Positions 1 through 48,802 of a stretch of DNA of 48,802 nucleotides are shown here, one piece after another (within the stretch, counting starts at the first letter, position 1; each line of letters begins with the position of its first letter). The position numbers and the translations under genes were made by a program. The DNA lies in IMG/VR virus record IMGVR_UViG_3300045974_000160, positions 1-48,802 of that record; one strand, given 5' to 3'. Source of the stretch: a virus. The notes under the pieces were generated by a model. That model did not search any database, was not told the origin of the DNA, and worked only from the letters and a program-made list of their open reading frames with translations.

Positions 1-127
1 CTGGCAAAGAATTTGTTTACATCGAAAGCGACAATGCCCACGGCTTAATCCTTTTCGGTGGCCTTTACCACTCCGGAAGCGGGCTTGTCTTGGTCAACAG
101 GCTCTAAACCGGTTTTGTTTTTGGCCC
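1..127. repeat. Terminal direct repeat identical to 48676-48802. The contig closes on itself, giving a unit length of 48675 bp.
   Basis: Read directly: ctggcaaagaatttgtttacatcgaaagcg...ggttttgtttttggccc occurs at both ends. Gene order is continuous across the junction: the stop of the 108-aa ORF lies 3 nt before the start of the 48267-48716 ORF. Confidence 0.9.
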
Positions 128-371
128 GGTCTCTGGCTTCGGCTTCGGTGTTCACGCGCTTTTCATGCGCGAAAACCAAGCCATTAACCACGGCGGGATT
201 ATCCTTGTATGCCGCAAGCCAAGCCTCAAACCACTCTTTTTCTACGCTTTCCGTGATTCCATGCCCACCGACAATAAAGGCGGAATTGGCCCCGTTTAGC
301 GTTACCCGCTTGCCCGCATAATCAAGATGCAAGCCGTTTGGAATTTTGCAACCGACTGATACTAATGGCAT
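45..371 (-). CDS. Hypothetical protein of the head/neck module (108 aa)
   Basis: ORF in the late operon between the capsid/HNH genes and the connector genes. No motif recognised. Confidence 0.6.
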   Translation of the reverse strand: MPLVSVGCKIPNGLHLDYAGKRVTLNGANSAFIVGGHGITESVEKEWFEAWLAAYKDNPAVVNGLVFAHEKRVNTEAEARDRAKNKTGLEPVDQDKPASGVVKATEKD

Positions 372-1081
372 AAATCCTCTAAAAGTTTGTTATGCTTCCT
401 TATGTTTTCAGAAGCGGTTATTATTCTAAGATTATAATGCACATGTAACCCGGATACTGTTTTACCTTTTAGAGGTATAATGTGGTCTACATGGTGAATT
501 ATTCCGGTTTCCTTTGTTAGCTTTGTTCTTTCCTTGTATATCTCTCTAATCTTTTCAATGTCGGCCCATGCTGGCGTTCGGTTTATCTTTCTACAGTGTT
601 TTGTTATTGATTGTTCTGTGCATTCACCGGGATGTTCTTTTCTCCATGCCTTCGCTCTTTCTCTTTCTTGTTCAGCATGTTTTTCCCTGTATATGGATTG
701 TTTATATTTTTCTTTTTCATTATTTTTATAATAATAGTTACGCTGGCATTCTCTGGCTTTTTCTATTCTTTCTTTTCTAGCTTGATTTCTATTTAAATTA
801 TATCTTTCCTTGTTTAGCAATCTTCTTTTCTTGCCATCGGCTATTCTTACTTCTTTATTTTCAGTGGTTTCTTTATCCATCCTTGATAAATAATATTTTC
901 TATTTTGTTCAGCCGATCTTTTTTGTGTCAAACAAAGTAATTTATTTTCATTCCATTCTTTATTTATGCACTCTTTGCATTTTGTTCTTACACCGTATTT
1001 TCCGCTAATTTTCTTTGCAAAGTTGTCAACGGTTTTTATTACTCCGCATTTCGCGCATTTCTTCTCATTCATAACAAGCAC
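362..1081 (-). CDS. Free-standing HNH endonuclease (239 aa), homing-endonuclease-like
   Basis: C-terminal HHVDHIIPLKGKTVSGLHVHYNLRIITASENIRKHNK is an HNH motif. N-terminal CAKCG...KCKEC is a zinc ribbon. It is a visibly AT-rich insert between the capsid and neck genes. Confidence 0.85.
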   Translation of the reverse strand: MLVMNEKKCAKCGVIKTVDNFAKKISGKYGVRTKCKECINKEWNENKLLCLTQKRSAEQNRKYYLSRMDKETTENKEVRIADGKKRRLLNKERYNLNRNQARKERIEKARECQRNYYYKNNEKEKYKQSIYREKHAEQERERAKAWRKEHPGECTEQSITKHCRKINRTPAWADIEKIREIYKERTKLTKETGIIHHVDHIIPLKGKTVSGLHVHYNLRIITASENIRKHNKLLEDLCH

Positions 1082-1186
1082 CAGTTTTGCTTTCAGTATT
1101 TGGAAACATGCGGCAAACCTTACTGAAGGGCTTTTCGGATGGCCGTCCTAGCCGCATGTAATTTTGTTTTCGCCTACATTATAGCA

Positions 1187-2239
1187 TTAAACGCCATACA
1201 TAGAGCTTATAGCCACAGGCCGCTTGATGATAGCCCCCCATGCGCCCTGACTCTTCTTCTGTTTCCAGCTTGACAAACCCGTGACGACCGGATGCGCCCG
1301 CATTTTATCGGTGAAAGCGCAATAGCCTGTTTTGATACCGTCCACTTCCTCAACGATCAATTGCAGCAATTGCGCATTGCCCGTGCCAGCGGTCGAGTAT
1401 TCAACAGCGGATTCGATGGTCAAATTAGGGAAGTTTTTCTTTAACTGATCCGACACATTGACGTTATACTGGTTAGTTTTCGTCAAGTTCGTTTCAATTT
1501 CCGGCGACATACAAAGCTTCATTCGCGCTTCGCGGTCGATAATCCCTTTCAACTGCGTTTGCAACTGGGTATAAAGCAACTGGATGTCGCCATATACTGC
1601 CGCGCCGTCTTTGGTACTCCAAAGCGTACCGCTGCCCGTGCCGGTAGTGCCGGGAGTAATCGAAGCGGGCAGGGAAGGATCATTCAGAAGGCCATAATTG
1701 ATAAGGCCGGAAACGCCGAAGAAGTAGATTTTGTTCTGAACCTTGGATAATACCAGCGCACTAGCCACGTTTAGATTTGCGGCATGGTCGATTTTACCCG
1801 CGCCATACATCGCCAATTCCTGTTCGCCCCATTGTGTGATGGTTTGATAATGGTATGACTCACGGGGAATCCAGTTGTAGTTACTGCCAGTGCTGCCATT
1901 TTCGGAGAAATCGCCGTAACTGGAAACCTCGCCAGTCGATTCGGCAATAGGGAATTGCGCGGTCTTTTTTGTCCAATCGCCTTCCTTTTTCTCGCCAAGA
2001 ATCTTTGCAGCCTTCATCGGCGTGACCAATACCCGGACTAATTCAGGGTCAAGCCAGTTTGCCAGATAAGCGGGAATGCCCGCGTTTGATACGGTAATCA
2101 GCGACGGCTGCGCGTCAACAGCCATGCCAAAGTCGTTGGAGAATTGCTTGTCAATCGCGCCGCGCACATCCGGGATATGGATACCGTATTCCCGCTCGGC
2201 TTTGCGCAAATCAGCCATGAATTTTGCTTGGTCTAACAT
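1187..2239 (-). CDS. Major capsid protein (350 aa, DUF2184-like / HK97-fold family)
   Basis: Size and position after the scaffold and decoration-like genes. The sequence resembles the DUF2184 capsid family from memory; not searched. Confidence 0.75.
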
Positions 2240-2265
2240 TTGTATATCCCTCTAGGGGTAATGTG

Positions 2266-2281
2266 CGCGTCTCACGACGCG
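2266..2281 (-). promoter_or_regulatory. Leader hairpin CGCGUC-GUGA-GACGCG (GNRA loop) upstream of the capsid gene
   Basis: Plus strand cgcgtc tcac gacgcg. Related hairpins lie upstream of three other late genes (3077-3088, 37354-37365, 46786-46797). Confidence 0.5.
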
Positions 2282-2290
2282 GATTAGTTT

Positions 2291-2315
2291 AAAACCCCCG
2301 GAATAAACACGGGGG
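2291..2315 (-). terminator. Intrinsic-terminator-like hairpin between the decoration-like gene and the capsid gene
   Basis: Minus sense CCCCCG-tgtttattc-CGGGGG followed by TTTT. Confidence 0.45.
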
Positions 2316-2323
2316 ATAGGGAA

Positions 2324-3025
2324 TTAACCCCAGCTTGAAATCTTCGCCAGTTCGCCAGCCGCCGCCGTGCTGCGCACAGTAAAGCCGGTTTCGACGGCGG
2401 TCGTAGCCGTGCCAGTGCTGCCGGTATGTGTGCCTGTAGCCGCCGCGCTAATGATGTAGGTTCCTGCCCCGCCTGTACCCGTGCCGAGTGCCGTAATATA
2501 CGCTCCTGCCGGAATGTCGGTTCCGCTAACCGGCTGGCCTATGCCTAGCACCATGCCGGTATTGACCGCCGTGACCGTGATCGTGGTGGACGTGGCAGAG
2601 TTGAAAGTGAATGTATTGGTGGGCGCGGTAGCCGTTGCTGCGGCGCTCAAACTGCCGTCGAGAAGGTTAGCGTAGACTTTCTGGCCGATGGTCGCGCCGC
2701 CTGCAAACCTTCCCCAAAAATCGCCTTGGATGAACGCGGTGACGGCCATGCCTGCGGGGATGACAAGCGAATCGCCATCTAGCCAAGCTGTGATAAGCGC
2801 TTGCGCGTCGCGATGGATGAATCCGATTTGCGATGATGCTTGCCAGAAGCTTTTGGCTACGCCAGCCGCCGCCCATGCGAATCGGCCAACAATCACGCCA
2901 AGCGAACCGGCAACTAATGCGCCCTCGCCAGCAAGCATCGAAGCCCGCGGATTTGCGCTTGCAAAATCGCCTTCTACGGCGGGAGCAAGGTATTGATTGA
3001 TGGTTTTTTGAAATGTATCGGTCAT
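2324..3025 (-). CDS. Head decoration / structural cement-like protein (233 aa)
   Basis: Position between the scaffold-like gene and the capsid gene. Ala/Gly/Thr-rich. The assignment is positional. Confidence 0.45.
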   Translation of the reverse strand: MTDTFQKTINQYLAPAVEGDFASANPRASMLAGEGALVAGSLGVIVGRFAWAAAGVAKSFWQASSQIGFIHRDAQALITAWLDGDSLVIPAGMAVTAFIQGDFWGRFAGGATIGQKVYANLLDGSLSAAATATAPTNTFTFNSATSTTITVTAVNTGMVLGIGQPVSGTDIPAGAYITALGTGTGGAGTYIISAAATGTHTGSTGTATTAVETGFTVRSTAAAGELAKISSWG

Positions 3026-3093
3026 TTGTGAATCCTGCTAGTGCGGAAAGACAACGCTATCACAGCGATGTCGGAACGCCTCACGGCGAGTTT
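3026..3093 (-). promoter_or_regulatory. Conserved late leader element, copy A
   Basis: Shares cggaacgcctcacggcgagttt (22/22) and gtcattt-tgaatcctgctag with 46738-46802. Contains a CGCC-GUGA-GGCG hairpin and an AGGA Shine-Dalgarno. Confidence 0.6.
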
Positions 3094-3111
3094 TTAGGCC
3101 ATGCAGGCCGG

Positions 3112-4299
3112 TTACAATGTCCGCACAAGCGGAGGGACTGTACCAATAATTTCAGAAAACACGCCGGAAGCGCTGGAATCCTGCGCGATTCGCGCCGGTT
3201 TGGATTCGTTCGGATTCGGCAGATTGCGCACTATGGCCCGGTAAGCAGAAGCTGGCACGTCGGCAAGATCCACTTTCGCGGCGTCAAGGGCGAGCTTGTA
3301 GACGGCTTCCGCGCTATCCAAGCCCGATACTTCGCCGACAAACGGCGCAACTTCTTTTTCAGCTTGCCGGATGGCGTTCAGCGTTGCGATGGTCGCGGCT
3401 TTAGTTTCTTCGCGAGCTTTTGCGATGGCTGCGTCCACGGCGATTTGATCCATGGCGGGTTTCTCTTTGTCGGGCTTGTGGATGGTTGGGTTTTTGGATT
3501 CCTCGGCCTTTTCGCCATCTTCAAGCTTTTTCAGCCGTTTTTCGTAATCCTCGTCGGATTCGTCCTCGGCTTGCTTTGGCTTTGCGCAAGCGTCATTCGC
3601 CAGCGTTTGCAGATATTCGAGTTCGGCGGCATGATCCGTTCCGAGCTTGCCTTTAATGTCGTCGATTGCCGCCGACAATGCGGCGCGTCTGGCTTTCGGA
3701 GTGTTGGGTATTGACATTGTTTTATGCTTGTTTTGTTTAATTAAAATTGCATGATCTTTTACGACCACATCCGGCCCGGCGCGTCCACGCTCCACAAGCG
3801 CCACATGATTCGCGGTAATATCCCGCATTATACCATCGTATGCCATGCCGTTGTATGTTCCCGGCGTCATATCTGCGCGGTATCGGTAGCCGCAAGATAT
3901 TTCCTTTAATTGTCCGCTTTCGATTCCTGCGATGGCTTCTGCGTCATGCACGACTAGCGAATTATTAAGGTATGTCCCGTCGAATGCGCTATCTGTTCCA
4001 AGGCTTCCAATTACCTTATCACGTTGGAATCCATCGGCGCTTAAAGCCTTTTCCGGGTGAGTAAGCGTTATCGGCATATTGTTGAAAGTTGCCGCGCCTT
4101 TCTTGAGTTCATCAGGATGGCGCAATAGGTTATAAACCTTGTCCGCGTCAAGTCCAAGAGCCTCGTAATTGGGTATTTCACGACCGTAGTAAGGGTTTAC
4201 AGTTGCTTTCGATATATGCGAAATGGCAACGTGCAAAAACCCGTTTGCGTCTTTATGCCGGGCCGATTTGTCTAGGGCTAATAGTTCAGTCATCATCAA
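3112..4299 (-). CDS. Prohead scaffold/protease-like protein (395 aa, DUF2213-like)
   Basis: The N-terminal domain resembles the DUF2213 family. The C-terminal half is charged and Ala-rich (coiled-coil-like). It lies between the Mu F-like and capsid genes. Confidence 0.6.
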   Translation of the reverse strand: MMMTELLALDKSARHKDANGFLHVAISHISKATVNPYYGREIPNYEALGLDADKVYNLLRHPDELKKGAATFNNMPITLTHPEKALSADGFQRDKVIGSLGTDSAFDGTYLNNSLVVHDAEAIAGIESGQLKEISCGYRYRADMTPGTYNGMAYDGIMRDITANHVALVERGRAGPDVVVKDHAILIKQNKHKTMSIPNTPKARRAALSAAIDDIKGKLGTDHAAELEYLQTLANDACAKPKQAEDESDEDYEKRLKKLEDGEKAEESKNPTIHKPDKEKPAMDQIAVDAAIAKAREETKAATIATLNAIRQAEKEVAPFVGEVSGLDSAEAVYKLALDAAKVDLADVPASAYRAIVRNLPNPNESKPARIAQDSSASGVFSEIIGTVPPLVRTL

Positions 4300-5098
4300 A
4301 AGCCGGAATTATACCTCTGTCAATACAGCCGCAATTTATCTCTGTTCCCGGCCATACCCATTTACCCTCAAGATAGCATCCCTCCGCAACCTTAAACCGC
4401 CGCTTTTCATCCCCTGCTTTTAGATGTTCCGGCCTAGGCTTTGCCGCTGAATGCGTATGAATCCATATGGCCTCGGTTATCCCTAGTTCAAGCTGCCGAG
4501 TACGCCGGAAAACCGCCGTGGCTTTGTTGTTCTGATCTCGCACAATTAACGCCGCCCTGCGTTGCGAAATTTTCATTTCATTTTTAATATCAATCGTGGC
4601 TTGCTTCATGTCCCTGCCTGCCATTGCCGACTGATTAACTATCGACGTGACGCGGTTTAGCAACTGCGTAGGCACGTTGCGGATTAGCGCAATGTTTTCA
4701 TTGATAGTCAAATCAAAGGCTTCCTTCATGCCTTTTGTAGCCTGAAACTTAACAGAAAAACCCGCCTCGCGCAAGATGTTTTTCATGGCTATGTCATTAT
4801 AATTTTTAACCTCTTGCGCGAACCATTCCGCTAGTTTTTTCGATCCTTTGTCAAACCGTTTAAGCCACTTCCGGCCTAGCTTTTGCATGGTTTCTAGCAA
4901 GTCATCGGCTATGCCATCTTGCGCTAGTTCCATCGGCGCGTAGACTTTCGCCAGTTCCTGTAGAATATCCTCGCCCATGGCGGTTAGCTCGGCCTGTAGC
5001 CGTCTATTGTATTCCGCCCTAATTCCCGCGTTTGGATATGGCCCCGGATTTAGTAATATTTCTTTGCCGGTTGGGGAGCGTAGGCGAGTTTTTTTCAT
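4286..5098 (-). CDS. Head morphogenesis protein, SPP1 gp7 / Mu F family (270 aa)
   Basis: C-terminal region IVRDQNNKATAVFRRTRQLELGITEAIWIHTHSAAKPRPEHL...GTEINCGC is typical of the family. Confidence 0.8.
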   Translation of the reverse strand: MKKTRLRSPTGKEILLNPGPYPNAGIRAEYNRRLQAELTAMGEDILQELAKVYAPMELAQDGIADDLLETMQKLGRKWLKRFDKGSKKLAEWFAQEVKNYNDIAMKNILREAGFSVKFQATKGMKEAFDLTINENIALIRNVPTQLLNRVTSIVNQSAMAGRDMKQATIDIKNEMKISQRRAALIVRDQNNKATAVFRRTRQLELGITEAIWIHTHSAAKPRPEHLKAGDEKRRFKVAEGCYLEGKWVWPGTEINCGCIDRGIIPAFDDD

Positions 5099-5196
5099 GC
5101 GTGGATTAGTTCCTGAGTTACTCGTCCGCCGCTCAGGATCGGATACTTGACGGAACGATTCACAAGACGATTTTTATCGCCCAAGGTCACTCGCAT
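5095..5196 (-). CDS. Small ORF (33 aa) coupled to the Mu F-like gene
   Basis: MRVTLGDKNRLVNRSVKYPILSGGRVTQELIHA. Its stop overlaps the next start as ATGA. Below the ORF-track cutoff. Confidence 0.3.
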   Translation of the reverse strand: MRVTLGDKNRLVNRSVKYPILSGGRVTQELIHA

Positions 5197-5237
5197 AATT
5201 TGCAAGAGGAAATTAAATCTTTTTATCATATGCAGGT

Positions 5238-5639
5238 TTAAAAACGGGTATAGTGGCTAATCAAGGCTTCTGCCTCAACTAAATCAGGATGTTCCCCAAT
5301 GTCCGCCCGCATTTCCGCAATATTGTTTTCCGCTTCCTCAAATCTGGCATTTTCAATCGCGTCAAAAATGCAATCAAGTCTATAGTTGATATTATTATTG
5401 CGTACAGGCTCGTCTAGGTTTTGAAGGCTTGCGGAATCACATAAAACAATCAATGCAAGCCGCTGCAATGGCGACAAAGGCAAATCGGCAACGACATTAG
5501 TGTTAAGTTCGCCTAAGCATTTATCGACAAATTCAGAATTGAAATATTCATTATTCAAATGAAGCCTAGTTATAGGCAGTAATCCTTTCGGATTTAGCGC
5601 GTCTTTTATCTTTTGCGTAATATCATTGTCTATTTTCAT
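5238..5639 (-). CDS. Hypothetical protein (133 aa)
   Basis: ORF overlapping the endolysin stop (coupled). No TM segment and no motif. Confidence 0.55.
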   Translation of the reverse strand: MKIDNDITQKIKDALNPKGLLPITRLHLNNEYFNSEFVDKCLGELNTNVVADLPLSPLQRLALIVLCDSASLQNLDEPVRNNNINYRLDCIFDAIENARFEEAENNIAEMRADIGEHPDLVEAEALISHYTRF

Positions 5640-6268
5640 TTCAATGCCTTATAAAGCTTGCGGAACTGATTAACCCTATCCTGAAATCCATTATGCCCGC
5701 CATTAACTGTTAGCGTGATAGCGTCAACAATGGTGTCACTGTCGCCTTTGTCGGCTAATTGATTAAGTTTGTTTTTATCCCAAAACCAAGCCGCCGATAA
5801 CAAGTGGTATTCCGTAGATACCTTATCAGGATCACTTAAAACATCAACTCCAATTGATTTGCCAAATTCAGCGTAATTGTTTTTACCTGTCAACTGAATA
5901 AAACCACGTCCGCGATATTTCCAGCCGTCTTTGCTGGCTTCGTCGCCATTGCCCATGCGGTTGGCATATACGCGACTTGCAATTTTTTCTGGATTCCGGG
6001 CATAGGCTTTAGCCGATGCTTCGCTGAAATACTTAGGAAAAACTTGCAAAAGTCTTTCGGCAGAGTAGTTTAAATTTTCCACTGTTAGCTTAAATCCGCC
6101 GCTTTCATGGCTGCATTGTGCCAAGAAATGCGCAAGCCTAATTGGCGAATTGATCTTAAAACGATCCTCGCAGATGCTGATTTGCGAGATGACGGAATCA
6201 GGTATCAAGCTTTTAAGGTTATCTATTTTAATGTTTGTGACCATCGTTTTCGTGAATATCCCGCTCAA
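5636..6268 (-). CDS. Endolysin, glycoside hydrolase family 19 (chitinase-like)
   Basis: LAQCSHESGGF and YRGRGFIQLTGKNNY are GH19 signatures. The track start is TTG at 6268; the ATG at 6244 (MVTNIK) is the more likely start. Confidence 0.85.
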   Translation of the reverse strand: MSGIFTKTMVTNIKIDNLKSLIPDSVISQISICEDRFKINSPIRLAHFLAQCSHESGGFKLTVENLNYSAERLLQVFPKYFSEASAKAYARNPEKIASRVYANRMGNGDEASKDGWKYRGRGFIQLTGKNNYAEFGKSIGVDVLSDPDKVSTEYHLLSAAWFWDKNKLNQLADKGDSDTIVDAITLTVNGGHNGFQDRVNQFRKLYKALK

Positions 6269-6365
6269 TCATATAATGCTCGTCGTGAATTTGCACGGTC
6301 ATTATATGATGAACGCAGTAGGCTATGCCGGATAGGCATATAGCATAGTATAAAAAATCAGTCAT
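6228..6365 (-). CDS. Small membrane protein (45 aa), holin-class candidate
   Basis: MTDFLYYAICLSGIAYCVHHIMTVQIHDEHYMIERDIHENDGHKH has one hydrophobic segment. It overlaps both neighbouring genes and lies directly upstream of the endolysin. Confidence 0.35.
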   Translation of the reverse strand: MTDFLYYAICLSGIAYCVHHIMTVQIHDEHYMIERDIHENDGHKH

Positions 6366-6453
6366 ATTTATTTGTATCGAAATATGACCAAATTGCCACG
6401 CCAAGCCCTAAACAAGCGGCTATAAATGTTATCGTATAAATTACCGTTGTCAT
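6358..6453 (-). CDS. Small membrane protein (31 aa)
   Basis: MTTVIYTITFIAACLGLGVAIWSYFDTNKYD has one TM segment. ATGA overlap with the upstream gene. Confidence 0.35.
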   Translation of the reverse strand: MTTVIYTITFIAACLGLGVAIWSYFDTNKYD

Positions 6454-6719
6454 TTTTTGCAACCATCTAATTCTATTGCGTCTTTTCGCTTGGAATCCGC
6501 AATCGTCTGCCATTGCATATTACGCCAAACATCCGGCCCACCGCAAGCAATTGGCCGGATATGATCCACGATATAGCCCTTTTGATAGCATGTACCCGGC
6601 CCATTTGATGGACATGGATAGCGGGCAATGAACATAGCCCGCTGGCTGCTGTCTCGTTGTTCGTAGGCATTTGCGAATGTGGCGAAAGCGAATGCTAGTA
6701 TGAATATTGCGTGTTTCAT
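6450..6719 (-). CDS. Secreted small HNH-motif protein (89 aa from ATG 6719)
   Basis: Signal-peptide-like MKHAIFILAFAFATFANA, then GYIVDHIRPIACGGPDVWRNMQWQTIADSKRKD (HNH-type motif). The start overlaps the portal stop (ATGA). Confidence 0.65.
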   Translation of the reverse strand: MKHAIFILAFAFATFANAYEQRDSSQRAMFIARYPCPSNGPGTCYQKGYIVDHIRPIACGGPDVWRNMQWQTIADSKRKDAIELDGCKK

Positions 6720-8290
6720 GGCTCTTTCCACCCATGGACTTGCTTTAACGCCTCTTCAATTTCAACTGCCCGAGACCTTGGCAACATGGCATAATCCTTC
6801 GCAGTTTCCTCGCCATCGTCTTCATCATCCGGCCCCGTAATCTCCCGATTAACCTCTAGCCCCTGATAATCAGATTCAGGGTCATTTGCAATGCGTTGGC
6901 GAGCTTCATCCGGGGCGATAACGCCATTATTGATATTAACCGCGTCAGTGTCGGCCTTGACTTTTTCAATGTCGGCCTTTTCCTTTGGCGTCATTTCGTC
7001 AAGGCTTACAAAGTCAAACGTAATATCGTCGTCAATTTCGCCCCATAGATTTAGCCCGATGACTTGGAAAACCTTTTCCAAATTGGCACGAAATAACACG
7101 TCTTGCATGGCTGTGACATACTCATGCCAAACTTTAATCTCACCCTCGCTAGTGGCGTTCAGCCCGCTTGGCGTGGTTCCGAACATGTATATCAACGGCT
7201 CCTTGGCAACTGTCGCCATCATTTCTTGGGATTGTGCTTGGAGCTTGTCAAGTCCATTTAGTGGCGTGTTGAATTGAAAAAATTCCTCCCTGTCTTTATC
7301 CATAATGAACAGCCCGCGATTATCCCGCATGGCATTATAAAGCCGTGCGCGGTTTTCCATTTCCTGCGCCATACCGGGCTGCAACAATGCTTCCAAGTCG
7401 GTTTTAATGCCTGATACGCTGTAGCTGTGGATAATATCCGAAACGCTATCCCTTGTGCGTAAGAAATTATTAACGTATTGCTCGGCAAGCTGCGACAGGC
7501 TTAATCCGCCAAAATTATAAGACGCCTTCAATAAATCAGGCAGTGGACGCGATATGAATAGCAATAGCCGCGTATCGTGTACATCCTTGCCCATAACATA
7601 CCACCGGCTAGGCTTGTACCAGTCTTTGTCTAGCGGATTGCTTGAATTGTATTGGTTTGGATATGTCCAGACAGGTTCAACTAACTTTAATCGAACTAAT
7701 GATCCTTTTTTAATCTTCGCCTTATCAAGTATAAGCGGGAGTTTTAATTCTTCTTCATCATCGCTTGCTAGTACGCCGGACGGTGTTTTGACTTCGATAT
7801 ATATTTGCCCGCGCCCGTAGAATCCATCCATTTCAGCCGCGTATTTGAATAAATCGCGCACATTAAAATCCTTTAGCGCCTGTTCCATTTCGCTAACGCG
7901 GTCAGTTTTATCCTTGTCGCCTTTAGATTCAACATTAATCCATTTACGCACCATGTGCTGCGCAATGTCTTCGCTGATTTTGCGGAATTCAGGCTGTTGC
8001 GACAACAAGGCAAGATAAGGGTATCCCTTGAATGATACCCCGGCATATGTCGCATTAACGTAATTATACGGGGTTTCATCCATCGCAAGCGCGGCCTTGC
8101 GCTTGGCTTCGGGTATCACGCCTTTTGGCGGAACATAAGGCACAATCTCGGCAGACGGCTTTTTATGCTCAAGAATAGCCAGCAATTCTTGAGTTATTAC
8201 CCATTTCTTAATCTCTTTGGCAATTGGATTAAGAATTGGCGCAATCATTGATTTAACGGCGGATTTTGTCTTAGACTTAAAAGGCCACAT
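6716..8290 (-). CDS. Portal protein (524 aa, DUF1073-like)
   Basis: Size and position immediately after the large terminase, with an acidic C-terminus. Confidence 0.8.
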   Translation of the reverse strand: MWPFKSKTKSAVKSMIAPILNPIAKEIKKWVITQELLAILEHKKPSAEIVPYVPPKGVIPEAKRKAALAMDETPYNYVNATYAGVSFKGYPYLALLSQQPEFRKISEDIAQHMVRKWINVESKGDKDKTDRVSEMEQALKDFNVRDLFKYAAEMDGFYGRGQIYIEVKTPSGVLASDDEEELKLPLILDKAKIKKGSLVRLKLVEPVWTYPNQYNSSNPLDKDWYKPSRWYVMGKDVHDTRLLLFISRPLPDLLKASYNFGGLSLSQLAEQYVNNFLRTRDSVSDIIHSYSVSGIKTDLEALLQPGMAQEMENRARLYNAMRDNRGLFIMDKDREEFFQFNTPLNGLDKLQAQSQEMMATVAKEPLIYMFGTTPSGLNATSEGEIKVWHEYVTAMQDVLFRANLEKVFQVIGLNLWGEIDDDITFDFVSLDEMTPKEKADIEKVKADTDAVNINNGVIAPDEARQRIANDPESDYQGLEVNREITGPDDEDDGEETAKDYAMLPRSRAVEIEEALKQVHGWKEP

Positions 8291-8292
8291 GA

Positions 8293-10647
8293 TTAACCGC
8301 CGTATCGTTTGAGTGTTTCACTGGTTATGTTGAGCGGTCTTCTTAATTCAACAAAGGCCATTATAAATGCGTCAGCGCAATTACGGACAAGAATTCCATT
8401 TGCATAATATACATTATGTTTATCCAATGTTATATTATAGACATCCCTTTCTTTTAATTGCATATGTGCATTTTTTTGAACATCCTCTTGTAGTTTTATC
8501 TCTTTTTCTTGCTGCCGGATGGTTAAATTCTGTTCCGCAATTTTCACATCTTGAGGTATGCGCAACTTGTGCGTTTCTATTGGCCCTGATTGTTGTACAA
8601 GCTTTTGAGCAGCATTTAGAGCGATGCGGCTTTGTTGTAAGATATAAATTCCCGCATACTTCGCAAACAAGTTGCGTTTTAACAATATTTTGTGCAACAA
8701 TTTTAGCGTGTTCGGAATGCCATTTTCTGCCTTCATCTGATTTATGCCATTCAGTTGCTTTTTCTCTTGCAATATCGAGAATTTTATTATTTTTTTCCCT
8801 ATATTCTTCATCCATGAATCTTTCAAGCATATGTTGGCTTTGATGAATTGCAGAATCAATACATTCAAGGTTTTCAATTCTATTATCTTTCCAATCGCCA
8901 TTGATATGGTGTATGTGGCAATTTTCAGGAATTTTCCCGTTATGATCGACCCATATGCGCCTGTGTAAAAGTCGCTCATTTCCAATGTTTTTCCCTCCAT
9001 GCCTTCCTGAGCAATAGTATTTACCTGTATTGAGAACTGAGAACACCTCTCCTTTGTAAACAATAGATTCATTATTTGCCATGATGACCACCTATTTTTA
9101 AGTGGCTCTAGTTTATCACATGACGTAAGCATCTGCAACTGCTTCCATCCTTCATTCCATGTAAAAACATGATGGCTTGGCGTTCCAGTAAGACCAATAT
9201 TTTCTATTACTTTGGCTTTATTTTTGTGAATATGCGTTATTTTTGATATTCCCATTGGAGTGATAACAAAATCCCCTTTTTTTAGTTTTTCTATAGGTTG
9301 TTCTCCTGATGGTGTAGCTATTAAAGTTCCATCAATGAAACAGTTAGGGGAATCAATATCCCGTTTTTCTAAATCTTTTTTTGATTCGACAATAACCTTG
9401 CCGTCTTTCGCAAAATCCTTTCGCGGTGTACATAACTCGTCTATCAATTGAGTCAAATTAGGTATATCAGAGGATATAAATATCATCTCATCCGGCCTAA
9501 ATTCCACGCCATCTCTGATAGCCTGATAGGTGTTTTTCAGTCTATCCGCAATATCCCACCAAGCCTGTGCTTTGATGTTTGAAAAAAAGTCCTTGTTTGT
9601 TAGTTTTGTGTCTTTATACCGCGAATCAGGCTTGTAAACCGTGCCGCCTGCAAAGAATCCTGTATGGCTTATTCTAACGTGTTTCCCTTCGTTTAGGTCG
9701 TTAACCATGCCGCCAACCGATGCGCCTACGCCTATCGCGTCATAGATTATTTCCGCTTCCCTTGATACCGCTTGGGCATAAACTCTTTTAGTCGATTTAG
9801 GCAATTCATCTTCTTTGGCTTTCCATAAGTCAGACCATATTGCAAGTGGCCCATGCGCGTAGATTTGAGCGCATTTATCCTTGCCTGCGTCTGCCACGTC
9901 AAAACCGATGCGCCGACTGCCTGATATATCAATTCCCAGTTTGATATGCGCGTCAATCGCCGCCATAACCCAACTACGCTTAATAATAGACTCATCGTCG
10001 TTGTCGTTTGGCTGGCCTAGGTATATGTGATTGAATGTGTCAATATCCCTTTCTTTAGCGTCTGATATTTCCCTTAAGGCGGTATCGCTTAAAAATGGAT
10101 TATCATTGTAATTTATTCCCATCTGTACTGAGTCAGATGGCGGGTTTACAACAAAGTTTTTCCAAATAAAATCAGTTGATAAATGAGGATTAAATATATT
10201 CCACATTTGCGCACCTTGTTTTCTAAACAAAGTTGGCGCTAATATGTCGTGCTGATCTTTTGTATATCCCTCTGCTTCCTCGTTCCATGTTATGTCAATA
10301 TTTGACAATCCTTTTATTTCAGATATTGAATGCTTTATTCCGTAGAATTTAAACTCACTGCCTGTTTTATGGTTTATTATTTCATTCGCTAATATCGTGA
10401 ATTGATCTTCCTTGCCTAGTTTTTCTATCTGTGATTTTAATTCTTCATATACACTGTCTTTTATTCTTTTTTGAATCTGCCTTGTGCATACAAATCTAAT
10501 TTTCCCTAAACAAGCTAATTTAATAGCTTTCTCGGCTGCGCTCCATGTTTTGCCGGACATTCTGCCGCCATATAGCGTTACATATCTAATGTCGGGAGCA
10601 AATGCCTTTAACCAAAACTCCTCAAGTTTCGGATTGGAACAAGCCAT
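8293..10647 (-). CDS. terL: Terminase large subunit precursor (784 codons) containing a 321-residue intein
   Basis: Walker A YGGRMSGKTW and a nuclease-domain motif split as DIDSPN|intein|CADAFIMAF. The exteins total 463 aa. Confidence 0.9.
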   Translation of the reverse strand: MACSNPKLEEFWLKAFAPDIRYVTLYGGRMSGKTWSAAEKAIKLACLGKIRFVCTRQIQKRIKDSVYEELKSQIEKLGKEDQFTILANEIINHKTGSEFKFYGIKHSISEIKGLSNIDITWNEEAEGYTKDQHDILAPTLFRKQGAQMWNIFNPHLSTDFIWKNFVVNPPSDSVQMGINYNDNPFLSDTALREISDAKERDIDTFNHIYLGQPNDNDDESIIKRSWVMAAIDAHIKLGIDISGSRRIGFDVADAGKDKCAQIYAHGPLAIWSDLWKAKEDELPKSTKRVYAQAVSREAEIIYDAIGVGASVGGMVNDLNEGKHVRISHTGFFAGGTVYKPDSRYKDTKLTNKDFFSNIKAQAWWDIADRLKNTYQAIRDGVEFRPDEMIFISSDIPNLTQLIDELCTPRKDFAKDGKVIVESKKDLEKRDIDSPNCFIDGTLIATPSGEQPIEKLKKGDFVITPMGISKITHIHKNKAKVIENIGLTGTPSHHVFTWNEGWKQLQMLTSCDKLEPLKNRWSSWQIMNLLFTKERCSQFSIQVNTIAQEGMEGKTLEMSDFYTGAYGSIITGKFLKIATYTISMAIGKIIELKTLNVLILQFIKANICLKDSWMKNIGKKIIKFSILQEKKQLNGINQMKAENGIPNTLKLLHKILLKRNLFAKYAGIYILQQSRIALNAAQKLVQQSGPIETHKLRIPQDVKIAEQNLTIRQQEKEIKLQEDVQKNAHMQLKERDVYNITLDKHNVYYANGILVRNCADAFIMAFVELRRPLNITSETLKRYGG
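8380..9342 (-). mobile_element. Intein within terL (residues 436-756)
   Basis: Starts CFIDGTLIATPSG (block A), contains LTGTPSHHVF (block B), and ends VYNITLDKHNVYYANGILVRN followed by a +1 Cys. Codon positions were checked on the sequence. Confidence 0.8.
8435..9091 (-). CDS. HNH endonuclease ORF nested inside the intein in a different frame (218 codons from GTG; ATG at 9082)
   Basis: HNH motif CHIHHINGDWKDNRIENLECIDSAIHQSQH and C-terminal CEVCG / CENCG zinc-ribbon pairs. GGTGG lies 6 nt before the ATG, and a TAG stop lies immediately upstream. Confidence 0.8.
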   Translation of the reverse strand: MVIMANNESIVYKGEVFSVLNTGKYYCSGRHGGKNIGNERLLHRRIWVDHNGKIPENCHIHHINGDWKDNRIENLECIDSAIHQSQHMLERFMDEEYREKNNKILDIAREKATEWHKSDEGRKWHSEHAKIVAQNIVKTQLVCEVCGNLYLTTKPHRSKCCSKACTTIRANRNAQVAHTSRCENCGTEFNHPAARKRDKTTRGCSKKCTYAIKRKGCL

Positions 10648-11152
10648 TTCTTATGTCTTCAAAGCTTAATGCTTGCGGCACTGGTTTTTGTTCATTATCC
10701 TTTTTGTAAAGACCATGGTGCTTAAATAGAGTATCCAAAGCTTTTCCCTTATCCCAAAACTTTATCTTGGTTTCTTTTCCGACAACAGCGCCATCTTTTT
10801 CTATCTCTTTTATTTCAATTGACGCAATCGCAGCCCGTGTTGATTTTTTCATTTTGCGCACAGGTAGAATTTTTCCATTTTCATCAAATATATTCGCAGG
10901 ATCACTTAATGCAATATATCCGGCTTCCCTTACAACCGCGTCGGCGGTTACTTGGGTACGCATCCCCCTTTCATACATTTCCTTATAAATATAATCCTTT
11001 AGTTTACGATAAAGCTTTAACCCGTTTAGTCTTATTCCCTTAGTGCTAGGGCTAATGTTTTTTGCCCTACAATATGCCTGAGTCATATTAAGGTCAACTA
11101 AATATTGTTTAATGAATTCCCTTTCCAAATCTGATAATTTATCGTAATCCAT
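10622..11152 (-). CDS. terS: Terminase small subunit (176 aa, Terminase_2/P27-like)
   Basis: N-terminal HTH-like NMTQAYCRAKNISPSTKG. It lies directly upstream of terL and overlaps it. Confidence 0.7.
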   Translation of the reverse strand: MDYDKLSDLEREFIKQYLVDLNMTQAYCRAKNISPSTKGIRLNGLKLYRKLKDYIYKEMYERGMRTQVTADAVVREAGYIALSDPANIFDENGKILPVRKMKKSTRAAIASIEIKEIEKDGAVVGKETKIKFWDKGKALDTLFKHHGLYKKDNEQKPVPQALSFEDIRNGLFQSET

Positions 11153-11154
11153 GT

Positions 11155-11457
11155 TTATTTACTCAAAAAGTCCTCGCAAACTACAATTGCGGGAGGGTAT
11201 CCAACTTGTCTATCGGGCGGGTTTTTAATGCAATACCCCTCCCAAGAACGGCTTATACAATCGCCGCACGTTGCGGGCTTTTCTTCCCATTGCAGACAGC
11301 TTGCGTGAACAGATGCTTCCCGCAATAAATGACCGCATTTATTACACCGCACATAACCAAATACCAGCCCATGCCGCATATCGCATTCCGGGTTGTCACA
11401 CGCCATGCCGTATATGCGGGTTGTTATTGCAGCCATTGGCTGTTTATTATCGTTCAT
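11155..11457 (-). CDS. Cys-rich hypothetical protein (100 aa)
   Basis: CDNPEC...CNKCGH...CGDC suggests zinc binding. Coupled ORF. Confidence 0.55.
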   Translation of the reverse strand: MNDNKQPMAAITTRIYGMACDNPECDMRHGLVFGYVRCNKCGHLLREASVHASCLQWEEKPATCGDCISRSWEGYCIKNPPDRQVGYPPAIVVCEDFLSK

Positions 11458-12896
11458 GCCGGATTCGCTATAAATGTTGCAATATCAAAAACGCCATGTG
11501 TCAAAACATGGTCATTATTTATTCCAAGCCTGTCGCATTCAAAATGGTAGGATGTTCCGCTTGTTTCGTCCACGGGTAGCGTAATAGCCGCATATCCAGC
11601 GTTATTAACAATCAATGCTATTTTACCAATGCTTCCCGGATCAATGACAAAATCCCCAGCGCCTGCGGGTTTAATCGACGGAGATATGTAAATCTTTGCG
11701 CTAGCCATGTCGATTCCTGGTAAAGGGATATTATTGATATATGCAACGCATTCACCGGCGGAGGCGGGGGATGGTATTAAAACGGTTGGCCCTGTTCCAG
11801 GTATTTCAGTTTGCCTGTATACCACATGACCGTAAGTGTTATCATCATATAGTGCCAATTCTTCGCGGGTTTGAGCTAATGGATTTGTACCCGCTCCCGC
11901 GTTTTCCCATGCCGCGCCCGCGCTGCCTGCCGTGGTATGCCCCGCTAACTGTAAATCAGCAATAGCTATGGCGTTTTCGCTTGCAGTCGGGATCGTGTTA
12001 GTGACAAGCCTTGTAGCATACCCCCAAATATCTGCTATGAGCGTGCCAAATCCGGTTAATGTCCTGCTGCCTGACGACCATACCGCCGTCGCAATTTCAC
12101 TCGCTGTAGGCGGACTGGTGCTTAATGTACGGGTAGCATATGCCCATACATCCGCCGCCGATATTCCCACGGTAAAATCGAACGCGGTTAATGTTCTGGT
12201 GGCATATCCCCAAACCGAAGCCGATATGCCGGATATTGACGCATTAAGGTAATTAAGCCGAGTATCCCCAATATTAGTTAATCCTGCGCCATTAGTCCCT
12301 ATATTAGTTGATATGGTATTTACGCTAGATTGGCTTGCCGCTGATTTAGCCGGATCATATGCGCTTGTTAGCGTGACGGGATTAGTAACCGTGCCGACCG
12401 TTTGATTTGCCGCAAGCGTCACGCCAGCCGTCACGCTGCCAACCGAACCCGCCACATTCCCGCCCACGTTGCCCGTGACACTTGCTGCTACGGGAGTTGC
12501 TGCCGTTGCCGCAGTGGTAACACTGGCCTTCATAGCGGCTGTTAAATCGCCATTAGTCGGGGCATTAGTTAGATTAGTGACGTTGGTAATTGTGCCAGCC
12601 GTAATATTGCTTTGACTGGCAATAGACCATGCAGAGCCATCCCACGGCATGAGCGGGGTTTGAAACACAATCCCCCCGCTTGCCACGCTTGAGAATGACA
12701 GTTGCAATAACTGTGCGGGCGTACTGCCCGGCATGTTTCCGACATACCGGGCATAGGCCGTTGTTGAACCCGACTCGCTACAAGCTACAGCGCTGCCCCC
12801 GGTTACCGGCGATCCTGCGCTATTGAGTACGGCGCACAATACGTCGGTTAACCCGGTCTGATACGGTTGCAGCGTTGCAGCAAGTTCGGAAGCCAT
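11454..12896 (-). CDS. Tail-fibre-like structural protein (480 aa) with four VW-YATRTL repeats
   Basis: Ala/Thr/Ser/Gly-rich. Repeats SVWGYATRTLT, DVWAYATRTLS, AVWSSGSRTLT and DIWGYATRLVT lie at residues 226-300. Confidence 0.55.
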   Translation of the reverse strand: MASELAATLQPYQTGLTDVLCAVLNSAGSPVTGGSAVACSESGSTTAYARYVGNMPGSTPAQLLQLSFSSVASGGIVFQTPLMPWDGSAWSIASQSNITAGTITNVTNLTNAPTNGDLTAAMKASVTTAATAATPVAASVTGNVGGNVAGSVGSVTAGVTLAANQTVGTVTNPVTLTSAYDPAKSAASQSSVNTISTNIGTNGAGLTNIGDTRLNYLNASISGISASVWGYATRTLTAFDFTVGISAADVWAYATRTLSTSPPTASEIATAVWSSGSRTLTGFGTLIADIWGYATRLVTNTIPTASENAIAIADLQLAGHTTAGSAGAAWENAGAGTNPLAQTREELALYDDNTYGHVVYRQTEIPGTGPTVLIPSPASAGECVAYINNIPLPGIDMASAKIYISPSIKPAGAGDFVIDPGSIGKIALIVNNAGYAAITLPVDETSGTSYHFECDRLGINNDHVLTHGVFDIATFIANPA

Positions 12897-13463
12897 TTAT
12901 GCAGGCCAGCCTAGGCCGTCCGGTGGATTAGCGGCGTCGAATGCCGCCGCCGTTGCCGGATCGGTTAGCGCGTTGAGATAGCCGATTAGCGCAATCTGCG
13001 CGGCGATAATCGGGTCTGCCGCCGTGCTTTTTGCATTTAGATCGTCAAGTAGCGCTTGTTCTTGGGGTGTTAATGGCTGGCTTGTCGCTTGTTTTACCCG
13101 CAAATTACCCCAGTTTATGCTCGAAATAAAACCAGTTGACACGCTAGTTATTCCTACCGCCGACGTCACCTTTTCATCGGCCAGCGCATTTACCGCCGCG
13201 ATGCCGTTTGCAATGCTGTCCGCCAATGGCGGATAAACCGGGACAGGGGGGGCAAATGTGCCGCCGGACAGAGTATTTGATACTGTAATTGGCGCGTTAA
13301 TTGGCGTATACAAATCGCCGATATTTGCCGTTTGAGTCGCGCCGATTTGCACTACCCAATTACCCGACAACTCGGTATATGATGGATTAAGATTAGTAAT
13401 CACAACCACTAAAAGACTGGTTTTATCAACTAGCGCCCGTTTTACTTTTTGTCCACCCGGCAT
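12897..13463 (-). CDS. Hypothetical structural protein (188 aa)
   Basis: ORF in the fibre cluster. Confidence 0.5.
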   Translation of the reverse strand: MPGGQKVKRALVDKTSLLVVVITNLNPSYTELSGNWVVQIGATQTANIGDLYTPINAPITVSNTLSGGTFAPPVPVYPPLADSIANGIAAVNALADEKVTSAVGITSVSTGFISSINWGNLRVKQATSQPLTPQEQALLDDLNAKSTAADPIIAAQIALIGYLNALTDPATAAAFDAANPPDGLGWPA

Positions 13464-13483
13464 AAATCACCCCATTAAGTTAA

Positions 13484-14659
13484 TTAACCAAAAATCAAAC
13501 TAATCGCACCCGGCCCGCCATTTCCGGCTTTAATGCCTGTGCGCGTTGCGCCACTGCCACCGCCGTATGCCGACGAATCGCCGCCGCTTGTCGAATCTCC
13601 GCCAGCGCCGCCAGACAATCCCATAAAAGAACACACGCCAGCCGCCGTTGTAGTGCCCCCGTCCGATACCGCGCCGCCGCCAGGACCGCCGTGCGTTGAA
13701 TTTTGCCCGACGCCTACCGAGCCTATAGGGCTACTGCCGCCCGCCGCGCCGCCCCAAGCGGCCATTGGCCTTAATGAATTGTTGGAGGCACTTTGACTGC
13801 CGGCTATGCCGTATGCGCCGCCCAATCCGGCTCCTGCCGATGCTGTAGAGTTGACTCCCGGCAAGCCCCCCAAAACTGATAGCGTATTTTGTGAGCCATT
13901 AACACCTGCACTTAAACAACCCCCGCCAGAAGGCGCGCCAGCATACAAATTTACGCCGGCCTTGACACCACCGCCACCGCCATACGCTATTATTGTTGGC
14001 CCGCCCGTCCACGTTAGAGAACTATTTGATCCGGCGCTTCCGTCAATCGCTGTTGACGGCCCTATGGCTGCTGATGCGATTATCAGAGTGATAATTTTCC
14101 CTGATGTTGGTGTGCGCAGTCCGCCAATCGGGAAACAAGCCCCTCCCCCACCGCCGCTTGCGCCGCTGCCTGAGCCGGTTATGCCAGATTTAGCACCGGT
14201 TCCGCCGCCTGCCCATAAATAGCCATGAGTAATAAACGCATACCCGGAAGGCATTCTAAATTGAAATGAAAAACCGGAGTATTCAAACCCTCCCGGCCTG
14301 ACTACACGCGAGTATAACGCGCCGCCCGTATAATAAAACCACCTTAATTCATGCGGCACCATGGGAAATGAATTAGTAACCCCGCCTACGCTTGATGGTG
14401 TTATGCCGTCGCACGTCGCGTTAATATACAAAAAAGCGCCATAATATAAAAAATTACCTAATGCGTCTACATTTACCGGGTTATCCATACATTCCACGTA
14501 ACAGTTAAACCCTTCGCTTAACGTGCCAAATGTCAGAGTCGCATCCGTGCCGCTTCCGGTGAATTCAATTGACCGCCCCATATTAGCTGCGGTTATTTGG
14601 AAATTGCCGCTTTTGGGTATTGGGATTCCGGCTATTGCGGGATTATAGATAGCTGTCAT
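13484..14659 (-). CDS. Glycine-rich fibre-like protein (391 aa)
   Basis: Long Gly-rich C-terminal half (GGGGACFPIGG ... GNGGPGAISLIFG). Paralogous in style to 36328-37338. Confidence 0.6.
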   Translation of the reverse strand: MTAIYNPAIAGIPIPKSGNFQITAANMGRSIEFTGSGTDATLTFGTLSEGFNCYVECMDNPVNVDALGNFLYYGAFLYINATCDGITPSSVGGVTNSFPMVPHELRWFYYTGGALYSRVVRPGGFEYSGFSFQFRMPSGYAFITHGYLWAGGGTGAKSGITGSGSGASGGGGGACFPIGGLRTPTSGKIITLIIASAAIGPSTAIDGSAGSNSSLTWTGGPTIIAYGGGGGVKAGVNLYAGAPSGGGCLSAGVNGSQNTLSVLGGLPGVNSTASAGAGLGGAYGIAGSQSASNNSLRPMAAWGGAAGGSSPIGSVGVGQNSTHGGPGGGAVSDGGTTTAAGVCSFMGLSGGAGGDSTSGGDSSAYGGGSGATRTGIKAGNGGPGAISLIFG

Positions 14660-14802
14660 TTAATCGACTCCGTTCCCCATTTTGTCGCCAGCATACCTAT
14701 TATTATCTCAATTGTTTTAATATTGTTGGCTGGAATATCGACAAACAACATTATTAAAACAATGCCCGCCATTAACAGGGCTATAATAGTGTCCTGATTC
14801 AT
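14656..14802 (-). CDS. Small membrane protein (48 aa)
   Basis: MNQDTIIALLMAGIVLIMLFVDIPANNIKTIEIIIGMLATKWGTESIK. ATGA overlap with the next gene. Confidence 0.4.
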   Translation of the reverse strand: MNQDTIIALLMAGIVLIMLFVDIPANNIKTIEIIIGMLATKWGTESIK

Positions 14803-14842
14803 GGCGGGCAATTGCAAAACGCGCTACCTGCTCGGCGTGCGC

Positions 14843-15232
14843 TTAGACCGGTTCGCCGCCGCCGCCGCCGCCGCCACTACCGATGCCGCCGCTGATGGTA
14901 ATGGGAATACCGGATTCGGCGACGGGCGTATCGGGCGTTGCGAGAACAGCAGCGACGATTGCGGGGGCATTAATGGTATTGTCGGACACGGCGGTATCGC
15001 CTTCGCCAATCAACGACTCATAGTCGTTCAGCGCCTTATCGATGTCCTCCCGATCGCCGGAATCGAAAGCAGTCAATACCGCTTCATAGGCCGATTTGTT
15101 TGCGATCTGATAGTCGGCAAATGCCTTGTCTTTTTCGGCTACCACACTAGCCACTGCGTCATGCACGGCCTGATCGGTCAAGCCCGGAATCAATGCAACG
15201 ATACTCTTAAACAGTTTGCTCATAAAACCCAT
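14843..15232 (-). CDS. Hypothetical protein (129 aa from ATG 15232) with a C-terminal Gly7 run
   Basis: GGAG Shine-Dalgarno before the ATG at 15232. The track start at 15277 is less likely. Confidence 0.55.
   Translation of the reverse strand: MGFMSKLFKSIVALIPGLTDQAVHDAVASVVAEKDKAFADYQIANKSAYEAVLTAFDSGDREDIDKALNDYESLIGEGDTAVSDNTINAPAIVAAVLATPDTPVAESGIPITISGGIGSGGGGGGGEPV
14855..14875. repeat. (GCC)7 trinucleotide repeat encoding Gly7
   Basis: Read directly. Confidence 0.9.
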
Positions 15233-15302
15233 TATCTCCACTCTATTGATTAAATCCGGCCCTTTACCGGGAAGCACCGTTTTAAGCCCGGCGGCTAAAA
15301 AT

Positions 15303-15378
15303 TGGAGCCAACAGCAGGACTCGAACCCGCTATCCCCGGATTATGAGTCCGGCGTCTTAACCATTTGACTATCCCGCA
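15303..15378 (-). tRNA. tRNA-like gene, anticodon CAU (Met or Ile2 class), encoded CCA, acceptor stem poorly paired
   Basis: Minus sense GCGGGAUAGUCAAAUGGUUAAGACGCCGGACUCAUAAUCCGGGGAUAGCGGGUUCGAGUCCUGCUGUUGGCUCCA. The D, anticodon (CCGGA/UCCGG, loop CUCAUAA) and T arms (GCGGG-UUCGAGU-CCUGC) fold. The 5' strand does not pair with UGUUGGC. Confidence 0.55.
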
Positions 15379-15379
15379 A

Positions 15380-15703
15380 TTATTCTGAAATTATATTATG
15401 TGCAATTTCTTTTACTTTAACACATTGCTCGCAATTTTTACTCATTGACGCTAGTACATATATATCCATTGCATCGTCCTGTGATTTTCGGTGCTTTCTT
15501 GTCAATTCTTCTAATTTCTTTTCTAGCGAATCTACTTTAGCTGTTAATCTCTGTAATTCAGCGACTACACTATCAATTACCCCTATTTCAGCGTTATCCC
15601 TTTTAAGCGACTTGCGAATACTTATTGCCGAAAATGCAAGCGCGGCGATGCCGCTTAAAACTGCCGCTATCGTGCCTTGGCTTTCCGGTATAGGGTTTTC
15701 CAT
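15380..15703 (-). CDS. Membrane-anchored coiled-coil protein (107 aa), first gene of the late operon
   Basis: N-terminal TM GTIAAVLSGIAALAFSAISI, then a heptad-like segment VVAELQRLTAKVDSLEKKLEELTRK. A spanin- or holin-like role is speculative. Confidence 0.55.
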   Translation of the reverse strand: MENPIPESQGTIAAVLSGIAALAFSAISIRKSLKRDNAEIGVIDSVVAELQRLTAKVDSLEKKLEELTRKHRKSQDDAMDIYVLASMSKNCEQCVKVKEIAHNIISE

Positions 15704-15774
15704 GCTTTATTTTATTTGCATTGATTGTTTACGCATAAATAGCACGGTTTCGCGGCGATTGCAAGATTTTAGGC

Positions 15775-15803
15775 AAAAAAAGCCCCTGCGCATAGGCAGG
15801 GGC
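15775..15803 (-). terminator. Rho-independent terminator (minus strand) about 72 bp upstream of the first late gene
   Basis: Minus sense GCCCCUGC-cuaugc-GCAGGGGC followed by UUUUUUU. Confidence 0.65.
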
Positions 15804-15990
15804 AAATGGCTACGAGGTGTCACATGGGAATAAGGCTTAATCATAACCGATTGCACAGATTAGCGTTATTGCGTTTCGCTATATGATTGTGCGTTTTTGA
15901 TCTAACAAAACACAGTATTTTGCTGTATCATTCTCCCATGCCAGCCAATCAGGCGCGGCAAAACAACCCTACTAAAAATTGAGGTTCCGA

Positions 15991-16464
15991 ATGAACACTT
16001 CCGACGCTGCCAAAATCCTTGAACTTGACGGTTCAATCACCCCCGAACTCGTAAAAGCCGCCTATCGCCGCATGGCGATGAAATATCACCCAGACCGTAA
16101 CCCCGCTGGCCTTGAAATGATGCAAGCGGTAAACGAAGCCCTCGCTGTTTTAAAGGAATACACGGGAGAAGTCGCGCAAGGCGCGGCGGGATATGGAGAA
16201 GCGCTTAACGATGCAATCAATGCTGTAGTCACGATGGCGGGCATTAAAATCGAAATTTGCGGGGCATGGGTATGGCTTAGCGGCGACACTTACCCGCACC
16301 GCGTAGCGATTAAAGCCGCTGGCTTCATGTGGGCCAGCAAGAAAAAAATGTGGTATTTCCGCCCCGATGATTGGAAAGGCGGTAGAGGCAGGGATATGGA
16401 CGAAATACGCGCAAAGTACGGCAGTCAAGAAGTAGCTCCCAAGCAAGCGCCGTCAATCAAATAA
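15991..16464 (+). CDS. J-domain (DnaJ-like) protein (157 aa from ATG 15991)
   Basis: AAYRRMAMKYHPDRNP carries the HPD motif. GAGG Shine-Dalgarno 6 nt upstream. Confidence 0.8.
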   Translation: MNTSDAAKILELDGSITPELVKAAYRRMAMKYHPDRNPAGLEMMQAVNEALAVLKEYTGEVAQGAAGYGEALNDAINAVVTMAGIKIEICGAWVWLSGDTYPHRVAIKAAGFMWASKKKMWYFRPDDWKGGRGRDMDEIRAKYGSQEVAPKQAPSIK

Positions 16465-16550
16465 GACGCCAGCCCGTCGCGGGTCACTCCCGCGACTACG
16501 GTGCCTTCGAGAGTCGGCAGACTGGCAACAACATAATAGCAGGCAAAACC

Positions 16551-16739
16551 ATGAACACAAGCCCAGAATCACTGCGCGAACTAATCGCAAGCCTTGGCAT
16601 ATCGCAACGCGAGTGCGCCCGTCGAATTGGATTAAACCCAAGAAAATTAAGGGCTTATCTTTCTAATCCAGAGGCGTCCACGCATGAGCGATGCCCTGTG
16701 CCTGTTGCTGTTGCGATTAGATCGTTAGTAAATAAGTAA
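16551..16739 (+). CDS. Small HTH DNA-binding protein (62 aa)
   Basis: LGISQRECARRIGLNPRKLRAYL is HTH-like. Confidence 0.55.
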   Translation: MNTSPESLRELIASLGISQRECARRIGLNPRKLRAYLSNPEASTHERCPVPVAVAIRSLVNK

Positions 16740-16774
16740 ATTCCATAATGATCTAACAAAATGCTGCATTTTGA

Positions 16775-16803
16775 TTGATCTATGTCCCATAACCGCGTAT
16801 AGT
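16775..16803 (+). promoter_or_regulatory. Sigma70-like promoter TTGATC-17-TATAGT
   Basis: Hexamers and spacing read directly. Preceded by the TGATCTAACAAAA box, which also occurs at 15898-15910. Confidence 0.45.
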
Positions 16804-16862
16804 ACAACCCATGCCGACAAGCAAACCGGCAAACTTCAAATCAACTCAAAAGAAATAAGGCC

Positions 16863-17075
16863 ATGAACATCAAGACCGAAGTCAGCATAACCCTCCAAGA
16901 GCAAATCAAAGCAATGGGCGCGGCGGTAAATGTAACGTGGCAGATGGTCACGCAAAGTATAGACGCAAGAATACCTGACATTGATGATGCAAATTTTGAC
17001 AAAATCATTGCAGAGGCAAAAATACAGGTAGAGTCGGCAAGGGATGCGTGGATGAAATTAAATTGCGCAGCGTAA
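16863..17075 (+). CDS. Hypothetical protein (70 aa)
   Basis: ORF with an AAGG Shine-Dalgarno. The antisense 16841-17083 ORF is rejected. Confidence 0.55.
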   Translation: MNIKTEVSITLQEQIKAMGAAVNVTWQMVTQSIDARIPDIDDANFDKIIAEAKIQVESARDAWMKLNCAA

Positions 17076-17142
17076 TAAACCACAACATTACCGCAGCCGG
17101 ACGGTTATCCGGCTATCAACTAAAATCAAGAGGAACGCAGTC

Positions 17143-17454
17143 ATGATCTACTCAACAGAATTATCGGAAAGAATTTTAGACCTTATAGAATCGGTTGCGC
17201 TTGCAAATAACGGCTACGCATTTACTAATGACAAGGAAGCGGCAGAAGCATTAGAAAAAGCCGGTTATATTGTTAAGATAAATACGACAGGCTTTGCCTT
17301 TACGGTTTACTCTTTACATGCATATGAATGCGCTAAACAAGATTACAAAAACGCACCAAAAAAACAACAACAGAAAATAAGCTTTAATTCTTACTATCCT
17401 GATTATGAAGGCGCAATACTAGCAAGACAAGAAAAGTACATGATGGATGCGTAA
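17143..17454 (+). CDS. Hypothetical protein (103 aa)
   Basis: ORF with a GAGG Shine-Dalgarno. Confidence 0.6.
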   Translation: MIYSTELSERILDLIESVALANNGYAFTNDKEAAEALEKAGYIVKINTTGFAFTVYSLHAYECAKQDYKNAPKKQQQKISFNSYYPDYEGAILARQEKYMMDA

Positions 17455-17513
17455 AAACAACCCGCCGCCGGACGGTTTCCGGCATTAACTCAACTCAACT
17501 AAAAGGCACAACA

Positions 17514-17999
17514 ATGAACGCACAAAACCCCGTACACGTATCAGGCCCGCAAAACGGTTTGCAATTCAGCGGCGAATTTAAAATCCCGCAACCGCCCACC
17601 ACGATTACTTACATCGCCAAGCCGCAAGACAAGCGCTGCAACTGGTGGAGCGTTCAGCTTCCCGATAGCGGGCTAGAATTGGACGGTGAACGCCTAGCCG
17701 CGCCATATCTCAAAAACGGCGCAGACTTGGAGCTTGCACCGGGGCAGATGATTATTGACAGCGAGGCAATGCACCATCGCCGCGAACGCGGCTACCGCGT
17801 CTTGCTAATCGTCGCGCTTAACAGCGGCGAATGGCGAGTGCTAAACCCAACCGCAGCCCGCAAAGCGTATATCAAAGCCCACGGCGGGCGGGACTTAATG
17901 CGCGAAAGCGGCGACGTAAACGGCTGTATTCGCATGGCCGTTTGGCTTCGTCGCCAGCCGGATTTAGATGCCGCCTTTGCCGAGATTGAAGCCGCTTAA
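17514..17999 (+). CDS. Hypothetical protein (161 aa)
   Basis: ORF with an AAGG Shine-Dalgarno. Confidence 0.6.
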   Translation: MNAQNPVHVSGPQNGLQFSGEFKIPQPPTTITYIAKPQDKRCNWWSVQLPDSGLELDGERLAAPYLKNGADLELAPGQMIIDSEAMHHRRERGYRVLLIVALNSGEWRVLNPTAARKAYIKAHGGRDLMRESGDVNGCIRMAVWLRRQPDLDAAFAEIEAA

Positions 18000-18088
18000 T
18001 CAACCAACCAAGCCGCACGGAAGCGGCACCAATCTTGCGCTATTGTCGCGCAACTGACGAGCCACAGCATGGCGAAATTGGGGGATTT

Positions 18089-18438
18089 ATGAGTATCGAC
18101 ATTGACAGCTTGACAATCGGGCAAGCAAAAGAACTCGCGGCATTGCTAGGAAATACTACGCCGCAAGCGCAAGTTCTGCACTTTTTCGAGATCGGGAAAA
18201 ACTACATCGTCCGAACTGTGACGATGATTTACACCGGGAAACTTGTGGATGTCGGCCCGCAGGAAATTGTGCTGATAGACGCCGCGTGGATTCCTGAAAC
18301 CGACAGATTTATGCAGTTCGTGGCCGATTGCGCAGTTAAAGAATGCGAACCTTACCCGGACGGTCGGCGCGTAATTATCGGTAGAGGGGCTTTAGTTGAT
18401 GCCGTTGTGCTGGAAAAGGATCTCCCTCGGAGTCAACG

Positions 18439-18442
<4 letters not shown>
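18089..18442 (+). CDS. Hypothetical protein (117 aa from ATG 18089)
   Basis: GGGGG Shine-Dalgarno before MSIDIDSLTIGQAKELA. The track start at 18035 is less likely. Confidence 0.6.
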
Positions 18443-18609
<167 letters not shown>

Positions 18610-18616
18610 TTTTTTA

Positions 18617-19030
18617 TTGCCATGGATGGCATATTTTAATGAGATTTATATGAAACCACGCTTAGGAAAAATCTGCCGGTTTAGATTTAAAACCGTCGAT
18701 ACTTTTATGACGGGCAAGGGGATTTGTATTGGCTATGTTAGTGACATCATGTCACGAATTCAAGTGACGGAATCGCCGGATTATGAAAAAGACAAAGTAA
18801 TCCACGTTCGCCACGATCATATCCAAGGCCAAGAGAAAGGAAAGCCCTACTCCAAGACGCACATAAAAAGCTACTTTGTGCCTCTGCCTGTCTGGGTAAT
18901 TGAATGCCTTAAGCGAGAGTCAACCAGGCTTAACGTAAAGCCTAACGCGCTGGTTATTAAAGCGCTATTTGAAACTTACGGCTTTGCGCCCGATCCTGAG
19001 TTTTTGGAGAGAGAAGATGAAAGTAAATGA
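18617..19030 (+). CDS. Hypothetical protein (137 aa by the track; ATG at 18650 also possible)
   Basis: ORF only. Confidence 0.55.
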   Translation: MPWMAYFNEIYMKPRLGKICRFRFKTVDTFMTGKGICIGYVSDIMSRIQVTESPDYEKDKVIHVRHDHIQGQEKGKPYSKTHIKSYFVPLPVWVIECLKRESTRLNVKPNALVIKALFETYGFAPDPEFLEREDESK

Positions 19031-19217
19031 TAAAAATTTAAAAAAACAGGTAGACGTTATGTGCAAAGATTGCCTTAAATTTAAATGCTATTGGCCTAGG
19101 CTTGATCCTGGAATTTTTAATCAGGGACAGGGTTATAAGCATCGTTCCGATAACTGGCTTTGCGGTACAAGGGAAATTAACGGATGCCCAGATAGCCCGG
19201 TAAAAAAAGATGATTAA
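19017..19217 (+). CDS. Cys-rich hypothetical protein (66 aa from ATG 19017)
   Basis: MKVNDKNLKKQVDVMCKDCLKFKC...CGTREINGC. The start lies inside the end of the previous gene. Confidence 0.5.
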   Translation: MKVNDKNLKKQVDVMCKDCLKFKCYWPRLDPGIFNQGQGYKHRSDNWLCGTREINGCPDSPVKKDD

Positions 19218-19296
19218 ACCCTGCCAAGGCCAGAAATGCAAAAAATGCGCCGCATTCGGATGAGGTTTACATCCTATCAATGAGGAGATTAGAGAA

Positions 19297-19437
19297 ATGC
19301 AGAGAGAAAATCTTAGAATGCCTTCTGGCTTGAATGTGCCGAGTAAATCAACGGCAATCAATAAAACCGAAATAATTATCGGATTTGCGTTTTTAGCTGT
19401 GATTATGAGTTTTGTGATTGCGGGGTTTATAAGCTAG
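19297..19437 (+). CDS. Small C-terminally anchored membrane protein (46 aa)
   Basis: GAGGAG Shine-Dalgarno. MQRENLRMPSGLNVPSKSTAINKTEIIIGFAFLAVIMSFVIAGFIS. Confidence 0.45.
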   Translation: MQRENLRMPSGLNVPSKSTAINKTEIIIGFAFLAVIMSFVIAGFIS

Positions 19438-19463
19438 ACATATACTCATCAACTGTTTTAATA

Positions 19464-19495
19464 TCCGCGTCGATGCCTCTGCAAACTTCGACGCG
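19464..19495. terminator. Hairpin between convergent transcription units
   Basis: ccgcgtcga-N14-tcgacgcgg, a 9-bp inverted repeat. Confidence 0.4.
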
Positions 19496-19496
19496 G

Positions 19497-19868
19497 CTAT
19501 TCTATTTCATTCAATATAACGATTATTCGCGGATGGTTTTTATCGACTGTAAATTCGTCATTAAACCCTATAACGTAATTCCATCCATCTCCTTGTAATA
19601 TCCCGCACTCTGTTAGTGCGTCAAGAATAAACTTTTTTGCGAATGCCACATTGTCTAAATCCCTTCTTTCGTTCTTTTCAAACCATTTAAATTCAACAAA
19701 TACAGGTTTTTTGATTGGTTTAATTCCAAAACCGTTTGCTGATTTTATTATCAGTGATTGCGCGTCCTGCTTTAATTTATTGGCTTTATGATGATTTGAC
19801 CTACACGCTAGAATGTAATCATTAGCGCCGGGTAGTCTTCCGATTATTGTAAATGAATAACTAGCCAT
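19497..19868 (-). CDS. rusA: RusA-like Holliday junction resolvase (123 aa)
   Basis: ERRDLDNVAFAKKFILDALTECGILQGDGW matches the RusA DxDN...DAL core. Confidence 0.7.
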   Translation of the reverse strand: MASYSFTIIGRLPGANDYILACRSNHHKANKLKQDAQSLIIKSANGFGIKPIKKPVFVEFKWFEKNERRDLDNVAFAKKFILDALTECGILQGDGWNYVIGFNDEFTVDKNHPRIIVILNEIE

Positions 19869-20088
19869 TTTCGGCTAATTGCTTCATAAGTTCATTAGAA
19901 TAAAATGACGCCTTTTCAGCGTCTCGCAATGGGTCTTTTGGGGTTTTGTGCATCATCCTGCAATTATACTTTATCGCATTTCCAAGCAAAAAACCAATAT
20001 ATTGATCCTGTGTTAGCTTTGCTTTTATGATGTCTAGCGTTTCAATTCCGCCCGCGTCATAGTATGACGCATTGATGTCTTTACTCAT
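19861..20088 (-). CDS. DUF3310-like phage protein (75 aa)
   Basis: YYDAGGIETLDIIKAKL...GNAIKYNCR is typical of the family. Confidence 0.6.
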   Translation of the reverse strand: MSKDINASYYDAGGIETLDIIKAKLTQDQYIGFLLGNAIKYNCRMMHKTPKDPLRDAEKASFYSNELMKQLAENG

Positions 20089-20157
20089 TTTTTTATCATG
20101 ATGTTTTTGTTAGATTGTCGCCCTAATTTTTATGGCGAAAGTGTGGCCTAATGCTTG

Positions 20158-20406
20158 TTAATCTTGAAACCTTAACTCACCGGGATTGTATTTAGACCAA
20201 TAGAAAAACGCGAAAGAATTCAACCGGCAAAGGTTTGTAAAAAAATGGCCGTACTTATCCCCACATTCGGGGCATGTCGGGTCGACCAAATATAACCGGC
20301 ATTTTGTACAGATGAACTGATGCCTAACCATTCGATCCAGCGCGCCCGCGCCACGAAGCGATTCGGTGTTTTCAGGTTTCGTGTCTGGCGCGGGTCGATT
20401 ATTCAT
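20158..20406 (-). CDS. Zinc-ribbon hypothetical protein (82 aa)
   Basis: CTKC...CPEC. Confidence 0.5.
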   Translation of the reverse strand: MNNRPAPDTKPENTESLRGAGALDRMVRHQFICTKCRLYLVDPTCPECGDKYGHFFTNLCRLNSFAFFYWSKYNPGELRFQD

Positions 20407-20420
20407 GGCGTTAGACCGTA

Positions 20421-20444
20421 GGTGGGCTAATTTGTTAGCCCACC
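20421..20444. promoter_or_regulatory. Perfect 10-bp stem / 4-nt loop hairpin
   Basis: ggtgggctaa tttg ttagcccacc, 15 nt upstream of the ATG at 20406. No T-run follows. Confidence 0.5.
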
Positions 20445-20464
20445 GAGTAGGTGCCTATTGCTCG

Positions 20465-20728
20465 TTAGGCCAACAAGGGCTGCTGTGGGATAACGCACCA
20501 CATATCAACGCCTTTTGGGTGGACATGAAGCGAACCGTCATCATCGGCAATGATAAATTCAAGGTCGCTTGCTGAACATCCTTTTTGCTCGTGAAAAGCG
20601 GCAACAAAGACACCAAGTTTTTCTCGTTGGTGAGCGGTGACTTTATCGGGCAGATCGAGAAAGCCTAACTCGTCGCTCCATGCGAGCGCGGCCCCTTTGA
20701 TTCTTTCCGGTTCTGTTTTGGCTTGCAT
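20465..20728 (-). CDS. Hypothetical protein (87 aa)
   Basis: ORF only. Confidence 0.55.
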   Translation of the reverse strand: MQAKTEPERIKGAALAWSDELGFLDLPDKVTAHQREKLGVFVAAFHEQKGCSASDLEFIIADDDGSLHVHPKGVDMWCVIPQQPLLA

Positions 20729-20824
20729 TTTTGTCTCTCTGTTCTGGTTTCGTGGGAGACGCGCCGCAAGGCTGGTTGGTGTTTCAAAGTTTGGTGGTGG
20801 CGCGTCCCGCTGAACGCCTAGCCG

Positions 20825-21112
20825 TTAGGCCCGCTCACGGATCGCTCTAGCTGCGGCCCATACATCATCATGAGCCGCAGACTCTTGTTGTCCGCCGGGA
20901 TATAGCATTATACGTTCACATTCCTTTGCGCACTCTTCGATTGCAATTTCGGATATTCTCCGTCCGAACGCCAAGCAGTCAAATTGTTCTCCCTGGTTTG
21001 GAAGAAACTCGTCGCGGATTGCACATATAAGATCGTCAGTCATGAGCCTAACAGGGCCGGTCAAGTCGACCCGCCCGCCTTTGCCCGGTTTGGTGTTTTG
21101 TGGTTGGTTCAT
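20825..21112 (-). CDS. Hypothetical protein (95 aa)
   Basis: ORF only. Confidence 0.55.
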   Translation of the reverse strand: MNQPQNTKPGKGGRVDLTGPVRLMTDDLICAIRDEFLPNQGEQFDCLAFGRRISEIAIEECAKECERIMLYPGGQQESAAHDDVWAAARAIRERA

Positions 21113-21171
21113 GGTTTCGTTTTCTCGTTGGGTTTTGCGGCCTGCCGTCCGTCAGCTTTGTTGTTAGGTGC

Positions 21172-21282
21172 CTAATCGAGACTTTCGGTAGGGCAACCAC
21201 ATTTTGGGCATATCAAATCAGGAGCATGATGATAATGAGCAAACCAGCCACATTTTGGATTTACACATTTTATATATCCCAT
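21172..21282 (-). CDS. Small zinc-ribbon protein (36 aa)
   Basis: MGYIKCVNPKCGWFAHYHHAPDLICPKCGCPTESLD. Below the track cutoff. Confidence 0.4.
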   Translation of the reverse strand: MGYIKCVNPKCGWFAHYHHAPDLICPKCGCPTESLD

Positions 21283-21659
21283 TTTCTTACCTATTTAACG
21301 TTGTTGTTGTAAATCTATGGCCTAACAAACCGTTGGAGGGTACGCGGGCGATAAAGCCGCCCGCGTCCGTCAGCGGGGGCGTTAGGCCCGTTGTCGCAGG
21401 GCCATCGCGCCACTTGTAGGAGGTAGGTTTCCCCGTTGTCACTCAACGGCAAGTAACTATCAGCGGATGCTATTTCTTCATGGCGCTACCTCCAACAGAT
21501 CGCGCATCGTTATCAGCCATGCGCAGCGTTTGCAATAGATTGCCCGGTTTTTAACTGACCAGGCCTAACAAGTAAATCCATCGCACCGCCGGGATAATCC
21601 GGCTGTACTTCGGGTAGTTTTGATTGCTCGCCCGACGCTTATTATTGCTCATGTATAAA

Positions 21660-21863
21660 TTAAAACGGAAAATCTTCCTTGTACTCATCTATCAGTTTTC
21701 TGATAAAAGCCGACCTTCCTAATTCTCCGCGAATACTGTCCAGTTTATCGCGGTCATCCGTGGTCATATATATATTGACTCTAACGGATTCGGATTCTTC
21801 GGATAACCTGTTTCGGCCTTGGCCCTTCCTTGGGTTGTCATCTTTATGCGCTGAGGTAGGCAT
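21660..21863 (-). CDS. Ribbon-helix-helix (CopG/MobC-like) protein (67 aa)
   Basis: Basic N-terminus, then VRVNIYMTTDDRDKLDSIRGELGRSAFIRKLI (strand-helix-helix pattern). Paralogue of 22102-22299. Confidence 0.55.
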   Translation of the reverse strand: MPTSAHKDDNPRKGQGRNRLSEESESVRVNIYMTTDDRDKLDSIRGELGRSAFIRKLIDEYKEDFPF

Positions 21864-22029
21864 TTATGCACTTCCGTAAATGCAGTTTGTTAATATCAAT
21901 GTTTTTACTTAGTTTTTGCAATCCATCATCAGTTGGGCTAAATGAATACCCATTTATACGTACGTATTGTAGCCAATAATCTCGGCCTTCCTGGGTATGT
22001 TTTATTTGTTCGGTAGTCATTTCAGTCAT
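21844..22029 (-). CDS. Hypothetical protein (61 aa)
   Basis: ORF overlapping the start of the RHH gene. Confidence 0.5.
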   Translation of the reverse strand: MTEMTTEQIKHTQEGRDYWLQYVRINGYSFSPTDDGLQKLSKNIDINKLHLRKCINAYLSA

Positions 22030-22101
22030 CCAGTTGCGTTTCGAGTGATTGAAATTGTACGCAAAGAATGAATCCGGCGCAAGCTTTTTTTGCGCAACAT
22101 T

Positions 22102-22299
22102 TCAAAAAGGCGCATCTATCAAGTCGTCAGGGTCTACAGCATTGTCTATCTGTTCCCTCAAAAACCTTGCCCCGCCAATCCTAGTAAGTTTGGCTTGTTG
22201 CTCATAAGTAAGTCTGAAAGATACTTTTGGCGATTCTCCTTCATCGCTTAAAGGGGGACGGCCTTTGATTTTACTTTGATTATTTTCATTTTTTTTCAT
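22102..22299 (-). CDS. Ribbon-helix-helix (CopG/MobC-like) protein (65 aa from ATG 22299)
   Basis: KGRPPLSDEGESPKVSFRLTYEQQAKLTRIGGARFLREQI. Shares the C-terminal D-PF ending with 21660-21863. Confidence 0.6.
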   Translation of the reverse strand: MKKNENNQSKIKGRPPLSDEGESPKVSFRLTYEQQAKLTRIGGARFLREQIDNAVDPDDLIDAPF

Positions 22300-22300
22300 A

Positions 22301-22474
22301 TCAATCAATTCTAATCGAATTCTTTTTTAAATGTTTTCCGTTTCTTATGGTTTTGCATGTATATCTTGCGCCATCTTTGATATGAAAATACGCATATCCT
22401 CCGCTTACTTCGTCTATAAAAATAAACTCGTTTGGAATATTAAGATATTCGGCTATTTCATAAATTAGCTCCAT
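22301..22474 (-). CDS. Hypothetical protein (57 aa), first gene downstream of the repeat array
   Basis: GGAG Shine-Dalgarno. MELIYEIAEYLNIPNEFIFIDEVSGGYAYFHIKDGARYTCKTIRNGKHLKKNSIRID. Confidence 0.5.
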   Translation of the reverse strand: MELIYEIAEYLNIPNEFIFIDEVSGGYAYFHIKDGARYTCKTIRNGKHLKKNSIRID

Positions 22475-22512
22475 TTTAATCTCCTGTTGCGTATGCGTTT
22501 TGAAGTTGGCTT

Positions 22513-22541
22513 ATTGTCGGACAAAAACATCTTGGCGTCAA
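22513..22541 (-). promoter_or_regulatory. Sigma70-like promoter TTGACG-17-GACAAT overlapping repeat site 1
   Basis: Minus sense. The -35 is at 22541-22536 and the -10 at 22518-22513, inside the TTGTCSGACAA site. Confidence 0.4.
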
Positions 22542-22970
22542 GCTTTTTGTCCGACTTTATTCAAAAAACCGCTTTTTTTGTCGGACAGAAATCATGTTTT
22601 TGTCGGACATTATTGAAAATTCAAGCCTTTTTGTCCGACTAAAATAGCAATTTTGTCGGACTTTAATCTTAATTTTGCTGATTTTGTCGGACAATAAGAG
22701 TAATTTTGTCGGACTTTAACATGAATTTTACGCTTATTGTCGGACTTTATCAGCGAAAAAGTTTGTTTTTGTCGGACAAAATGACTTGAAAACGCTGTTT
22801 TTGTCGGACAATATCAGCCAAAAACCGTAATATTGTCCGACAATATTAAATAAATCACGCTATTTTGTCGGACAATATTGCACTCTGAGCGTGTTTTTGT
22901 CCGACAAAATTAGCATTCTGATTTAGTTTTGTCGGACAATATTGTAAATCACTGCGTAGTTTTGTCGGAC
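22514..22970. repeat. Array of 16 TTGTCSGAC sites (consensus near-palindrome TTTTGTCSGACAAWA), iteron/operator/centromere-like
   Basis: Sites start at 22514, 22547, 22578, 22600, 22631, 22653, 22684, 22706, 22737, 22769, 22801, 22833, 22865, 22897, 22929 and 22962. Confidence 0.9.
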
Positions 22971-23290
22971 AAAATCAACTCATCGCACACGATTAACACA
23001 AGCCGCCCATGGGCGTTGATCGCCTCATCGATTTTGCATTGCTGCGTGTCGTCGTCATCGTCCACGTAAACGCTCACAGAGTCAATTCTGAGCCTCTTTA
23101 GCGCGTCAGCTAGGACAACCTGTGCAGGCAAGTCCGCCACGACCGCTAGCGCCTTCCTGAGCGGATTTTCAGCCACTACCGCGCTAAGCGCTTGCGCAAT
23201 TCTGGCTGACCCATCATCAATCAACGAAAGTTCCCGAATTTTGTACCCCTCCTCGTTGATCTCCTCAAAATTATAAATTCGTGCCAACAT
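22949..23290 (-). CDS. Hypothetical acidic protein (113 aa)
   Basis: ORF only. Its last codons contain repeat site 16. Confidence 0.55.
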   Translation of the reverse strand: MLARIYNFEEINEEGYKIRELSLIDDGSARIAQALSAVVAENPLRKALAVVADLPAQVVLADALKRLRIDSVSVYVDDDDDTQQCKIDEAINAHGRLVLIVCDELILSDKTTQ

Positions 23291-23326
23291 CTGTAAAACC
23301 TCGCAAGTTATTGATTGTTACTTAAA

Positions 23327-23364
23327 GTTTCGACTCGACACTAAAAACCGTATCGAGTCGAAAC
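23327..23364. promoter_or_regulatory. Perfect 12-bp inverted repeat gtttcgactcga-N14-tcgagtcgaaac
   Basis: Read directly. Intergenic. Confidence 0.6.
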
Positions 23365-23393
23365 TATTGTGGATTATTCCGTTATCTTAAAAA

Positions 23394-23618
23394 TCAGTCA
23401 GTTAGCCATTCTGGCTTGGTTGGGGCTTCGCGCCATGCGCGGGCTTCGGATGGCTCGATAATCAAGCTGTAGCCTTCGCCAAGCGTTGCCACGCGCCATG
23501 CTGCGTGTCCCGTCATCACGCTCTGCGCCGAATTGACAATCCATGCCCTGCCATTCGTCCAAATCGTAATCAGCCTATCCTTCGGCGCATTGTCCATCGT
23601 CTGCCATTCGTTGTTCAT
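23394..23618 (-). CDS. Hypothetical protein (74 aa)
   Basis: ORF only. Confidence 0.55.
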   Translation of the reverse strand: MNNEWQTMDNAPKDRLITIWTNGRAWIVNSAQSVMTGHAAWRVATLGEGYSLIIEPSEARAWREAPTKPEWLTD

Positions 23619-23642
23619 CGTTTTGCCTTTGTTTTCAGTGTG

Positions 23643-23825
23643 TTAATCAAGTTTTTCCCAATATTTCAAAAGCCAGTCTACGTTCATCCATCTAATGATT
23701 GATGGCCCGTATTCGCATTTAACCTGTTGATTTTTGTACTCTAATACGACAATTATTTTGTCGAATTTGGATTTCCAACTGCCGATTAACTCGGGTTTTT
23801 CGTTGTTTTGCTGTTCGTTGCTCAT
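23643..23825 (-). CDS. Hypothetical protein (60 aa)
   Basis: ORF only. Confidence 0.5.
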   Translation of the reverse strand: MSNEQQNNEKPELIGSWKSKFDKIIVVLEYKNQQVKCEYGPSIIRWMNVDWLLKYWEKLD

Positions 23826-23895
23826 CGGTCATCACCTCTTTTGTTTGTAAATCAAAATGTTGCGTTGTTTTGGTTGTTTACATGCAATTACTGTA

Positions 23896-24069
23896 CCGGG
23901 GTTTCGGTGTTTCCGGGGTTTAGTTCCCACTATACGTGTAAATACTCTAGCACTATAATAACCGTATATATTATACGGTTTTACTTTTTTACGCGAGGGT
24001 TAGAAACAAACCCCGAAAACCCCGGAAACCCCGGTTGAAATGAACCAATTGCTATGGTTGAAATGAACC
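23896..24069. repeat. Repeat-rich non-coding region: inverted triplets of CCGGGGTTT, a 9-bp-stem palindrome, and two TGGTTCATTTCAACC repeats. Candidate origin or control region.
   Basis: Left arm 23896-23921. Right arm 24008-24034 on the opposite strand. aaccgtata-tat-tatacggtt at 23961-23981. ggttgaaatgaacca at 24032-24046 and 24055-24069. Confidence 0.6.
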
Positions 24070-24070
24070 A

Positions 24071-26731
24071 TCATGCTTTTACGACTCGCCACAAGATGAC
24101 TTTTGTGTCTGGATTTATCCCTGATTTTTCGATCTTAAGCCCTGATTCAACACGATTTTCATATTTTTTAAGCCATTTCCCAAGCCGTTTTGGCTCTATG
24201 ACTTCCGGGTTTCGGCTTGACGCCGCCACTTCCAATACTGCCGATTTTAAATCAGCATGAACTGATAAAACGCACTCCGATACCACCTCGGCAACTGACC
24301 GCGAGTCGCTCCTAAATGATTGGTGCCAAAGCGTTATAACTGCCGATAATTCAGCCGAAACAGGGTCTGCCCGGTCTATGCGTTCGCGGGTTATATTTGG
24401 ATCAGGTTCGCCAAGCCATACTAGCGCGGATCGCACTAAATCGCTCCAATCTTCAAAGCTTCCGTATGGGCTAATAGGCTGTTTTGGCTTTCCCGCAACG
24501 TGGTATGCGCGTAGTATAGTCAAAGCCGCGCTAATCAGCAGATGTCGATTATCTGGAATCCACTCGCGGAGGTTTAATTTAAAGCTTAAAGCATCTGGCC
24601 TTTCGCATTTCGGATCAATCCGGCATAGTAAAGCCCTTCGCGTCATGTCACCTTGAAATACTAGATTGTTACCAGTCGCCAAAAAAGTTGAATTAGTTGG
24701 GAGATCAACATTTCGTGATTCACCTAATACTCTAGTCGTTTTATTTATTGATGCAAGCATAGTGCATATAAAATCGCCTTTAATCGGCCTTTCCACGTTG
24801 TCTATACATACCACTGGGGCGGATCGCATAAGCATTGCGCCAAGTCTTTTTTCATCCTCCGCTTCGTCCCATCCTTGCGAGATCATCGCCGCCGTTCGGC
24901 CTGTCGCTATAAGCGCTACCACGTCGGCCAATAGGCTTTTACCGCTTCCCGCCTTTGGCGCGTCAAAAGCGTGTAACGGGGCAGTATAAATAGACCGCCT
25001 AGATACTGCCGTCAATATTGCCGATAACACCACCGATAAATCTTCCGGCTCAGTAAAAGGAAACTCGCTTAGCGGTGTTTTGAGGTATTTAATTGCAGCC
25101 TTTGCATGGTTAAATGTCGGTTTTTCCAATACTTCTACTGGCTTTCCTTGATAGTCAACATATATCCCAGATAACTCGTCATATCCATGCTCTGTTATGA
25201 TTGTTCCGTCCCGTCTTATAGTTGGGCATTCTGATATACCTACTATGTGCTTAACTTTCCATTCTCCCACCATTGATAAATAAGTTTCTGAGACTTTTGA
25301 AGGGCAGTCTATGGTAACCCATTCCTTTTCTACTTTGCTAAACTTCTTATATACTGCCGTCCTTGTCATTTCCTTGCCTAGCCAATTATTGTCTACGCCA
25401 CCTAATACAACGGAGCCAATAGGTATTATTGATCCTTTCCCTTCGATTAAATTACTTAGTTTGTATGGCCTTACTAGCTCACCTTGCCTTTGATATATCT
25501 CAACTCCGTGGCTTATTAAAGCGGTTTCCGCTGCCGTGATTGTTTCCGGCAGTTGACCGCCAATTACTTTAATGACTGGCCTTCCTTCTTCATCATCATC
25601 CATATAATCCTGATAATCTATGCCCGGCATAGCAATGACGTTGCTCGGCGGGTCAACGGGAATTCCCGTAGACCTATCTTGCTCCGATAGTTTCGACTCA
25701 ACACCAATTGCCTTGTCAATCGCCGCATTCACCGCATCCGCCCCTTTCTCGGCCCATAAATCCCACATATCAGCCTTGCGCCCTATGTTCGGCACGGCGA
25801 CAAATCCGCCCACGGCCTGCGCTGCCGCGATGGCGAATGACATGCCGGGATTGCGTATGTCGCACGCGGGCAAATCGTCGGCGGTAGGCTCAGATGGATA
25901 GGGTTTTTGGTCATCATCGGCTAGGATAGTGATTACAGCCCCCGGCGCAGCCAGCTTGCGCACAATCCGCGCAACGGCTAAAAGCTGACCTGATGTCATG
26001 GCCGCGACGCACGGAATGTCTTTTGAGTCCGCCACCGCTTTAACCGTGGATATGCCCTCGCCTATGCCGACATGCGCCGCTCCGCGAAATTTTCCGAACG
26101 GGTGGAATTTTCCAGAGGGATCGCCCCCCGCGAGGAAATCTTTTTCGCCCTCGCCGTTAATCGCCTCGATAGTCCAAATCCTGCCATCCTCGCCGTACAT
26201 CGGCACTAGCAGGCAATCCGCATAGCCAGGCCATGCGGGTTTATTGCGCGTCGCTTTGGCCCTTTGGGGCCATTCCCCGCGTCGTATTAGTGGGCCGAGG
26301 TCTAGGCGCTTGCGGATTGCGTAGGGATGTTGAGCGGGATCAAGCTTGGACGCGTTGAGTATTGCCATCGCTTTAGCCGATGCCCTGTCAAACCCCGCTT
26401 TCCGCTCATCATCGCGGACTTTTTTCTCCGCTTCGCATTTTTTGCGGAATGCGGCTTTTTCGGCTTGGGTATATTTTTTACCCTCACGATTTAATTGCCA
26501 TACCCCATATAACCCTGTTGAATAATCCCCGTATATTCCACCTTCCATGTCATTGAATAGTTTGCACCATGCGGCGTCATCCGTGTCTTTTTTGTCCTTG
26601 CTTGGGAATCTTATTTTCTCCCCCGGCGTAATAGATTTAGGGGGATTTAACCCCGCATCCATCATCGCCGCCCTAAACTCATCAATGGCGTCGTAGGCAG
26701 GCCGTCCGGCGTTCCCGGTATTATTAGACAT
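24071..26731 (-). CDS. Bifunctional DNA primase / P-loop helicase (886 aa)
   Basis: Toprim-like GIGEGISTVKAV...ITILADDD. Walker A APKAGSGKS. Walker B-like VVCIDNVE. Confidence 0.75.
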   Translation of the reverse strand: MSNNTGNAGRPAYDAIDEFRAAMMDAGLNPPKSITPGEKIRFPSKDKKDTDDAAWCKLFNDMEGGIYGDYSTGLYGVWQLNREGKKYTQAEKAAFRKKCEAEKKVRDDERKAGFDRASAKAMAILNASKLDPAQHPYAIRKRLDLGPLIRRGEWPQRAKATRNKPAWPGYADCLLVPMYGEDGRIWTIEAINGEGEKDFLAGGDPSGKFHPFGKFRGAAHVGIGEGISTVKAVADSKDIPCVAAMTSGQLLAVARIVRKLAAPGAVITILADDDQKPYPSEPTADDLPACDIRNPGMSFAIAAAQAVGGFVAVPNIGRKADMWDLWAEKGADAVNAAIDKAIGVESKLSEQDRSTGIPVDPPSNVIAMPGIDYQDYMDDDEEGRPVIKVIGGQLPETITAAETALISHGVEIYQRQGELVRPYKLSNLIEGKGSIIPIGSVVLGGVDNNWLGKEMTRTAVYKKFSKVEKEWVTIDCPSKVSETYLSMVGEWKVKHIVGISECPTIRRDGTIITEHGYDELSGIYVDYQGKPVEVLEKPTFNHAKAAIKYLKTPLSEFPFTEPEDLSVVLSAILTAVSRRSIYTAPLHAFDAPKAGSGKSLLADVVALIATGRTAAMISQGWDEAEDEKRLGAMLMRSAPVVCIDNVERPIKGDFICTMLASINKTTRVLGESRNVDLPTNSTFLATGNNLVFQGDMTRRALLCRIDPKCERPDALSFKLNLREWIPDNRHLLISAALTILRAYHVAGKPKQPISPYGSFEDWSDLVRSALVWLGEPDPNITRERIDRADPVSAELSAVITLWHQSFRSDSRSVAEVVSECVLSVHADLKSAVLEVAASSRNPEVIEPKRLGKWLKKYENRVESGLKIEKSGINPDTKVILWRVVKA

Positions 26732-26742
26732 TATGCGGCCTG

Positions 26743-26976
26743 CTAGGCTTGGATTTGCGACTGTGATTGAATAGCTTTCAGATTGTCCGAATGACGCTTT
26801 TTAATGGCCTTAACTAGTATATTATTACACTCGGAACATGATCCGCTTGTAGTATATCGTTTTGTTATATGCCCATTGATACATGGCTTACCCGTGAAAT
26901 AGTATTGAGATACTTTTTGCATGGCTTCTCGGCGAGTTTTTGGTAGGTTTTCCATGGTGTTTACTTTATTGGACAT
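26743..26976 (-). CDS. Zinc-ribbon protein (77 aa)
   Basis: YFTGKPCINGH...GSCSEC. Confidence 0.55.
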   Translation of the reverse strand: MSNKVNTMENLPKTRREAMQKVSQYYFTGKPCINGHITKRYTTSGSCSECNNILVKAIKKRHSDNLKAIQSQSQIQA

Positions 26977-27028
26977 TGATGGTAAGATGTGATTTTACAG
27001 CAAAAAAACCAGATTACAAGAGGAATTT

Positions 27029-27388
27029 ATGACAAACAAATCAACGCCTTGCGCATGGGCTATCGCGTACAAAAAGGGCGAGCCTTACGGCCTTGCAACA
27101 TACGGCGATTGCCCGCTGTTAGATAGTGAGATACAGCGCATGGGCGGTACTGCGCATAAAATGCCGCTTTATGCTGAACCCGCGCTATGCTGGACTAGCG
27201 AGAAACCCACTAAACCCGGATGGTATGCGTGGACAACGAAAAACGGCCCAATGAACCCATACTTAACGTGTGTATATATTGATGATAATGGCGTATTAAT
27301 CGCAGACATGAAAGACGGCGACTGGGAACATGATATGCCTTTGCGCGAAGTCGCAGACCGCGAATGGTACGGCCCGATACCGCTATGA
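27029..27388 (+). CDS. Hypothetical protein (119 aa) in an oppositely oriented two-gene cassette
   Basis: ORF with a GAGG Shine-Dalgarno. Confidence 0.6.
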   Translation: MTNKSTPCAWAIAYKKGEPYGLATYGDCPLLDSEIQRMGGTAHKMPLYAEPALCWTSEKPTKPGWYAWTTKNGPMNPYLTCVYIDDNGVLIADMKDGDWEHDMPLREVADREWYGPIPL

Positions 27389-27516
27389 AAAAACCATTCA
27401 AGCGCCATTATCCAAAACCCACGCCTAGCCCTGCAATGTTAAAAAAGCAGCAGGCTTTGTTGAATGAATTATATGGGAATAAAGACAAGAAAAAACCCAC
27501 TGATACTACTAAATAA
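27385..27516 (+). CDS. Small basic protein (43 aa)
   Basis: ATGA overlap. MKKPFKRHYPKPTPSPAMLKKQQALLNELYGNKDKKKPTDTTK. Confidence 0.4.
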   Translation: MKKPFKRHYPKPTPSPAMLKKQQALLNELYGNKDKKKPTDTTK

Positions 27517-27544
27517 CAGCGGGTTTATGCCGGTTTTACTGGGC

Positions 27545-28051
27545 TTAATCCCTTATCAGGAATTCATCAATCGCATGGCCCTGCTCTAGTAGTGCGCTAA
27601 TCCAGCGTGGTTTTAGTCCACGGCCTGACCATGTGTTTTCTGGATTCGCAGGGTCACGGTATTTTGCGGGTAGATTATCGGCTTTTGGTTTTCTGCCAGC
27701 CCCGGATGATTCCGTTGCCGTATGCGTAGCCGTTGTTGCCGTGTTGATATTCAACGGCGGCAAACCAGCGGCAACCAAAATGGCGTTTTCCTGTTCGTGC
27801 GCAATGCGCTTGCGTTCAGCAATTGCGGCGCGGGCTTGTTCGCTGGCTGTTCTCAGGATTTCGCTGAATTCGACTTGGCCGAGTTATTCGATAAACCCTT
27901 GCACGGTGGCGATAATAAATTTTTTCCGCTTGTTTTTAATTGTTTCTGCGTATTCCTCAAACGCCGATTGATTGTCTTCGTCGCCGTCAATCACACTATG
28001 AATCGGGGTTGTTTCGTTTTCAATTGGATCAAGTTTTATTTTCTCATTCAT
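27545..28051 (-). pseudogene. H-NS-family DNA-binding protein reading frame interrupted by an in-frame TAA (27884-27886). The intact C-terminal ORF is 27545-27778.
   Basis: C-terminus AKYRDPANPENTWSGRGLKPRWISALLEQGHAIDEFLIRD matches the H-NS DNA-binding domain. The same frame is open from the ATG at 28051 except for codon 56, which is TAA. Confidence 0.7.
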
Positions 28052-28056
28052 GGTAT

Positions 28057-28281
28057 TCACTTTTTTGTTAATGTGCGATTTTGCACGGTTATTATGTATT
28101 CTTCAAATGCCTCTTGCCTAGCCTTTTCTACTAATTCATAGATGTATTCCCCTTCTAGTTTAATCGCAACACGTTCAGCAAATGCTGATCCATCGCCCTC
28201 AATCGGCTTTTGCAAGCCATGCGATTTAACCATCGCGTAAAATGCCCGAATGTCTTTTGTTAAGCTTGATGGTTCGGGCAT
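28057..28281 (-). CDS. Hypothetical protein (74 aa from ATG 28281)
   Basis: TAATG overlap with the upstream gene. Confidence 0.55.
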   Translation of the reverse strand: MPEPSSLTKDIRAFYAMVKSHGLQKPIEGDGSAFAERVAIKLEGEYIYELVEKARQEAFEEYIITVQNRTLTKK

Positions 28282-28493
28282 TATCCTCCACCCCAACAAA
28301 CAAACGCCGCAGATTCTGACAAATCAAATTCTTTAGGCTGTTGGTTTAAGTCGTCTTCCGGTATGTAGTTGCACCTTTTCAGTAATTGCAAACGCGCATC
28401 TTCTACACTCGGTGAAATTGCAAACATTATTCCGCTTGTGTAGTCTGTCAGCACATTTTCCCACACAAAAACTTTCATTTTATTTCTTTTCAT
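28281..28493 (-). CDS. Hypothetical protein (70 aa)
   Basis: ATGA overlap with the upstream gene. Confidence 0.55.
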   Translation of the reverse strand: MKRNKMKVFVWENVLTDYTSGIMFAISPSVEDARLQLLKRCNYIPEDDLNQQPKEFDLSESAAFVCWGGG

Positions 28494-28747
28494 ATCTCAC
28501 CCGTTTGTTTAACATGCCCCGCCCTAATCCCCGCCGCAATGCCCTGTAGCACCGCCTCGCCCCATGCTTCCGCTGTAGGCTCTGGTATATGCCCATCGGC
28601 ATAAAGCATCGCTATACGCGCCTCAATCGGCGCACGGCACATGACTATAACCCCGCCACGGCTATTTTCCATGCAAACCGGCGTCTTGCATGGGTTTTCC
28701 GGTGTCCATGTGCAGGATTTACAAACTTTATCGGCTACTTTCTGCAT
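28490..28747 (-). CDS. Cys-rich hypothetical protein (85 aa from ATG 28747)
   Basis: GGAG Shine-Dalgarno. Confidence 0.55.
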   Translation of the reverse strand: MQKVADKVCKSCTWTPENPCKTPVCMENSRGGVIVMCRAPIEARIAMLYADGHIPEPTAEAWGEAVLQGIAAGIRAGHVKQTGEI

Positions 28748-28825
28748 GTCCAATCTCCTGTTAGAATTTTTCGTAATTCATTGTTTTTTCTCAAATTTCT
28801 TGCAAACGTGATCCAAAGTATCCCA

Positions 28826-29002
28826 TCATCTAAACTCCCCAGTCGCGGCGCGGGATTCTTGTTTTTCTCCGCACTCGATAATCCCCGCATTTAGCGTAGG
28901 CATGGCGTGAATGCAATTTTGGCATTGAATAAATGCGTTGCCGCATGTATCAAAGTATTTTAAATATTCTTTATCTGGTTTTTTAATGATTTTTGCAATC
29001 AT
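28826..29002 (-). CDS. Cys-rich hypothetical protein (58 aa)
   Basis: MIAKIIKKPDKEYLKYFDTCGNAFIQCQNCIH... Its start overlaps the end of the upstream frame (ATGA). Confidence 0.45.
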   Translation of the reverse strand: MIAKIIKKPDKEYLKYFDTCGNAFIQCQNCIHAMPTLNAGIIECGEKQESRAATGEFR

Positions 29003-29352
29003 CTTAAAATACCGTGCTTTTTTAGCATTTCTTCAATCTCATTAAAAGCATCATCAGGTAATTTTTCGTAATCGTCTACGTCAATTGCTTTTATTCTTAA
29101 TGATTTTCTTGTTCTTATCCTTATTTTATCTTCTGCTTCTTTTTCTTTTTTTATTCTTTCAATGTCTTCAGTAGTAGCCAGCCTTGCATAGCCTCTAATA
29201 TAATTCCTTTTTTCTCCTAACTCTCTTCCATCTGACTTTCGGAATATTCCACTACTAAAGCATTAAAATTGTTTTTGAGTTACCCTACATACTGTCAATA
29301 ATCTTCCGTTTACAATAACATAATCTCCGCTTTTAATGTTTTCTAAGCTCAT
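28999..29352 (-). pseudogene. Hypothetical gene of 29 + 87 codons interrupted by an in-frame TAA (29263-29265)
   Basis: MSLENIKSGDYVIVNGRLLTVCRVTQKQF*CFSSGIFRKSDGRELGEKRNY...KKHGILR. The downstream 87 codons have no ATG, GTG or TTG start except an ATG 8 codons from the end, yet they stay open and end in an ATGA overlap. Confidence 0.55.
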
Positions 29353-29356
29353 TTCA

Positions 29357-29605
29357 TCACTCCTTTAATAAATCGGAAAAATCGACTTCAAGCGCCATTG
29401 CGACGCCTACGATCATTTCTAAATCAGTAGGTGCGCCATTTTTTATTTTACGGTATGTGTCTTTGCTAATCCCGGCCCTTAAATAAACATCGGCACTTTG
29501 CAAATTCCTTTTTGCCTGTTTAATGCGGACGTTCTCCGCTATTTCTTTGTATATGGCGTCCGTTAATTGACGTCGCTTTATTAAATCTATTTGTATTGGT
29601 TGCAT
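29357..29605 (-). CDS. XRE-family HTH regulator (82 aa from ATG 29605)
   Basis: RNLQSADVYLRAGISKDTYRKIKNG is HTH-like. GAGG Shine-Dalgarno. The upstream Met codons in the track ORF lie upstream of the predicted promoter. Confidence 0.7.
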   Translation of the reverse strand: MQPIQIDLIKRRQLTDAIYKEIAENVRIKQAKRNLQSADVYLRAGISKDTYRKIKNGAPTDLEMIVGVAMALEVDFSDLLKE

Positions 29606-29633
29606 TTTTCGCCTCATGTGTAATTTGACTCGC

Positions 29634-29662
29634 ATCTTAAAGCCGTCATTATGCTGTGTCAA
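29634..29662 (-). promoter_or_regulatory. Leftward sigma70-like promoter TTGACA-17-TAAGAT
   Basis: Read directly on the minus strand. Confidence 0.5.
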
Positions 29663-29697
29663 GCGTTTTTTTATTGATGATCGTCGTCATTTTATTA

Positions 29698-29726
29698 TTG
29701 ACATCCGCGTTTTTGCGGTTTAAGCT
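29698..29726 (+). promoter_or_regulatory. Rightward sigma70-like promoter TTGACA-17-TAAGCT
   Basis: Read directly. Back-to-back with the leftward promoter. Confidence 0.5.
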
Positions 29727-29759
29727 TTCCTCGCATTGAAACACAACGGGAGATTGAAG

Positions 29760-29909
29760 GTGTGCAAAATTAAAGACTCGCTCAATCAAGTAATTGAGCA
29801 AAATTCGCTTGAAATAAGCGAACAAATAGAGCAAATCATCGTAGACGCATGGATAGAACAAAATCCGATTTGCGATGAATTGAGCGATTACACTGACGTG
29901 CCATTTTAG
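29760..29909 (+). CDS. Small acidic protein (49 aa, GTG start), first rightward gene
   Basis: GGGAG Shine-Dalgarno 7 nt before the GTG. Confidence 0.4.
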   Translation: MCKIKDSLNQVIEQNSLEISEQIEQIIVDAWIEQNPICDELSDYTDVPF

Positions 29910-29918
29910 GGTGACGAG

Positions 29919-30083
29919 ATGACAAAAGAAGATGTTTTAAAAAAGCTGGTTGATTACCAAAACAACAAAGACACAGAATCTGCGCATAGGAACGCGGATA
30001 ACGCACTTTGTGATTTTTTAAATGATCTTGGTTATAGCGATGTTGTAGCCGAATACAACAAAGTTATAAAATGGTTTGCGTGA
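29919..30083 (+). CDS. Hypothetical protein (54 aa)
   Basis: MTKEDVLKKLVDYQNNKDTESAHRNADNALCDFLNDLGYSDVVAEYNKVIKWFA. Confidence 0.5.
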   Translation: MTKEDVLKKLVDYQNNKDTESAHRNADNALCDFLNDLGYSDVVAEYNKVIKWFA

Positions 30084-30108
30084 TAATTTGGAATATTTGG
30101 AGTTTAAA

Positions 30109-31098
30109 ATGAGTAATGAACTAGCAACAACAAAACCGCAAAAGCGGGAACAGCAGATAAGGATATTGCAGAATAGCCTTTATCCCGGCGCAAGCCAAGA
30201 AGGGGTCGAACTGGTTTTGCAATATTGCGAGTTTATGGGCTTGGATGTAATGCTTAAGCCGGTTTACCCAGTCCCGATGTGGAATAAAAACACAAAATCA
30301 ATGCGCGATGTGGTAATGCCTGGAATAGGTTTATATCGCATACAAGCTGCTCGGACAGGGCAATATGCCGGTATTACAGAGCCTGAATTTGGCCCCGATG
30401 AAACTCAAAATTTATCCGGTGTTTCTGTGACATTCCCTAGATTTTGCCGCATTACTGTCAAGCGGGCTATGGGTAATGGGGTAATTGCTGAGTTCGCCGC
30501 TGTAGAGCGATGGATTGAAAACTATGCTACAGGCGGGAAAGACACCGCGGCACCAAATGCAATGTGGCTGAAACGCCCATACGGCCAGTTAGCAAAATGC
30601 GCCGAAGCGCAAGCTTTACGCAAAGCATTTCCCGAAGTCGGCGAAGCGCCCACGGTCGAGGAAATGGAAGGAAAAGCGATAGAAGGCTATGCTGAAAGGC
30701 TTGATAAGCCGGCGGCTACGACTAAGCAAGAAAAAACCGTATTGCCGCCATGGCCGGATGAAAACTTTGCCAGCACAAAAAAAAGATATGTAGAAACAAA
30801 CGGCAGCAGGACGCCTGATCAGATAATTATGACGCTATCGGTTAAATATACGCTATCTGACGAGCAAAAACGGCGTATACGGGATTTAGCCATTATTGAA
30901 TCGGTTATTGATGAGCCGCAAGAAAACCCCGTCATAGCCGCGCTAGAGCGCGCAATAACTGACGCGGAACATGTGGACGATGTGCTAGAGGCTATCAGCG
31001 TAGCAAGCGACTACGTGCAATCTAAAGCCATAACCGCCGACGAATTCGCGGCAATACAACAACAGGCAGAAGACAAAAAAGAGGAGTTACTAGTATGA
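30109..31098 (+). CDS. RecT/Bet-type single-strand annealing recombinase (329 aa from ATG 30109)
   Basis: GIGLYRIQAARTGQYAGI...WLKRPYGQLAKCAEAQALRKAFPE is typical of Bet/RecT proteins. Confidence 0.75.
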   Translation: MSNELATTKPQKREQQIRILQNSLYPGASQEGVELVLQYCEFMGLDVMLKPVYPVPMWNKNTKSMRDVVMPGIGLYRIQAARTGQYAGITEPEFGPDETQNLSGVSVTFPRFCRITVKRAMGNGVIAEFAAVERWIENYATGGKDTAAPNAMWLKRPYGQLAKCAEAQALRKAFPEVGEAPTVEEMEGKAIEGYAERLDKPAATTKQEKTVLPPWPDENFASTKKRYVETNGSRTPDQIIMTLSVKYTLSDEQKRRIRDLAIIESVIDEPQENPVIAALERAITDAEHVDDVLEAISVASDYVQSKAITADEFAAIQQQAEDKKEELLV

Positions 31099-31280
31099 GC
31101 AGTATTGATTCTTTTAAGATGTTTTTTAAGTATTCAGACACAAAAGAAGAAGTAATGAAACAGCTAGGCTATGCAACATTTGGATGGTTTGGCGAAGGAA
31201 TTAGCGAGAATGATTTTGAAGAAATTATTCTTGAAGCATTAAAAAGAGTTACTGAATTAAACACGGAGTATTTTAAATGA
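31095..31280 (+). CDS. Hypothetical protein (61 aa)
   Basis: Coupled ORF. Confidence 0.5.
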   Translation: MSSIDSFKMFFKYSDTKEEVMKQLGYATFGWFGEGISENDFEEIILEALKRVTELNTEYFK

Positions 31281-32965
31281 CATCTGTACAAGTCAACATT
31301 CAACAAGGCACGCCCGAATGGCACGATTTAATAAGCCGCACGATTGGCGGTAGCGAAGTCGGGATATTGTTTGGTCTAGGCCACATTACCCGAGATGAAT
31401 TGATACGGCAAAAAGCTACAGGCATTGTGCCGGAACCTAGCGAATTCCAGGCCGCGTTATTCGCCAAAGGCCATGAAATTGAAGATTTTGCCAGAGAATA
31501 TATTGGGGATTTATACGGCGATGAGTTTTTCCCCGCTGTTTTTTTGGACGAAGACAACAAATCCCGCGCTTCATTGGATGGCATAAATTTAGCGGGTGAT
31601 ACCATTATTGAGATTAAAACCATCAATAAGAAAAATAAATCTTATGCGATGGCGGGAGAAATTGATCCCATGTATATACCTCAAGTGGTATATGGAATGG
31701 GCATGTCGGGCGCGGAAAAATGTTTGTTTATTGTGTCAGACGGTATGCCAGAAAGCACCTATTATGTGCCCGTTCAATTTGATATTGGATGGTTTGAAAC
31801 AATCCAGTCAGCCATTACCCAATTCTGGCTAGACGTGGACGTATACCAGCCAGAACAATCTAAACCTGAACCTGTGCTAATGCCAGTTATGCAATTGCCT
31901 GCGCTAAATATCCGTGTTGCTGGTGATATTGCCATATCGTCAAATCTGGAAACATTTGGCGACAAGTTGACTGGGTTTATTGCTGGTATTAACCGCGATC
32001 CTCAAACCGATGAGGATTTTGGAAACCTTGAAACAGCAGTTAAGACATTGAAACAAGCGGAGGACGCGCTTAAAAAAGGCATGGATTCAGCGCTAGGGCA
32101 AACATCATCAATAGATGATTTGATTAAGCGAGTTGAGTATTTCATAGATTGCGCAAGGAATGCTCGGCTATCGGCTGAAAAACTGACAAAAACCCGCAAA
32201 GAGGAAATCAGAAATGAGTTAATCATTGCCGCCAAAAACGAGTATGCGAAATATTGCGCAAGTTTGGAAAGGGAAATTGACCCAATCAAGTTAATGTTGG
32301 TTCAACCCGATTTTTCGCAAGCAATAAAGGGTGTTAAAACCATGGCGAGCCTGCGCGACAAGCTAAATACCTCACTGGCTAATGCTAAAATATTGGCAAG
32401 CGATACCGCCGCTGATTTGCGGGTTAAACTGGCATGGTATAAGGAAAATTGCCTGTCGTTCAACTACCTGTTTGGCGATTTAAAGGATATTATTCGAAAG
32501 CCGTTGGATGATTTTAAGCTAAATTGCGAAAGCCGAATTGAACGGCATAAGCAGGCTGAACAGGAAAAGGCGAAAGCATTGGCTGAAAAGTTGGCCGAGC
32601 AAGAACGCGAAAAGATACGGCAGGATGAAGAGCGCAAGGCGCGTGAAGATATGCGGATTGAACAGGAACGCGAACGGGAAAATCAAAAAGAAGTTGACAG
32701 GTTTGAAAATGAACAATTAAAAAAACAGAAAGAACTAGAATCATTTGATTTTGAGATGTTTAGTCTTTTTGATAAAGAGTTTAGAAAGTTTGAAAATCAA
32801 CCATCTAAAAAAGAAAGAGCGGATCAAGTCGAATCCGAGTTATCCGACGAACAACGAATCCGGGCCATACTACAATCCATAGCTGATAAAGGCGAAGGCC
32901 AAGAAGTCGATAGGCTTTGGGAAGCGTTTCAATTGGGCGTTCAATCTGTGATACAGGGGATTTAA
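31277..32965 (+). CDS. YqaJ/lambda-exonuclease-like nuclease fused to a long coiled-coil C-terminal region (562 aa)
   Basis: N-terminus GTPEWHDLISRTIGGSEVG...ASLDGI...IIEIKT (PD-(D/E)xK pattern). The C-terminal ~350 aa are charged and helical. Confidence 0.7.
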   Translation: MTSVQVNIQQGTPEWHDLISRTIGGSEVGILFGLGHITRDELIRQKATGIVPEPSEFQAALFAKGHEIEDFAREYIGDLYGDEFFPAVFLDEDNKSRASLDGINLAGDTIIEIKTINKKNKSYAMAGEIDPMYIPQVVYGMGMSGAEKCLFIVSDGMPESTYYVPVQFDIGWFETIQSAITQFWLDVDVYQPEQSKPEPVLMPVMQLPALNIRVAGDIAISSNLETFGDKLTGFIAGINRDPQTDEDFGNLETAVKTLKQAEDALKKGMDSALGQTSSIDDLIKRVEYFIDCARNARLSAEKLTKTRKEEIRNELIIAAKNEYAKYCASLEREIDPIKLMLVQPDFSQAIKGVKTMASLRDKLNTSLANAKILASDTAADLRVKLAWYKENCLSFNYLFGDLKDIIRKPLDDFKLNCESRIERHKQAEQEKAKALAEKLAEQEREKIRQDEERKAREDMRIEQERERENQKEVDRFENEQLKKQKELESFDFEMFSLFDKEFRKFENQPSKKERADQVESELSDEQRIRAILQSIADKGEGQEVDRLWEAFQLGVQSVIQGI

Positions 32966-32966
32966 G

Positions 32967-33116
32967 ATGACTTTTTTGAATGTTTACATGTTTTTTGTGT
33001 CTGGCTTAATGATTTGGCATTTTTTCAACGGGATGAATTTCAAATCTTTAATGAATGATTGGGTTTTAACAGCCGTTTTAACTGGACTTTATTTTGTTAA
33101 TGGAGTGTTCAAATGA
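32967..33116 (+). CDS. Small membrane protein (49 aa)
   Basis: MTFLNVYMFFVSGLMIWHFF... Confidence 0.4.
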   Translation: MTFLNVYMFFVSGLMIWHFFNGMNFKSLMNDWVLTAVLTGLYFVNGVFK

Positions 33117-33349
33117 ACCTAATCGACATAATCAAATCCGGCCTTGAAGAAAGGGGATATTCAGGTCTTGTAATTGATGGTTTATGCGGCTGTCAGCTAA
33201 GCGATTTGTCGCCAGCCAACTGCTTGGGCTGTATGTGCAAACCCGGTTACAAGCATTCCCATTCGAAAAGGCCGGAAGACTGGATAATAAGCGAGACAAA
33301 AGAACCGGTTTCCGATGATGAAATCGAAGAAATTATTAAGTTTTGTTGA
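33113..33349 (+). CDS. Cys-rich hypothetical protein (78 aa)
   Basis: ATGA overlap with the upstream gene. Confidence 0.55.
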   Translation: MNLIDIIKSGLEERGYSGLVIDGLCGCQLSDLSPANCLGCMCKPGYKHSHSKRPEDWIISETKEPVSDDEIEEIIKFC

Positions 33350-33361
33350 TAGGAGTTTTCC

Positions 33362-33526
33362 ATGATTATCCACAAAATAGAACCATCCACTCTATTTATC
33401 GCAGGATTTGCATTATTTGCAATTTTTGCGATATTGGAGAATGATCCAAAAACCCAAAAAACCGCGCTGGCTATAATGGCGGTTTATGGTTTGCTGGCCT
33501 TGATTTTTAACTTTCCTAGTGCATGA
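33362..33526 (+). CDS. Small two-TM membrane protein (54 aa)
   Basis: GGAG Shine-Dalgarno. MIIHKIEPSTLFIAGFALFAIFAIL... Confidence 0.4.
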   Translation: MIIHKIEPSTLFIAGFALFAIFAILENDPKTQKTALAIMAVYGLLALIFNFPSA

Positions 33527-33535
33527 GGTGTTGAA

Positions 33536-33655
33536 ATGGTCGAAGTATTGGAGTTTGTGTTTACATCGTTCTGGACGTGGGCAGGAACAGTTATCCTTGT
33601 TGCCACGTTTGGCGCATCGTTTGCGCAGGTCTTTAACGCTTTAAGGGGGAGATAG
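33536..33655 (+). CDS. Small membrane protein (39 aa)
   Basis: MVEVLEFVFTSFWTWAGTVILVATFGASFAQVFNALRGR. Confidence 0.35.
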   Translation: MVEVLEFVFTSFWTWAGTVILVATFGASFAQVFNALRGR

Positions 33656-33657
33656 AT

Positions 33658-33852
33658 ATGATTTATCCAAATGAACCCATGTTTACAACAAAGCCTTTTG
33701 AGTGTATGTCGCAACGCGATTACATCGCAGTCATGGCAATGCAAGGCATTTTGGCTAATGCATCGCTTGGAATTGAATTAGATAGTGATGAAATTGCAAG
33801 AGTTGCATATGAACATACCGAATCACTGATCGAAGCCAGCAAACAGAAATAA
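33658..33852 (+). CDS. Hypothetical protein (64 aa)
   Basis: ORF with a GGGGGAG Shine-Dalgarno. Confidence 0.55.
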   Translation: MIYPNEPMFTTKPFECMSQRDYIAVMAMQGILANASLGIELDSDEIARVAYEHTESLIEASKQK

Positions 33853-33857
33853 CTACC

Positions 33858-34268
33858 ATGACCGCACTACGCACAGCATTAGTATTAGCAGGCATACGCG
33901 ATCCAAAAACTCCCGTATGCCCGTATTGCGGTCATACTGCTGAATTGGTTAATGGCGATGTAATTTACCCGCATAGGCCAGATTTAAAGTCCAAGAAATT
34001 CTGGCTATGCGAACCATGCCATTCCTATATCGGATGTCATGGCGAGACTGACAGGCCGCTAGGTACGATGGCAAACCACGCCACGCGGATTGCTAGGCAA
34101 GCCGCGCACAAATCGTTTGACAGGATATGGCAAGGCAGGCATTTGAGCCGCCACCACGCTTACAAGTGGTTGGCTGAAATGCTAGGCGTCGAAGAAATCC
34201 ACATAGGCGAAAGCGATGTTGCCATGTGCTTGAAGATTAAGACAATAGCAGACGGGTTTTTTGACTAA
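33858..34268 (+). CDS. Zinc-finger protein, DUF3268-like (136 aa)
   Basis: CPYCGH...CEPC, then RIARQAAHKSFDRIW. Confidence 0.6.
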   Translation: MTALRTALVLAGIRDPKTPVCPYCGHTAELVNGDVIYPHRPDLKSKKFWLCEPCHSYIGCHGETDRPLGTMANHATRIARQAAHKSFDRIWQGRHLSRHHAYKWLAEMLGVEEIHIGESDVAMCLKIKTIADGFFD

Positions 34269-34864
34269 AAAAATTGGTTATGATCCCATGACCAGTAACC
34301 CGATGGCCCGCCAGTAAATATGGTTGCGCCGTAGTTCGCTGTACAAGATGAATTCGGCATATGAGCATGAAACCACAGCAACGTATTTGGGGTAAATGAA
34401 AACATAATCCCGTAATCAGTTCCGTCTATTATCATCCCCATCGTTCCGGCGTCAAAATCAACATACGGTATTATTATCATGCCAGTATGGGCGTTAGCTC
34501 CATAACCGCTGGTATATGTCGTATTAAATGCCTTTCCATGGCCATGGTCGCTAATCAGCAAACCCCAGTTATTAACCCCAGGAAAAAATCCAACCGTAGC
34601 AAGTTGCCAAGAATTACCCTCGGAAAACCCAAGCGATATACCGTCTGGTGTGTGATAATTATCTACAGTAATCTTTAAGCAATACTTACCACTTGACCTT
34701 GCTAATGTGCTTGGGCAACTAGATCCACTAGCAGTAGATGTCAAAGTCAAATTACCGTTAGTCAGCGTGGTGTTTGGCCCAATTTGAGTAGGATCAAAAG
34801 TAACATAAGACACGCCTCCCCCGTCACTATTCATTGTATAAATCATATTCGTTCCCATTACCAT
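34265..34864 (-). CDS. SPRY-domain protein (199 aa from ATG 34864), last gene of the late operon
   Basis: SGKYCLKITVDNY...ISLGF...GYGANAHTGMIIIPYVDFDAGTMGMIIDG is a SPRY-like pattern. TAATG overlap with the fibre gene. Confidence 0.55.
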   Translation of the reverse strand: MVMGTNMIYTMNSDGGGVSYVTFDPTQIGPNTTLTNGNLTLTSTASGSSCPSTLARSSGKYCLKITVDNYHTPDGISLGFSEGNSWQLATVGFFPGVNNWGLLISDHGHGKAFNTTYTSGYGANAHTGMIIIPYVDFDAGTMGMIIDGTDYGIMFSFTPNTLLWFHAHMPNSSCTANYGATIFTGGPSGYWSWDHNQFF

Positions 34865-36318
34865 TATGATGTCCTCGTAGGAAGGAATGTCGCAACAAAT
34901 ACCGCCGCATTTGATGCCGATGCGGGGGCTATGCAATCAAAATTGTCGCCTATTGCAAAATCAGTTGCTGTCACCGATACTGTCACAGTGCTTGTGCCTA
35001 TTGTGATAGTACCTATTGACGTGCCATTATGTCGAAGAGTATATACCTCGCTTATAGCTGCGTAAGTATAAACCTTAACGTTATTAGCTACCGTTGTTAT
35101 TCCAAGGTTTGTCGGTAAACTCCAAGCAAAAACCGAGTTGTAACACATGATTGAACTTGCATTGCCAGCCGCCGAGAGACAACCGATTTGCATGTGAAAT
35201 GAATTGGTGCTTGATACCCCATTTCCCCAAGCCAAATCCCACTTACTCGTGCCGTCGCTTATCAGAACCAACAATCCACGCGGCGCGACTATAGGGGAGT
35301 TTCCACCGATAGTATCTGATCCAGACGCAACAAGTGATATTGTGTTGGTGCTTGACGCGGTTCCAGAGGTATCTAATACCAGCAACATTTTACCCGGATT
35401 AACCGAATTGGCAAGTGGTAATGTAACTACTCTAGCCGCGCTTAGCGTGCCTATTTGTTCCAGTATTGTTGTCGCAGATAATGCCGTGACATTGGCATTG
35501 TTAAAGGTTTGACGGGATTCGATTTTCATGTTCTGTCTAGCCAATAATACGCTAGACAAATCGCTTAAATTACCTGCAACCGTCAAATAACTTCCGCTTG
35601 CTGTAGTGTATGAAAAAACAATCCAGTTTCCAGTTCCATCGCTAACTAACGAAACACTGCCATTAGGCGCGATAATGGATTGATTACCTATAATGGTGTC
35701 TGATCCAGATGCAGCCAATACAATTGAATTGGATATTGAAGCGGTTCCTGATCCGTCGATAATTAGTAATTCTTTTCCTGGATTGACTGAATTGGCAAGC
35801 GGTAAAGTAACTGTGCGGCTTGCGCTCATTGTGCCGATTTGTTCGGCAACCGTGGTTGCGGGCAATACTGTTACGTTAGCATTACTAAAAGTCTGCCTAG
35901 ATTCAATTTTAATATTCGCCCGCGATGTCAATATACTATCAACGTCGGCTAAGTTTTGAGCCTTCTGCAAATACACACCGCTGGATATGGCGCTTGCAAT
36001 GTCTGTTGCTGTTATTGCGCGTGGAGCCAAAGGCCCGCTACCCGATGACGGACTGGCTAAAAACAATCCCTGCGCAAGCGTTGCGCCTGTAAATGTTAAT
36101 GTGCCTGTGCCAGTGACGGGCGAACCTGAAACCGTGAAATAAGACGGTGCCGATAATCCTACGCTAGTTACTGTTCCCGTAGCCGTTGCCACATTCCCTC
36201 GTGCCGTTGTCCCATCTGCAAGCGCATACAGGGGGTAATCTCCCGTAGACGGGGTTATTATTGGCCTTTCATTTCCTTTTTGGGAAACTACGGGAAATTC
36301 ATTTTGATTATTCGGCAT
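34864..36318 (-). CDS. Tail fibre protein (484 aa) with an internal tandem domain duplication
   Basis: Residues 116-234 and 244-362 are clearly related (NLADVDSILTSRANIKIESRQTF vs NLSDLSSVLLARQNMKIESRQTF, and so on). Confidence 0.7.
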   Translation of the reverse strand: MPNNQNEFPVVSQKGNERPIITPSTGDYPLYALADGTTARGNVATATGTVTSVGLSAPSYFTVSGSPVTGTGTLTFTGATLAQGLFLASPSSGSGPLAPRAITATDIASAISSGVYLQKAQNLADVDSILTSRANIKIESRQTFSNANVTVLPATTVAEQIGTMSASRTVTLPLANSVNPGKELLIIDGSGTASISNSIVLAASGSDTIIGNQSIIAPNGSVSLVSDGTGNWIVFSYTTASGSYLTVAGNLSDLSSVLLARQNMKIESRQTFNNANVTALSATTILEQIGTLSAARVVTLPLANSVNPGKMLLVLDTSGTASSTNTISLVASGSDTIGGNSPIVAPRGLLVLISDGTSKWDLAWGNGVSSTNSFHMQIGCLSAAGNASSIMCYNSVFAWSLPTNLGITTVANNVKVYTYAAISEVYTLRHNGTSIGTITIGTSTVTVSVTATDFAIGDNFDCIAPASASNAAVFVATFLPTRTS

Positions 36319-36327
36319 TTTTATATC

Positions 36328-37338
36328 CTATTCAATGATTATTAAATAGCCGTTTCCGCCGTTTCGTCCGGATTTGTTGATATTTCCTCCCGCGCCTCCC
36401 GCGCCTCTTGCGTTACCGTTTGTATAATTATCCGGCCCTGGATAAACTATATTTTTTGGCTGCGATCCAGAACCCAATGCTCCCCCGCCTGCGCCAGGAA
36501 CAAAACCCCATCCGTCGCCGCCATTGTTTCCCGGCTGGTTGAATGTGCCACCTACCTCATCCCCTCCCGCGCAAGTCCCCGAAACATTGCCAGCCGCGCC
36601 GCCCAATCCGCCAAGGAACGTATAAACGCCGCCTGTGACACCTGTCTGGGCTGGCAATCCGCCTATTGACGTGGCTGTTCCGTTTGCGCCAGGAAGCCCT
36701 ACAGCCCCGCCTAAGCCGCCGCGTCCAAGCGTGATTGATAGCTCTACGCCGGGAGTAACGGCTAACAACAGGAATTGATTAAACTCGCCGGATGAACCCC
36801 CCGCGCCGGAATACAAAGTGGCAAGTCCGCCGCCGCCGCCGCCGCCTGAACCCATGCCTAAAACCATTATGCGGTTTTTAACCGGCGTGTAAGTTAATCC
36901 CGTCGAAACAAACCCGTATGCCGTGACTATTGGCGAGCTTGCGGTAATCCAACCAGCACCGCCGGAATTCGGATTCGTGGTATTGTTTTCAACGATGTTT
37001 TGCCAGATTGTAACTAGGTCATCGCCAAGAACTTGAGCACCTTTAGGGTAGCCGCTTATGGCGGTTGCAAAAGTGGAATTGTAGACAAAAAAAGTACCAG
37101 AATTTAGCCATCTAGCAATAGCCGTTGCCGTGTTCATTACCCCGTTAAAATCCTTACCATCCGGCGGTATGCCGCTTCCTAATGGCGGTTTTTCGGTCAT
37201 TGTCAAAGGCGGAAAACCATCGGTATAACTAGCCGCGCCGGGTGTTATGCTGATTTGAGAAGGAACCGGAATGGTATTCTTTAAACCGCTATTCGCCCAC
37301 GGCAATACTATCCGGGTAGGTTCGTCTGAGTGCTGCAT
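36328..37338 (-). CDS. Glycine-rich fibre/baseplate-distal protein (336 aa)
   Basis: The Gly-rich C-terminal half ends GGNGYLIIIE. Confidence 0.6.
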   Translation of the reverse strand: MQHSDEPTRIVLPWANSGLKNTIPVPSQISITPGAASYTDGFPPLTMTEKPPLGSGIPPDGKDFNGVMNTATAIARWLNSGTFFVYNSTFATAISGYPKGAQVLGDDLVTIWQNIVENNTTNPNSGGAGWITASSPIVTAYGFVSTGLTYTPVKNRIMVLGMGSGGGGGGGLATLYSGAGGSSGEFNQFLLLAVTPGVELSITLGRGGLGGAVGLPGANGTATSIGGLPAQTGVTGGVYTFLGGLGGAAGNVSGTCAGGDEVGGTFNQPGNNGGDGWGFVPGAGGGALGSGSQPKNIVYPGPDNYTNGNARGAGGAGGNINKSGRNGGNGYLIIIE

Positions 37339-37353
37339 TTTGTTATTACCTTA

Positions 37354-37365
37354 CGCCTCGCGGCG
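37354..37365 (-). promoter_or_regulatory. Leader hairpin CGCC-GCGA-GGCG (GNRA loop)
   Basis: Lies 15 nt upstream of the ATG at 37338. Confidence 0.4.
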
Positions 37366-37372
37366 ATAAAAG

Positions 37373-38173
37373 TTAAAGAACCTTACTCCAAAGAGTGCCA
37401 TTGTTCCAAGTATCCCATCCGGTATCTTTAAAGCCTAAATATTCATCTGTTAATAACTGGATAACCCTAGACTTAACGCCGCACGGCCTTGGAACGCAAT
37501 TAGAATTTGAAAATATGGCGACCTCAAAAGGCTCTAGTGGGAATTCAAATATCAATGCCATTTGCATGTCGCCATAATCAACGCAATAGCATTTCCCGCG
37601 CCCGGCAAAAAAGAATGTTAGCAACTTATTGATTGATGGTATGCTTAAATCGGATAGATTAAGCATGGCCTTGTATTGTATTAGACTTCTATATGTATTA
37701 TCGTCTAGCAAGTATTTAACAGAAGCCGGATGACCAGAGTAAAAAACCCCGTTATTCCACGTTTCGCCATTACCTTGTTTAAATCCGAAAAACTCACCAT
37801 CGACAATAATATCTACTTTTCTTGAAACATCTACAATCCTGCCCCAAACGTCTAGCCCGTATGAGTTGCATGTATTTAAATTAAAAACAGAATTATAAAA
37901 GTTTTCTAAATCTTTGGTTACATTGATGTTTTTATCAAAATTTTGAACTAATCCTAAAATCTTTAATGAGTTAGCATACTGGCTTATAACATCCGAATCA
38001 GTGTAAGTATCGGCGTTTGTGCAATTTAACGGACTTGGATATCCTAAGGGCTTGTAGTAATCAACGAACTCTTTTGCCGAAGCATTGAAAATTTCTAATA
38101 ATACTTCACCGTCAACGGCTAAATATGATCCATCTCCATTATCAAGATAAACAGGAATATATGCGCTAGTCAT
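37373..38173 (-). CDS. Baseplate wedge / tail protein downstream of the J-like gene (266 aa)
   Basis: Positional call. Confidence 0.45.
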   Translation of the reverse strand: MTSAYIPVYLDNGDGSYLAVDGEVLLEIFNASAKEFVDYYKPLGYPSPLNCTNADTYTDSDVISQYANSLKILGLVQNFDKNINVTKDLENFYNSVFNLNTCNSYGLDVWGRIVDVSRKVDIIVDGEFFGFKQGNGETWNNGVFYSGHPASVKYLLDDNTYRSLIQYKAMLNLSDLSIPSINKLLTFFFAGRGKCYCVDYGDMQMALIFEFPLEPFEVAIFSNSNCVPRPCGVKSRVIQLLTDEYLGFKDTGWDTWNNGTLWSKVL

Positions 38174-39372
38174 ATCAATTGCACATATATGTCCGAAGCA
38201 TCAATAGTCGGGTATTCGTTAATATTGACTTTTATCGACGATTGAGATGGTGTGTCTCTGCCTATTAGCAATTGCAATATCTCAACAGGCGATGACGTAA
38301 CACCTATGATTGGCGGATAAAACCGGCTTGAATATAACGTGCTTCCAATGGTTGCTTTTTGCCCGCCGTCCAGCCCGTTGAATGCCGCAATAACAGCATT
38401 TTTAATCAATGTAATGATATTGGCGGGAAGCGTAGGAATATCGGCTATATTGATGACAAATTTAATCGCAACCGATGACGGCCTGAAAAATTTGACATTG
38501 TAAGTCGGCAATGGCGCAGAATAATTAGCATCCTGCACAGCTACAACAGTATCCCCAGTGTAATTGCATCCGGGTGACTTTTTAGACCATATCGCCGCCG
38601 ATACCGCCGAGTCAGTACCGCCTACTACGGATATTGCAATAGAGTGCGGATTCAACGGAACAGCGCCATTGTAAACAATAATCCCCTCTACGTTTTCTGT
38701 AACGTAAGCGTCAATTATGTTTGGAACATCTAAAACCACCCCGCGAACTGCCGCCAATGGATTAAGCGAGTTTTTCCCGACCGATAGTTTACGCCTTGCC
38801 TCAAAATCGGCCCGCGTTTCCACGTTTCGGCCTAATTCGCCAGCCGTCAAATTAGTGACGGAATCCCATCCGGCTATTGATGTGTAGATCGTAGTTATTG
38901 CGCCTATCGCGCAAAATATTGGCCCTGTGACGACGCATTGAAATTGTAAAGTAACCGTTCCGCCGACTCCAATTGTTCCGCCTGTTACCGCAATATATTT
39001 GTTACCGTCCTTATCTTGGATAACAGACAATGCGGGGATTACCACGCCATTCAATCCACAGCATACCACGTCAACAACGGTTGACAATGCGGGAATTCTT
39101 TCAATTTCATATAACCGGCCTAAACCATCCTGCCAAACTCCCATGGATGTTTCCGGGTCAAACATGGCAGACATAAACAGAATTTCACTGTTTTTAGCGC
39201 CAATTGCCGCCGCTTGCGAGCTTGCTAACTGGCCTTGCGGAGTTTCAAGAGAAGTATTTAGATTACCGCCAAACGCGGCATTCATGTCCGTCAATACGCC
39301 AGCCAGAACATCCGTTTCCAAAGGCGCGACCGGCCCGGTATTTGTCCATATAATTTGCGGCACTGCGCTCAT
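38170..39372 (-). CDS. Baseplate J-like protein (400 aa)
   Basis: Size and position after the W-like gene. Confidence 0.65.
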   Translation of the reverse strand: MSAVPQIIWTNTGPVAPLETDVLAGVLTDMNAAFGGNLNTSLETPQGQLASSQAAAIGAKNSEILFMSAMFDPETSMGVWQDGLGRLYEIERIPALSTVVDVVCCGLNGVVIPALSVIQDKDGNKYIAVTGGTIGVGGTVTLQFQCVVTGPIFCAIGAITTIYTSIAGWDSVTNLTAGELGRNVETRADFEARRKLSVGKNSLNPLAAVRGVVLDVPNIIDAYVTENVEGIIVYNGAVPLNPHSIAISVVGGTDSAVSAAIWSKKSPGCNYTGDTVVAVQDANYSAPLPTYNVKFFRPSSVAIKFVINIADIPTLPANIITLIKNAVIAAFNGLDGGQKATIGSTLYSSRFYPPIIGVTSSPVEILQLLIGRDTPSQSSIKVNINEYPTIDASDIYVQLI

Positions 39373-39381
39373 TGAATACCC

Positions 39382-39729
39382 CTAAAATGCGACATTGCGC
39401 AAAACCCCGTTATTGTCGATAACCCGTATTTGCCCGGTTATGCCGCGCTTTTCAACGGCTATCACGGTGCATTGCGCCTCGGCGACTTCCGGCACGGTAA
39501 GTGCCGACGCCTCGATTTGTGCCTTGAGAAGCGCAAGGGGCGGCTGATGGCCTAGCGTGTCAGTCCAGTAAGGCAAGCCTTTTGACGTGTCGTAGTAAAG
39601 CTCCCCGGCGAATAGCCGCACCGCGCTGGCTACGTCTTGCTCAATTGCATATCCGCCCATGGCGACTGCAATATTGCCTTTTTCGTCTAAAGTTAAATCC
39701 CAATTTGAATCAAGCAACAAAGTATCCAT
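39382..39729 (-). CDS. Baseplate W / gp25-like protein (115 aa)
   Basis: Size and position. Confidence 0.6.
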   Translation of the reverse strand: MDTLLLDSNWDLTLDEKGNIAVAMGGYAIEQDVASAVRLFAGELYYDTSKGLPYWTDTLGHQPPLALLKAQIEASALTVPEVAEAQCTVIAVEKRGITGQIRVIDNNGVLRNVAF

Positions 39730-40397
39730 TAGACAGGAACCCCGCTTATGCCTGATCCGGGCTGAGTGTTTTTGTGGGCATGAGTGCTATCAATTGCATG
39801 GCCGTTGTTGGTTAGTTTTCCAGTCGTGTCAATATCGCCTTTGATAGTCATTGCGCCTTCATGCGTTAAATGGCCTGTAGTTTTAATATCAGTCGCGTCA
39901 ATAAATACGGCTTTAGGCGAATGAACATGAATACCATCATCTGCAAATCTTACGAACTGAGAAGGCGTACCATTTAAAAACCCGCCATCATATAATCCGT
40001 CTGCCCAATTTGATTGACGTTTTGAACCCGGATTATCTAGTTTTTTTGTGCGCTTTACTCTTGATGTATCTCTATCCGCAAACGTGGCCTTGCCAATATC
40101 GCCTACTTTTGGATCAAGGATTATCGCATCCGCCCCGCCTTGCAACCTGAAATAAGGTAAATTGTGGACTATTCCATGCTGTATAGGGTTTCCGTTTCCA
40201 TCCATCATATTTACCATGGGCTGAACGTCAACTAATCCTACCGGGGAAAGTTCGCCTTTATTAGTGACTTTTACCACGGTCACCAATGCGCAATAGTTGC
40301 GCCCGCTTAATATCTTATTGACATGAAACACAAGTTTATTGTATTCAGTGGAATCTGAGAATATGTCGGAAAAGCCTTTGCGCCCTGTATCAGCCAT
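39729..40397 (-). CDS. Baseplate spike / assembly protein V-like (222 aa)
   Basis: OB-fold-like N-terminus and a C-terminal repeat region (TTGHLTHEGAMTIKGDIDTTGKLTNNGHAIDSTH). Confidence 0.65.
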   Translation of the reverse strand: MADTGRKGFSDIFSDSTEYNKLVFHVNKILSGRNYCALVTVVKVTNKGELSPVGLVDVQPMVNMMDGNGNPIQHGIVHNLPYFRLQGGADAIILDPKVGDIGKATFADRDTSRVKRTKKLDNPGSKRQSNWADGLYDGGFLNGTPSQFVRFADDGIHVHSPKAVFIDATDIKTTGHLTHEGAMTIKGDIDTTGKLTNNGHAIDSTHAHKNTQPGSGISGVPV

Positions 40398-41259
40398 TTT
40401 TATACGATAGCTCCATATGCGTAAACCATGGCCCGTTTGGCATTTCGCATGAAATTGAATGCGTAAATGGCCCTAGTATCCATTCCCGCGTAGCCATTTT
40501 TAACGAGCTTTGCACGTTTATTTTAGTGTAATAGGTTATATCTGGATTGAATTGCATTGTGATATTCATTCCTTTTTGGCTAAATGCAGGGTATCCGACT
40601 AAACCGGTTTCCGGCGATATTGTTATTGAACTATCAAGCCGTGCGGTTTTATCCGTGTTGACTACAAGACTGCCTTTTTCCACGTTGCACCATATCCCCG
40701 CTTGGCGCGAGCATTCCCTAATCTGGCTCATTGCATCGCCGACAAAGTATGGGTTTTCAAGCTTTGGCGAAGCTCCCCCTATTTTTGTAAACCCAAGCCT
40801 GAAGTCTAATGCAATTGGCTTCAATATATCGTCGGTCGCATCGGCTATCCCTGCAATGCTAATCGTTTTGGACGGGGTGACAGTTAAATTGCCGCCTGAC
40901 TGTGCGATTATCTCAAACGGCACATTAGGCTGCGCGTTGTAATTTGCCCACGCCTCAATAATCGAACCGACATAAACTTTGCGGATTCCGTTTGAGTCGC
41001 CAGCCGACAAAGTGACGGTATTCTTAGCCCTTAGTTCTGGCTGAATATAGCCTATCGTGGTTAGCCTATTCATGTCAGATTCTTTTAGTCCCCATACCCG
41101 AATATGGGCTGTACACATAGACTCTCCGCCAGGATTCGACATGTCGGCAGTCATGCGCAATCCTTTGACGCTAATCGTGTCCACTACTGTTTCACCATAA
41201 ACCCCGCCGCCTATGGTAATTTCAAGCTCGATTATCTTTTGAGTAAACGAACTAGGCAA
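40390..41259 (-). CDS. Baseplate hub-like protein (289 aa)
   Basis: Position between the tape measure-proximal genes and the V-like gene. Confidence 0.5.
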   Translation of the reverse strand: MPSSFTQKIIELEITIGGGVYGETVVDTISVKGLRMTADMSNPGGESMCTAHIRVWGLKESDMNRLTTIGYIQPELRAKNTVTLSAGDSNGIRKVYVGSIIEAWANYNAQPNVPFEIIAQSGGNLTVTPSKTISIAGIADATDDILKPIALDFRLGFTKIGGASPKLENPYFVGDAMSQIRECSRQAGIWCNVEKGSLVVNTDKTARLDSSITISPETGLVGYPAFSQKGMNITMQFNPDITYYTKINVQSSLKMATREWILGPFTHSISCEMPNGPWFTHMELSYKNG

Positions 41260-41617
41260 AGTCCGAAACCTCTAAATATATAAAAACATATCGGCTTCCA
41301 AGCCCTTCATATTGTGGATCGTTTTTGCCTTGAGTATCCACAAAAGCCAAACCGCCTATAAAACCGTTATAAGCATTGCGGACTATATTTAATCTATCTA
41401 GGCAAATTGATGCAGTTAAAATTGGCTTGTTTAAAACAAACAAGTCAAGAAACAATGCGGGTTTAAATAATGTATCACCGTTAATTACAGGCGGGTTATT
41501 TTTCCATCCGCCATTGGGCGTAGGCTGTTTATAGTAAACATTGATCTTGCATGATTGACCGGAAAGCAATACGTCAATCGTTTGAGATGGAACCGGATTG
41601 ATAGCTATTATTTGCAT
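41252..41617 (-). CDS. Hypothetical tail/baseplate protein (121 aa)
   Basis: Coupled ORF. Confidence 0.5.
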   Translation of the reverse strand: MQIIAINPVPSQTIDVLLSGQSCKINVYYKQPTPNGGWKNNPPVINGDTLFKPALFLDLFVLNKPILTASICLDRLNIVRNAYNGFIGGLAFVDTQGKNDPQYEGLGSRYVFIYLEVSDFA

Positions 41618-41618
41618 T

Positions 41619-42128
41619 TTAATCCGTCCTGTAACTTATTCCCGGTATTCCTTTAAACCCGGAAGAATTGGCTGGTTTTGGATCAACGCTCCCTGTATTT
41701 GTCGGAGTTGCCGCCGATGCGTTTTTAGGGGATTCCGTGGTGGATGTTTGCTTAATTTCCCTCAAAGTCAATTCAGCTACGATCAAACCGGCCCCGCCGT
41801 CTTGAGTCCTGCGATAATCCAGCGCCTCGATATTATAGTTTTGATATACCGCATCCGGCGTTACTACCGAATACAAATCAAGCGATTTTCTAGCTTTTTC
41901 AAGTGCCGATAAAAAAGCAGTTCTTTTTGCGTTGCTTGCTCCGCAAGATACTCTAACTCGAACGGCATAAGGCAACCCGACTTTGTTATAGCTGGCAAAC
42001 GCGCCTTTCTCTACTGGATGATCCGAAACGTGGGAAGCGCCAAGATATTCAATTCCAAGAAAGTTATCCCATACCGCGATAGGTTTATTCTTGTTGTTGA
42101 AAACTCCCCATTGCGGTACTGTAGCCAT
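41619..42128 (-). CDS. Hypothetical tail/baseplate protein (169 aa)
   Basis: Coupled ORF after the tape measure. Confidence 0.5.
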   Translation of the reverse strand: MATVPQWGVFNNKNKPIAVWDNFLGIEYLGASHVSDHPVEKGAFASYNKVGLPYAVRVRVSCGASNAKRTAFLSALEKARKSLDLYSVVTPDAVYQNYNIEALDYRRTQDGGAGLIVAELTLREIKQTSTTESPKNASAATPTNTGSVDPKPANSSGFKGIPGISYRTD

Positions 42129-44152
42129 TATTCAACGCCGTAGTTAGTTACGGGAACCATTCCCCATTTGTCAAAAGCCTTGCCTATGTCGCGCATAATT
42201 CCGCCTGAATCCGTGGCCTGCGTGTGGATGTTTATCTCGCCTATGCTAGTGTCGCTTTTAATGTCGCCGCCGCGCTTATTGTTGGTTATCGGCTGAGATA
42301 GCATTGCGCCTGTCGGCATTTTAGTTGCTGCCATGGCATTTATTCGCATAATCCTTTCCGCGTGTTTTAACCGTATAATTTCGTCCTTGTCTGGATATTT
42401 TGAACGCTCATAATCGCGTAAAACTACGCTTGTGGAATCCGCCGCATTCGTGGTTTTTTTGAGTTTGTCGCCTGCCTTTTTTTCGGTATGCCTTAATTCC
42501 CAATCCATAAAAGCGATTTGCTCTTGCCTTGTAGATTTTTCCATTTCATGCCCGAATAAATCGGAGAAGTTTCCGCGCCTTGATTTATCCCATTGCGCAT
42601 ATCCATATCCACCACCGCCCCCCCTCTGTTTTTGGCGATGTTTAAAACCGCTTTCCCCTTCGATATTAGCAGCAATGCCTATGGCATGGTCTTTAGTCCA
42701 CCCATAGCCCATAAGCTGTTCAATAGCCTCGTTTACCGCTTCATCATGCGGTATATTGCGAGTATCAGAAGCGTGTTGTCTTAATCTCTCAAAAAATCCG
42801 GGTTTTTCTTTGTCTGAGAATCCGGGTTTTTCAGATTTGTTCTCGCCATGCGTCCAGTCATATAATTTTGTCCCCAATGTTCCGATTCCATCCGGCGAGA
42901 CTAGGCTATCAATCCATAGTTTTGTCTTCTCTCCGCTCAAATAAGCGAGTATTCCGGTTAAAGATACTAACGCGGCTGGCCCAAGAAATCCTATTGAGCC
43001 TAGCGCGGATGCGACCGTACCTAATGCCAAACCGAATGGAATTAAAAGCCCTGTCATATCGGCTATTTTAAGTGCAATCAATCCCTCTAAAACTGTTTTC
43101 CATCCGCCGATAGATTCAACTGATTTATCTATCTCATGCCAAAACTTTTTTAATTCAACAATGAATGGCCCAAGTGATTCAATAAACGCCTCGGCTTTTT
43201 CGGTTGCCAGTTGAAACCATTTTGGGAATTTATCATTGTTTTCATCAACCCATTTTGCGACGGCTTCAGCGCCTTTTTTAAGCCATTCAACCAAAACCTT
43301 TAACGCCGGTGCCATGGACAACAGTATCTGCTGGCCTGTCGCGGTCATGTCCTGCGCAAAATACCGCCATTCTTGCGATAGTTTGAACGCGGCTTCGGTG
43401 TCTTCTTTGGTTTGAAGATGATGCTTTTTTTGAGCTTCTACTAGGGTTTGAAATGCGTCTGAACCGTTTTTAAGAGCGTTCAAAGCATCCCCTGTAATAC
43501 CCATCCTTTCCGCCCAATTGATCGCCTCACCGGCTCCAAATTTGTCAGAAATGGCTTTAATGATGTCGGCCCGGCGCATCAATTCATCATCCGCTGATTT
43601 TGCGCCGCCGATATTGTATTGAACGCCAGCCCTAGCCGCCGCTTGAGCCGCCGCAAGCATTTCGTCCGAAGGCCCAAAACCCTCCTTAAACCGGGCTATC
43701 TCGGCTTGCTCGGACTGCAAAGCGGCGATGATAGCCGCGCCCGCGCCCTCCTTAGCCGTGGCAATTTCAGCGGCTTTGCTGTAGGCGTCCAGTTTGTCGG
43801 TCGCCATGTCCAGATTTTCGGCAGTCAGTTTGAGCGCCGAAGCTTGGGAAATGGTATGCTCTGTGAAGTTTTTAAGCCCCATCCCTGCCGTGAACAGGGC
43901 AAGCAAGCCCAATGCCTCGTTGCGGATCTTTGCCAAACCTTGCGCAAGCCCTTTGCTTCGCTCTTCCGCTTCCTTGGCGCGTTTTTTATCCGCATCGGCC
44001 AGTTTCTTGGCAGAATCCTCGACTTTCTTGCCGGTTTCTTGCGCGGACTGGCCTATCTTCGCCTGTGCGGTTTCCGCTTCCTTTGCCCCGCGCTTCATTC
44101 CTTCCGCGTTTAGGCCAAGCATTACGATAAGCGAGTCAATTACTGTTGCCAT
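42128..44152 (-). CDS. Tape measure protein with a C-terminal tail-lysozyme-like domain (674 aa)
   Basis: Helical Ala/Lys/Glu-rich N-terminus, TM-like segments, and a late GIAANIEGESGFKHRQKQ...GYGYAQWD motif. Confidence 0.75.
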   Translation of the reverse strand: MATVIDSLIVMLGLNAEGMKRGAKEAETAQAKIGQSAQETGKKVEDSAKKLADADKKRAKEAEERSKGLAQGLAKIRNEALGLLALFTAGMGLKNFTEHTISQASALKLTAENLDMATDKLDAYSKAAEIATAKEGAGAAIIAALQSEQAEIARFKEGFGPSDEMLAAAQAAARAGVQYNIGGAKSADDELMRRADIIKAISDKFGAGEAINWAERMGITGDALNALKNGSDAFQTLVEAQKKHHLQTKEDTEAAFKLSQEWRYFAQDMTATGQQILLSMAPALKVLVEWLKKGAEAVAKWVDENNDKFPKWFQLATEKAEAFIESLGPFIVELKKFWHEIDKSVESIGGWKTVLEGLIALKIADMTGLLIPFGLALGTVASALGSIGFLGPAALVSLTGILAYLSGEKTKLWIDSLVSPDGIGTLGTKLYDWTHGENKSEKPGFSDKEKPGFFERLRQHASDTRNIPHDEAVNEAIEQLMGYGWTKDHAIGIAANIEGESGFKHRQKQRGGGGGYGYAQWDKSRRGNFSDLFGHEMEKSTRQEQIAFMDWELRHTEKKAGDKLKKTTNAADSTSVVLRDYERSKYPDKDEIIRLKHAERIMRINAMAATKMPTGAMLSQPITNNKRGGDIKSDTSIGEINIHTQATDSGGIMRDIGKAFDKWGMVPVTNYGVE

Positions 44153-44159
44153 GTAACCA

Positions 44160-44761
44160 TTACTTTTGCTTGTTTAACAGCTTATAATTGAATGCGTCCA
44201 CGGCGATAATCTCAATCATATCGTATACATCCTCCGTGCTGTATACGGTATCTAGCTCGTTTAACGTGGCTAGTTTGTTTGAGATAATAGCCCCGACATG
44301 GCCCGGCACATTCTCATAATCCATTAAATCCGGCCCGGATTCGCTTATGCCAAAATCTATTGGCTTTCGGTAGTAAAAAAACCGATATGCAACATTAAAA
44401 CCTCCTTTTGAAGCTTGAAGATAGTTAATACCTCTTCAATATCCTCATCAATTAAATGCCGCACAATTTCCGGCATTTCTGGGTTTGGCAGTATCTGGAC
44501 GCATTCCATTAGTTCATCCATGAGCGGAATCCCAATATCAGGCTTTATGTTGCTAAGGGCGTTAATGCCCATCGCAGCAAGCCCCGCCATGCCTTGATTT
44601 TCCAGCCCTTCCGGTATATCAATTCCGCCGTTCGCCATCCCGAACAATGCGCGACAAGCCCAGTTATGGGCGCGTCTGGCTGAAAATTCAGTGATTAAAA
44701 ACCGCTTTCCCTCATCGCGGTTTTTATCGTGAATGGTTATCGTAACCTGTTTTCTTGCCAT
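44160..44761 (-). CDS. Tail assembly chaperone -1 frameshift product (129 + 71 codons)
   Basis: Slippery GGT TTT TTT at 44383-44375. The -1 frame is open for 71 codons to the TAA at 44162-44160, just before the tape measure ATG. Confidence 0.6.
44357..44761 (-). CDS. Tail assembly chaperone (134 aa, zero-frame product)
   Basis: Position between the tube and tape measure genes. Confidence 0.65.
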   Translation of the reverse strand: MARKQVTITIHDKNRDEGKRFLITEFSARRAHNWACRALFGMANGGIDIPEGLENQGMAGLAAMGINALSNIKPDIGIPLMDELMECVQILPNPEMPEIVRHLIDEDIEEVLTIFKLQKEVLMLHIGFFTTESQ

Positions 44762-44763
44762 GA

Positions 44764-45201
44764 TTAAATCGGACTCCTAAAGATGTTTTGAAAGGTTATC
44801 TCAAACTTTCTATCTTCGACTGTTTTTTTCAATTCTGGAAATGGCGTATATTCTGTCAGTCCTCCATAAATCATCATGTACTTTTGCCTGATACCCGGTA
44901 CAATCAAAACCGCATTTGCCGCAAATGATTGTTTTGACAATTCCATTGCGTTAAACCAAACATCATACATATCAATTGATTCTGAGAACGATCGATATGA
45001 GATCGTGATTTTTTTAGGCTGCGGAGTAAAACCCATTCCCATTAAACCATCGACGCCCATCGACACTTCCGTAGGATTTATTGGTTGTGCTATTATGGAA
45101 GCATCAACGCCAAAACCTTGTTGCGGTACAAAAGCATCAAATAGCCCGACTATTTGAAGCGAAAACGCGGAGTTTGCATTGTCTAGTGTCCTGATTGCCA
45201 T
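44764..45201 (-). CDS. Tail tube protein (145 aa)
   Basis: Size and position after the sheath gene. Confidence 0.6.
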   Translation of the reverse strand: MAIRTLDNANSAFSLQIVGLFDAFVPQQGFGVDASIIAQPINPTEVSMGVDGLMGMGFTPQPKKITISYRSFSESIDMYDVWFNAMELSKQSFAANAVLIVPGIRQKYMMIYGGLTEYTPFPELKKTVEDRKFEITFQNIFRSPI

Positions 45202-45213
45202 TTCAATATCCCC

Positions 45214-46737
45214 TTAAAGAACCAAAACCGAAGCCATGTTAATTTTATGGATGCCGCCGCCGCCCATATACCAGAAATTCACGTTTTTAGGCCCGCGCAA
45301 GGCCCGCTGTTGCGGACTCATGCGCAATACTTGTAGATACCATCCGCGAGTCGATAGGATCGTATCAATTTCTACGCCTGCTGCGTTATTGACCTCGGCT
45401 TTTTGCAATGCCGACAGCGTGATATTGGGACGGATTGCGCCAAAATTGACAGCGGCGTTAATTGGATCGAGTGCCGCGCCTTCGATAAGCGAGTCACCTT
45501 GCGGGTTATCGGGGATAGATGCAACCGTGGTAAGCAGGCTCATGAATGCTAATTGAAAGGCGTTATTCAGCCAAATCTCATTAACGTAATCATCGGCAAA
45601 TAGATACTCGCCTGTTACCTGACCGGGGAACATGAATACAAAATTGTCATTTGCCGTGGCATAAGCGCCATAAGCGTTATATCCATTAGCGACTAAGTTA
45701 TCCATCGCCGTCTGATTCCCTACGTCTGCGGGCAATCCGGCTTGATGTTTGAACGCAAAATCAATCCGGCTATTGAATCGGGTAAAATCAATACTGCCAA
45801 CGCAACCTAAAACAAAGGCCATTTTTAGCGGTAGGCGGTTGGCAAGGGTATCGCTCTGCTGTGCGACGCATGACGCATCGCCGGTAATGGCGAATATGCC
45901 GTTTGATTGATTTGCCAGCATTACTGGCCCAAATGCCGTGGTATTGTTTGCCACTATTGCATTTGCGTCGGTGTCCCAAACGACATACATATAGTTTTCG
46001 TTTTGGGTTTGAACCCATGCGGCAAACGCCTCTTTTTCAGACAAAACAGGCTCCCAAGTCGTGCCGAACGAAGCCCAATTGCGGGTAATATCCACCACCG
46101 AATCCATAAACGCGCCGGGTTCTGCCGCATCCGCGCCTTGGCTCAATACCGCGCCCGTGGCGACGGTCATTTTCAGCGCCGTGGCGAGTGTGCCAGTGCA
46201 GGCCGTAATCGTGCTGGTAACGCCAGTGGTGGACGACGTGAACACATAGGCATGATGGATCGCGTCATATGATACCGTGCCGCCAAGCCCTGTGAATCCT
46301 GCCGCGATAGCGGTCGCGCCTGCTGAGAAACTTGCCACGCCGGACAGGCTTATGCTTGACGAGGTATGGACAACGCCGTCAATCGTGAGTATCAACGTGC
46401 CAGACAGCGCGTCAAGCTGCGCGATGGTCATTGCCGCAAGCGAACCGCCGCGAACGTAGGCATGGACTGCCGATTCCGGGTATTGCGCAAAATACAGCCG
46501 CCCCGGAGTCTGAGTTTTGTTGTCGAATCCTTGGAAAACTACTTGCGCCAGCGCATACTCAAGCGACGATGGCCCGAAATAGGCCGACACGTCCGCCGCG
46601 ATTGAAAACGGCATGACCTGCCCGATTGGAACCGCCGTGCTTTGAGTAAGAATGATCGAATTCAACGCAAGCGGATTACCGCCCGCGCTGATTACGCCGG
46701 GATTGATCTGGACTATTGCGCTTGCGGGGATTGTCAT
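45214..46737 (-). CDS. Tail sheath protein (507 aa, DUF3383-like)
   Basis: Size and position upstream of the tube, chaperone and tape measure genes. Confidence 0.65.
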   Translation of the reverse strand: MTIPASAIVQINPGVISAGGNPLALNSIILTQSTAVPIGQVMPFSIAADVSAYFGPSSLEYALAQVVFQGFDNKTQTPGRLYFAQYPESAVHAYVRGGSLAAMTIAQLDALSGTLILTIDGVVHTSSSISLSGVASFSAGATAIAAGFTGLGGTVSYDAIHHAYVFTSSTTGVTSTITACTGTLATALKMTVATGAVLSQGADAAEPGAFMDSVVDITRNWASFGTTWEPVLSEKEAFAAWVQTQNENYMYVVWDTDANAIVANNTTAFGPVMLANQSNGIFAITGDASCVAQQSDTLANRLPLKMAFVLGCVGSIDFTRFNSRIDFAFKHQAGLPADVGNQTAMDNLVANGYNAYGAYATANDNFVFMFPGQVTGEYLFADDYVNEIWLNNAFQLAFMSLLTTVASIPDNPQGDSLIEGAALDPINAAVNFGAIRPNITLSALQKAEVNNAAGVEIDTILSTRGWYLQVLRMSPQQRALRGPKNVNFWYMGGGGIHKINMASVLVL

Positions 46738-46802
46738 TTATGAATCCTGCTAGGGGAAATGCAATATCATCACGACATTGCGGAACGCCTCACGGCGAGT
46801 TT
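46738..46802 (-). promoter_or_regulatory. Conserved late leader element, copy B
   Basis: See 3026-3093. Lies directly upstream of the sheath ATG. Confidence 0.6.
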
Positions 46803-47340
46803 AAGGTATTTCGTAAAACGTGGTCGCTATTGTATCAGCCGCCGCTTGCGGCAATACTATGCTTGGGTTTATTTGCAATTGCGCCTCGAAAGTCCATCTT
46901 TCTTCATATTGCGCTTCACCGTCCACTATTGGCATTTGATGCGCGTCTGTCGCAAATAATGGCGTTATGACTGTATTTTCCATGTTTTCAATACCGTATT
47001 GATCGCGGATTAGCATGTATAGGGTATTAGCCCTATCCCCGCTGCCCAATCCATAACAATCAACCTGTATATCGTATTGCGCTGGCCTTAATACTGTCCG
47101 CGCCGTGGTTTTATACGGCAATGCGGGGGGGGTAGGCGTGTGCGTAGTGTCGGCATAATTCGATATGGTTTGCGACAATGCGGTATTGCCGGACGGTGTT
47201 ATCGCAATAAATGGCCCTTTCGGCATTGCGGCACGATTAACCGGCGTCCTGATAACCTCGCAATCGACCAATGACAATACATAATTGCGGAATGCCGTTA
47301 ATATCTGATCTTCCGTAATATTGGCAACTATGGCGGTCAT
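46801..47340 (-). CDS. Neck/tail completion-like protein (179 aa)
   Basis: Positional call. Confidence 0.45.
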   Translation of the reverse strand: MTAIVANITEDQILTAFRNYVLSLVDCEVIRTPVNRAAMPKGPFIAITPSGNTALSQTISNYADTTHTPTPPALPYKTTARTVLRPAQYDIQVDCYGLGSGDRANTLYMLIRDQYGIENMENTVITPLFATDAHQMPIVDGEAQYEERWTFEAQLQINPSIVLPQAAADTIATTFYEIP

Positions 47341-47708
47341 TATGTATCAGTTTGCATTGTAAGCGCCAAACAACACCAATCCGCCCATCGTTCCATGACT
47401 AGCGTGACAAGATAAGTCTTGCCGTCAATTAGAATCAAATCGCCGCCTTTCCCTAATACTCTAAACATGCCTTCATAATTTCCATTAAGATAAAGCTTAC
47501 ATGTCACGCCTTGTATACCAAGTCCCTCTAGCCTTTTAATATCACTTCCTGATAATGACTGCCTGTCACCCATCGCATAAACATTATGGTATTGCGGTAC
47601 TTGCCTGCCTGTTCCATCCATGACATAACCAGTTGAAACGAATATTGTTAATCTTTTATTCGGATTAACTGAGCTTGTGACCGCGTTTGCGATATTACGC
47701 AGATTCAT
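47340..47708 (-). CDS. Neck/tail completion-like protein (122 aa)
   Basis: Positional call. Confidence 0.45.
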   Translation of the reverse strand: MNLRNIANAVTSSVNPNKRLTIFVSTGYVMDGTGRQVPQYHNVYAMGDRQSLSGSDIKRLEGLGIQGVTCKLYLNGNYEGMFRVLGKGGDLILIDGKTYLVTLVMERWADWCCLALTMQTDT

Positions 47709-48279
47709 TAACTTTTACTTCTCCTTGGATATTAACTTCGTAACCTACAGCCCGCAACAGATTTTTGGAATCCAGCAAAATCGCCTCATTGATACCCGAT
47801 GCGCGTTCACCTTCCGCGACACGCGCCGCCGCCTCGCCCACGGTTTTTCCTGTGACTCGGAAATTCGAGCCGCCTTTTTTGCGCATCATGCGCAACATCC
47901 GGGTAATTTCTGACAGGGGAGGGCTATCAGTATCGACCATGGACTGCTGTAGATTATCGCCAATCCTTTGGCCCATTAGTGCCAATACTTTCGGGAAATC
48001 GTAATTCGTTTTGACCAGAGCTTTTTCCATCCATGCGCCCCAATACATCGAATCACGCTTTACCATGATCGTGAAAAACGGCCTACGCGGAATACTGGCT
48101 GCTGGTGCGCCGAAATTTTGGATTGCCGCTACCATCGGGGCGGACGCATTGTTATCATGTCCGCAAGTCGAGTTTTCCAAAAACCCGACTCTAACCACGT
48201 CATTGTATTCGGCTTTTTTCGATAGATACTTTAGCATCACATCGAGTTGCTTGCCGCCTTTAATTTCTACGGTTGCCAT
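47695..48279 (-). CDS. HK97 gp10-like head-tail joining protein (194 aa)
   Basis: [14 protein letters not shown] motif and position. Confidence 0.55.
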
Positions 48280-48716
48280 TCGCCCGCCTCGATAGCCGGA
48301 AAATACTTGCTTTGCGCCGGAACCGAACGCCCTGGAACATACCTCGCCATTCTAAATCGAGCCGACGCCTGCCAATATGCCGCGCCGTATTTTGTTTGAA
48401 TATACCACGCTTGTGAACCCGTAACCGGCCCCATGTCCGCAGATACTGTCACGCTGCCCTCTGTTGCCGAGTTAATGCGCCCGACTAGGCCGCTTGAAGG
48501 ATTGCCGTTTGTGCCGTAGTTCAATGCCGCAATATGCGCTGTAAGCATGTTAAGCAATAGCGCACGTTGCGACAAATCAATAACCGGGCTAGTATCTGTA
48601 TTATCAAGATACATTGTCGCTTCCGTGAAAAACTCTGCCGCCAAATCCGTATCAAGTTGATTGAATTCCGGGTATCTGGCAAAGAATTTGTTTACATCGA
48701 AAGCGACAATGCCCAC
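48267..48716 (-). CDS. Head-tail connector protein, DUF4054-like (149 aa)
   Basis: Position and N-terminal pattern. Confidence 0.5.
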
Positions 48717-48802
48717 GGCTTAATCCTTTTCGGTGGCCTTTACCACTCCGGAAGCGGGCTTGTCTTGGTCAACAGGCTCTAAACCGGTTTTGTTTTTGGC
48801 CC
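48676..48802. repeat. Terminal direct repeat, second copy of 1-127
   Basis: Identical sequence read directly. Confidence 0.9.

Follow-up and report, generated by a model that had tools for sequence, protein, structure and literature searches.

The window analyzed here is a 48,802 nucleotide stretch of viral DNA (IMG/VR record IMGVR_UViG_3300045974_000160). On its minus strand lies a gene for the large terminase subunit (terL), which the list of open reading frames gives as open for 784 codons from 10647 to 8293 and which contains an intein, and in the DNA of this intein another frame of the same strand encodes an HNH endonuclease (Table 1). A sequence-only reading had described this locus as a mini-intein with an overprinted, putatively separately translated HNH gene, and every computational test that we ran agrees with that description.

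Table 1. Features of the intein-containing terL locus, in positions of the window
Feature	Position	Strand	Remarks
terL precursor ORF (N-extein, intein and C-extein)	8293..10647	minus	784 codons plus stop
N-extein, residues 1-435, ending ...KRDIDSPN	9343..10647	minus	covers the ATPase domain and the greater part of the RNase H-like nuclease domain
Intein, residues 436-756, 321 aa, Cys1...Asn321 followed by Cys+1	8380..9342	minus	Hint_2
Hint N-terminal half, intein residues 1-88, blocks A and B including GTPSHH	9079..9342	minus	AF2 pLDDT 91-97
In-frame linker, intein residues 89-297	8452..9078	minus	pLDDT 34-70, stop-free, part of the precursor translation
Hint C-terminal part, intein residues 298-321, blocks F and G: VYNITLDKHNVYYANGILVRN	8380..8451	minus	pLDDT 85-96, invariant columns
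C-extein (CADAFIMAFVELRRPLNITSETLKRYGG plus stop), containing xADA, a conserved TerL nuclease motif	8293..8379	minus	alignment to Sf6 gp2
HNH endonuclease ORF	8435..9082 (9091 from GTG)	minus	shifted by +2 against terL, lies between blocks B and F
HNH catalytic core (CHIHHINGDWKDNRIENLE...H)	8843..8971	minus	Pfam HNH_3, residues 41-83 of the 218-aa ORF
Two Cys4 modules (CxxC...CxxxC, twice), C-terminal half of the HNH protein	8468..8665	minus	invariant Cys
Shine-Dalgarno-like AGGTGG, within terL codons	9088..9093	minus	5 nt upstream of ATG 9082
TAG that shuts the HNH frame	9092..9094	minus	directly upstream of the HNH start

The intein in the terminase frame

The terL product matches Terminase_3 of Pfam (1.5e-29) and the terL families of PHROG, and its interrupting segment matches Hint_2 (2.3e-9, placed at residues 436-477); the match to Intein_splicing is weak. 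The intein begins with CFIDGTLIATPSG, contains LTGTPSHHVF, ends with the block F and G sequence given in Table 1 followed by Cys, and splits the motif DIDSPN/CADAFIMAF, where the slash marks the insertion point. This point lies 28 codons before the end of terL, in the last conserved nuclease motif (SPN/xADA). When the intein is removed in an alignment with Sf6 gp2 the conserved TerL motif is restored, as the spliced SPN-CADAF lines up across the junction with ...SPNLADALMMC, and the whole spliced protein matches Sf6 gp2 (4idh) with an E-value of 8e-65. The Hint_2 match and this alignment bear out the earlier assignment of residues 436-756 as an intein with blocks A, B, F and G.

The elements of class-1 splicing are in place and are shared by 32 relatives of the intein. 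The nucleophile Cys436 is position 1 of the intein, block B has its TxxH as GTPSHH with T54 nearly invariant, and block G is present as ...ILVRN/C with C or S at the +1 position in all relatives; the invariant residues are C1, G31, H57, V301, A314, L318, V319 and N321. The penultimate residue is Arg, as the sequence-only reading had pointed out, but this is not the anomaly it was taken for, as S, H, R, K, E, G, A and F all occur there in the family.

An AlphaFold2 model of the intein, built from the 32 sequences, has pLDDT values above 90 for Hint residues 1-88 and 298-321 and of 34-70 for the linker, with the Hint halves serving as an internal control within the same model. Foldseek searches with this model returned the HINT domains of gp41-1, DnaB, RecA and BIL with a probability of 1.0, and only HINT domains, with no structural match of another kind for the linker. 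The model thus predicts with confidence that the two ends of the intein together make up a HINT fold. The linker, in which no endonuclease motif had been seen at first reading, has no confident fold, and no endonuclease fold was found in it. The terL gene is a single continuous ORF here and likewise in its relatives, which is not the arrangement of a split intein in a fractured gene, and a group I intron was rejected because the ORF is continuous and Hint blocks lie on both sides.

The second open frame

The HNH ORF has 215 codons when counted from ATG 9082 and 218 from GTG 9091, and it ends at a TAA (8437-8435) inside block F. The start and stop signals read from the sequence before, including the Shine-Dalgarno sequence and the TAG just upstream, are all where they had been placed. 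The translation matches HNH_3 of Pfam (4.4e-15, with 55.5 bits where the curated cutoff is 24.8) as well as HNH families of PHROG, so that profile searches find the Hint and the HNH domains each in its predicted frame. Among 53 homologues 16 residues are invariant, including H58, H59, N67, N71 and H80, and all 16 are kept in the window. The Cys residues of the two Cys4 modules (C140, C143, C158, C162, C179, C182, C201 and C205), seen before as CxxC pairs, are invariant too, and the region is modeled as a strand-hairpin plus helix; we presume that these are zinc-ribbon modules that would serve in DNA binding. The AlphaFold2 model of the whole HNH-frame protein has a mean pLDDT of 90.2. Its best PDB match by sequence profile is I-HmuI (1u3e, E 1e-3), which is also the top Foldseek match (probability 1.0, E 0.03, 113 columns, TM 0.32-0.38), a modest similarity that is limited to the N-terminal half.

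The signals around the HNH start suggest that the protein is translated separately. The duplex of the Shine-Dalgarno sequence with the anti-Shine-Dalgarno, at -6.5 kcal/mol, is in the top 2.5% of start-like codons internal to terL, and such a sequence before the HNH start is top-ranked in 6 of 11 relatives as well (combined p over 11 loci 6e-9). As 4-5 of the 11 relatives have no recognizable Shine-Dalgarno sequence upstream of the HNH start, the mechanism of initiation is not uniform. A predicted 8-bp hairpin in the window would sequester the Shine-Dalgarno sequence, but it is absent from the nearest relative (L013) and the RNA fold around the start is no more stable than that of shuffled sequences (z -0.57), and we therefore claim no translational control. 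A scan of positions 8200-9500 found promoter and terminator sites in no greater number than in shuffled sequence, and thus gives no evidence for a promoter of the HNH gene's own.

About 650 nt are open both in the terL frame and in the +2 frame, and this dual openness is far beyond chance. Elsewhere in terL the +2 frame has one stop per approximately 10-12 codons, compared to 218 codons here without any, and the +1 frame is full of stops. When the HNH ORF is resampled synonymously, the terL frame acquires 9.4 stops on average, close to the 10 or so that had been estimated from the share of stops among codons, and the converse resampling gives 9.7; neither produced a stop-free frame in 20,000 trials. 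In free-standing HNH homologues (n=9) the equivalent frame has 1-17 stops, and in embedded homologues (n=8) it has none. A sequencing or assembly artefact was rejected, since the same +2 layout is found at 53 independent loci and an independent assembly, of run SRR35489233, is identical to the window over 6,355 nt, which also answers the earlier concern about indels. The HNH ORF itself has a GC content of 37%. The intein is at about 35% GC and the portal gene at 47%; since the 5' part of terL is as AT-rich as the intein, the low GC content is not evidence of foreign origin.

Relatives of the locus and the frame under selection

The 53 loci, 42 of them in genomes and 11 in phages or metagenomes, belong to phages, to metagenomes and to the prophages of bacteria from many phyla. 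All of them share the intein, its site in the TerL nuclease motif and the HNH offset of +2, with none in frame. They include phiCDHM19, Highwayman, TJE1, LS06, L011-L013 and L025-L027. Among the 44 full-length intein loci in genome assemblies, 42 match the HNH profile at +2 with a long stop-free stretch there, and none matches it in frames 0 or +1; the intein frame holds one stop in three genome loci. An in-frame fusion of Hint and HNH was looked for across the genome, phage and metagenome loci and was not found. An exhaustive HMM search with a profile of the linker frame gave at least 162 clusters at 50% identity, and the 32 sequences inspected all have Hint blocks on both flanks and the same type of extein junction. 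Word-indexed protein searches returned only 2 matches for the whole in-frame intein and only 8 short fragments for a Hint-only profile, yet these fragments show that mini-inteins occur at the same site, and mini-inteins without an HNH do occur at this terL site.

At about 55% identity, the closest relatives of the HNH protein are encoded by free-standing genes, which immediately follow terL genes that lack the intein and read SPN/LAD or SPN/RSD at the site. All of the free-standing homologues that we examined adjoin terminase genes, either in the gap between terL and portal or, as in Acinetobacter phage BP10, upstream of terS. The presence of the HNH is sporadic among Acinetobacter phages, as several with related terL DNA (AB1, IME-AB2 and others) have no HNH match. 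A megablast search with half of the window against phage records was empty, and over that half there is thus no close sequenced phage relative.

Comparing the window to L013, the differences in the overlap fall on terL codon positions 1, 2 and 3 as 64, 89 and 72, with the peak at the position that is the third of the HNH codons, as against 163, 133 and 253 in the extein, where the peak is at position 3. The amino acid identity over the overlap is 59% for the HNH and 44% for the linker. The C. difficile phage set has 1, 14 and 7 variable sites at the three terL codon positions. Over 40 loci the identity is 37% in the HNH frame and 26% in the linker frame, and the BLOSUM62 score per column is 1.09 versus -0.04. 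Together with the AlphaFold confidence, these substitution patterns and conservation values show that selection acts on the HNH frame and that the linker frame is only kept stop-free, which settles in favor of the HNH the question of frame constraint that the sequence-only reading had raised.

The same comparisons speak to mobility. In the C. difficile phages, 2-3% of intein sites are variable, compared to 20.7% of those in the N-extein. Between the window and L013 the extein, Hint and HNH are about equally different (53-60% identity), and hence the window lineage has no sign of recent mobility. Pairwise identities of Hint and HNH, compared for co-evolution, have a Spearman correlation of 0.22 (p 0.25), with all of the distant pairs lying at 30-45% identity. 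The overprint is found over a deep divergence, with HNH identities of about 30-40%, GC contents of 25-64% and many phyla, and because it persists in this way it looks like an ancient and stable state and not a transitional one. This goes against the earlier suggestion of an intermediate in the association of intein and endonuclease.

Interpretation and known systems

We believe, with a probability of roughly 85%, that the window is a phage genome whose terL gene carries a class-1 mini-intein and an overprinted, separately translated HNH homing endonuclease gene. Translation of the terL frame would give a 784-aa precursor in which the Hint halves (about 88 and 24 residues) would fold together across an unstructured linker of about 210 residues, and the intein would presumably be spliced out to leave a 463-aa TerL that resembles Sf6 gp2. 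On the same mRNA, ribosomes would initiate at AGGTGG-N5-ATG (9082) and produce a free 215-aa protein, consisting of an I-HmuI-like HNH nuclease core followed by the two Cys4 modules. By analogy to other homing endonucleases, this protein may cut or nick an intein-less terL near the insertion site during co-infection, and repair could then copy the intein together with the endonuclease gene into the empty allele.

Other readings of the HNH protein differ in whether it still homes, or is made at all. It is unlikely, in our view, that it is no selfish homing endonuclease, or has ceased to be one, and instead is an accessory nuclease of packaging that works with TerL in the way of HK97 gp74 in cos phages, retained for a need of the phage. 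HNH proteins needed for cos cleavage, HK97 gp74 and those of related systems, typically sit upstream of terS, and the placement of the free-standing homologues beside terminase genes, in BP10 at just that position, would suit such a role, as would the long life of the arrangement. However, the distribution is sporadic, the protein is a 215-aa HNH_3 and I-HmuI-like protein with zinc modules compared to roughly 100 aa for the gp74 type, it occupies the canonical endonuclease position of an intein, and the near identity of the C. difficile intein and HNH across diverged terL alleles is a signature of horizontal spread. It is more improbable still that the ORF is a decaying relic, a residual open frame in an intein that still splices but whose endonuclease is no longer made or active. 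The homing cycle model does predict decay of the endonuclease after fixation, HNH-less mini-inteins exist at the site, and the window lineage shows no recent mobility. Yet a relic would hardly have kept all of the invariant residues of its family, a strong Shine-Dalgarno sequence and 215 codons without a stop at its GC content; the wobble pattern and the higher conservation of the HNH-frame amino acids indicate purifying selection, and the long stop-free HNH frame recurs in nearly all of the genome assembly loci.

The least credible reading, with hardly any probability left, is that of a canonical bifunctional intein in which indels, or two programmed ribosomal frameshifts, bring the HNH in frame with Hint. 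Canonical inteins do have in-frame endonucleases, and in-frame HNH inteins of phages are known (cited in 10.1101/2025.01.02.630785). Compensating indels, which had been considered before, do not account for 53 independent loci, sequenced in different laboratories and by different technologies, that are all at +2 with both frames open, or for identical DNA in an independent assembly. A frameshift would be confined to a few nucleotides, because the TAG shuts the HNH frame just before its start, and a slippery heptamer is absent from these; another shift would be needed to return to the terL frame, and an untranslated terL frame would have no need to stay stop-free. With the HNH profile found only at +2 (42/42 genome and 11/11 phage or metagenome loci), the comparative data effectively refute this reading.

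The locus belongs to a family that is large and seemingly not yet described, of a type that is already known. We put forward only tentatively, and judge it rather less probable than its negation, that this is a large and ancient intein family at the last TerL nuclease motif in which the HNH has been overprinted at +2 since a single origin; such a family may span very different terminase families in bacterial and possibly archaeal viruses. If this were true, overprinting would be an evolutionarily stable cooperation of an intein with a free-standing endonuclease gene, instead of a short-lived step toward an in-frame fusion or a split intein. Gene callers give only the long terL ORF, so the HNH endonuclease is invisible in most records and the intein resembles a mini-intein with a meaningless linker. 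Three natural states are present in one gene family, namely a free-standing HNH beside an empty terL, the HNH-less mini-intein and the overprinted intein. These are three of the four states of a model in which splicing comes first and the endonuclease invades, the fourth being the in-frame fusion that was not found, and this TerL family lends itself to experimental tests of whether homing endonucleases joined splicing domains that already existed. For the study of overlapping genes the locus offers a clear example, in that over about 650 nt one frame has all of the constraint and the other only avoids stops, and the arrangement is kept from 25 to 64% GC. Terminase inteins could also be control points of phages, because splicing is required for DNA packaging, and this is relevant to the C. 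difficile and Acinetobacter phages in therapy research.

Comparing the locus to known systems helps to place it. I-HmuI, from Bacillus phage SPO1, is a nicking homing endonuclease of the HNH type, encoded in a group I intron. It is the top match, in sequence profile and in fold, for the N-terminal half of the HNH-frame protein, but it has a helix-turn-helix C-terminal domain in place of two Cys4 modules and resides in an intron and not in an intein. Out-of-frame endonucleases in inteins have already appeared in preprints of 2025-2026, which credit the first case to Gorbalenya (1998, 'Non-canonical inteins'). The closest of these are the TerL inteins of actinophages such as Keitabear. They are likewise class-1 inteins in a Terminase_3 TerL, with a same-strand endonuclease ORF, offset by +2 (which we checked on the Keitabear sequence), between the splicing blocks, both frames open, no recognizable fold in the in-frame part and a proposed origin from a free-standing endonuclease gene that invaded the intein. 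The Keitabear endonuclease, however, is of the Endonuclease_7 type (CVDHDHETGRVRGLLCNDCN) and not HNH_3 and I-HmuI-like with two Cys4 modules, and its intein is in the ATPase domain (VLVM/C...HN/TRWHEDD) and not in the C-terminal nuclease motif SPN/CADA, and therefore the window belongs to a separate lineage with the same architecture. The published case was reported as rare and from actinophages only, compared to the many phyla and clusters found here.

In a cyanobacterial dnaX intein (Phillips, DeSimone, Gogarten, bioRxiv 10.64898/2026.09.14.751524) an out-of-frame endonuclease ORF also overlaps the intein linker, mini-intein alleles coexist, and dN/dS indicates purifying selection on the endonuclease frame with relaxed selection on the intein frame, a pattern matched here; that system differs in its cellular host gene, its LAGLIDADG endonuclease and its restriction to a single phylum. 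In the fractured genes of Dassa et al. (2009, PMC2677866), the halves of a split intein are separated by a homing endonuclease gene of the free-standing type, which has a start of its own and occupies the position canonical for an intein endonuclease. One such case is in a phage terminase, and there are short coding overlaps with the downstream intein half. Their host ORF, though, is split in two and relies on trans-splicing, whereas the window has one continuous ORF with about 650 nt read in two frames. In the ShiLan insertion of an actinophage DNA methylase, which is open in the host frame, an HNH is hidden in a shifted frame (Arsenault et al. 2025, PMC11855218), which raises the same question of translation. 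That insertion lacks a splicing domain, and the host protein presumably tolerates it as a loop, whereas the insertion in the window is flanked by intact Hint blocks.

The two reading frames of the terL intein

The sequence-only reading had described a terL gene open throughout, an intein with defined block boundaries and an HNH ORF in another frame, and all of these stand as described (see the table). Profile searches place each part in a known family. The terL product matches Pfam Terminase_3 (1.5e-29, residues 22-212) as well as PHROG terL families, its own frame carries Hint_2 at residues 436-477 and, across 468-756, a weak match to Intein_splicing, and the +2 frame matches HNH_3 (4.4e-15; 55.5 bits, cutoff 24.8). 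The feature is real. We regard a mini-intein with a separately translated, overprinted homing endonuclease gene as its best explanation, and put the probability of this mechanism at roughly 0.85, based on the two open frames, selection on the HNH frame, 53 loci with the same offset and the Shine-Dalgarno (SD) sequence in the window.

Features of the terminase region in the window
Feature	Position	Strand	Description
terL ORF	10647-8293	minus	large terminase, open for 784 codons
Intein	terL residues 436-756		starts CFIDGTLIATPSG, contains LTGTPSHHVF, ends VYNITLDKHNVYYANGILVRN followed by Cys
Intein-less form of the terL site			...GATATTGATTCCCCTAAC/TGCGCTGACGCATTT... (slash, junction)
HNH ORF	9091-8435	minus	218 codons, offset +2, 1556 nt from terL start
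TAG stop	9094-9092	minus	just 5' of HNH ORF
AGGTGG	9093-9088	minus	SD of HNH ORF
ATG of HNH ORF	9082	minus	visible in the sequence
TAA of HNH ORF	8437-8435	minus	visible in the sequence
SD hairpin (predicted)	9087-9106	minus	8 bp, GCCACUUA / UAGGUGGU, loop AAAA
Small terminase gene	10622-11152		Terminase_2 in Logan annotation
Cys-rich ORF	11155-11457	minus	100 aa, adjoins small terminase gene on its upstream side

The dual openness of the terL and HNH frames is not due to chance. When synonymous codons for the HNH protein were drawn at local codon frequencies, the terL frame acquired 9.4 stops on average, close to the ten or so that had been estimated from the sequence and against none observed, and 0 of 20,000 resampled sequences were free of stops; the converse resampling gave a mean of 9.7 stops and again none stop-free in 20,000. 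In the resampling, offset +2 incurred half as many stops as the other offset (9.4 versus 19.3). Elsewhere in terL, outside the overlap, frame +2 has one stop per 10-12 codons and frame +1 has stops throughout. The equivalent frame contains 1-17 stops in nine free-standing homologues, compared with none in all eight of the embedded homologues first examined. A pair of compensating indels that had displaced an in-frame HNH domain is ruled out, since 53 loci share the +2 offset and this excludes indel artefacts. Identical DNA over 6,355 nt is present in an assembly of run SRR35489233, a run which may not be an independent sample.

Alignment of relatives, proposed earlier as a check on which frame is constrained, points to the HNH frame. 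Between the window and its nearest relative, the IMG/VR contig L013, differences in the N-extein by terL codon position follow the usual wobble pattern (163, 133, 253), and in the overlap they become 64, 89 and 72, peaking at the second terL position, which corresponds to the third of the HNH codon. In the same comparison the HNH proteins are 59% identical in amino acids and the linkers, the in-frame translations of the overlap, 44%. The variable overlap sites of five C. difficile-phage terL genes are distributed likewise (1, 14, 7). Over 40 loci, in which the overlap is kept from 25% to 64% GC, identity in 250 pairs is 37.4% for the HNH frame versus 26.1% for the linker and is higher for the HNH frame in 242, with a mean BLOSUM62 score per column of 1.09 versus -0.04.

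The structure predictions are in line with these substitution and identity data. In an intein model built from a 32-sequence alignment, residues 1-88 reach a pLDDT of 91-97 and residues 298-321 one of 85-96, against only 34-70 in the linker; Foldseek with this model returned only HINT domains (gp41-1, DnaB, RecA, BIL) over 80-100 columns, with no endonuclease fold in the in-frame linker. The HNH-frame product is modelled with a mean pLDDT of 90.2, and among PDB entries the homing endonuclease I-HmuI comes out first both by profile (E 1e-3) and by fold (probability 1.0, E 0.03). All 16 residues that are invariant among 53 homologues are present in the window, and comprise the HNH core and eight Cys in two Cys4 modules.

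Separate translation of the HNH ORF is suggested by its start. Pairing of AGGTGG with the anti-SD is worth -6.5 kcal/mol, which ranks it in the top 2.5% among the 122 start-like codons inside the window terL. The SD ranks within the top 2.5% of its own gene in 6 of 11 loci (Fisher combined p 6e-9), in four of them unmatched by any other internal start-like codon of that gene, and an evident SD is absent in 4 or 5 of the 11. The predicted hairpin would sequester the HNH SD; in a 101-nt context it is no more stable than shuffled sequences, and it is not conserved in L013. At the other end, the stop in 6 of 8 loci uses the third base of the conserved block F Tyr codon TAT followed by AA (Asn) or GA (Asp); at 8435-8443 (minus strand) TAT+AAT gives T/AA in the window, and TAT+GAT gives T/GA in Highwayman and LS06. 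With its stop anchored in block F, the endonuclease gene occupies precisely the space that separates block B from block F, the normal seat of intein endonuclease domains. In L013 and phage TJE1 the stop is not at that Tyr and the HNH ORF extends a few codons further.

Occurrence in phages, metagenomes and genomes

A tblastn search with the HNH protein found homologues within the annotated terL of Clostridium phage phiCDHM19, Acinetobacter phage Highwayman, Tetrasphaera phage TJE1 and Rhodobacteraceae phage LS06-2018-MD07, each with a single open terL ORF containing an intein and the HNH at offset +2. The same arrangement is present in two metagenomic proteins recovered with the in-frame intein, in four C. 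difficile-phage-like contigs and in L013, which has the same Terminase_3 host and an HNH protein 59% identical to that of the window. In the record of Clostridium phage phiCD119 (L020, AY855346, 200-2595), eight single-base indels within terL, relative to phiCDHM19, hide the intein and are probably errors of sequencing, the record being an old one; its annotation splits terL into a truncated gene and a "hypothetical protein".

We searched 1.84 billion representative proteins with a profile limited to the in-frame linker. Conservation of this sequence can arise only through the HNH gene overprinted on it, and the search gave 162 clusters at E of 1e-3 or below. In all 32 sequences inspected the match is flanked on either side by Hint blocks, and the extein junctions are of one type (...HDD/CD.., ..SPN/CAD.. 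or ..DH/C.D..; in the match P0026, ...HDDL/CLVGKT...ILVHN/CDAA), and three of three distant matches picked at random have the HNH at +2 in their DNA. Among such terminases, the matches P0010, P0013 and P0066 have two or three inteins, P0066 combining an in-frame LAGLIDADG intein with an HNH-overprinted one at the C-terminal site.

A scan with the intein alignment, covering a single genome for each GTDB species, yielded 44 full-length loci, in Nostoc; Bacteroides, Prevotella and Flavobacteriaceae; Selenomonadaceae, Lachnospiraceae and Clostridium; Frankia; Rhizobium lusitanum, Sutterella, Thiobacillus and Burkholderiaceae; Planctomycetales, Luteolibacter and Simkania; Patescibacteria, Nitrospiraceae, Acidobacteriota and Omnitrophota; and several archaeal MAGs. 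The HNH profile matches frame +2 in 42 of the 44 (E 1e-32 to 1e-70) and frame 0 or +1 in none, and 39 of these 42 have a stop-free intein frame. No in-frame HNH fusion was found among the loci examined. In L031, L057 and L061 a single stop interrupts the intein frame, and +2 still holds a long open stretch with an HNH match; these loci could be decaying prophages, recoding or assembly errors. The archaeal MAGs with this arrangement (L028, L035, L057, L081) come from an unclassified archaeon, Woesearchaeota, Methanimicrococcus and Nanobdellota, and could represent archaeal viruses or binning contamination.

Insertion site, relatives and mobility

Without the intein, the sequence is 463 aa long and matches gp2 of Shigella phage Sf6 (PDB 4idh; 8e-65, residues 16-443); its junction SPN-CADAF aligns with SPNLADAL of gp2. 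In TerL nucleases the acidic residue of this C-terminal motif contributes to the RNase H-like active site, and packaging should therefore presumably depend on splicing. Relatives carry exteins from very different terminase families, with pairwise identities of about 20-30%, yet their intein invariably sits at this motif.

Of the called HNH proteins, the closest (about 55% identity) come from free-standing genes, located 74-90 nt downstream of terL genes that lack the intein and read SPN/LAD or SPN/RSD at the homologous site; in L022, the empty site lies about 140 nt upstream of the endonuclease start. More distant homologues (Lactobacillus CL2, Exiguobacterium EauM-23, Sphaerotilus SN1, Pseudomonas FBPa53, Salmonella Shemara, Acinetobacter BP10) likewise stand alone, either between terL and the portal gene or 5' of terS. 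Free-standing homologues adjoin terminase genes in every phage or contig examined (L005-L010, L022, L023), which suggests that the whole HNH family targets terminase genes. Mini-inteins of about 130 aa without HNH occupy the same site in P0247, P0249, P0250 and L054, and the C-extein of P0250 resembles that of Highwayman. In C. difficile phages 2-3% of intein sites are variable versus 20.7% of N-extein sites, which fits recent horizontal spread of the intein-HNH unit; between the window and L013, the extein, Hint and HNH parts have diverged about equally.

Relation to known systems

Out-of-frame endonucleases within inteins have already been described, including antisense LAGLIDADG and Vsr-like cases, and intein invasion by free-standing endonuclease genes has been proposed (10.1101/2025.01.02.630785). 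The supplement of that preprint lists Keitabear, Sedona, Affeca and Angelicage. We checked Keitabear, whose intein lies in the ATPase domain (VLVM/C...HN/TRWHEDD) with an Endonuclease_7-type +2 ORF; architecture and offset are those of the window, whereas the endonuclease family and the site differ. An out-of-frame LAGLIDADG gene in a cyanobacterial dnaX intein shows the same selection asymmetry as our family (Phillips et al., bioRxiv 10.64898/2026.09.14.751524), a preprint which credits Gorbalenya 1998 with the first suggestion. The "fractured genes" of split inteins (PMC2677866) and the hidden HNH of ShiLan (PMC11855218) are related arrangements. A further type of out-of-frame intein endonuclease, with a different host gene and frame, is L070 (Acidimicrobiales MAG JAHDDW010000049.1, 1258-3462), a helicase gene with a related Hint intein; the interior of this intein holds a 221-aa same-strand ORF (1658-2323, offset +1) with a DUF559 / Vsr-like match (Pfam 1.2e-9) and an N-terminal CxxC...CSxxC module.

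Our literature search found no paper on the HNH_3 TerL intein family, nor on the phiCDHM19 or TJE1 cases. The intein of the window belongs to a recently recognised kind, to which we add a large lineage of very wide taxonomic range that never departs from offset +2, with free-standing and mini-intein counterparts at the same locus. The sequence-only reading had suggested a possible intermediate in intein/endonuclease association; judged from these comparisons, the breadth and constant offset of the lineage and its counterparts argue instead for an arrangement that would be stable rather than fleeting.
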